From an uncultured Clostridia bacterium (GTDB taxonomy: Bacteria; Bacillota; Clostridia; TANB77; CAG-508): a stretch of DNA of 40,863 bases. This document shows positions 1 through 40,863 of the stretch, one piece after another. A model generated the notes under the pieces. That model was not told where the DNA came from and did no database searches. It saw only the letters and a list, made by a program, of their open reading frames with translations. The position numbers and the translations under genes are program-made. Within the stretch, counting starts at the first letter, position 1; each line of letters opens with the position of its first letter. The stretch lies in NCBI GenBank assembly GCA_944393365.1, contig CALXZZ010000003.1:1-40863 (forward strand), read 5' to 3'.

Positions 1-28
1 TAGAGCTGTAAATGGTATAATTTTATGT

Positions 29-60
29 AGGAAAACGGCAAAGAAAAATGCCGTTTTCCT
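29..60 (-). terminator. Intrinsic terminator-like hairpin after pepV
   Basis: 12-bp perfect inverted repeat AGGAAAACGGCA / TGCCGTTTTCCT abutting the pepV stop codon. Confidence 0.7.
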
Positions 61-1466
61 TAAGTTCCTAAAAATAAAATTGCTTTTGCATAAATTTTAC
101 AAGCCAACAACAACTTATCAATGCTTATAAACTCATCAGTTTGATGACACATATCTTTGTCATCCGGAAAATTGGCTCCAAAAGAAATACAATTAGGAAA
201 TGCTCTTGCAAATGTTGCACCACCAATTGTAATTGGCTTACAATTAGATTGAGTTTCTTCATTATAAATATTACAAAGTGATTGAACTAAGTTAGAATTT
301 GGATTAATATATAATGCAGGCATATAATTTGTAGTATCAAAATCAATATTTATATATTCACAAGTAGCTTTAATAAAAGTAGCTCCAATCTTAGTAATAT
401 CAGTATGAACAGGAACTCTTAAATTCATTTTTATTTTCATGAAATTATTTTCAATTCCAAAATAACCAACATTTAGAGTTAATTTTCCAGATTCATCTTT
501 AAAGTCAATTCCTAAGTTTTTACCATTATATTCTAAACAAATATATTTTGTAAAAAAGTCAAATAAATCAATAGTATATCCATAAGTTTTAAAGATTTTA
601 TCAAGAATAATGATTAATCTAGAAATAGAATTAATACCTAAATCAGGATGTGCAGCATGTGCAGAAATGCCATGTGATGTAAGTTTTATTTCCTCATTAT
701 CGATTTTATAAATATCAATTTCAAAATTGCTATCTTTAATTATAGATTTTAAATTATCAATAAATTCTTCAGTTCTTATTTTATCAGTATTAATACTTAA
801 AACAACACTACAAATTTTAGGAACAACGTTTATAGCATTATTATTACAATCAATATTTGTAATTTTAATATTTAAATTTTTGAATTGAGAAATATCTGAT
901 TTTATCTCTTGAGTAAGTACAGCTTTTTCAGCATAAATACAAGGAAAGTCAGCATCTGGACTAAATCCAATAGAAGGTATTTCTTCATGTTTTTTATAAT
1001 GTTTGATACAATCCCAATTATTCTCTTCATTTAATCCTAAAATTAATCTAACACGTTTTTTTACTTTTGTCGTTTCCATTACATATTTCATAGCATATAA
1101 AGAGGCTATAACAGGACCTTTGTCATCAATAGCACCTCTACCAAAAATACAACCATCAGAAATTGTTCCACTAAATGGAGGATATGTCCAATTATCACCT
1201 TCAGGAACAACATCTAAATGACCTATAATTCCAATTAATTCTTTACCTTCGCCAAATTCAATATATCCACAATAGCCATCAATATTTTTAGTCTTAAAAC
1301 CTAGTCGTTCTCCTAATTCTAAAGTATATTCTAGAGCATTGTTAACACTTTCTCCAAATGGATATTTAGTGTTATTGCTTTTGGAATAACAACTTGGTAT
1401 TTGAATTAATTCTTGTAAATTTTTTATTATCATCTCTTTATTTTCATTTATAAATTTTTCTAGCAT
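60..1466 (-). CDS. pepV: M20 family Xaa-His dipeptidase (PepV/Sapep type)
   Basis: Motifs GHLDVVP, GRGAIDDKGP, NEE, SPDADFP, GGATFAR and HQTDE; RBS AAAGGA upstream. Confidence 0.85.
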   Translation of the reverse strand: MLEKFINENKEMIIKNLQELIQIPSCYSKSNNTKYPFGESVNNALEYTLELGERLGFKTKNIDGYCGYIEFGEGKELIGIIGHLDVVPEGDNWTYPPFSGTISDGCIFGRGAIDDKGPVIASLYAMKYVMETTKVKKRVRLILGLNEENNWDCIKHYKKHEEIPSIGFSPDADFPCIYAEKAVLTQEIKSDISQFKNLNIKITNIDCNNNAINVVPKICSVVLSINTDKIRTEEFIDNLKSIIKDSNFEIDIYKIDNEEIKLTSHGISAHAAHPDLGINSISRLIIILDKIFKTYGYTIDLFDFFTKYICLEYNGKNLGIDFKDESGKLTLNVGYFGIENNFMKIKMNLRVPVHTDITKIGATFIKATCEYINIDFDTTNYMPALYINPNSNLVQSLCNIYNEETQSNCKPITIGGATFARAFPNCISFGANFPDDKDMCHQTDEFISIDKLLLACKIYAKAILFLGT

Positions 1467-1604
1467 ATAACCAGTCCTTTCTTTTGTAAAATATATTATA
1501 TTATATATCTAATTATGAGTATTTTGCAATGATAAAAATAAAATGCAAAAACTTATAGTAAAAAATAAAAAATATGATATAATACAAAACAGGAGGAAGA
1601 GAGA

Positions 1605-2423
1605 ATGAATATTGAAGAATTAACAAAAAAGGCAGTTGAAATAAGAAAAGGTATCATAGAAGCAGTATATAATGCACAGTCAGGACATCCAGGAGGTTCA
1701 CTTTCAATAGCAGACATTTTAACAGTACTATATTTTCATGAAATGAAAATAAAACCAGAAGATCCAAAATGGGAAGAAAGAGATAGGTTAGTACTATCAA
1801 AAGGACATTGTTCACCAGCATTATATAGTTGTCTTGCAAATAGAGGATATTTTCCAGTAGAAGATTTAAAAACATTTAGAAAAATAGACAGTTATTTACA
1901 AGGACATCCGGACAGGAACAAAGTACCAGGCGTAGATATGACAACAGGTTCACTAGGACAAGGACTATCTGCTGCGAATGGAATGGCTATAGTTGGAAAA
2001 ATGGATAAAAAAGATTATAGAGTATATTGCATTTTAGGAGATGGAGAAATAGAAGAAGGACAAATATGGGAAGCAGCAATGACATCTAGTAAATACAAAT
2101 TAGATAATTTATGTGTAATAGTAGATAATAACAATTTACAAATAGACGGTACTATAGAAGAAGTAATGAGCCCATATCCAATAGACGAAAAATTCAGAAG
2201 TTTTGGATTTGAAATAATAAAAATAGACGGACATGACATTGAAGAAATAATAAAAGCATTTGAAGTAGCAAAAAATATAAAAGACAAACCAACATGTATA
2301 ATTGCAAAAACAATAAAGGGGAAAGGAATAAGCTATATGGAAAATCAAGTTGGATGGCATGGAAAAGCACCAAATGAAGAACAGTACAAAGAAGCAATCA
2401 CAGAATTAGAAAAAGGGATTTAG
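1605..2423 (+). CDS. Transketolase, N-terminal (TPP-binding) subunit
   Basis: SGHPGGSLS, LSKGH, LQGHP, TGSLGQG and the GDGE..N TPP motif; RBS AGGAGG. Confidence 0.95.
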   Translation: MNIEELTKKAVEIRKGIIEAVYNAQSGHPGGSLSIADILTVLYFHEMKIKPEDPKWEERDRLVLSKGHCSPALYSCLANRGYFPVEDLKTFRKIDSYLQGHPDRNKVPGVDMTTGSLGQGLSAANGMAIVGKMDKKDYRVYCILGDGEIEEGQIWEAAMTSSKYKLDNLCVIVDNNNLQIDGTIEEVMSPYPIDEKFRSFGFEIIKIDGHDIEEIIKAFEVAKNIKDKPTCIIAKTIKGKGISYMENQVGWHGKAPNEEQYKEAITELEKGI

Positions 2424-2474
2424 GGGACGGTCCTAAAAATCCCTGATTTTAGGGATTAGGGGACGGACCTTAAA
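2414..2474. repeat. REP-like GGGAC hairpin doublet (locus A)
   Basis: AGGGATTTAGGGGACGGTCCTAAAAATCCCT plus a second partial copy; near-identical to 16708-16765; contains the upstream gene's TAG. Confidence 0.85.
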
Positions 2475-2502
2475 CTCAAGCGAAGAAAGGAGAAAGATAT
2501 TT

Positions 2503-3414
2503 ATGAAAAAAGCAACAAGACAAAGTTATGGAGAGGCTTTGCTAGAGTTAGGAAAAAAAAATAAAGATGTAGTAGTTCTTGATGCTGATTTAGCAGGAGC
2601 TACAAAAACAGAACTATTTGCAAAAGAATTTCCAGAAAGATTTTTTGATATTGGTATTGCAGAGGCAGATATGATGGGAACTGCTGCTGGACTTTCAACT
2701 TGTGGAAAAATTCCATATGTAAGTACATTTGCAATGTTTGCAGCAGGAAGGAGTTATGACCAAATAAGAAATAGCATTTGTTATCCAAATCTAAATGTAA
2801 AAATTTGTGCAACACATGCAGGAATTACAGTAGGAGAAGATGGAGCGACACATCAAATGATTGAAGATTTATCCTTAATGAGAACAATACCAAATATGAA
2901 AGTTTTATCACCTTCAGATGATACCCAGACTAAATGGATAATAAAAGAAATTAGTAAAATAAATGGACCAGTATATGTAAGATTAGCAAGACTTGCAACA
3001 GAAGAAATCTATGATGAAAATCAAAAATTTGAAATAGGAAAAGCTATTCAACATGGTGATGGAACAGATGGAACAATTTTTGCAACAGGAGTTACGGTGC
3101 AAGAAGCTCTAAAAGCCCAAAAAATCTTACAAGAAAAAGGAGTAAATGTTAGAGTTGTTGATATGTATTCAATAAAACCAGTAGATAGAGATATGATTGT
3201 TAAATGTGCAAAGGAAACTAAAAAACTCGTTTCAATTGAAGACCATAATGTTATTGGAGGATTAGGTTCTGCAATTTCAGAAATATTAACAGATGAATAT
3301 CCAACAAAGTTAATAAGATTAGGAATTAAAGATGTTTTTGGCAGGTCAGGAAAAGCAGAAGAGTTAATGAAATATTATGGTATAATAGCTGATAACATCA
3401 TTGAAAAATTTTAA
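2503..3414 (+). CDS. Transketolase, C-terminal (pyrimidine-binding) subunit
   Basis: ATRQSYG, GIAEADM, GEDGATHQ, EDHNVIGGLG. Confidence 0.95.
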   Translation: MKKATRQSYGEALLELGKKNKDVVVLDADLAGATKTELFAKEFPERFFDIGIAEADMMGTAAGLSTCGKIPYVSTFAMFAAGRSYDQIRNSICYPNLNVKICATHAGITVGEDGATHQMIEDLSLMRTIPNMKVLSPSDDTQTKWIIKEISKINGPVYVRLARLATEEIYDENQKFEIGKAIQHGDGTDGTIFATGVTVQEALKAQKILQEKGVNVRVVDMYSIKPVDRDMIVKCAKETKKLVSIEDHNVIGGLGSAISEILTDEYPTKLIRLGIKDVFGRSGKAEELMKYYGIIADNIIEKF

Positions 3415-3466
3415 CAAGATTAGAAAGATAATAAGAAAGATACCGACTATTAGGAGGAGTTATAAT

Positions 3467-3949
3467 ATGAAATCGCTTTTATTAGTAATAGATTTGCAAA
3501 ATGAATTTATAAATAAATATACAGAAAACCTACCTGACAAAATAAAAGAAATAATTGATAATAATAAATTTGACGATGTTGCATTTACAAGATTTATAAA
3601 TTTTAAAGATAGTGTATTTGTGAAAAAATTAAATTGGAAAGGTTGTTTGCAAGATAAAGAAAAGAAGATAGTTATTGACACAAAAAATAGTAAAATATTT
3701 GATAAATCAATATATTCAGCTGTAAATAAAGAGTTAATAGATTATATTAATGAAAATAAAATAACGGAAATTTATTTGTGTGGGATAGATACAGAATGTT
3801 GTGTTCTAAAAACAGCGTTTGATTTATTTGAATTAGAATATAATGTTTATGTGTTAAAAGATTATTGTTCTTGTATGCTTGGAGTAGAAAGAAATAATAA
3901 TGCACTAGAAATTTTAAGGAGAAATATAGGAAAAACTAATGTAATATAA
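3467..3949 (+). CDS. Isochorismatase-family cysteine hydrolase
   Basis: Catalytic triad in VIDLQ, FDKSIYS and GIDTECCV; start moved to ATG 3467 after AGGAGG. Confidence 0.85.
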   Translation: MKSLLLVIDLQNEFINKYTENLPDKIKEIIDNNKFDDVAFTRFINFKDSVFVKKLNWKGCLQDKEKKIVIDTKNSKIFDKSIYSAVNKELIDYINENKITEIYLCGIDTECCVLKTAFDLFELEYNVYVLKDYCSCMLGVERNNNALEILRRNIGKTNVI

Positions 3950-4043
3950 ATGAATATGGAAGTGTAATCTTACATATTATAATAATTAATTTGATTGTGA
4001 ATTTTTTGTAAATTTTTAAAAAGAGAGAAAAAGTGAGATAAAC

Positions 4044-4086
4044 GATAGAAAATGTAAAAAAACCAACATTTTCTATCATTTTTTTG
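4044..4086 (+). terminator. Intrinsic terminator
   Basis: GATAGAAAATGT / ACATTTTCTATC stem followed by a T-run. Confidence 0.6.
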
Positions 4087-4243
4087 CCAAAAAAGTATTG
4101 CAAAAAATAAACTTTATTGTTATTATAAGATAGAATAGAAAGTTATGCTGAAAAAAAGAAAAACTTAAGAAAATATAGAACATAAAAAAAGGCAAAACAT
4201 AAGCAAAAATTAGCTATTTATTTAGAGATAGGAGAGTTACAAA

Positions 4244-4930
4244 ATGATAGAATTTAGAAATGTAACAAAGACTTATGACACAGGAACAAAAGCAATAAAA
4301 GGAGCAAACTTTGTTATAGATAAAGGAGAATTTGCGTTTTTAGTAGGATCATCAGGAAGTGGAAAATCAACACTAATAAAATTAATACTAAAAGAAGAAG
4401 AACCAACATCAGGAAGAATAATAATAAACGGAAAAGACACAACATTTTTAAAACCAAACCGTATACCATATTTAAGAAGAAGTATGGGAGTTGTATTCCA
4501 AGATTTCAGACTTTTACAAGACAAAACAGTATATGATAATGTTGCATATGCAATGTACATAGTAAGAGCAACACCAAGACACATAAGAAGACAAGTTCCA
4601 ATGGTACTTTCATTAGTAGGATTAAGTGGAAAAGCAAAAATGTACCCTCATGAATTATCAGGAGGAGAGCAACAAAGGGTAGCTTTAGCAAGGGCATTGG
4701 TAAACAATCCATCTATGTTAATTGCAGATGAGCCAACAGGAAACCTTGACCCAGATACAGCATGGGATATTATGAATCTATTAAATGATATTAATATGAG
4801 AGGAACAACAGTAGTTGTAGCAACACATGCTAAAGACATAGTTGACAAGATGAAAAAAAGAGTTATCCATATACGTAAAGGCGAAATAATAAGAGATGAT
4901 AAAAAAGGTGGGTATGATTGTGAAATATAA
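4244..4930 (+). CDS. ftsE: Cell division ABC ATPase FtsE
   Basis: GSSGSGKST, VVFQDFRLL, LSGGEQQRV, ADEPTGNLDP; adjacent to ftsX. Confidence 0.95.
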   Translation: MIEFRNVTKTYDTGTKAIKGANFVIDKGEFAFLVGSSGSGKSTLIKLILKEEEPTSGRIIINGKDTTFLKPNRIPYLRRSMGVVFQDFRLLQDKTVYDNVAYAMYIVRATPRHIRRQVPMVLSLVGLSGKAKMYPHELSGGEQQRVALARALVNNPSMLIADEPTGNLDPDTAWDIMNLLNDINMRGTTVVVATHAKDIVDKMKKRVIHIRKGEIIRDDKKGGYDCEI

Positions 4931-5822
4931 TATATTTGGATATTTAATTGGAGAAGGATTTAGTAATGTATTTAAAAACAAAAAATCTACTGGAGCTTCT
5001 CTTATGATAATGTGTGCAACAATGATTATATTTGGAATTTTCTTAATATTAGGAGAAAATATTAATCATTTTGTATCACAAGTAGAGTCTGCACAAGGAA
5101 TACAAGTATTTATAAATAATGACACAACACAAGAACAAATAGATGAAATAGGAGATAAGATAAGACAGATAAATGGAGTAAGTACTGTAGAATATGTTTC
5201 AAAAGAAGATGCATTAGAAATAATGAGAGAAAGATTTAAAGACAATCCAGAAGCATTAGAAGGATATGATGAAGAACATAATATATTCCCAGCATCATAT
5301 GTTGTTACTTTATCTGACTTGACTTTAAGTCAAGAAGTGCAAGACCAAATTCTAACTTTTGACCATATTAAAAATATTGAAAGTAGAGACCAAACAGTAG
5401 ATACATTAATTAATTTAGCTAATGGAATAAAAATTGTAACAGGAGTAATTTTAGTACTACTAATAATTATATCAGTATTTATTATTGCAAATACAATAAA
5501 ACTAACAGTCCATGCAAGAAGAAAAGAAATTTCTATTATGAAATATGTTGGAGCAACAAATGGATTTATTAGATGGCCATTTATAGTTGAAGGTATGATA
5601 ATAGGAATATTTGCAAGTATAATATCAATCGTAATTGTAGGAGTAGCATATAACTTCATAGCCGATAGTTTAATAAATTCAGAATTTATGCAATTAATCA
5701 ATATGAGTTTGGTAACATTCTCAGACATGTTCAACTCAATAATACTTGTATATATGTTGTTAGGAATAGGTATAGGAGCGGTAGGAAGTGTAATTTCTAT
5801 GAGAAAATATTTAAAAGTGTAA
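4914..5822 (+). CDS. ftsX: Cell division permease FtsX
   Basis: NTIKLTVHARRKEISIMKYVGATNGFIRWPF signature, about 4 TM segments; start probably ATG 4914 or GTG 4920. Confidence 0.93.
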   Translation: MIVKYNIFGYLIGEGFSNVFKNKKSTGASLMIMCATMIIFGIFLILGENINHFVSQVESAQGIQVFINNDTTQEQIDEIGDKIRQINGVSTVEYVSKEDALEIMRERFKDNPEALEGYDEEHNIFPASYVVTLSDLTLSQEVQDQILTFDHIKNIESRDQTVDTLINLANGIKIVTGVILVLLIIISVFIIANTIKLTVHARRKEISIMKYVGATNGFIRWPFIVEGMIIGIFASIISIVIVGVAYNFIADSLINSEFMQLINMSLVTFSDMFNSIILVYMLLGIGIGAVGSVISMRKYLKV

Positions 5823-5833
5823 AGGAGAAAACC

Positions 5834-7090
5834 ATGCGTAAGATTTTATGTATTGTTTTAGCTTTTGTGATTTGTAGTTTAAGTGTATTTTCTTATGTTC
5901 ATGCAGAAGAAAATACAACAAACACACAAGACACTAATAACACTAATAATCAAACAACAGACTTACAAACTAAGCAACAAGAATTACAAAATCAAATAAA
6001 TGAAGCAACAGGACAGTTAGAAGATGTACAAACAGATTTATCAGAAAATTTACAACAAGTACAAAAGCTAGATGAAAGAATAGAAAGCTCACAAACAGAG
6101 CTTGATGAATTAAATACACAAATAAATGAATTGCAAACATCTATTGATGAAATATCAACTAAATTAGAAAAAGAAGAAGAAATATATAATAATCAAAAAA
6201 ATCTTTTAGATAAAAGATTAGTAGCAATGTATGAAGAAGGAGAGACAAGCTATTTAGATGTAATTCTAAGCTCTAGTAGCTTAGCAGAATTTCTATCAAA
6301 TTATGCTTATCTTTCAGAAATTGCAAAATACGAAAACGAATTATTAACAGATATACAATCTAGAAAAAAAGAAATTGAATTAGAAAAGGAAAAATTAGAT
6401 AATAATCAAGAACAATTAGCAACAATAAAAGCAAATCAAACAAAAACAGCTAGAATATTAGAAAATACAAAAACAGTTAGAGAAAACTTTATAGCAAAAT
6501 TATCAGATAAAGAAAAAAATATACAAGCACAAATAGATGAATACAACAGACAATTTGCAGAAGTAAACGCAGAAATACTAGCACTAGCAATGGAAGGACT
6601 AGATACACAATACATAGGAGGAGTGTTTGCTTGGCCAACACCAGGATATACAAGGATAACTTCAAAATATGGAATGAGAACACATCCTATAACAGGGGTA
6701 TACAAACTACATACAGGTGTTGACATAGGGGCGCCAATGGGTGCAAGTTTTGTAGCTGCTAATGACGGAATTGTTGTAAAAGCAGGATACAACGGAGCAT
6801 ATGGAAACATGGTAATTATAGATCATGGTGGAGGAATCCAAACACTATATGCACACGGATCTGAAATAATGGTAAATGTGGGAGACGTTGTAAAAAAAGG
6901 AGAAACCGTTGTATTAAAAGTAGGGTCAACAGGATATTCAACAGGTGCACATGCACATTTTGAAGTAAGAATAAATGGAAAAGTAACAGACCCTATGCCA
7001 TACATAACAAATGGAGTAGTACCATCAAACCCAGAGTTAGATACACAAAATACTACACAGGACACATCACAGACTAATCAAGCACAATAA
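5834..7090 (+). CDS. Coiled-coil plus M23 peptidoglycan endopeptidase (EnvC/CwlO-like architecture)
   Basis: Signal peptide, long coiled coil, HTGVD and HAH M23 metal-binding motifs. Confidence 0.9.
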   Translation: MRKILCIVLAFVICSLSVFSYVHAEENTTNTQDTNNTNNQTTDLQTKQQELQNQINEATGQLEDVQTDLSENLQQVQKLDERIESSQTELDELNTQINELQTSIDEISTKLEKEEEIYNNQKNLLDKRLVAMYEEGETSYLDVILSSSSLAEFLSNYAYLSEIAKYENELLTDIQSRKKEIELEKEKLDNNQEQLATIKANQTKTARILENTKTVRENFIAKLSDKEKNIQAQIDEYNRQFAEVNAEILALAMEGLDTQYIGGVFAWPTPGYTRITSKYGMRTHPITGVYKLHTGVDIGAPMGASFVAANDGIVVKAGYNGAYGNMVIIDHGGGIQTLYAHGSEIMVNVGDVVKKGETVVLKVGSTGYSTGAHAHFEVRINGKVTDPMPYITNGVVPSNPELDTQNTTQDTSQTNQAQ

Positions 7091-7138
7091 AGGATACAGC
7101 TTAGAAAAAATTAAAATAAAAAAACAGGAGAAGATGTT

Positions 7139-8365
7139 ATGAAAAAAATAATTTTAAAAACATTTGGAATACTTTTAGTAGCGATACTTTTACTACAAAT
7201 ACCAGTAACAATGGCAGCAGATAGTGTGAACGATTTAAAAAATCAGCAAGAAGAAAATGCAGATAAAATAGAAGAAAATAAGCAGAAAAAGGAAGAAATA
7301 ACAGCAGAAAAAAATCAAACTATTTCTGAAGTAGAAGACATCACAACTCAAATAGAAGATTATGAAAATCAAATTAGTGAATTAAACACAAAGATATCAG
7401 AATTAAACACTAAAATAGAAGAATCAGAGAAAAAAATAGAAGAAGCACAAGCTCAATATGATGAGCAAAAAGAATTATTAGATACAAGACTTGTTGTTGC
7501 ATATGAACAAGGAGAAACATCATATTTAGACGTTTTATTAGCTTCTGAAAATATAGTTGATTTTATATCTAATTATTTCTATATATCAGAACTTGCAACA
7601 AGTGATACAGAGCTAATGGATAGCTTACAAAAAGAAAAAGAAGAAATTGAAAAAGCAAAAACTGATTTAGAAAATAGTAAAAGAGAATTAGATACATCAA
7701 AAGCAGAAAAACAAAGTATAACAACACAATTAGAGCAAACAAAATCAGAGAAAAATGCAAAAGTTTCTCAATTAACTCAAGATGAGCAAACTATTCAAGC
7801 ACAAATTGATGAGTTAGCAGAAGCAAATAAATCATTAGATGCTCAAATTTTGAAAAAACAAAAAGAAATAGAAGAACAATTGAAAAAACAACAACAACAA
7901 AAACCATCAGGAGGTAACAGTTCTTCTAATGGAGGAACTTCAACAGGAGGAGCAGTAAGTTCATCAGGGTTTATTTATCCAGTACCAAGTGGTTATAGAA
8001 CAATAACAACAGGTATAACTTATTCTAGTGGGCAATATCATGGTGCAGTAGATTTTGGAAGTGGAGGAATAAATGGACAACCAGTTTATGCAGTAGCAGA
8101 TGGAATGGTAGTAACAGCACAAAACTTAACATCAAGTTATGGAACATATGTAATTATTGCACATTATAATGGATTATATACATTATATGCACATGGACAA
8201 AGGGGTTCTCTAAGAGTATCAGAAGGACAATCTGTATCTCAAGGACAACAAATAATGAATGTTGGAAGTACAGGAAACTCAACAGGACCACATTTACATT
8301 TTGAAGTAAGAACAAGTCCAGGAACATACAGTTGTAGACAAAACCCAATGAAATATTTGCCTTAA
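7139..8365 (+). CDS. Second coiled-coil plus M23 peptidoglycan endopeptidase
   Basis: Signal peptide, coiled coil sharing GETSYLDV with the first paralog, HGAVD and STGPHLHFEVR. Confidence 0.9.
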   Translation: MKKIILKTFGILLVAILLLQIPVTMAADSVNDLKNQQEENADKIEENKQKKEEITAEKNQTISEVEDITTQIEDYENQISELNTKISELNTKIEESEKKIEEAQAQYDEQKELLDTRLVVAYEQGETSYLDVLLASENIVDFISNYFYISELATSDTELMDSLQKEKEEIEKAKTDLENSKRELDTSKAEKQSITTQLEQTKSEKNAKVSQLTQDEQTIQAQIDELAEANKSLDAQILKKQKEIEEQLKKQQQQKPSGGNSSSNGGTSTGGAVSSSGFIYPVPSGYRTITTGITYSSGQYHGAVDFGSGGINGQPVYAVADGMVVTAQNLTSSYGTYVIIAHYNGLYTLYAHGQRGSLRVSEGQSVSQGQQIMNVGSTGNSTGPHLHFEVRTSPGTYSCRQNPMKYLP

Positions 8366-8418
8366 TAAATTAGAATATATCTAAATTAATTACATACTAT
8401 TTAAAAGAAAAGGTAAAA

Positions 8419-8441
8419 TAGGGGACGGATTTTATTCCGTC
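8419..8441. repeat. Short GGGAC hairpin (locus C, degenerate); may act as a terminator
   Basis: TAGGGGACGGA TTTAT TCCGTCC shares TAGGGGACGG with loci A and B. Confidence 0.5.
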
Positions 8442-8483
8442 CATTGTAATTAGATAGACATTCTTTGAAAGGAAGGATTTGAC

Positions 8484-9734
8484 ATGGAGGACAATAAAAA
8501 CAATGGCTACAAAGTAGTAACACAAAAGAAAGAAAGAAGTAGAACATATAAAATAGTAATGCTAGTAATCTTAGTAGCATTTGTAACATTTTTATTAACA
8601 TCTCTTGGAATGTATCAATATTTTTCTAATGGCTCTGTGTTAGCAAAAACAAGCCTATTTTCAACATCTGATACTGATAAAATAGCAAATACATTAGAAA
8701 AATATAGAGATATAATTGATAAATATTATTTAGGAGAAGTTGATGAAGAAAAACTACAAGAAGGAGCAATAAAAGGATACATTGATGGTTTAGATGACCC
8801 ATATACTGAATATATTTCAAAAGATGATATGCAAGATTATTTAGATGATACTATGGGAAATTTTGTTGGAATAGGAATATATATGGTTAAAGATACAGAA
8901 AATAACAGAATAATGGTCTTATCACCAATAAAAAATAGCCCAGCTGAAAAAGCAGGAATATTACCAGGAGATTATATAACATCAGTAGATGGAAAATCAT
9001 ATACAGGAGACGACTTCCAAACTATTTCAAATGAAATAAAGGGAGAAGAAGGAACAACTGTAAAATTAGAAATACTAAGAGGAGAGGAAACTCTAACATT
9101 TGAAATAACAAGAGAAAATATAACAGTAAATCCAGTAGAAGGAGAAGTTTTAGAAAACAACATAGGATATATAGAATTTTCATCATTTGATGATGGAACA
9201 GCTGAGCAATTTAAAGCAAAATTCGAAGAATTACAAAATCAAGGAATAACATCATTAATAATTGATTTAAGAAATAATGGTGGAGGAATTGTAGATGAAG
9301 CTTTAGAAATTGCAGGATATATTGCAGATAAAAATTCTGTTTTATTATATGAGGTAGACAAAGATAATAATGAAGAAGTAGAAAAATCAAAAAATGATCC
9401 AATAATAAATATGCCAGTTATAATTTTAACAAATGAAAATACAGCAAGTTCATCAGAAATACTTTCAGGAGCTTTAAAAGATTTAGGAAAAGCAAAAATT
9501 GTAGGAACTAAAACTTATGGAAAAGGTGTAATACAAGAAGTTTTAACATTGGCAGATGGAAGTGGATTAAAAATCACAACAGAAAAATATTTGACACCAA
9601 ACAAAACAGAAATAAATGGAATAGGAATAGAACCAGACGAAACAGTAGAATTACCAGACACAGTAGAAAATGTATTAAATGTAGATAGAAGTCAAGATAC
9701 ACAATTACAAAAAGCGATTGAAATGCTAAAATAG
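8484..9734 (+). CDS. ctpA: S41 C-terminal processing protease with PDZ domain
   Basis: N-terminal TM segment, LDDPYT, DLRNNGGG, TASSSEI, TYGKG. Confidence 0.9.
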   Translation: MEDNKNNGYKVVTQKKERSRTYKIVMLVILVAFVTFLLTSLGMYQYFSNGSVLAKTSLFSTSDTDKIANTLEKYRDIIDKYYLGEVDEEKLQEGAIKGYIDGLDDPYTEYISKDDMQDYLDDTMGNFVGIGIYMVKDTENNRIMVLSPIKNSPAEKAGILPGDYITSVDGKSYTGDDFQTISNEIKGEEGTTVKLEILRGEETLTFEITRENITVNPVEGEVLENNIGYIEFSSFDDGTAEQFKAKFEELQNQGITSLIIDLRNNGGGIVDEALEIAGYIADKNSVLLYEVDKDNNEEVEKSKNDPIINMPVIILTNENTASSSEILSGALKDLGKAKIVGTKTYGKGVIQEVLTLADGSGLKITTEKYLTPNKTEINGIGIEPDETVELPDTVENVLNVDRSQDTQLQKAIEMLK

Positions 9735-9761
9735 AATAAAGTAGTAAGAAGGGGAAAAGTT

Positions 9762-10349
9762 ATGAATTTACCAAACAAATTAACTATATTTAGAATGATA
9801 TTAGTACCAATTATGGTTATAATCCCTTTTTTAGGAATAAAAACTGAAGTTTTGGGAATACCATTAACATATATAATAATTGATTTTATTTTTATAATAG
9901 CATCTATAACAGATAAACTAGATGGATATTTAGCAAGGAAAAACAATCAAGTAACGACATTTGGTAAATTTCTTGATCCATTAGCTGATAAAATATTAGT
10001 ACTTGCAGCCATGATGATGCTAGTAGAGATGGCAAAACTGCCAGCTTGGATTCCAATAATAGTTTTAGCAAGAGAATTTATAGTTTCAGGATATAGATTA
10101 GTCGCTGTGGAAAAAGGTGGAAAAGTAATTGCTGCATCAAAATGGGGAAAATTGAAAACTGTTACTCAAATGATTGCAATTATTTTAGCATTCTTAGACC
10201 TACATGCTTTTGGAGAATGTTTTTCAGGTACATTACAAGGTGGGGATTTTGTACTAAACTTTGTTGTTACAATAATGATGATAATACAGGTTATAGCTAC
10301 AATTTTCTCTGGAGTTGATTATCTAAAAGGAGCTAAAGAATTAATATAA
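9762..10349 (+). CDS. pgsA: CDP-diacylglycerol--glycerol-3-phosphate 3-phosphatidyltransferase
   Basis: MNLPNKLT and the CDP-alcohol motif DKLDGYLARK..GKFLDPLADK. Confidence 0.95.
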   Translation: MNLPNKLTIFRMILVPIMVIIPFLGIKTEVLGIPLTYIIIDFIFIIASITDKLDGYLARKNNQVTTFGKFLDPLADKILVLAAMMMLVEMAKLPAWIPIIVLAREFIVSGYRLVAVEKGGKVIAASKWGKLKTVTQMIAIILAFLDLHAFGECFSGTLQGGDFVLNFVVTIMMIIQVIATIFSGVDYLKGAKELI

Positions 10350-10440
10350 TAGAATGTAAATTAAAAAAAGTTGGAATTTGCTTGACAAATTTCAATTTTT
10401 GCCGTAATATATTAAAAGTCAATTTGAAAGGAGAATTACT

Positions 10441-10917
10441 ATGGAAGAAAAAGAGGTTATATTAACACAAGAAGGATATGATAATTTAGAAAAAGAATTA
10501 AACTATTTAAGAACAGAAAAAAGAGCAGAAATTGCTGATAGAATAAAAGTAGCTTTGGGATTTGGAGATTTATCAGAAAACTCTGAATATGATGAAGCTA
10601 AAAATGCACAAGCAGAAAATGAAGCTAAAATTGCAGAATTAGAAAATAAAGTAAGATATGCAAAAATCATAGACGAAAAAGATATAGACACAGAAACAGT
10701 ACAAATAGGAAATATAGTAAAAGTTCTAGATATGGAATTTGATGAAAAAATTGAGTATACAATAGTTGGTTCAACAGAAGTTAATTTAGCAGAAAATAAA
10801 ATTTCTAATGAGTCACCTTTAGGTCAAGCATTGCTTGGAGCAAAGAAAAATAACGTAGTAGAAGTAAATGCACCAGCAGGTGTAATGAAATATAAAATAT
10901 TATCAATAAAGAAATAG
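10441..10917 (+). CDS. greA: Transcription elongation factor GreA
   Basis: GDLSENSEYDEAK, ISNESPLG. Confidence 0.97.
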   Translation: MEEKEVILTQEGYDNLEKELNYLRTEKRAEIADRIKVALGFGDLSENSEYDEAKNAQAENEAKIAELENKVRYAKIIDEKDIDTETVQIGNIVKVLDMEFDEKIEYTIVGSTEVNLAENKISNESPLGQALLGAKKNNVVEVNAPAGVMKYKILSIKK

Positions 10918-10932
10918 AATATGAATAATAGG

Positions 10933-11208
10933 AAAGATAGAATAAATTGTTACAATTCACAGTTGAAATAATTTCTTATTAGCTAAGATATTATATTAAA
11001 TATTTTTTGTACCTTGTTGTCGCAACAGTCTGATTATCAAAAGAAAAATTTATTTTTCTTTTGATAGAAAGAAAGTTGCTCCAATCGCACTCGCCTTATA
11101 AAAGGCTCGTTTGGGCGCTACGCGGTACAGCAAAAGTATTTAATATAATATCATTGCTATAAAGAATGCATAAAATGACTGTAAATTGTAACAATTTATT
11201 TTATCTTT
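10933..11208. repeat. ~276 bp long imperfect palindrome with internal hairpins (MITE-like element or structured ncRNA)
   Basis: ~80-nt arms (10933-11013 and 11124-11208) are near reverse complements; internal hairpins TATCAAAAGAAAAAT / ATTTTTCTTTTGATA and GCCTT / AAGGC. Confidence 0.8.
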
Positions 11209-11304
11209 ATTAAATTAGCATCCTTAAAAGTGTTGATATTATACATATAAATTGATAAAATAGATGCATAAATAAAGAAATAAAAAATTAATCAGAGGGA
11301 GAAA

Positions 11305-12189
11305 ATGAAAAAGAAAATAGCAAAAACAATAGCCGGAATCATAATATTAATAATTGCAATAATAATGCTAATCATATCATTTTTCTTGATAATGGATATA
11401 GAAAGCAAAGCACCAGAAGAAGTACAAATAGATTGCAATTTAGAAACTGAAGAATTTATAGGAAGAAAAGTATTTATAATAACACCAAAAAATGAACAAA
11501 AATCAGAAAAAGTAATATTATATCTACATGGAGGCTCATACGTAGCAGAAACAAGTAGCAATCATTGGAGATTTTTAGAAAAATTAGTGAAAGATACAAA
11601 TGCAACAATAATACTTCCAGATTATCCACTAACACCAAAATACACATATAAAGACGTATTCACAATGATTACACCATTATATAAAGAAATAATAGAAGAA
11701 GTTCCAACAAATAATTTAATATTAATGGGAGACTCAGCAGGTGGAGGAATGAGTTTAGCACTATTAGAAAAATTAAGTCAAGAAAAAATAGAAATGCCAT
11801 ATAAAACAATATTAATATCACCATGGCTAGATGTAAGGCTAGAAAATCCAGAAATAGATAATGTACAAAAATATGATAAAGATTTAAACAAAGAATCTTT
11901 AAAAATTGCAGGAATTGCATATGCTGGAAAAGATGGAATAGATTGCTACTTGGTAAATCCAATAGATGGAGATTTATCAAAATTAAAAAATGTAACAATT
12001 TTTACAGGAACATATGATATACTAAATCCAGACGTACATGTTTTAGAAGAAAAGGCAAAAGAATCTAATGTTGAACTAGAAATTAAAGAATATGACGGTG
12101 CAGGGCATATCTGGTTTATCAATAATAATAGCGGAAAAGAATTAGATGAAAAAGGTTATCAAGACTTGCTTGAAGAAGTGGAAGAATAG
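11305..12189 (+). CDS. Alpha/beta hydrolase (HSL-like esterase/lipase), N-terminally anchored
   Basis: LYLHGG, GDSAGG nucleophile elbow, D in YDIL, H in AGHIW; N-terminal TM segment. Confidence 0.9.
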   Translation: MKKKIAKTIAGIIILIIAIIMLIISFFLIMDIESKAPEEVQIDCNLETEEFIGRKVFIITPKNEQKSEKVILYLHGGSYVAETSSNHWRFLEKLVKDTNATIILPDYPLTPKYTYKDVFTMITPLYKEIIEEVPTNNLILMGDSAGGGMSLALLEKLSQEKIEMPYKTILISPWLDVRLENPEIDNVQKYDKDLNKESLKIAGIAYAGKDGIDCYLVNPIDGDLSKLKNVTIFTGTYDILNPDVHVLEEKAKESNVELEIKEYDGAGHIWFINNNSGKELDEKGYQDLLEEVEE

Positions 12190-12232
12190 CAGTATAATCA
12201 ATAAAAAATACAATAAAGGTGAAGGGATTATA

Positions 12233-13537
12233 ATGAAAGAAAAAGAAAGAAAATTAGCATGGAGAAGGCTAGACAATTCAGCTAAAATATTTCCAATTGC
12301 AGCAGGTAGAAAATATAGCACAGTTTTTAGATTATCAGTAGTATTAAATGAAAATGTAGAACCGAAAATGCTAGAAAAAGCAGTAAAAGAGACACTGGAA
12401 AAATATAAAGCATTTAAAGTAAGAATGAAATCAGGATTTTTTTGGTACTACTTTGAAGAAAATACAAAAGAACCAATAATTGAAAAAGAAAAAGACTATC
12501 CTTGTAACTACATAGATCCAAATAAAAATAATGGTTATTTATTTAAAGTAACATATTTCAATAATAAAATAAATATAGATATATTTCACTCTCTAACAGA
12601 TGGGAATAGTGGAAATGTATTTTTCAGAGAAATTGTATATACATATTTGGAACTTATGCATCCAGAAATATTAAAAGAAGAAAGAAAAGCAAGAAAAATA
12701 GATGCATCTGAATATAACACAGAAGATAGTTACATGAAAAACTATGATAAAAAAGCAAAAGGAAATAGTTCAACAAAAAAAGCATATACATTAAAAGGAA
12801 AATACATCCCACTACAAGCCAAAAGCGTCATACATGAAATAATAGATTTAGATAAATTAAAAGTTTTAAGCAAGGAAAAGGAAGCAACAATTACACAATA
12901 TTTAACAGCGGTTTTGATATATTCAATATATAAAGAAAATTATTTAAGATATAAAAGTAAATCACAAAAGCCAATAAAAGTATGTATACCAGTAAATTTA
13001 AAGAAATATTTCCCTTCAAAAACAATGTCAAACTTCTTTTCATACATTACAGTTGAGGCTCAAATGCAAAAAGACAATTTAGACACATTTGATAAAAGAT
13101 TAGAATTTGTGAAAAAAGAATTTAAAGAAAAATTAGCAGAAGAAGAAATTATAAAAACAATGTCTGCAAATGTAAAACTAGGAACTAATTTCTTTATAAA
13201 AACTATACCACTATTTTTAAAAAAGCCATTAGTTAGATTAAGTTACCTAGAAATTAGAAAATATACCACAATCACATATTCTAACATTGGAAGAATAGGA
13301 ATTATAGGAAAATACAAAAACTATATAAAATATTTCTTGATGCTAATTGCACCAGAAAATGTAGAAAAAATAAAATGTTCAAGTTGTACATTTGAAAATA
13401 AAATGGTATTTACTTTTACATCAATCTTAAATGATAATAACATAGAAAAGGGCTTTTATAATTTCTTGAAAGAAAAAGGAATCAATGTAGAAATAGAAAG
13501 TAATGGTGTTTTAGATGATATATCCAAAGAAAATTAG
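12233..13537 (+). CDS. Alcohol acetyltransferase / condensation-fold CoA-dependent acyltransferase
   Basis: HSLTDG (HxxxDG) motif, PVNLKKYFPSKTMSNF, SNIG; start moved to ATG 12233 after the RBS. Confidence 0.75.
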   Translation: MKEKERKLAWRRLDNSAKIFPIAAGRKYSTVFRLSVVLNENVEPKMLEKAVKETLEKYKAFKVRMKSGFFWYYFEENTKEPIIEKEKDYPCNYIDPNKNNGYLFKVTYFNNKINIDIFHSLTDGNSGNVFFREIVYTYLELMHPEILKEERKARKIDASEYNTEDSYMKNYDKKAKGNSSTKKAYTLKGKYIPLQAKSVIHEIIDLDKLKVLSKEKEATITQYLTAVLIYSIYKENYLRYKSKSQKPIKVCIPVNLKKYFPSKTMSNFFSYITVEAQMQKDNLDTFDKRLEFVKKEFKEKLAEEEIIKTMSANVKLGTNFFIKTIPLFLKKPLVRLSYLEIRKYTTITYSNIGRIGIIGKYKNYIKYFLMLIAPENVEKIKCSSCTFENKMVFTFTSILNDNNIEKGFYNFLKEKGINVEIESNGVLDDISKEN

Positions 13538-14078
13538 TGCAAATAAAAGTGGAAAATTAATAAAAATATTATTGTTATCATCTGTAATTTTAGCAATAAT
13601 ACTAATATTAATTAACAAATTAACAACTCCAAATGTATCTTGGGCAGCCTTAGCAAATGGTGGAATTATATATGTATGGATTACAGTAATCTATTCAATT
13701 AGAAAAAATACAAATATTGCAGGACATGTGCTAATACAAACACTTGCAATATCTTTGCTAACCGTTTTTATAGATTACAAACTAGGATTTCAAGGCTGGT
13801 CAATCGAAATTTCAATTCCAATTATTATTATGATTTCAAATATAACAATGTTGGTATTGACAATTGTAAGTTATAAAAAATATATTAAATATGCAATTTA
13901 TCAATTAGTTATCGTTTTATTTAGTATGTTGCCAGTAGTTTTTATTGAAGAAAAAATGGTTAATAATCCAGTTTTAAGTATTGTTGCAAGTAGTATTTCT
14001 GTCCTTAATTTTATTTTATGCTTAATACTTTGTGCAAGAGATGTTAAAGAAGCTATAGTTAGGAAATTTCATTGGTAA
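13515..14078 (+). CDS. Multi-pass membrane protein (DUF6320-like, from recall)
   Basis: About 6 hydrophobic segments; overlaps the acyltransferase stop; ends RKFH. Confidence 0.65.
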   Translation: MIYPKKISANKSGKLIKILLLSSVILAIILILINKLTTPNVSWAALANGGIIYVWITVIYSIRKNTNIAGHVLIQTLAISLLTVFIDYKLGFQGWSIEISIPIIIMISNITMLVLTIVSYKKYIKYAIYQLVIVLFSMLPVVFIEEKMVNNPVLSIVASSISVLNFILCLILCARDVKEAIVRKFHW

Positions 14079-14133
14079 TAAAGTTGAAGAATTGAAACAT
14101 AAAATATATAATACTCATAAATAGGGTGGTATT

Positions 14134-14337
14134 ATGAAAAAAATAGTGGAAACAAGTTTAGTAATAAAAAAAGAAACAAAATTCGATAAAATAAGGGACG
14201 CTTTATTTAGCTTGTTTTTTCATGAAGATTATGAAATGATGCAAAGGCTAGATGAATTATTAAAGGTTAAAAGAGTTGAAACTAATAAAATTGTAATACC
14301 AAAAGAGATAAAAAAGTTTGACAATAGAGGAAAGTAA
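14134..14337 (+). CDS. Hypothetical protein, 67 aa
   Basis: ORF with GGGTGG RBS and an upstream TATAAT; purine-rich coding bias. Confidence 0.6.
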   Translation: MKKIVETSLVIKKETKFDKIRDALFSLFFHEDYEMMQRLDELLKVKRVETNKIVIPKEIKKFDNRGK

Positions 14338-14345
14338 TAATAAAG

Positions 14346-14374
14346 TTGCAAAAATTATGTAAATGTAGTACAAT
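14346..14374 (+). promoter_or_regulatory. SigmaA-type promoter of the HTH-PIN gene
   Basis: TTGCAA-17-TACAAT. Confidence 0.6.
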
Positions 14375-14460
14375 AAATTATAGAATGAAAATTCTATTTT
14401 TATTGTACTTGTTTTTTTAAGTACAAAATTATTTCAAACTATTACAAAAGGAGGAGCAAA

Positions 14461-15558
14461 ATGAGAATTTCACAGGAGGAATGGAACAAACGGTTAGAGG
14501 AGGTGAAACTTGCAAGTGAAGAGTGTAGCTCAATAGAAGAACTAACAGAAATTACAGACTACAATACTAATGGAATAAACTATATGTTAAAAAAATTTCC
14601 GAAAGATGCTGAACAGATTAAGGAAAATTTGAACAGAAATAAAGAAAGAAAAAGAAAAAGCAATATTCGGAAACCCGACGAAACTACTTTAAAGAAAGTA
14701 ACTGCACTTCCAGCAGGAATAGTAGAAGAAAACCTTGCTAAGAAAGAAGAAAAAATAAAAAAAGAAAAGGAACCCAATAGCAAAAACAACACTTCTTTTG
14801 TTATGTTAGATACTTCTATTAGTGATACAGAGGAAATTTTTCATATCCTATAAACATATGCAAAAGAGGGTAAAAAACTAGCTTTAACAGATGTTGTGTT
14901 AGAAGAATTAGCAAATCTTCAAAAAATCAATACAAAACAAGCGGCAGCTGCACGAGAGTTTTTGTATATCATAATGGATAATCTTTCTTCATTTGAACTA
15001 TTTAAGGTAAAACATGAGATGAAAGAAAATGAAACTGTTGATGAAGCAGTAATTGAGTTTTGCATAAAACTAAAAAATAAGGTTTTACTTTTAACCTCAG
15101 ATAAGGAAATGTTTATAAAAGCAATGTTACAAAAGGTAAATACAAGATATTTATCAAAGAATCCTGAGGAAAGAGAAAAGAAAATCTTTGACTTAAGAAA
15201 GAGAAAAAATAAGAAAAACATAGTTGAATTTATTGATATTTTAATACAAGATGGAAAAGCAATATATGTAGATAAAAATAGAAATAATCAATATATAAGG
15301 GTATTTTCTAGAAACAAAGAAGAAAAGCAAGGAAGGGCAATTGTATTAGAAAAAGGAGATCATATTTTCATGTGTACAGCAAAAGAGGATTATATGACAT
15401 TTGCTGATTATGAAATATATGATACTACAAAAAATACTGTTAACATGAAGTATAACTATAGGATATATGACTGTGATTCAGTTATAAGTTTAGTACAACC
15501 CGAGTATAAAAAATTTGCTGAACTTGCAAGGAGAGCCTTAATAAAAAAACAAGTTTGA
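14461..15558 (+). pseudogene. Putative HTH plus PIN-domain ribonuclease, interrupted by an in-frame TAA at 14851-14853
   Basis: ORFs 14461-14853 and 14896-15558 are in the same frame; read-through gives VMLDTS..*..LTDVVLEEL..AREFL..VDEAVI..LLTSDKEM..KA, a PIN acidic pattern. Confidence 0.75.
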
Positions 15559-15587
15559 AAAACCTCAAAAGTTTTATAACTTTTGAA

Positions 15588-15620
15588 AAAGAAAAGCAGA
15601 GATATTTCCTGCTTTTCTTT
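15588..15620 (+). terminator. Intrinsic terminator
   Basis: AAAGAAAAGCAG / CTGCTTTTCTTT. Confidence 0.75.
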
Positions 15621-15687
15621 GCAATATAGACAAAATTAGTTTATAATATATTAGAAATAAACTTTTGAGAAGGGAATAATAGAAAAA

Positions 15688-16716
15688 ATGAAAAACATAA
15701 AAGACTATAACCTAGAAGAATTAAAAAAAGAAATGATAGAATTAGGAGAAAAACCATTCAGAGCAGAACAAATATTTAAATGGGTACATCAAGAAAAAGT
15801 AAAAACATTTGAAGAAATGACAAACCTATCATTAGAATTAAGAAAAAAATTAGAAGAAAACTATACAATGTGCAACTATAAAATATTAAAAAAACAAGAA
15901 TCAAAAGATGGAACAATAAAATACCTATTTGACGTTTTAGATGGAAATGCAATAGAAACAGTACTAATGAGATACCATCATGGAAATAGCATATGTGTAT
16001 CATCTCAAATAGGATGTAAAATGGGATGCAAATTCTGTGCATCAACAGGAATAAATTTCATAAGAAGTCTAACAAGTGGAGAAATAGTAGAACAAATAAT
16101 AGCAGTAGAGCAAGACACCGGAGAAAAAATATCAAATGTAGTATTTATGGGAATAGGAGAACCATTTGATAACTATGACAATGTAGTAAACGCAATAAGA
16201 ATAATAAATAATCCAAAGGGATTAAATATAGGAGCAAGACATATAAGTATATCAACAAGTGGTATAGTACCAAAAATATATCAATTAGCAGAAGAAAATA
16301 TACAATGTACACTATCTATATCTCTTCATGCAACAAGTAATGAAAAAAGAAGTAGCATGATGCCAGTAAACAATGCATACCCATTAGAAGAACTAATGAA
16401 AGCATGTAAAGAATATATAAAGAAAACAAATAAAAGAATATCATTTGAATATGCCTTAGCAAAAGACAATAATGATAATCTACAAGATGCAAAAGAATTA
16501 GTAAAACTATTAAAAGGAATGTTATGCCATGTCAATTTAATACCAATAAACAAAATAGAAAATGGAAAATTTGATAAAAGTTCAAATGAGAATATTATGA
16601 AATTTAGAGATTACTTAAATGACCATGGAATAGTAGCAACAATTAGAAGAGAGCTAGGCTCAGACATAGATGCAGCGTGTGGACAATTAAGAAGAAAAGA
16701 ATTAAACAGGGATTAG
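15688..16716 (+). CDS. rlmN: 23S rRNA m2A2503 / tRNA radical SAM methyltransferase
   Basis: CVSSQIGCKMGCKFCAS, FMGIGEP, DIDAACGQL. Confidence 0.95.
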   Translation: MKNIKDYNLEELKKEMIELGEKPFRAEQIFKWVHQEKVKTFEEMTNLSLELRKKLEENYTMCNYKILKKQESKDGTIKYLFDVLDGNAIETVLMRYHHGNSICVSSQIGCKMGCKFCASTGINFIRSLTSGEIVEQIIAVEQDTGEKISNVVFMGIGEPFDNYDNVVNAIRIINNPKGLNIGARHISISTSGIVPKIYQLAEENIQCTLSISLHATSNEKRSSMMPVNNAYPLEELMKACKEYIKKTNKRISFEYALAKDNNDNLQDAKELVKLLKGMLCHVNLIPINKIENGKFDKSSNENIMKFRDYLNDHGIVATIRRELGSDIDAACGQLRRKELNRD

Positions 16717-16812
16717 GGGACGGTCCTAAAAATCCCTGTTTTTAGGGAATAAGGGACGGACCTTTAGCTAATTTATAAAATAGGGATTTTTAGGACCGTC
16801 CCCCTAATCCCT
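16708..16812. repeat. REP-like GGGAC hairpin triplet (locus B): two direct copies and one inverted copy
   Basis: AGGGATTAGGGGACGGTCCTAAAAATCCCT ... AGGGATTTTTAGGACCGTCCCCCTAATCCCT; contains the rlmN stop. Confidence 0.9.
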
Positions 16813-16865
16813 CTTGAAAAAAGAAAAATTTTATAGTAAAATACGACATAAAGAAGGAGAAAAAA

Positions 16866-17738
16866 ATGATATTAGATGATATAAAAGAAAAGTTACCATT
16901 TATGAAAAAAATCAAAGTATATGCATTTGTAGGACCGTCAGGAACTGGAAAAAGCTATAGAGCACAAATGGTAGCAGGAGAAAAGAATACACATTTCATC
17001 ATAGATGATGGATTACTAATAAAAGATAATGAAGTTGTAGCAGGAGAATCAGCAAAAAAAGCAACAACAAAAGTTGCAACTGTTAAACATGCACTTTTTT
17101 ATGAAGAGGAAGAAAGACAAGAAATAATAAAGGCACTAAAAAAATATAAGCCACAAAGTATATTAATATTAGGAACATCAGATGGAATGGTGAAAAAGAT
17201 TGCAGAAAATTTAGGATTACCAGAAATATCTGAAACAACATATATTACTGATGTTGCAACAAAACAAGAAATGGAAACAGCAAGAAGAATAAGAGTAACT
17301 GAAGGAAAACACGTAATTCCAGTACCAACATTTGAAATAAAAAAAGACTTTTCAGGATATCTATTAGACCCATTACAAATATTCAAATCAAAAGGCAAAG
17401 GAAAAGAACCATACATTTCAGAAAAATCAATAATAAGACCTACATTTAGTTATTTAGGAAAATTTACAATATCAGACTTAGTGTTTAGACAAATTTTAGA
17501 ATATTTAGCAACACAGACACCAGCAATATATAAGATATTAAAAACAAGAGTCGAAAATTATGGAGATGGCGCAAAAATATACATGGAAGTAACTATTATG
17601 TATGGATATAATGTTGTTGATGGAATAAAAGATTTTAAAGAAAAGGCAAGAAAAGAGATAGAAAAATTGACTGCAATGAATGTTGTAGAATTAGATGTAG
17701 TTGCTAAAAATATATATGTACCAGAAAAGGAGAATTAA
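16866..17738 (+). CDS. P-loop NTPase/kinase domain fused to a C-terminal Asp23/Gls24-like domain
   Basis: FVGPSGTGKS Walker A, IIDDG; C-terminal YGYNV..KEIEKLTAMNVVELDVVAKNI resembles Asp23. Confidence 0.7.
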   Translation: MILDDIKEKLPFMKKIKVYAFVGPSGTGKSYRAQMVAGEKNTHFIIDDGLLIKDNEVVAGESAKKATTKVATVKHALFYEEEERQEIIKALKKYKPQSILILGTSDGMVKKIAENLGLPEISETTYITDVATKQEMETARRIRVTEGKHVIPVPTFEIKKDFSGYLLDPLQIFKSKGKGKEPYISEKSIIRPTFSYLGKFTISDLVFRQILEYLATQTPAIYKILKTRVENYGDGAKIYMEVTIMYGYNVVDGIKDFKEKARKEIEKLTAMNVVELDVVAKNIYVPEKEN

Positions 17739-17739
17739 T

Positions 17740-18396
17740 ATGTCATTTGTAGTAGCGATAGATGGACCAGCAGGAGCTGGAAAAGGAACAATAACAAAAT
17801 TAGTTGGAGAAAAATTAAACTTGGTTAATGTAGACACAGGAGCAACATTTAGATGTGTGGCTTTAAATATGCTTAAAGAAAATGTAGGAATGGATGAAGA
17901 AGATAAAATCAGAAGCATATTAGAAAAAATAAATATTGAAATGTATCCAGATGGAAAAATATTTTTAAATGGAGAGGATGTTACAAAAAGAATTAGAGAA
18001 AATGACGTAAATGATTTTGTATCTCCAGTTTCTACAATAAAAATTGTAAGGGACAAATTGCTAGAAATTCAAAGAAAAATTGCAGAAGGAAAAAATGTAA
18101 TAATGGAAGGAAGAGATATAGGAACAACAGTATTTCCAAATGCAGATGTAAAAATATATCTTGATGCAACACCAGAAGAAAGAGCAAGAAGAAGAGTTTT
18201 ACAGAACAAAGAAAAAGGAATTGAAACTTCATATGAAGAGGTCTTAGAAAATATAAAAGATAGAGATTACAGAGATTCAAACAGAGAAATTGCACCATTA
18301 AGAAAAGCAGAGGATGCAATTTATATAGATTCAAGTGATATGACAATTGAAGAAGTTGTAGACAAAGTAATTGATATAATAAATAAGAAGAAATAG
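17740..18396 (+). CDS. cmk: Cytidylate kinase
   Basis: AIDGPAGAGKGT, MEGRDIGT, RDYRDSNR; start moved to ATG 17740. Confidence 0.95.
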   Translation: MSFVVAIDGPAGAGKGTITKLVGEKLNLVNVDTGATFRCVALNMLKENVGMDEEDKIRSILEKINIEMYPDGKIFLNGEDVTKRIRENDVNDFVSPVSTIKIVRDKLLEIQRKIAEGKNVIMEGRDIGTTVFPNADVKIYLDATPEERARRRVLQNKEKGIETSYEEVLENIKDRDYRDSNREIAPLRKAEDAIYIDSSDMTIEEVVDKVIDIINKKK

Positions 18397-18460
18397 AATA
18401 AAATTTATAAATAATATATAAATTAATATAAAAACAAATAAAAAGTGGGGTATAAATTTA

Positions 18461-19066
18461 ATGAAAAGTGTAAAAAAGGGATTTAAAGAAGTAATAAAAT
18501 GGATTGTTAGAGGAGCAATCTATATATGGCTAAAAATCTATTACAGAGCAGATATAAAAGGGTTAGAAAATATTCCAAAAGAAGGAGCTTTAATCTTTTG
18601 TGGAAATCATAGAAGTTATTTAGATCCACCATTAATTGTTGCAACAGCCAAAAGAGATATGAAATTCTTAGCAAAAGAAGAATTATATAAAAACAAATTT
18701 TTAGCATTTTTAGGATGGGCTTTTGAAGCAATCCCTGTAAAAAGAGATGAAAAAGATGTGTCAGCAATAAAGACTTCACTAAAAACATTGAAAAATGGTG
18801 ATTGTATAGCTTTATTCCCAGAAGGAACTAGAAATGGATTAGAAAAAGGAGAAAAACCTAAAGATGGTGTTGCATTTTTTGCAGTAAGAAGCGGAGCAAA
18901 AGTTATACCATGTGGAATTAAAGGTGGAACAAAAGAAAATAGAAAAGTAACAATTACATATGGAGAACCATTAGATTACAGCAAATACAAAAATAATAAA
19001 GATAAAGAAGTTTTTGATAAAGTAACTGAAGAAATAATGGATAAGATTATTGAACTTGCAAAATAA
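18461..19066 (+). CDS. plsC: 1-acyl-sn-glycerol-3-phosphate acyltransferase
   Basis: NHRSYLD, FLAKEEL, FPEGTR. Confidence 0.93.
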   Translation: MKSVKKGFKEVIKWIVRGAIYIWLKIYYRADIKGLENIPKEGALIFCGNHRSYLDPPLIVATAKRDMKFLAKEELYKNKFLAFLGWAFEAIPVKRDEKDVSAIKTSLKTLKNGDCIALFPEGTRNGLEKGEKPKDGVAFFAVRSGAKVIPCGIKGGTKENRKVTITYGEPLDYSKYKNNKDKEVFDKVTEEIMDKIIELAK

Positions 19067-19068
19067 AA

Positions 19069-19099
19069 AACTGAGTGGTAAGCGACTCAGTTCCTTTTT
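19069..19099. terminator. Probable bidirectional terminator
   Basis: AACTGAGT / ACTCAGTT flanked by A and T runs between convergent ORFs. Confidence 0.65.
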
Positions 19100-19121
19100 G
19101 TTTTATAGAAAAAAGTGAATT

Positions 19122-19319
19122 TTATTCTAAAAAACTCAGCCAATCTTCTGCAGTATGCTCAAGGAAGCTGGCACTCCAAACCACACTTGTTTTTCCTTTG
19201 GGATAGTGAATAGCTTCATCTACCATATCTGTCAGAGCACTGGGCCTTTCAGGAATATTAGGAAGAAAAAGATTATTTACTTTTTCTTTTTGTTTTGCAA
19301 TGAAACCTACTGAATCCAT
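19122..19319 (-). CDS. Hypothetical small protein, ~65 aa
   Basis: RBS GAAAGGA upstream of ATG 19319 (alternative start 19340); has its own promoter. Confidence 0.5.
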   Translation of the reverse strand: MDSVGFIAKQKEKVNNLFLPNIPERPSALTDMVDEAIHYPKGKTSVVWSASFLEHTAEDWLSFLE

Positions 19320-19410
19320 AAAAATTTCATTCCTTTCCATTAATTATTGAATCAAGGTTATTAGCAAGCTTACCATTACTATAGCTACAAATGCTTATTG
19401 CATTAGAAAA

Positions 19411-19473
19411 AGTTTAACATAAATCAAAAAGTCTGTCAAATAGTTTGACAAAAATATCGAATTGGTGTATAAT
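19411..19473. promoter_or_regulatory. Back-to-back divergent sigmaA promoters
   Basis: + strand TTGACA(19445)-17-TATAAT(19468); - strand TTGACA(19439-19434)-17-TAAACT. Confidence 0.75.
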
Positions 19474-19583
19474 TTTATATGATTTTATGAGAAAATAGAC
19501 GTTTTTGAAAGGAACTAGAAAAATCTAGAAACTTTTCTAAAAACGTTTTAATTTATGGACAGAGAAAGATATTTATTAAAAAA

Positions 19584-19658
19584 TTGGGCACAATATAAAA
19601 GTGGCGTCCCTAAAGTGACCAAAAATGGTCAGTCCGAACCTGTCCCCAAACTAACCAT
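19584..19658 (-). repeat. REP-like GGGAC hairpin doublet (locus D) in the typA leader
   Basis: Minus strand reads ATGGTTAGTTT-GGGGACAGGTTC-GGACTGACCAT and TTGGTCAC-TTTAGGGACGCCACTTTT..-GTGCCCAA. Confidence 0.65.
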
Positions 19659-19675
19659 GAGGAGGAAGAAATAAA

Positions 19676-21496
19676 ATGAACAACCCAAAAATTAGAAACA
19701 TAGCAATAATCGCACACGTAGACCATGGAAAAACAACATTAGTAGATGCAATGCTTAAACAAAGCCATGTATTTAGAGAAAACGAACAAGTTGCAGAAAG
19801 AGTAATGGACTCAAATGCGCTAGAAAGAGAAAGAGGAATAACAATACTTTCTAAAAACACATCAGTTATGTATAATGACATAAAAATAAATATAGTAGAT
19901 ACACCAGGACATGCTGACTTTGGAGGAGAAGTAGAAAGAGTACTAAAAACTGTTGATGGAGTACTTTTATTAGTTGATGCTTTTGAAGGAGCAATGCCAC
20001 AAACAAGAGAAGTTTTAAAGAAATCATTAGCATTAGGATTAAAACCAATAGTAGTAATAAACAAAATAGATAGACCAGGAGCACAACCTGAAAAAGTAGT
20101 AGACCAAGTAATAGAATTATTTATTGAATTAGATGCAACAGATGAACAATTAGATTTCCCAGTTGTATATGCATCTGCTAAAAATGGAATTGCAAAAATG
20201 GACCTAAATGATGAAACAGATAACTTACATTGCTTATTTGAAACAATAGTAAATACAATCAAAGCTCCAAACTGTGATGAAGAAGGACCAGCACAAATGT
20301 TAGTATCAAATATTGATTATGATGACTATGTTGGAAGAATTGCAGTAGGAAGAGTTGAAAGAGGAATTATAAAAACTGGAATGCCAGTAGCTATTTGTGG
20401 AAAAGAAGATAAAATAACACAAGGTAGAATTGCAAAAGTTTATACTCATGTTGGATTAAATAAAGTAGAAGTAGAAGAAGGAAAAGCAGGAGATATTATT
20501 GAGCTTGCAGGATTACCAGATATAAATATTGGTGACACAATTTGTGATTTCAATCATCCAGAAAAAATACCATTTGTAGATATTGACGAACCAACAGTAT
20601 CTATGACATTTAGTGTTAATAATGGACCATTTGCAGGAAAAGAAGGACAATTCATAACATCAAGACATATAAGAGATAGATTATTCAAAGAACTAGAAAG
20701 AAATGTATCTCTAAGAGTAAAAGAAACAGACTCACCAGATTCTTTTGAAGTATCAGGAAGAGGAGAACTACACTTATCTGTATTAATAGAAACAATGAGA
20801 AGAGAAGGATTTGAATTATTAGTATCTCGTCCAAAAGTTATATTCAAAGAAATTGATGGAGTAAAATGTGAACCAATAGAAGATTTAGTTGTAAATGTAC
20901 CAGATGACTGTGTAGGAAATGTTATAGAAAAATTAGGTAGAAGAAAAGCAGAAATGGTAAATATGGAGCCAGCTGAAGATGGACACACAAAAATTGAATT
21001 TAAAATCCCAGCAAGAGGATTAATTGGATATAGAACAGAATTCTTAACAGACACAAAAGGTGAAGGAACAATGAATCATATATTTGATTCATATGAACCA
21101 TATAAAGGAGACATCCAAGCACGTGTTAGAGGAACAATTGTAGCATTTGAAAATGGAAAATCAGTAACATATGGATTATATAATGCACAAGATAAAGGAG
21201 ATTTATTTATCGGACCTGGTGTAGAAGTATATGAAGGTATGATTGTTGGATTAAATTCAAGAGGAGAAGATTTAGCTATAAATGTATGTAAAGAAAAACA
21301 TTTAACAAATACTAGAGCTTCTGGTTCAGATGATGCATTAAGATTAGTTCCACCAATTCAAATGTCACTTGAAAAAGCTATTGAGTTTATCCAAGATGAT
21401 GAATTGGTTGAGGTTACACCTAAATCAATTAGATTAAGAAAGAAAATATTAGATACTAAGGAAAGAGAAAGAGCAAATAGAAATAAAGTAAGTTAA
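19676..21496 (+). CDS. typA: Translational GTPase TypA/BipA
   Basis: AHVDHGKTT, DTPGHADFGGEVER, SGRGELHL, LVEVTPKSIRLRK. Confidence 0.97.
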   Translation: MNNPKIRNIAIIAHVDHGKTTLVDAMLKQSHVFRENEQVAERVMDSNALERERGITILSKNTSVMYNDIKINIVDTPGHADFGGEVERVLKTVDGVLLLVDAFEGAMPQTREVLKKSLALGLKPIVVINKIDRPGAQPEKVVDQVIELFIELDATDEQLDFPVVYASAKNGIAKMDLNDETDNLHCLFETIVNTIKAPNCDEEGPAQMLVSNIDYDDYVGRIAVGRVERGIIKTGMPVAICGKEDKITQGRIAKVYTHVGLNKVEVEEGKAGDIIELAGLPDINIGDTICDFNHPEKIPFVDIDEPTVSMTFSVNNGPFAGKEGQFITSRHIRDRLFKELERNVSLRVKETDSPDSFEVSGRGELHLSVLIETMRREGFELLVSRPKVIFKEIDGVKCEPIEDLVVNVPDDCVGNVIEKLGRRKAEMVNMEPAEDGHTKIEFKIPARGLIGYRTEFLTDTKGEGTMNHIFDSYEPYKGDIQARVRGTIVAFENGKSVTYGLYNAQDKGDLFIGPGVEVYEGMIVGLNSRGEDLAINVCKEKHLTNTRASGSDDALRLVPPIQMSLEKAIEFIQDDELVEVTPKSIRLRKKILDTKERERANRNKVS

Positions 21497-21503
21497 ACAC
21501 AAG

Positions 21504-22112
21504 GTGAAAATAGATATGAACAAACAAGAATTAGAAAAAATAAAACAAAAAGCATTAGAAGAACATATACCAATAATAATGGATGACACATTAGAAGTAA
21601 TAGAAAAATATCTAAAAGGAAACAAGCCACATAAAATATTAGAAATAGGAACAGCAGTTGGATATTCTGCAATATGCTTTACTGAAATACTTGCTGAAGA
21701 TGGGCAAATAGATACAATAGAAAGAGACACTGAAAGAGTAAAAGAAGCAAAAGAAAACATCAAAAAAGCAGAAGTAGAAAACAAAATAAATATTTATGAA
21801 GGTGATGCAGTAGAAATATTGCCAACACTAAAAAATAAATATGATGTAATATTTATAGATGCAGCCAAAGGAAAATATCCATTTTTCCTAAAAGAAGCAT
21901 TACGTATGTTAAATAAAAATGGAATTATTTTTGCAGACAATATTTTATATAAAGGATATGTTATGAGTGACTATAACAAGCATAAGCAAAGGACTGCTGT
22001 TAGAAATTTAAGAGAATATATAAAAGAAGTAAATGAAAACCCAGAATTAGAAACTGAAATCTTAGAAGTAGGAGATGGACTTGCTGTTAGTAGAAAATTA
22101 ATTATTAATTGA
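21504..22112 (+). CDS. SAM-dependent O-methyltransferase (TrmR/YrrM-like)
   Basis: LEIGTAVGYS, FIDAAKGKY, ADN, GDGL. Confidence 0.88.
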   Translation: MKIDMNKQELEKIKQKALEEHIPIIMDDTLEVIEKYLKGNKPHKILEIGTAVGYSAICFTEILAEDGQIDTIERDTERVKEAKENIKKAEVENKINIYEGDAVEILPTLKNKYDVIFIDAAKGKYPFFLKEALRMLNKNGIIFADNILYKGYVMSDYNKHKQRTAVRNLREYIKEVNENPELETEILEVGDGLAVSRKLIIN

Positions 22113-22212
22113 GAAAAATGTAGAAATTTATAGATTAATATGTTATAATTCCAACAGTTGCAGTAAAAAATGCGGCAAAAATATAAATATATTAAAAAGG
22201 AGATGTAACAGC

Positions 22213-23358
22213 ATGAAAATCAAAGTAATCGCATCAACAAAAGTAGGATATTCATTACCGAAAGAAGAAGCAGTGATTTTTTCAGGAAAATCTGCAGGAA
22301 TTTGCTATTTACCAGATTCAATTGAAACTCTTTTTTCAGAGCCATTAGAAAAGACTCAAAGAAGAGCAAATGGAAACATCAAATCAGGGCATCATAGTGT
22401 ATTTGGACATCCAACATATAATCTTATTTTAGAAGGAGTACCAAAAATTCTTGCAATGATTTTAAATAATGAAAAGATGTACAATACATCTGAAAAATCA
22501 GCAAGATACACAATAATGGAACCATCTATCCAAGAAAAAGAATTATATGAAAAATGGATTGACATATATAAGAATCAGATTTCTAAGAAATATCCTGAAT
22601 TCGATGCGAAAAGAGTAAAGAAATTGGCACAAGAGAATGCGAGATACCTTATAAGTGTGTTTACACCAGCAACTATAATGGAATATACAGTTAATTTTGG
22701 TCAATTAAATTATATTATTAATTGGGCAAAAGATTACATTAAAAATGAAGAAGACACAACATTTTCTTTAAAAATGAAAAAAGTGTTTAAAGATTTTCTA
22801 GAAGCAATTCCAGATTTAGAAATTGAAGGACTAGATTCTAGAGTGAAAAACAGAGCATTTTCTATGTTTGCTAAGAGAAAGAACAGACAAGAAGAATTTG
22901 GTGAGAATTATTGTACAACTTATCTAGCAAGTTTTGCACAACTTGCTCAAGCTCAAAGACATAGAACATTATCCTATGAGATGGCATTACTTGATACACC
23001 ACAATACTACATTCCACCTATAATAAAGGATACTGAGCTGGAGAAAGAGTGGCTTGAGGACATATCTTCTCTACAAGAGTTTTTCCCTCAAGGGATGTTA
23101 GTACAAGTTAATGAAAGAGGAACTATTGAAAATTTTGTTTTGAAATGTATGGAACGTTTATGTGGTTCTGCTCAATTAGAAATTATGGAACAAACAGAAA
23201 AGATAATGAAAAAATATATGGAAGCAGTAAAGGAAAATAAAGAACTTTATAACTACTTGTTACCATATTCTAAAGGAGCACGTTGTACATTTCCTGGCTG
23301 GAAGTGTAATTCACCATGTATTTTTGGTGGAAAAAATGCAATGCATAGAATTATTTAA
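22213..23358 (+). CDS. thyX: Flavin-dependent thymidylate synthase ThyX, long double-domain form
   Basis: GHHSVFGH, SEKSARY, ARYL in the first half; QAQRHRT, YYIPP, ERLC..AQLEI in the second half. Confidence 0.75.
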   Translation: MKIKVIASTKVGYSLPKEEAVIFSGKSAGICYLPDSIETLFSEPLEKTQRRANGNIKSGHHSVFGHPTYNLILEGVPKILAMILNNEKMYNTSEKSARYTIMEPSIQEKELYEKWIDIYKNQISKKYPEFDAKRVKKLAQENARYLISVFTPATIMEYTVNFGQLNYIINWAKDYIKNEEDTTFSLKMKKVFKDFLEAIPDLEIEGLDSRVKNRAFSMFAKRKNRQEEFGENYCTTYLASFAQLAQAQRHRTLSYEMALLDTPQYYIPPIIKDTELEKEWLEDISSLQEFFPQGMLVQVNERGTIENFVLKCMERLCGSAQLEIMEQTEKIMKKYMEAVKENKELYNYLLPYSKGARCTFPGWKCNSPCIFGGKNAMHRII

Positions 23359-23365
23359 CTATGCA

Positions 23366-23397
23366 AACCACTGCTAATTAAAAAATTAGTAGTGGTT
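23366..23397 (+). terminator. Terminator-like hairpin after thyX
   Basis: AACCACTGCTAATT / AATTAGTAGTGGTT. Confidence 0.65.
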
Positions 23398-23449
23398 ATT
23401 ATATTTTTTTAAAATAAATGTATAATTAAACTATAAAGGAGAATAAAAA

Positions 23450-23941
23450 ATGTTAAGCATAATAGTAGCAAAAGCAAAAAACAATATAATAGGAAAAGAA
23501 AACAAACTAATATGGCACATACCAGATGATTTAAAAAGATTTAAAGAATTAACAACAGGTCATAATATAATAATGGGAAGAAAAACATTTGAATCACTAG
23601 GAGGAATATTACCAAATAGAAAACATATAGTATTTACACAAAATCCAGACTTTAAAATTGATAATCCAAATGTGAAAATTGTACATTCAATGTTTGAAAT
23701 TCAAGAATACATTGAAGATAAAGAAGAAAACTTTGTTATAGGTGGAGCAATGATATACAATTTATTAATGCCATATGTAACAAAAATGTATGTAACTGAA
23801 ATTGATAAAGATTTTGATGGAGATACCTTCTTTCCTAAAATTAACACAGAAATATGGAAAGAAATTAGTAGAGAAAAAGGTCCAAGTGATGATAAAATAG
23901 ATTTTAATTATGACTATGTTACTTATGAAAGAATTAAATAG
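23450..23941 (+). CDS. folA: Dihydrofolate reductase
   Basis: IG.EN.L.WHIPDDLKRFK, IMGRKTFES, LPNR, IGGA, GDTFFP. Confidence 0.96.
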   Translation: MLSIIVAKAKNNIIGKENKLIWHIPDDLKRFKELTTGHNIIMGRKTFESLGGILPNRKHIVFTQNPDFKIDNPNVKIVHSMFEIQEYIEDKEENFVIGGAMIYNLLMPYVTKMYVTEIDKDFDGDTFFPKINTEIWKEISREKGPSDDKIDFNYDYVTYERIK

Positions 23942-24060
23942 ATATATAAATTTGAAGCAAAAAGTTTGAAGAAAAAGACTGAAAATGTCTAGACAATTTA
24001 AAAGATATGTGCTAATATATTATAGTACATATCTTTTTAATGTGCAGAAATAATTAATAT

Positions 24061-24143
24061 GCCGATGTGGCGGAATTGGTAGACGCACATGACTCAAAAT
24101 CATGCGGGAAACCATGTGGGTTCGAGTCCCACCATCGGTACCA
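24061..24143 (+). tRNA. tRNA-Leu (anticodon CAA)
   Basis: Acceptor stem GCCGATG / CATCGGT, D-loop GGAATTGGTAGAC, anticodon arm CATGA-CTCAAAA-TCATG, extended variable arm, GGTTCGAGTCC, encoded CCA. Confidence 0.97.
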
Positions 24144-24157
24144 AAAGTCGATAGGTA

Positions 24158-24190
24158 AATAACAATGTATTATAAAAATACATTGTTATT
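24158..24190 (+). terminator. Hairpin after the tRNA
   Basis: AATAACAATGTATT / AATACATTGTTATT. Confidence 0.6.
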
Positions 24191-24260
24191 ATTATATAAA
24201 ACATTATACATATAAAAAAATGTTGAGCATGAAGTAAAAAAGAAAATGAGGAGAAAATAC

Positions 24261-24401
24261 ATGATTTGGAGAATTAAAGATAAAAGGAAAACAAAAAAAG
24301 AAATTTTAAAAACTTATGGAATGACAGAATATGACGAATTTGAATTGTTAAAAAGAAGTGGTGCAAAACTGCCAACTGATAATTATGAATTTGTAAAATA
24401 A
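24261..24401 (+). pseudogene. 46-aa ORF resembling a fragment of HipA-N-terminal/HIRAN-associated proteins
   Basis: RBS GAGGAG; MIWRIKDKRKTKKEILKTYGMTEYDEFELLKRSGAKLPTDNYEFVK; family resemblance recalled, not searched. Confidence 0.45.
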
Positions 24402-24460
24402 AAAAATTATTCATAAATATATATTAACTTGTTGATAAATAAAATATATAATACTGTTCA

Positions 24461-24586
24461 AGAAATAGAGAAAAGCATGAGTGTGTCGCCACCAACGTAA
24501 GGGAAAAGAAATACACACTCTGCTTGGCGATAGAGTGTGTATTTAACATTCAAATCGGCGACCACTTAATGTGGCTCTCTATTTCT
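24461..24586 (-). ncRNA. Candidate structured small RNA, ~125 nt
   Basis: Closing stem AGAAATAGAGA / TCTCTATTTCT, inner stem GTCGCC / GGCGAC, hairpins AAATACACACTCT / AGAGTGTGTATTT and CCAC / GTGG; consensus promoter immediately 5' on the - strand. Confidence 0.65.
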
Positions 24587-24592
24587 ATATTT

Positions 24593-24620
24593 ATTATAGC
24601 ATGTTTTAATGATTTGTCAA
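24593..24620 (-). promoter_or_regulatory. Consensus sigmaA promoter with extended -10, driving the sRNA
   Basis: Minus strand TTGACA-16-TATAAT, with the spacer ending TGc. Confidence 0.75.
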
Positions 24621-24648
24621 ATAGTATCACAAAAATTTTAAAAAAATA

Positions 24649-24677
24649 TTGCAATATATATTTTGCATTGATATAAT
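24649..24677 (+). promoter_or_regulatory. SigmaA promoter of the leader-carAB unit
   Basis: TTGCAA-17-TATAAT, with the spacer ending TGa. Confidence 0.7.
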
Positions 24678-24709
24678 AAGAAAAATATAAAGCACAGAAG
24701 GAGACAAAA

Positions 24710-24793
24710 ATGAAAAACTATTTAAGAAAAAGTAACTTAATAACAATTTCAGCTATTTTCTTAATAGTTAATTTAATAACTTTTACATTTTAA
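24710..24793 (+). CDS. 27-aa hydrophobic small ORF (putative leader peptide of carAB)
   Basis: AAGGAGACAAAAATGAAA start context identical to that of carA; MKNYLRKSNLITISAIFLIVNLITFTF. Confidence 0.5.
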   Translation: MKNYLRKSNLITISAIFLIVNLITFTF

Positions 24794-24818
24794 ATAAGGA
24801 TTTATTCCTTATTTTTTT
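24792..24818 (+). terminator. Attenuator-like terminator upstream of carA
   Basis: AAATAAGGA-TTTAT-TCCTTATTT followed by a T-run. Confidence 0.65.
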
Positions 24819-24868
24819 GTGCCCAAAAATAAGAAAACTGAGTAATAAAAAGAAGAAAGGAGACAAAA

Positions 24869-25951
24869 ATGAAAGCATTTAACAAAAAAATCGTACTAGA
24901 AGATGGAGAAGAATATTTAGGATATGGATTCGGAGCAGACAAAGAAGCAATATGTGAAATCGTATTCAATACATCAATGGTTGGATATCAAGAAATCGTT
25001 TCAGACCCATCATACACATATCAAATGGTAGTAATGACATATCCACTAATAGGAAATTATGGAATCACAGACGAAGACTATGAAACAAAGCAACCAACAA
25101 TCGGAGGAATGGTAGTAAGAGAATATAATGACTTACCAAGTAACTTTAGATATACAAAAACATTATCAGAATACTTAGAAGAAAATGATATACCAGCAAT
25201 ATCAGGTATAGACACAAGAAAGTTAACAAGAAGTATCAGAAATAAAGGAAGTAGAAAAGTAATCATTACAGATATTACAACAAGTAAAGAAGATGCGTTG
25301 AAAAAATTAAAAGCATATGATATTCCAAAAGATGCAGTAGCAAAAGTAAGTTGTAAAAAGAAATGGTATTCAAGAACTGCAAACTATAAATATAATGTAG
25401 TAGCAGTAGATTGTGGAATTAAGTTAAATATAGTAAGAAGTTTAAATAAAAGAGGTTGTAATGTGACAATTGTGCCATATAATACAACAGCAAAAGAAAT
25501 TGAGAATTTAAAACCAGATGGAATCTTTTTGTCAAATGGACCAGGAAATCCAGAAGACGTAAAAGAGGTAATAAACCTAGTAAAAGAATTAAGAGGTAAA
25601 TACCCTATATTTGGAATTTGTTTAGGACATCAAATGATAAGCATAGCTTATGGTGCAAAAACATATAAATTAAAATTTGGACATAGAGGTGGAAACCATC
25701 CAGTATTAAATTTAGAAACAGATAAGATTGAAATTACGAGCCAAAACCATAGTTATGCAGTTGATGAGAAATCTTTAGAAAAAACAGGTTTAGTGGCTAC
25801 TCATAAGAATATTTTGGATAATACAATTGAGGGTGTGGAGTGTAAAAAGGATAAGGTGTTTAGTGTTCAATATCATCCTGAGAGTAGTCCAGGACCACAG
25901 GATAGTGGATATTTATTCGACCAATTTATAAATTTAATGGAGGTGAAATAA
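24869..25951 (+). CDS. carA: Carbamoyl-phosphate synthase small subunit
   Basis: [32 protein letters not shown]. Confidence 0.97.
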
Positions 25952-25952
25952 A

Positions 25953-28900
25953 ATGCCAAAAAGAAAAGATATAAAAACAGTATTAGTTATTGGTTCTGGA
26001 CCAATTGTAATAGGACAAGCAGCAGAATTTGACTATGCCGGAACACAAGCATGTTTAGCATTAAAAGAAGAAGGATACAAAGTAATATTAGTAAACTCAA
26101 ATCCAGCAACAATTATGACAGATACAGCAATTGCAGATAAAGTATATATGGAGCCATTAACATTAGAATATGTTGCAAAAATAATTAGATATGAAAGACC
26201 AGATGCAATTTTGCCAGGAATTGGAGGACAAACGGGATTAAATCTAGCAATGCAGTTATATAGAAAAGGAATTTTGCAAGAATGTCAAGTAGAGCTTTTA
26301 GGAACAAGTAGTAAAAGTATTGAAAAAGCAGAAGATAGAGAAAAGTTCAAAGAGTTATGCCAAGAACTAGGAGAACCAGTATTAGAATCAATTATTGCAG
26401 AATCAGAAGAAGAAGGAATAGAGGCTGCTAAAAAGATAGGATATCCAGTTGTTTTAAGACCTGCTTTTACATTAGGGGGAACAGGTGGAGGATTTGCCGA
26501 CAATGAAAAAGAATTGAAGGAGTTAATTAAACATGCATTAAAACTTTCACCCGTAAATCAAGTATTAGTAGAAAAAAGCATTAAAGGATATAAAGAAATC
26601 GAATATGAAGTAATGAGAGACCATAATGATACAGCAATTACGATTTGTAACATGGAAAATTTAGATCCAGTTGGAATCCATACAGGAGATTCAATTGTTG
26701 TAGCACCAAGCCAAACTTTAACTAATAAAGAATATCAATTGTTAAGAGATAGCGCATTAAGAATTATCAGAGCATTAAAAATAGAAGGAGGATGCAATGT
26801 ACAATTTGCTTTAGACCCACTTTCTTTCAATTACTATGTAATAGAAGTAAATCCAAGAGTATCTCGTTCATCAGCATTAGCATCAAAAGCTAGTGGATAC
26901 CCTATTGCAAGAGTTTCAGCTAAAATTGCAGTAGGTATGAGATTAGAAGAAATTCCATTAGCAAATACCCCTGCAAGTTTTGAGCCGGCATTAGATTATG
27001 TTGTTTGCAAAATACCAAGATTTCCATTTGATAAATTCACACTTGCTTCAAATAAATTAAGTACTCAAATGAAGGCAACAGGTGAAGTTATGAGTGTGGG
27101 AAGAACATTTGAAGAAAGCCTATTAAAAGCAGTAAGGTCACTAGAAACAGGAGTATGTCATATCTATAATAAGAAATTTGATAAGATGGAAACAGAAGAA
27201 ATGATGACATATATAAAAGATGGAAGAGATGATAGGATTTATGCTATTGCGGAACTAATCAGAAGGAATGTTGATTTAGGATTAATTTATGATACAACTA
27301 AAATTGATATGTTTTTCTTAGAAAAAATCAAAAATATTGTAGACGAAGAAACAGTTTTAGCTCAAAATGTTGGAAATATAGATGTTCTAAAAGAAGTTAA
27401 GAAAATGGGATTTAGTGATAAATATATTGCAAAAGTATGGAAGAAAAAAGAAGCAGATATTTATCTGTTAAGAAAAGAGCATAACATATATCCAGTATAC
27501 AAAATGATAGATACTTGTAGTAGTGAATTTGAAAGTTATGTACCATATTTTTATTCAACATATGAAGAGGAAAACGAATCAATTGTAAGTAATAAGAAAA
27601 AAATAATTGTGTTAGGAGCAGGACCAATTAGGATTGGTCAAGGTGTGGAATTTGATTATTCGACTGTCCATGCTGTAAAAACTATTAAAGAAGCGGGATT
27701 TGAAGCAATAATTATTAATAATAACCCAGAAACTGTATCAACAGATTATACAACAAGTGATAAGCTATATTTTGAACCATTAACAGTAGAAGATGTTATG
27801 AATATTATCGACTTAGAAAAACCAGAAGGTGTAATTGCAGCATTAGGAGGACAAACAGCTATTAATCTTGCAGGACCACTTTCTAAATTAGGCGTGAAAA
27901 TAATAGGTACAGATGTAAATGCTATTGAAAAGGCGGAAAATAGAGATGCTTTTGAAAGAGTAATGAAAGAGCTAAAATTACTACAACCTAGAGGAGAAGC
28001 GGTAACTAATATAGAAGATGGAATAAAAGTTGCAAAAGAAATAGGATATCCAGTATTAGTTAGACCAAGTTATGTATTAGGTGGAAGAGCAATGCAAATT
28101 GTTTCTAATCAAAGAGCTTTAGAAAAATACTTAAAAACGGCTGTTGAAATAAATACAGAACAACCTGTATTAGTAGATAAATACATTACTGGAAAAGAAT
28201 TAGAAGTAGATGCAGTATGTGATGGAAAAGATGTATTTATACCAGGAATTATGGAACATGTTGAAAAAACAGGAATACACTCAGGAGATAGTATAAGTGT
28301 ATATCCAACGTTTAGTGTTAGTCAAAAAGCAAAAGATACTATTTTAGATTATACTGTAAAATTAGGATTAGGAATTGGGATTGTAGGATTATACAATATT
28401 CAATTTATTGTAGATAAAAATGAAGATGTATATGTTATAGAGGTAAATCCAAGGTCATCAAGAACAGTGCCATTTATCTCAAAATCAACCGGATATTCTT
28501 TAGCAGATATTGGAACATTAGTAATGCTTGGAAAATCTTTGAAAGAACAAGGAATTGATGTTGTATATCCAAAAGAAAAAGAAAAATGGTATGTAAAAGC
28601 ACCAGCATTTTCATTCTCAAAATTATCAGGATTAGATGCAACACTTTCTCCTGAAATGAAATCAACAGGAGAAGCAATCGGATATGATAAGAAATTAACA
28701 AGAGCCCTATACAAGGCACTACAATCTTCAGGAGTTAAACTTGCAAATTATGGAACAGTTTTTGTAACAATTGCAGATAAAGACAAAGAAGAAGCATTGC
28801 CATTAATCAAAAGATTTTATAACTTAGGATTTAATATAGAAGCGACAAAAGGAACAGCTAAATTTTTAAAAGAACATGGAATTAAAACAAGAGTAAAAAA

Positions 28901-29132
28901 GAAAATTAGTGAAGGTAGTGAAGAAATCCTAGATTCGTTAAGAAAAGGTTATGTGAGCTATGTTATTAATACAAGAAATATCGACTCAATAGACCAAGAA
29001 ACAGATGGAACTTTGATTAGAAGATGTGCAACAGAAAATAATATTCCAACTTTGACAGCATTAGATACTGTTAGAGCAGTTTTAGATGTATTAGAAGAAA
29101 TTACTCTTGGAATTTCAACTATTGATGAATAA
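25953..29132 (+). CDS. carB: Carbamoyl-phosphate synthase large subunit
   Basis: [18 protein letters not shown], two ATP-grasp halves ([18 protein letters not shown]), C-terminal MGS-like domain. Confidence 0.97.
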
Positions 29133-29240
29133 TAAGAAAATTTATTAAAAAATAATCAAGAGAATTAAATAAATATGCAAAAAAACTTTACATAAACATA
29201 AAAAGTAGTATAATAGTTTTGTTATATTTGGAGGATTGAT

Positions 29241-30731
29241 ATGGAAAAGTTAGAAAGAGAAGTAAAAATTTTAGGTGTAAATAAAATTGAATCAGAAAGA
29301 ATGCTAAGACAATTAGGAGCAGAAAAAGTAGAAGAATGCCTGCAAAAAAATTATGTATATGACTTACCATCAATATATGCTAGGTTTTGTGATTGCCTTT
29401 TGCAATTAAAAAAAGTGAATAAACCATATGAGTTTGAAATATGTAGAAATAAATTACAAGGAGTCTTAAATGAAATAGATAATCTAACGACAGGTGAAGA
29501 ACAGAGAGAAATAAAAAGAACTGCTTCAACAAGATATCTTGTAGATTTATTAAACAGAACAAACAATGAAGACTTATTAGATAGATTTTCTAATAAATCT
29601 ATAGTAGAAATTATAAAAAAATATGGAATTAATCCTAATAAGTGGGTAAGAGTTAGAGAAACAAATGGAAGAACGACAATAACTATAAAACATATACTTA
29701 ATCCAGATTTACAAAAAGATAGTAAAGAAGAAATACAAAGAGTGATGGAAACAGAAATGGAAGTTCCATCAATAGAAGAAGCTAATAGCATATTAGAACA
29801 GTTAGGATTTAGTTTTAGAAATTATCAAGAAAAGAATAGAGCAACATATAGTTTAGATGGTGTGGAAGTTGATATTGACTCGTGGCCACTAATTCCTCCA
29901 TATGTAGAAATCGAGAATGACTCAGATGAATTAATACAAAGTACAATAGAAAAATTGAGTTTACAAAAACATGAAATAGTTTCTTGTAATACTGCAGATG
30001 TATATAAGAAATATGGGATAGATTTATATGCTTTTAGAGAATTAAGGTTTACTCAAAGAAAAAATGAAGAAATAGGAGGAGAAAAAATGAAAGAACTTGT
30101 AGTAGCGACAACAAATCAAAATAAAGTAGATAGGATAAGAAAATTATTAAAAGGTTTAAATTATAATATAGTATCTTTAAAAGAAGCAAGTAAAACCAAT
30201 ATAGAAGAACCAAAGGAAACCGCAATAACACCAATTGATATTGCAATTGAGAAAGCTTTGCATTATGCTAATTACTTACCTAATAATACAATTATATTAT
30301 CACAAGATGATACAATTGAATTTGAAGGGATAGAAGAAGGAGATAATCCTGGCATGCATATAAAGGAGCCAGTTATAAGAAAGTATGGAAAGTTTACAGA
30401 TGAATTAGCAGCAGAGTATTATAAATCACTAGCAGATAAATATGGTGGTTCAATACCTATGAGATTTAGATATGGACATGCAATTGCAATAAAAGAAAAT
30501 AAAGAAAGAGAGATAAAAAAAGTATTTGGAGCAGAGTCATATTTAAATGTGAGATTAGTTAATAAAATCTATAAATTAGAAGAAGTTCCAGGATATTTTT
30601 TGGCAGCACTAATGGAGGCTAAAATAAATAATAAGTGGGTACCATATAATGACTTAGACGAGGAGACACTAGTAAAGCTAGACAAGGACTTATATTCTTC
30701 AATTACATTATTATTGAAAAATGTTGAATAA
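29241..30731 (+). CDS. CYTH (triphosphate tunnel metalloenzyme) domain fused to a divergent Ham1/ITPase-like domain; internal start at 30087
   Basis: EREVK (ExExK), WVRVRE, ITIK, ETEMEV, QEKNR, VDIDSW..YVEIE; then VVATTNQNK..ET..IAIEKA..SQDD..PG; internal GGAGG RBS before ATG 30087. Confidence 0.8.
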   Translation: MEKLEREVKILGVNKIESERMLRQLGAEKVEECLQKNYVYDLPSIYARFCDCLLQLKKVNKPYEFEICRNKLQGVLNEIDNLTTGEEQREIKRTASTRYLVDLLNRTNNEDLLDRFSNKSIVEIIKKYGINPNKWVRVRETNGRTTITIKHILNPDLQKDSKEEIQRVMETEMEVPSIEEANSILEQLGFSFRNYQEKNRATYSLDGVEVDIDSWPLIPPYVEIENDSDELIQSTIEKLSLQKHEIVSCNTADVYKKYGIDLYAFRELRFTQRKNEEIGGEKMKELVVATTNQNKVDRIRKLLKGLNYNIVSLKEASKTNIEEPKETAITPIDIAIEKALHYANYLPNNTIILSQDDTIEFEGIEEGDNPGMHIKEPVIRKYGKFTDELAAEYYKSLADKYGGSIPMRFRYGHAIAIKENKEREIKKVFGAESYLNVRLVNKIYKLEEVPGYFLAALMEAKINNKWVPYNDLDEETLVKLDKDLYSSITLLLKNVE

Positions 30732-30759
30732 ATATAGTGAATAGAAAGGGGAATAAACA

Positions 30760-31732
30760 ATGAAAAAGAAAAAATTTACTCATTAGTATAATTTTGATAT
30801 TAATAATAATATTAGTTTTTATGTTTCAAAGAACTGAAAATAGTGAAAGTTTGGAAGATACATCATTAAGGTTAAAATGGATTTGCCAAGCACAATTTGC
30901 AGGTTATTATACAGCAAATGCAGAAGGATATTATAAAGAGGAAGGATTAAAAGTAACAATAGATCCAGCTGGACCAAATATATCTCCTATTCAGTCAGTT
31001 GCAAGTGGAATAAATGAATTTGGTATAGCAGGTGCAGAACAAGTTATATCAGCAATAGATAATGGAGTTCCAATTGTAGCAATTGCAGTTATCTATAGAG
31101 AAACTCCAGAAGCATTAACATCAAAGAAATCTTTAAATATTACTGAACCAAAAGATTTAATAGGTAAAACTATAGGTGTAGTTTATGGAGATGACGAAAA
31201 TTTATATAGACTAATGTTAAAAAAGAATGGAATAGATGAAAACAGCATAAATGAAGTTCCAGCTCTTACAGGAGTAAGTCAGATATTAACAGATAAAGTT
31301 GATGCAAAAATGGCGTATGAAATGAATGATGCAGTTTTATTAGAATTAGAAGGTGAAGAAGTAAATGTATTAAAATTTAGAGATTTTGGAGTAAAAGTTT
31401 ATGCCGATACTATTTTTACAACAAGGGAAATGATAGAGAAAGAACCAGAAAAAGTTAGAAAATTTTTAAAAGCATCTATAAAAGGATGGAAAGAAGCAAT
31501 AAATAATCCGGAAAAAGCTATAAATCAATTATTAGAAACAAATCCATCATTAAACTATGATCATCAATTAGGATATTTAAAAGGAAGCATACCAATCATT
31601 TTAACTGATAAAAATATAGGATATTCAGAAGAAGCAGTATGGCAAGATATGATAAATAATTTATATGATTTTGGAACAAAAAAAAATAAAATAGAAGCTA
31701 ATCAAGTATTTACGAATAAGTTCTTAGAATAA
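30760..31732 (+). CDS. NMT1/THI5 (ThiY/SsuA)-type ABC substrate-binding protein with an apparent 1-nt frameshift near the start
   Basis: LRLKW..QAQFAGYY.A...GYYKEEGL, PKDLIGKTIG, YADTI, FLKASIKGW; the RBS-supported ATG 30760 is out of frame with the body by one base. Confidence 0.8.
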
Positions 31733-32478
31733 TGAGTTATATAGAAATAAAAAATGTATCAAAATCATATAAAGATAAAAAGGTTCTTAAAAATATATCA
31801 TTAAAAGTAGATAAAGGAAAATTTGTATCATTTATAGGTTCTTATGGTTCAGGTAAAACAACATTGTTAAAAATGATATCCGGACTTGAGAAAATAGATG
31901 AAGGTCAAATTTTAATAAATGGATTTTCACCAGAGAAATTAAAAGAAAAATTAAAAATGGGATTTGTATTTCAAGCTCCAATGCTTTTGCCGTGGAGAAA
32001 TGTAATTGACAATATTACATTGCCTTCAGAAATAAATGGAGAAAAAGCCGTAGAAGAGGCTAAAAAACTTTTAAAATTAGTTGATTTAGAATCAAAAGAA
32101 AAATGCTATCCAAAAGAATTATCAGGTGGAATGCAACGAATAGTATCTATATTAAGAGCATCAATAATGAAACCAAGTGTTTTATTATTAGATGAACCAC
32201 TATCTTCAATAGATGAAATAAACAGAGATGATTTACATGAGAAGTTAATAAAAATTCACCAAAAAAACAAACAGACAACATTATTAGTAACTCACTCAAT
32301 ACACGAAGCGGTTTATCTATCTGATGAAATATATGTTTTGGGAGGAAATCCTACAAGAATTTTAAGAAGAATTATGCCTAAAAAACCAAGAAGAATAGAA
32401 AATAAATTTAGTTCTAATACAATGATTGAAGTGGCTGAAATAAGAGAAGAACTTCGTAAGGCGGTGAATAATTTATGA
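31732..32478 (+). CDS. ABC transporter ATPase (TauB/SsuB/ThiZ type)
   Basis: GSYGSGKTT, FQAPMLLPWRNV, LSGGMQ, LLLDEP, VTHSIHEAV. Confidence 0.92.
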   Translation: MSYIEIKNVSKSYKDKKVLKNISLKVDKGKFVSFIGSYGSGKTTLLKMISGLEKIDEGQILINGFSPEKLKEKLKMGFVFQAPMLLPWRNVIDNITLPSEINGEKAVEEAKKLLKLVDLESKEKCYPKELSGGMQRIVSILRASIMKPSVLLLDEPLSSIDEINRDDLHEKLIKIHQKNKQTTLLVTHSIHEAVYLSDEIYVLGGNPTRILRRIMPKKPRRIENKFSSNTMIEVAEIREELRKAVNNL

Positions 32479-33197
32479 AAAAAACTATGGTTACAATACT
32501 TTTTATGATTATATTGTGGATGATGATTTCGTTTGTATTTCATCCAGCAGAATATCTATTTCCAAGTTTAGACAGTGTAGCAAAGGCTTTTATTGAAAAT
32601 TATCAAGACTTCTTGGAAAATACGATGTATACTATAATTGAAGTAATAGTTGGTTTTGGAATAGCAGTCGTATTGGGACTATTTCTAGCAATAATAACAG
32701 TTCATTATACTCATTTGGAACAAGTATTAACATTTAGTGCAATCATATTAAAAACAATACCAATTATAGCAATAGCACCTTTACTAGTTTTGTGGTTTGG
32801 ACATGGTATGGGCTCAAAAATTGCTGCAGTTGTTATTACAAGTTTTATTCCAATATTAATTAATGTATTAAGTGGTTCCAAAGAAATATTGTATAAATAT
32901 AAAAATATAATAGGGCTATATAATATGAATAAGAAACAAAAAACTAGATATTTTATTTTACCAGGAATAAGACCATATTTGATGTCATCTCTTAAAATAT
33001 CTAGTTCACTGGCAATTGTAGGAGCATTGGTCAGTGAACTTATTAGTGCCAATAAGGGAATAGGATATTTAATAATGTCAAACTATTATTCAATGAATAT
33101 AGCAGGAGTTTTTGTTTGTATTATATTATCTAGTTTAATAGGAATCGGAATTTATTGCATATTTGATAAATTAGAGAAAAAGTTGAATTATGTTTAA
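32475..33197 (+). CDS. ABC transporter permease (TauC/SsuC/ThiX type)
   Basis: TIPIIAIAPLLVLWFG.G, GALVSELI...GIGYLI; ATGA-type overlap region with the ATPase. Confidence 0.9.
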   Translation: MKKTMVTILFMIILWMMISFVFHPAEYLFPSLDSVAKAFIENYQDFLENTMYTIIEVIVGFGIAVVLGLFLAIITVHYTHLEQVLTFSAIILKTIPIIAIAPLLVLWFGHGMGSKIAAVVITSFIPILINVLSGSKEILYKYKNIIGLYNMNKKQKTRYFILPGIRPYLMSSLKISSSLAIVGALVSELISANKGIGYLIMSNYYSMNIAGVFVCIILSSLIGIGIYCIFDKLEKKLNYV

Positions 33198-33313
33198 GAA
33201 TTAGAAAGTTTTGTGATTTTATAGATAGTAAATACTTTTTTAAACTTGAGTATTGATGAATAGAATTAGTATAGTTGAATTTTTCAAATTTGATAAAAAT
33301 GACAAAAATGGTA

Positions 33314-33371
33314 TTGACAAACAATACAAAAAGATATATGATATAACAAAATTAGGAATTATTCCTAATTT
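33314..33371 (+). promoter_or_regulatory. SigmaA promoter with a palindromic PerR/Fur-type operator
   Basis: TTGACA(33314)-17-TATGAT; perfect 11-1-11 repeat AAATTAGGAAT-T-ATTCCTAATTT (33349-33371) between the -10 and the RBS. Confidence 0.75.
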
Positions 33372-33384
33372 GAAGGAGAGATTT

Positions 33385-33771
33385 ATGAACAACTATTCCA
33401 AACAAAGAGAAGTTATATTAGACATTATAAAAAACAATCCTATACATCCAACTGCTGAAGAAATTTATAAATTAACAATAAAAAAAGAGCCTAAAATCAG
33501 CAAAAGTACAGTGTATAGAAATATCAATATCCTAGTAGATTTGAAAAAAATTAATAAAGTAAAAATGTCAGTAGGACCAGATAGGTATGATTACGTATAT
33601 AAAGAACATTCACACATGATATGTGAAAAATGCGGGAAAATATTTGATTTTTACTATAATTTTAATAAAGATGATATTTCTAAAAACTTGAAGCAACAGC
33701 TTAAAGAAAATATTATTATAGATAATATAACGATTTATGGAATATGTGAAGAATGTAAATCAAAAAATTAA
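33385..33771 (+). CDS. perR: Fur-family regulator, probably PerR
   Basis: SKQRE, HPTAEEIY, STVYRN, HSHMICEKC, CEEC; next to rubrerythrin; start moved to ATG 33385. Confidence 0.8.
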   Translation: MNNYSKQREVILDIIKNNPIHPTAEEIYKLTIKKEPKISKSTVYRNINILVDLKKINKVKMSVGPDRYDYVYKEHSHMICEKCGKIFDFYYNFNKDDISKNLKQQLKENIIIDNITIYGICEECKSKN

Positions 33772-33786
33772 AAGGAGGAATTGTAA

Positions 33787-34332
33787 ATGGGAAAAGAATT
33801 AAAAGGAACAAAAACAGAGAAAAATTTAATGGAGGCATTTGCTGGAGAATCACAAGCAAGAAACAAATATACATACTTTGCAAGTAAAGCAAAAAAAGAA
33901 GGATATGAACAAATAGCAGCAATATTTGAAGAAACAGCTAATAACGAAAAAGAACATGCAAAAATGTGGTTCAAATTATTACAAGGTGGAGAAATTAAAT
34001 CAACATTAGAAAACTTAGAAGCAGCTGCTGAAGGAGAAAACTACGAATGGACAGATATGTATGATAGAATGGCAAAAGAAGCAAAAGAAGAAGGATTTGA
34101 CCATATTGCATACCTATTTGAAGCTGTAGGTGAAATTGAAAAAGAACATGAAGCTAGATACAAAAAATTAATTGAAAATGTCGAAGGTGGATTAGTATTT
34201 AGCCGTGATGGAGATAGAATTTGGAAATGTAGAAACTGTGGACATATAGTAATTGGAAAATCTGCTCCAGAAATTTGTCCAGTATGTTCTCATCCAAAAG
34301 CATATTTTGAAATCAAAGCTGAAAATTATTAA
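33787..34332 (+). CDS. rbr: Rubrerythrin
   Basis: [16 protein letters not shown] twice, CRNCG..CPVC rubredoxin-like C-terminus. Confidence 0.95.
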
Positions 34333-34351
34333 TAATAAAATCAAATATAGT

Positions 34352-34392
34352 AAAAAAGTTAGAATTATTTGTAGAATATTCTAGCTTTTTTT
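34352..34392 (+). terminator. Intrinsic terminator
   Basis: AAAAAAGTTAGAAT / ATTCTAGCTTTTTT. Confidence 0.6.
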
Positions 34393-34434
34393 ATTGAGTT
34401 ATGATATAATGAACAACATAAAAAGGAGAGAAAA

Positions 34435-35193
34435 ATGCCCAAATTCTTTGTAGAAAACAATCAAATAAAAAATGATACAATTTATATAAAAGATAAAGAT
34501 GTAAATCATATAAAAAAAGTTTTACGAAAAAACATAGAAGATGAAATAACTATATGTAATGAAAATACAAAACAAGATTATTTATGCAAGATTACAAATA
34601 TAGAAGAAAATGAAATAACATGTAAAATACTAAAAGAATTAGAAACAAATGTAGAATCAAATATAGAAGTTAGCATATTTCAAGGACTTCCAAAAGCAGA
34701 TAAAATGGAGCTAATAATACAAAAATCGGTAGAGCTAGGTGTACATGATATTACACCAATTGAAATGAAAAGATGTGTAGTAAAATTAAAAGAAAAAGAT
34801 AAGACTAAAAAAATAGAAAGATGGCAAAAAATTTCAGAAGTTGCTGCAAAGCAATGTGGTAGAAATTATATACCTAAAATCAACAATATAGAAAATCTAA
34901 AAGAAATATCAGAAAAAATCAAAGATTATGATGCAGTTCTAGTTGCATATGAAGAAGAAAAAGAAAACACATTAAAGGATGAATTAAAATTATTAAAAAA
35001 AGATATTAAAGAAAATAACGAAAAAATCAAAATAGCAATTGTAATTGGACCAGAAGGTGGAATAGATAAAGAAGAAATAAATGCTCTAGAAAAAAATGGA
35101 GCAAAAATAATTACTCTAGGAAAAAGAATTTTGAGAACAGAAACAGTTGCATTAAATGTTTTAAGTATTATTATGTATGAACTAGAAAATTAA
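34435..35193 (+). CDS. rsmE: 16S rRNA m3U1498 methyltransferase
   Basis: HIKKVLR, QKSVELG, AAKQCGR, IGPEGG, LGKRILRTET. Confidence 0.96.
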   Translation: MPKFFVENNQIKNDTIYIKDKDVNHIKKVLRKNIEDEITICNENTKQDYLCKITNIEENEITCKILKELETNVESNIEVSIFQGLPKADKMELIIQKSVELGVHDITPIEMKRCVVKLKEKDKTKKIERWQKISEVAAKQCGRNYIPKINNIENLKEISEKIKDYDAVLVAYEEEKENTLKDELKLLKKDIKENNEKIKIAIVIGPEGGIDKEEINALEKNGAKIITLGKRILRTETVALNVLSIIMYELEN

Positions 35194-35213
35194 GAAAGGA
35201 AAATTTATAAATC

Positions 35214-36164
35214 ATGGAAAAACATAAGATAGCAGTCGAAAAGCTAGAAGAAGAAAGAAAAAACAAAAAAATACCAAAAGAAATATCACAAGAAATATTG
35301 AAAAAAATATTTTTAAATCTAATAATTGCAATAGCTATAATGATATATTTTGCTATTTTAAATTATTCATATGATAAAATTAATCAAGATAATCTAGTAA
35401 ATATAATAGAAATATGTTCAGGAGTTTTATTATTAATTAGTTTAATATTACTAGAAGTATCATACAAAAAAGATAGTGGAACACTTGCAATTACAGCAAT
35501 TGAATTTTTAGTATTAACATTCCACAGCTTACTTATAATACATATAATCACAAGATATGAATATCAATTTCAATTTTACATATTGACATCTTCATATACA
35601 ATTGCAATATATTATGTGCTAAAATCAATAGTATTATATACAAAAGGAAGAAGAGAATATCTAAAAGGATTAAGTGACATATCAGAAATCGTAAAAAAAG
35701 AAGAACCAATTAAGAAAGAAGCTAAAAAGCAGAATCCATCAGAAGAAGAAAAAAAGAAGATGCAACACAAACCAAAATCAGCAAAAGTAGGCAAAAAGAA
35801 AAAAGATACAGAAAACAAGCAAGAGGTAAAGAAAAAATCTAAAAATAGTAAAAAAGTAAAAAAAGATGAAGAAAAAATTGAAACAGTAAAAGAGAAAAGT
35901 AAAAAAGAAAATACTGAAGAGAAAGATAAAAAAGAAGAAAAAGTAGAAGCTAAAAAACCACAAACTAAGACAACAAAAAAAGCCAGTACTAGAAAAACAA
36001 AAACTAAATCAGAATCAAAAGATAAAACAGAGAAAATAGATGACAAATCAGAAAAAGAAAGAAAAGTGAAAGATAAAGAAGTAGAAGAAAAAGATGAAAA
36101 GAAACCAACTAAAAGGAAAACTAATAAGAAAACAACTAAAAAAGAAGAAACAATAAAAAAATAG
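35214..36164 (+). CDS. Hypothetical 4-TM membrane protein with a long Lys/Glu-rich tail
   Basis: Four hydrophobic segments, then roughly 160 aa of low-complexity charged sequence. Confidence 0.75.
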   Translation: MEKHKIAVEKLEEERKNKKIPKEISQEILKKIFLNLIIAIAIMIYFAILNYSYDKINQDNLVNIIEICSGVLLLISLILLEVSYKKDSGTLAITAIEFLVLTFHSLLIIHIITRYEYQFQFYILTSSYTIAIYYVLKSIVLYTKGRREYLKGLSDISEIVKKEEPIKKEAKKQNPSEEEKKKMQHKPKSAKVGKKKKDTENKQEVKKKSKNSKKVKKDEEKIETVKEKSKKENTEEKDKKEEKVEAKKPQTKTTKKASTRKTKTKSESKDKTEKIDDKSEKERKVKDKEVEEKDEKKPTKRKTNKKTTKKEETIKK

Positions 36165-36181
36165 AAAAAGAGGAATAAAAA

Positions 36182-37060
36182 ATGATAAAAAGTATGACTG
36201 GATATGGAAAATCAGAATTAGAAGTTGAAGAAAGAAAATATCAAGTAGAAATAAAAAGTGTAAACCATCGTTATTTAGACATTTCAGTAAAAATGCCAAA
36301 ACAAATAAGTTATTTAGAAGAAGAAATCAAAAGAAAAATATCAGAAAAAATTAAAAGAGGAAAAATAGACGTATTTGTAACATTTGAAAACAACTCAATA
36401 AAAGGAAAAGAAATAAAAATAAATACAGAAATTGCAAAAGCATATATAGATGAGCTAAGAAAACTAGCCGAGCAGGAAAACTTATCATCAAATATTGAAG
36501 TTACAGAAATCACAAAATATCCAGATGTTTTAAGTGTTCAAAACGTAGAAGATGATGATACAATTAGAAATGAACTATTAAAAACAGTAGAAGATGCAAC
36601 AACTAATTTAGTTTCAATGAGAGAAACAGAAGGAAAGAGAATATCAGAAGACTTACTAAGCAGAATAAATAAAGTACAAGAAAAAGTTACAGAAATATCT
36701 TCACTTTCTACTGGACTTATTGAAGAATATGTAGTAAAATTAGAAGGAAGAATTAAAAATCTAATTAAAGACAAAGAAATTGATGAGTCAAGATTAGCGC
36801 AAGAAGTTGTAATCTATGCTGATAAATGTTCAATTGAAGAAGAAGTCACCAGATTAAATAGTCATATTTTTCAATTCGAAAAGCAAATAAAAGAATCTCA
36901 AGAAGCAGTAGGGAAAAAATTAGATTTTATGATTCAAGAGATGAATAGAGAAACAAATACAATAGGATCAAAAGCTAACAACCTTGAAATTACCAATGGT
37001 GTAATTGATATTAAAACAGAATTAGAAAATATTAGAGAACAAGTACAAAATATTGAGTAG
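36182..37060 (+). CDS. yloC: YicC/YloC family endoribonuclease
   Basis: [46 protein letters not shown]. Confidence 0.95.
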
Positions 37061-37074
37061 AAAGGATTGATTAT

Positions 37075-37335
37075 ATGCAGTTAGTAAATATTGGATTTGG
37101 TAACATTGTTTCTTCAGATAGAATAGTAGCAATAGTTAGCCCAGAATCTGCGCCAATAAAGAGATTAGTCCAAGAATCAAAAGACAATAAAACAGCAATA
37201 GATGCTACATGTGGAAGAAGAACAAGAGCAGTTTTAATAATGGATTCAGGACATATAATTTTATCTGCAGTTCAACCAGAAACTGTAGGAGATAGAATAG
37301 ATAAAACTGGACAAGATGATAATAGTAATAGTTAA
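37075..37335 (+). CDS. remA: RemA (DUF370) family regulator
   Basis: [29 protein letters not shown]. Confidence 0.92.
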
Positions 37336-37400
37336 TAGAAATTAAAATATTGAATAAATATTTTGATATATATTTAGAATTTTTATGGGAGATGAGTTAA

Positions 37401-37616
37401 ATGATTGTTAAACCAACAGTAACAGAATTATTAACAAAAGCACAAAATAGATATGAATTAGTAATTGCAACAGCAAGAAGAGCAAGACAAATTGCAGCAG
37501 GAGCTGAACCATTAACACATGTTAAAGAAGATTCACCTGTTACTTTAGCTGCAAATGAAATTGCAGAAGGAAAAGTAACAATTATAGAAGATAATAATCA
37601 AGATGATGAAGAATAA
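37401..37616 (+). CDS. rpoZ: RNA polymerase omega subunit
   Basis: NRYELVIATARRARQI, PVTLAANEI. Confidence 0.92.
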   Translation: MIVKPTVTELLTKAQNRYELVIATARRARQIAAGAEPLTHVKEDSPVTLAANEIAEGKVTIIEDNNQDDEE

Positions 37617-37652
37617 TTATTTAATTGTAAAAGGGGAAGGAAAGGTAACAAT

Positions 37653-38234
37653 ATGTTAGTAATTTTATCTGGAGTATCAGGAGCAGGAAAAGACACAATA
37701 AAAAAAGAATTAATAAAAAGAATGGAAAATGTAGAATCACTTCCTTCATATACTTCAAGACCTATGAGAGAAGGAGACATTGAAGGAGGTACATATCATT
37801 TTGTAGAAAAAGAAGAATTTGAAGAAATGATAGAAAATGGCGAATTTTATGAATATGATATTCATCATAATTGCTATTATGGTACATCAAGAAAACTACT
37901 AAATGAAAAAATTAAAGGTGGAAAAATCATAGTTAAAGATATAGATGTTAATGGAACAGAACACTTAAAAGAATTATTAGAAGAAGATACAAAAATAGTA
38001 ACAATATATCTTAGAGTACCTAAAGAAGAACTAAAAAGAAGACTTGAAAATAGAATTGATAAGCCAAGTCCACAAGAAGTAATACTAAGACTAAATCGTT
38101 TTGATTATGAAGAATCAAGAATTGGTTTGTATGATTATGTTTTAAAAAATGATAATCTAGAAAAAACAGTACAGATAATAATGACTATCATAAAAAATGA
38201 AGAAAAATTAGAAAAACTAAATTTAAAAAACTAA
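37653..38234 (+). CDS. gmk: Guanylate kinase
   Basis: LSGVSGAGKDT, SYTSRPMREG, YYGT, DIDVNG. Confidence 0.92.
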   Translation: MLVILSGVSGAGKDTIKKELIKRMENVESLPSYTSRPMREGDIEGGTYHFVEKEEFEEMIENGEFYEYDIHHNCYYGTSRKLLNEKIKGGKIIVKDIDVNGTEHLKELLEEDTKIVTIYLRVPKEELKRRLENRIDKPSPQEVILRLNRFDYEESRIGLYDYVLKNDNLEKTVQIIMTIIKNEEKLEKLNLKN

Positions 38235-38276
38235 AGTTAACAAATGTAAATTAATAAACGAAGGAGGAAATAAACG

Positions 38277-38450
38277 ATGAAAGAAGCAAAAAAAGCAGAA
38301 GTAAAAAATGTTGAAGATAAAAATGTAAACAAAGAAGAAGTAGAAATAAAAAGATTAAGTATGCCAGCAACAGTTTTAATTACAATAGCTGCAACATTAG
38401 GAGCAATTGTAGTTGCAAGATTATTATACTTTATAATAACAGGATCTTAA
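38277..38450 (+). CDS. 57-aa tail-anchored small membrane protein (below the ORF-track cutoff)
   Basis: Strong RBS AAGGAGG; MKEAKKAEVKNVEDKNVNKEEVEIKRLSMPATVLITIAATLGAIVVARLLYFIITGS. Confidence 0.75.
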   Translation: MKEAKKAEVKNVEDKNVNKEEVEIKRLSMPATVLITIAATLGAIVVARLLYFIITGS

Positions 38451-38508
38451 GTTGAAAAATTTTAAAAATTTTGGCATAATTAAACTTCATTTGAAATTAA
38501 ATTTTAGA

Positions 38509-38549
38509 TAAAAGTTGAGATTGAAAAATTTTCTTTTCTCAACTTTTTT
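38509..38549 (+). terminator. Intrinsic terminator
   Basis: AAAAGTTGAGA / TCTCAACTTTT followed by further Ts. Confidence 0.7.
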
Positions 38550-38676
38550 ATTTATTATATGTATAAAAAACAATATAAATGAGAATAACAAGAATAGATA
38601 TTTAATTTTTACATCAAGCAATTTGTATTTAATGAGCAGAAAAGAAAACATTTAAATTTTTTTTGAGTTAGGAGAG

Positions 38677-38913
38677 ATGATGTTGAAAAAAGATAATAAT
38701 AACAATGATATTAATAATGTTAATCAACTAAATCATAAAGATGAAACACATTCTAGGGAAGTAGAAGTAGGAGAAGACGCAACAAAATATGGGGAATTCA
38801 TATCATCATATTTTGCATGGATAACATTACCAGAACAAAAAGATAAAGCAAAAAAATTAGAAAATATAACAAAAACAAATAAAGATAAGAAAGAAGAAAA
38901 AGCAGAAAAATAG
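38677..38913 (+). CDS. Hypothetical protein, 78 aa
   Basis: RBS AGGAGA; low-complexity termini around the core KYGEFISSYFAWITLP. Confidence 0.55.
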   Translation: MMLKKDNNNNDINNVNQLNHKDETHSREVEVGEDATKYGEFISSYFAWITLPEQKDKAKKLENITKTNKDKKEEKAEK

Positions 38914-38984
38914 TATGAAATAAAGAGAATAAACGAGAAAAAATAAGAAAAAGAAAGTTTTTATATAGAAAAAATATTACAAAA

Positions 38985-39079
38985 GGTCAGAAAAGGTCAA
39001 AAAACGTTTTAAAAAGCACTTGAAAATATTTTAAAAGTGAGTATAATATATATTGTAGGTCAAAGAAAGTCAAAGTCAA
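38985..39079 (+). promoter_or_regulatory. ctsR operon promoter flanked by two CtsR boxes
   Basis: GGTCAGA-AAA-GGTCAAA (38985-39001) and GGTCAAA-GAA-AGTCAAA-GTCAA (39058-39079); TTGAAA-16-TATAAT between them. Confidence 0.88.
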
Positions 39080-39141
39080 CAAGACGATAATAATATATAA
39101 CTGCAAACTAAATAATGACAGCATATTGGAGGCGAAAGAAG

Positions 39142-39585
39142 ATGAGAATGTCAGATTTAATTGAAGAATTCATAAAAGATTTATTTGATGGAAATGAAGA
39201 AATAGAAATACAAAGAAACGAATTAGCAGAACACTTTAATTGTGTACCATCACAAATAAACTATGTAATATCAACAAGATTCAAGCCATCACAAGGATAC
39301 TATGTTGAAAGCAAAAGAGGTGGCGGAGGACACATAAAAATAAAAAAGGCAACTAATAGTAAATCAGACTATCTAATGTATATCATTAAAAACATTGGAA
39401 AACAAATAACATCAAATGAAGTAGATATACTAATTAGTGACTTTCTTTCATATGGTGTAATAGACCAAAAAGAAGCAAAACTACTTAAAGTTGCAACAAG
39501 TGACAATGTATTACAACTAACAAAAGATATAAAAGACGAAGTAAGAGCAAGAATATTTAAAAATATGTTAATTAATTTGGAATAG
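39142..39585 (+). CDS. ctsR: Class III heat-shock repressor CtsR
   Basis: SDLIEEFI, FNCVPSQINYVI, ESKRGGGG; start moved to ATG 39142. Confidence 0.95.
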   Translation: MRMSDLIEEFIKDLFDGNEEIEIQRNELAEHFNCVPSQINYVISTRFKPSQGYYVESKRGGGGHIKIKKATNSKSDYLMYIIKNIGKQITSNEVDILISDFLSYGVIDQKEAKLLKVATSDNVLQLTKDIKDEVRARIFKNMLINLE

Positions 39586-39646
39586 GGATTTGTGGACGGC
39601 CCCAAAAATCCTCAAAAGAGGAAAAGTGACACGTCCCTAAATTCTC
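39584..39646. repeat. REP-like GGAC hairpin pair, convergent (locus E)
   Basis: AGGGATTTGTGGACGGCCCCAAAAATCCT, then on the - strand GAGAATTTAGGGACGTGTCACTTTTCCTC. Confidence 0.7.
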
Positions 39647-39666
39647 TTAAAAAGGAGGAGATTAAA

Positions 39667-40272
39667 ATGTTATGTGATAACTGTGGAAAAAGAGAAGCAA
39701 ATGTAAGATATTCAGAAAATATCAATGGAAAAGTAAGAGAACTTAATTTATGTGAGGAATGTAGTCAAAAATTAGGAATTGGACATATGGATTTTAGTAT
39801 GCCAATGGATTTTTCTAATTTCTTTGGTGACTTCATGGAGGAATTTGCAAAACCAGAATGGATGCCACTATTAAATGAGGTTAAAACATTAACTTGTGAT
39901 AATTGCGGATATACATTTGATGATATTGTAAATACAGGAAAATTAGGATGTGGTAATTGCTATGATGTATTTGAAGTAAAATTAGACCCAATAATTAAAA
40001 GAATACAAGGTGCAAATCAACATGTAGGAAGAATTGGGAAAATTATAGATAATAAAATTGATAAAAAATTAAAACAATCTGAAAGTAAAGAAAATAATAC
40101 TTCAAACAATATGAATAATGCAGATAATAGCAAAGTAGAAAGCGCTAATAATAGCAAAGATAATGACAAGACAACAAAATTAGAGCAATTACAAGAACAA
40201 TTAAAATTAGCAATTAAAGAAGAAAGATATGAGGATGCAGCAAAAATAAGAGACGAAATCAAAAAGTGCTAA
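39667..40272 (+). CDS. mcsA: McsA, activator of protein-arginine kinase
   Basis: Four CxxC motifs, GKLGCGNCY, C-terminal UVR motif ERYEDAAKIRDEI; start moved to ATG 39667. Confidence 0.93.
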   Translation: MLCDNCGKREANVRYSENINGKVRELNLCEECSQKLGIGHMDFSMPMDFSNFFGDFMEEFAKPEWMPLLNEVKTLTCDNCGYTFDDIVNTGKLGCGNCYDVFEVKLDPIIKRIQGANQHVGRIGKIIDNKIDKKLKQSESKENNTSNNMNNADNSKVESANNSKDNDKTTKLEQLQEQLKLAIKEERYEDAAKIRDEIKKC

Positions 40273-40350
40273 TTAGGACGGCCCCGATTTGCACTAAATT
40301 GTGCAAAAGGGACAGGTCAAAGTGCAATTTGAGGCTATCCTAATTAGCAC
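40266..40350. repeat. REP-like inverted pair with a central GGGACAGG (locus F)
   Basis: GTGCTAATTAGGACGGCCCCGATTTGCACT is nearly the reverse complement of AGTGCAATTTGAGGCTATCCTAATTAGCAC; contains the mcsA stop. Confidence 0.7.
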
Positions 40351-40382
40351 CATTTGCATAGAAAGAAGAAAGGTGGTAAAAC

Positions 40383-40863
40383 ATGAATTGGTATTTACAA
40401 AGTAGTGAAAATAGCGATGTAGCAAAAAGTACACGAATTAGATTTGCAAGAAATATAGCAGGATTTCCTTTCAATCTAAAAACAAAACAAGAAAGGGAAG
40501 CGTTAGAAAATAAAATAAAAGACAATCTATATGGAATAGGATATGGACTCAAATTTTTCAAACTAAAAGATATGGATGATATAACAAAAATGAGTTTAGT
40601 TGAAAAAAATCTTATAAGTCCAGAATTTGCTTTAAATAAAAATGAAACCGGAAGTATTTTAATAAATGATGAGGAAAGCATCTGTATAATGATAGGCGAA
40701 GAGGACCATTTAAGAATACAGGTATTTAATTGTGGACTAGACTTAGAAAACACATTAAATTTAGCAATCGAATTAGACGAAAAAATAAATGAGACTTTAG
40801 GATATGCAATAAATAAAAAATATGGATATTTAACAGCATGCCCAACAAATGTTGGAACAGGAT
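40383..40863 (+). CDS. mcsB: Protein-arginine kinase McsB (partial, runs off the window)
   Basis: MNWYLQ..STRIRFARNI, EEDHLRIQ, GYLTACPTNVGTG. Confidence 0.93.
   Translation, partial: MNWYLQSSENSDVAKSTRIRFARNIAGFPFNLKTKQEREALENKIKDNLYGIGYGLKFFKLKDMDDITKMSLVEKNLISPEFALNKNETGSILINDEESICIMIGEEDHLRIQVFNCGLDLENTLNLAIELDEKINETLGYAINKKYGYLTACPTNVGTG

Follow-up and report, generated by a model that had tools for sequence, protein, structure and literature searches.

The window examined in this study is a stretch of 40,863 nt from an uncultured Clostridia bacterium, whose source genome is a metagenome-assembled genome (MAG) of 130 contigs with 91% completeness. Between carB (25953-29132) and a Fur-family (Fur/PerR-like) gene (33253-33771) lies a group of four open reading frames (ORFs), encoding a long protein with CYTH and Ham1-like parts, a substrate-binding protein, an ATPase and a permease; rubrerythrin is also among the neighbours. 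All genes and sites of this group described below are on the + strand. A promoter-like site (TTTACA, 16 nt, TATAAT; 29187..29214), a consensus match only (11 of 12 positions), marks the left edge. The positions of these four linked ORFs agreed with the earlier note, but the first ORF comprises two genes and the binding-protein gene has a damaged start. A tRNA was the sole Rfam match in the window and Pfam searches of the 30 other window ORFs revealed no thiamine-synthesis genes, which confirms the previous observation that thi genes and a TPP riboswitch are missing here.

The first ORF (29241-30731) is 496 codons long. Its first part is a long-form CYTH/triphosphate-tunnel metalloenzyme (TTM) gene (29241..30086, 282 codons) whose own stop codon is gone, and the second is a divergent Ham1/ITPase-fold gene (30087..30731, 214 codons). 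Residue 283 of the long ORF is the ATG of this Ham1-like gene, which keeps its own Shine-Dalgarno sequence within the long ORF (GGAGG, 30075-30079; 7-nt spacing). Both domain calls of the earlier note held under profile searches and structure prediction, with Pfam scores over cut-offs and predicted TTM and ITPase folds.

The CYTH half scored 27.2 bits in Pfam (cut-off 23.2), matching at residues 134-242 only. Its AF2 model (pLDDT 84.4) had the TTM enzymes 7ns9, 1yem and 2dc4 as top Foldseek matches (TM on target 0.71-0.79, probability 1.00); the best of these were the Sulfolobus TTM and Pyrococcus proteins. The ExExK motif (E5, E7, K9) and the tunnel residues R137, R139, K150, E170, E172, E223 and E225 were invariant across 15 sequences, the window included. 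Motif and eight-stranded tunnel fold are shared with archaeal TTM, class IV adenylate cyclase CyaB and thiamine triphosphatase. Unlike these enzymes, the window protein has a helical insert of ~80 residues (45-126 in the model), scores below the CyaB equivalog cut-off (TIGR00318, 35.2 vs 57.95 bits) and belongs to a family with a viperin-like radical SAM (rSAM) enzyme as a recurrent partner; among the literature matches listed, there was no relevant paper on a viperin-CYTH pairing. The homologues are nearly all 272-291 aa long, ending in a conserved ...QRENEGIDRED, and all 169 CYTH matches span at most 59% of the long ORF.

The Ham1-like half exceeded the Pfam Ham1p_like cut-off (37.3 vs 22.5 bits), with the match covering profile positions 1-84 of 186 only. 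Its AF2 model (pLDDT 91.7) matched the Ham1/RdgB/ITPA structures 3tqu, 1k7k, 2q16 and 1vp2 over the full length (TM 0.61-0.74, 211-221 aligned columns), with 11-20% identity to solved members. Whole-length fold and N-terminal lobe motifs are thus those of RdgB/Ham1/ITPA. However, hhalign against the canonical RdgB already encoded in the same genome (189 bits) aligned the N-terminal 90 columns only, and no C-terminal base-recognition lobe like that of canonical RdgB was recovered (hhalign; TIGR00042, 22.2 vs 145.35 bits). NCBIfam RdgB equivalogs remained far under cut-off (22-31 vs 145-234 bits). Low identity and partial profile cover set the protein apart from RdgB/Ham1/ITPA, as does the placement of part of its family in a cassette with importer, phosphoribosyltransferase (PRTase) and kinase genes. 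All 92 Ham1-like homologues are stand-alone proteins (212-225 aa, 98-100% coverage).

The importer comprises an NMT1/ThiY-type substrate-binding protein (30794..31732, 312 aa, TTG start, body intact), an ATPase (31732..32478, 248 aa; Pfam ABC_tran 105.7 bits) and a permease (32475..33197, 240 aa; Pfam BPD_transp_1 84.2 bits) that forms the right cassette edge. The nearest NCBIfam models for ATPase and permease were SaoA/SaoP and Ssu/Tau, all under cut-off. Amino acid identity to the related locus L013 was 93% for the binding protein and 96% for the ATPase. Relatives carry an intact 324-aa binding-protein gene. In the window, an orphaned start (30760..30786) consists of an ATG with Shine-Dalgarno at 30760 followed after 8 codons by TAG; the binding-protein frame is open from 30764, with TTG at 30794 as its first start. 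An unstable A/T tract follows the ATG of this gene, and in the window the gene is not in frame. The tract, A6T3 in the window (30769-30777), varies in length among sequencing runs: in one (X2) the start is in frame, while three (X3, X4 and X5) carry one additional T, which leaves the frame broken.

Related loci preserve longer gene sets. The Ham1-like gene lies directly beside the importer in 4 of 14 orthologous loci from genomes and in 12 of the 33 metagenome loci that were examined; upstream of such pairs are an NMP-kinase-like gene and a PyrE-like PRTase gene. The order kinase, PRTase, Ham1-like, binding protein, ATPase, permease was found in L013/L014, L016 and L022, as well as in metagenome loci L112, L114-L116, L118, L124, L134 and L135, and the kinase-PRTase-Ham1-like-importer cassette occurs in at least five lineages. 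One of these lineages, that of the L016-type loci, has LysR and rSAM genes upstream and a short CYTH gene after the permease. The left part of the gene set is represented by genome G169, where a CYTH gene (92% amino acid identity) ends in a stop codon and is followed 1 nt on by a viperin-like rSAM gene and then by LysR. Past LysR, a segment of 127 nt shares 98% identity with the beginning of the L013 kinase gene; this kinase fragment is broken where homology ends, immediately 5' of a DDE transposase gene. CYTH-rSAM-LysR was also found in G038, and CYTH-rSAM in G283. We term the rSAM protein viperin-like because its NCBIfam viperin_w_prok score in G169 (150.5 bits) is under the cut-off of 180.

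The survey agrees with the expectation that the Ham1-like gene and the importer co-occur elsewhere and that CYTH recurs with the cassette (short CYTH in L016; G169). The outcomes that the earlier note had named as counting against its reading were therefore not observed, since the partners recur together and no TPP riboswitch was found. Most Ham1-like orthologues nevertheless occur without the importer (9 of 13 judgeable genome loci; L125-L133 among others), and on a tree of poor resolution the cassette-linked forms are intermixed with the solitary ones, so the Ham1-like enzyme does not need the importer.

We consider, with a probability of roughly 0.7, that the 496-codon ORF represents two genes of one neighbourhood joined by a deletion within a horizontally mobile island, of which the window holds a remnant. 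The deletion junction was placed at 30064..30086 by three-way alignments, blastn and contigs of four runs. In the alignments, the window tracks the G169-type CYTH tail to ...ATAG and then the L013/L014 sequence that precedes the Ham1-like gene. On the left, blastn aligned 29183-30095 with positions 8606-9523 of locus L061 from the relative G169 (90.2%), homology starting at 29183; on the right, homology to L013/L014 extended from 30064 to 33184/33194 (93% nucleotide identity) with unrelated flanks. Mobility is indicated by the island proteins, which are 92-96% identical to those of G163/G169, compared with 60-66% for rsmE, and by serine recombinases on the flanks of the cassette in L013, L014 and L016. 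All or part of the stretch was present in 20 runs, drawn from 15 studies, and 19 of these runs contained at least half of the words sampled from it; single contigs of four runs from four other studies span position 30087 without insertions or deletions.

The ancestral island would have contained, in order, the long-form CYTH/TTM triphosphatase, the viperin-like rSAM enzyme, LysR, the NMP-kinase-like P-loop protein, the PyrE-like PRTase, the divergent Ham1/ITPase-fold pyrophosphatase, the ThiY-type binding protein, the ATPase and the permease. This nine-gene order was pieced together from G169 (left half and kinase fragment) and L013 (right half) rather than seen whole in the lineage. A deletion of about 3.2 kb, a size we infer, would have arisen between two imperfect repeats of 12-14 nt, one in the last CYTH codons and the other in the last PRTase codons. 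It would have removed the four middle genes (rSAM, LysR, kinase and PRTase) together with the CYTH stop codon, leaving CYTH to read in frame into the Ham1-like gene. Because the Ham1-like gene retains its ribosome-binding site and ATG, translation may yield a separate Ham1-like protein as well as the fusion. Searches of the window's own genome found neither a kinase-PRTase match nor a viperin-like orthologue, and no PyrE exceeded the cut-off; since the MAG is 91% complete, kinase, PRTase and rSAM are described as not found rather than proven absent. The locus is regarded as a remnant because this genome retains nothing of the island beyond the two hydrolases and an importer that is probably crippled.

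An alternative is that the fusion is adaptive, the CYTH and Ham1-like domains acting jointly on one imported triphosphate substrate, with the four-gene set as a complete module. Both halves retain every family-invariant residue, and the CYTH tail (residues 267-282, pLDDT <50) is predicted to be disordered and could serve as a linker. The junction is identical across the four runs of four studies. dN/dS is low for each surviving gene (0.07-0.19; 0.10-0.12 in both ORF halves), but these values take in the partner lineage with intact genes. Natural read-through fusions of CYTH exist elsewhere (P0022 with GNAT, P0112 with rSAM), and in G036 (L009) a canonical Ham1 gene adjoins a short CYTH gene. 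However, no second CYTH-Ham1 fusion was found among the 169 CYTH and 92 Ham1-like homologue clusters, the internal Shine-Dalgarno and ATG were left intact, the same event deleted four genes that are conserved partners elsewhere, and the frame at the start of the binding-protein gene is broken both in the window and in three of the four other runs. We therefore regard a jointly acting module as unlikely. The proposal of one purpose-built bifunctional gene was not sustained either, as the homologues are separate and the fusion is limited to one lineage: judged from sequence, it is a deletion scar and not a conserved architecture. Low dN/dS and the presence of the fusion in all four other runs suggest that the remnant may still be useful and that the fusion may be neutral or even adaptive.

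A role as a mobile anti-phage system, either producing chain terminators as pVip does or sensing nucleotides in the manner of Kongming, appears improbable. The rSAM gene beside CYTH in G169 matches PADLOC pVip (156 bits, E 2.8e-46), and the serine recombinases beside the cassette would fit a mobile element. According to a preprint, nucleotide kinases lie near 12% of bacterial viperin genes (10.1101/2023.09.13.557418), a pairing resembled by the viperin-like rSAM and NMP-kinase-like proteins of the relatives. Nevertheless, the viperin_w_prok score is under cut-off, the window is without the rSAM gene, and the island goes beyond pVip by including a solute importer, LysR, PRTase and two triphosphate hydrolases. 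An importer that depends on a binding protein, together with a LysR regulator, suggests metabolism, and no relative was found in viral contigs. KomB does share the ITPase fold of the Ham1-like protein (ranks 31-34, TM 0.54-0.62), but at 11-12% identity and, at rank 31, behind ordinary ITPases. PADLOC gave no match for either ORF half or for the binding protein, and there was no SIR2, KomA or KomC partner. The earlier suggestion of a Kongming-like nucleotide sensor is accordingly not supported.

It is very improbable that the genes form an ordinary ThiXYZ-kind transporter for HMP/FAMP salvage with CYTH as a thiamine triphosphatase. The binding protein is an NMT1/THI5 protein (Pfam NMT1, 196.9 bits), and the importer has the three-component ABC layout of the ThiXYZ formylaminopyrimidine importer. 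The nearest solved structures of the L013 orthologue were 4nmy (E 1.1e-29) and ThiY 3ix1 (E 3.2e-20), with THI5 also among the nearest solved relatives, and the fold matches of CYTH include thiamine triphosphatases. The latter stand at ranks 16, 22 and 23, however, and archaeal TTM triphosphatases fit the CYTH fold far better. At Rfam gathering thresholds, no TPP riboswitch was detected in the window, L013, L016, L022 or L061, and no thi genes were found near the importer in the window or the compared neighbourhoods. The conserved partners of the importer are instead the Ham1-like, PyrE-like PRTase and NMP-kinase-like genes; the latter two are not known to have a role in thiamine salvage. Of the comparison with riboswitch-controlled ThiXYZ raised in the earlier note, the ThiY relationship of the binding protein remains and the riboswitch control does not.

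An origin of the long ORF in faulty sequencing or assembly (homopolymer error or chimeric contig) is hardly credible: the genome is a MAG of many contigs, and an A6 run precedes the internal ATG, where loss of a single A would place a stop exactly at codon 283, but the same run precedes the same ATG in L013 and L014, the same junction is found in contigs from four other studies, and the ~12 nt shared at the breakpoint are probably too short to mislead a k-mer assembler.

Returning to the deletion within a mobile island, the intact island seems, from its gene content, to serve the import of a pyrimidine-like base and its processing as a nucleotide. In this pathway, whose logic follows family-level annotation only, a substituted pyrimidine-like base would enter through the importer, PRTase and kinase would turn it into a nucleotide for modification by the radical SAM enzyme, and the Ham1-like and CYTH enzymes would hydrolyse triphosphate forms. 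A kinase and a PRTase beside the importer are what would be expected if an imported base is converted to a nucleotide. The proposed module for importing and processing a modified nucleobase thus gains from the recurrence of the Ham1-importer unit with kinase and PRTase, but does not describe the window itself, which is without PRTase, kinase, rSAM and regulator.

No description of the kinase-PRTase-Ham1-importer-CYTH-rSAM set was found in the literature searched, and the larger island is apparently undescribed. Tentatively, and as a possibility rather than an expectation, the intact island could be a new pathway in which a pyrimidine-like base from the gut is made into a nucleotide and then modified by the viperin-like enzyme, while the two dedicated triphosphate hydrolases determine its phosphate state or shield the polymerases of the cell itself. 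Such substrate-fed viperin-type chemistry would serve metabolism or act as a chemical weapon, and the window would represent a natural knock-out that lacks the middle of the island.

The locus also carries a caution: its striking two-domain gene is, on the reading preferred here, a deletion scar, and annotation as a designed bifunctional enzyme would for that reason mislead. Behind it stands a recurring mobile set in small-genome gut Clostridia, which combines divergent ITPase-fold and CYTH enzymes with a pyrimidine-type importer, a PyrE-like PRTase, an NMP-kinase-like protein and a viperin-like rSAM enzyme. Natural genetic contrasts are available in this genome (without the island middle), G169 (without the right half) and L016-type loci (whole). 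If the set forms one pathway, it would provide a metabolic context for viperin-like and TTM enzymes and testable substrates for a ThiY-type binding protein beyond thiamine salvage.

The open reading frames flagged in the earlier note were recovered at their expected positions. The 496-codon ORF (29241–30731) matched the Pfam families CYTH (27.2 bits) and Ham1p_like (37.3 bits, profile positions 1–84 only). It was followed by genes for an NMT1-type binding protein (30794–31732; Pfam NMT1, 196.9 bits), an ABC ATPase (31732–32478) and an ABC permease (32475–33197). A promoter-like site at 29187–29214 matched the consensus only. The four ORFs are flanked by carB and a Fur/PerR-like gene, with rubrerythrin and rsmE beyond the latter, on contig C3 of a 1.6-Mb, 130-contig, 91%-complete MAG of ~28% G+C. 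The other window genes encode core functions, none of them thiamine synthesis, and the Rfam scan of the window returned tRNA only. As neither the window nor any of four related loci had a TPP riboswitch match, riboswitch control was rejected, in agreement with the earlier note on both points. Elsewhere in the window, a 381-aa protein (22213–23941) with a weak Thy1/ThyX match (55 bits, residues 27–166) directly precedes a dihydrofolate reductase gene; both this length and this pairing look unusual for ThyX. A 316-aa ORF (35214–36164) starts with membrane segments, ends in a long low-complexity tail rich in Lys and Glu, and had no Pfam match; it also adjoins rsmE in the related genome G169 (63% identity over 142 residues).

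The 496-codon ORF had been read as a single CYTH-Ham1 gene. Both domains are present, but the ORF joins two genes whose homologues are nearly all stand-alone. Searched against 5.8 billion proteins, the 496-aa product gave 169 matches, none spanning more than 59% of it, and nearly all were CYTH proteins of 272–291 aa with identity up to 96%. Their conserved tail (...QRENEGIDRED) stops exactly at window residue 282. The second half, starting at M283, had 92 homologues, almost all 212–225 aa long, at 98–100% query coverage; at the DNA level, codon 283 is an ATG with GGAGG 7 nt ahead of it. The fusion is a lineage-specific scar. Longer relatives of this CYTH protein include P0022 with a GNAT domain (465 aa), P0112 with a radical SAM domain (544 aa) and P0061 with a Ppx-GppA annotation (338 aa), and the 3′ end of the CYTH gene seems prone to read-through fusion with whatever comes next.

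Together with the three importer genes, the Ham1-like gene makes up one block (30064–33184/33194) that is 93% identical at the nucleotide level to loci L013 (genome G163) and L014, from MAGs of other species in the genus, with unrelated flanks. In both relatives the block is preceded by genes for a 240-aa P-loop protein and a 205-aa PyrE-like phosphoribosyltransferase (PRTase), and is followed by a serine recombinase gene. The P-loop protein matched Pfam AAA_17; an Atlas feature search pointed to AAA_17/adenylate-kinase-like clusters, as a lead only, and a search of solved structures gave nothing below E 0.2. The PRTase scored 75–80 bits on pyrE models, under their cut-offs. The closest genomic orthologue of the CYTH half lies in G169 (92% amino acid identity). 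There the stop codon is present, a 269-aa radical SAM gene starts 1 nt later, and a LysR gene follows. The radical SAM protein is viperin-like, scoring 150.5 bits on NCBIfam viperin_w_prok (cut-off 180) and 156 bits on PADLOC pVip. Past LysR comes a 127-nt stretch with 98% identity to the beginning of the L013 kinase-like gene (its ribosome-binding site and first 113 nt), and this homology breaks off shortly before a DDE transposase gene; further right, synteny between G169 and the window starts at rubrerythrin.

On the simplest reading of these alignments, the ancestral order would have been CYTH, radical SAM, LysR, kinase, PRTase, Ham1-like, binding protein, ATPase, permease. G169 would have lost the right part of this island at the IS element, and the genome studied here its middle. 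One 28,638-nt contig may encode both P0023 (CYTH) and P0131 (Ham1-like). In the contigs of the source genome, the kinase and PRTase had no match, the viperin-like gene had no orthologue (best identity 28%) and no PyrE exceeded its cut-off; as this genome is only 91% complete, these genes are counted as not found, rather than absent.

The junction was located by three-way alignments. The window tracks G169 through the CYTH tail up to ...ATAG, and beyond it the L013 spacer that separates the PRTase stop from the Ham1-like ATG. An imperfect 12–14-nt repeat common to both parental sequences lies at this point, which fits a slippage-type deletion. Such a deletion, of ~3.2 kb judging from gene lengths in G169 and L013, would have taken the CYTH stop and kept the frame by chance, and the C-terminal 16 residues of CYTH, predicted to be disordered, would serve as a linker. 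An extra A in the A6 run ahead of the internal ATG could also have created the fusion as a homopolymer error, one A fewer giving a stop at codon 283; this was rejected because L013 and L014 carry an identical A6 run and four other sequencing runs agree. All or part of the region 29700–31000 was present in 20 public runs (15 studies, chiefly with chicken-gut labels), 19 of which had at least half of its sampled words. In each of four runs, all from different studies, one contig spans position 30087 with no inserted or deleted letters. An assembly chimera was therefore rejected, and the fusion is a genuine allele, present in 4/4 other samples examined.

The start of the binding-protein gene is also altered. 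A good Shine-Dalgarno sequence precedes an ATG at 30760, from which 8 codons lead to a stop; the frame of the binding protein, open from 30764, encodes the remainder of a membrane anchor. The L013 gene is intact (324 aa); compared with it, an A/T tract of the window (30769–30777) lacks 2 nt. This tract varies from run to run: in X2, two additional A and one substitution restore the frame, and X3, X4 and X5 have one additional T and stay out of frame. Decay after loss of the partner enzymes is favoured, with low certainty, over a variable switch. The dN/dS values of all remaining island genes against intact relatives (0.07–0.19) count against decay, so that any relaxed selection would be recent.

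Proteins of the island are 92–96% identical between species whose rsmE proteins are only 60–66% identical. Divergence was gauged on rsmE and BipA, the latter being too conserved to inform, in place of carB, for which neither G163 nor G169 gave a usable nucleotide match. The disparity between island proteins and rsmE, along with the recombinases, suggests horizontal movement. Just upstream of carA, a 51-codon ORF (24246–24401) looks like a truncated gene remnant: its final ~32 residues match the C-terminal end of a G169 ORF of 116 aa (L061 5235–5585), with 94% identity over 104 nt in blastn. It suggests further rearrangement around the island.

The neighbourhood survey proposed in the earlier note found the Ham1-like gene and the importer together repeatedly. 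In 4/14 orthologous Ham1-like loci of species-representative genomes, one of which ends too early for judgement, the importer lies directly downstream, with kinase and PRTase upstream. Among the best 33 of 80 metagenome loci (L112–L144), the binding protein was downstream in 12 and the PRTase directly upstream in 16; nine (L125–L133) were clearly solitary, and several others were cut at contig ends. The remaining 47 (L145–L191) were left out as weaker matches (≤55% identity, E 4e-12 or weaker, partial query coverage). Identity classes (93–94%, 78%, 66%, 61–62% and 59–60%) place the cassette in at least five lineages; many loci of the 66% class are near-identical human-gut contigs and so not independent. 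A clean tree split between cassette-linked and solitary Ham1-like genes was rejected: both interleave and the backbone is unresolved.

In the L016 lineage every component sits within a single locus, with LysR and radical SAM in one ORF (598 aa), kinase and PRTase in another (418 aa), the Ham1-like and importer genes, a short CYTH of 188 aa and a serine recombinase. Its radical SAM shares 26% identity with that of G169 over the full length; its CYTH shares 30% with the window CYTH over the C-terminal half. A whole island of this type on metagenome contig L135, every gene matching in several shifted pieces, is probably an error-rich long-read assembly. Beside the cassette of L022, in the opposite direction (368–4501), lie LysR, NUDIX, HhH-GPD glycosylase, methyltransferase and UDG-superfamily genes, a set reminiscent of DNA base repair, which may hint at what the base is.

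Across 338 genus genomes, the long CYTH was found in 15, the Ham1-like orthologue in 8 and viperin-like radical SAM genes in 39. In the fetched loci (L068–L097) the latter lie mostly beside LysR, many in ~400-aa open frames; the two scanned were fused to a REC domain (L070) and a PfkB kinase domain (L084). In L069, a ToxN-family gene lies upstream. CYTH and radical SAM genes are adjacent in G169, G283 and G038, the last from another family, and occur as one protein in P0112.

Profiles and predicted structures assign the two halves to CYTH/TTM and Ham1/ITPA folds. The Ham1-like model (pLDDT 91.7) matched Ham1, RdgB and ITPA over its whole length (TM 0.6–0.7, 11–20% identity). The canonical RdgB of the same genome aligns with its N-terminal lobe, motif by motif, but not with its C-terminal lobe. 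As the genome encodes this RdgB and also a Ham1-HD fusion, the Ham1-like protein is an additional, specialised paralogue. The CYTH model (pLDDT 84.4) adopts a triphosphate-tunnel fold, residues 45–126 forming a helical insert, and its best matches were archaeal TTM enzymes. For the binding protein, queried as the intact L013 orthologue, the nearest solved structures were 4nmy and ThiY (3ix1), then THI5. On contig C29 of the source genome, NUDIX, 408-aa Ham1+HD and Ppx/GppA genes form a second nucleotide-hydrolase cluster (L107 199–3487), with a 142-aa Ham1 fragment nearby (L108 1426–1854). In genome G036 (L009 748–2610), a canonical Ham1 (97 bits), a short 177-aa CYTH and NUDIX stand in a row, an independent example of Ham1 adjoining CYTH.

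Phage origin was rejected, as scanning viral contigs with the Ham1-like alignment turned up no relative. Defence-system membership was likewise rejected: PADLOC gave no match for the CYTH, the Ham1-like protein or the binding protein. The Kongming-like sensor role proposed as an alternative has no support, KomB being just the 31st fold match of the Ham1-like model. The proposed module for importing and processing a nucleobase is partly supported, through the recurring kinase-PRTase-Ham1-like-importer cassette; as an observation, the ORFs stand and the single gene does not.

Literature searches on viperins and ThiY listed no paper on this gene set, and the underlying island appears undescribed; we rate it as akin to known kinds of nucleotide-salvage and house-cleaning clusters. 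Judging from its gene content, the island would import a base, make a nucleotide from it, modify that nucleotide and control its triphosphate. The putative parts are a pyrimidine-type binding protein, a PyrE-like PRTase, an NMP-kinase-like protein, a nucleotide-modifying radical SAM enzyme, two triphosphate hydrolases and a LysR regulator. The window retains only the hydrolases and an importer that is probably impaired.
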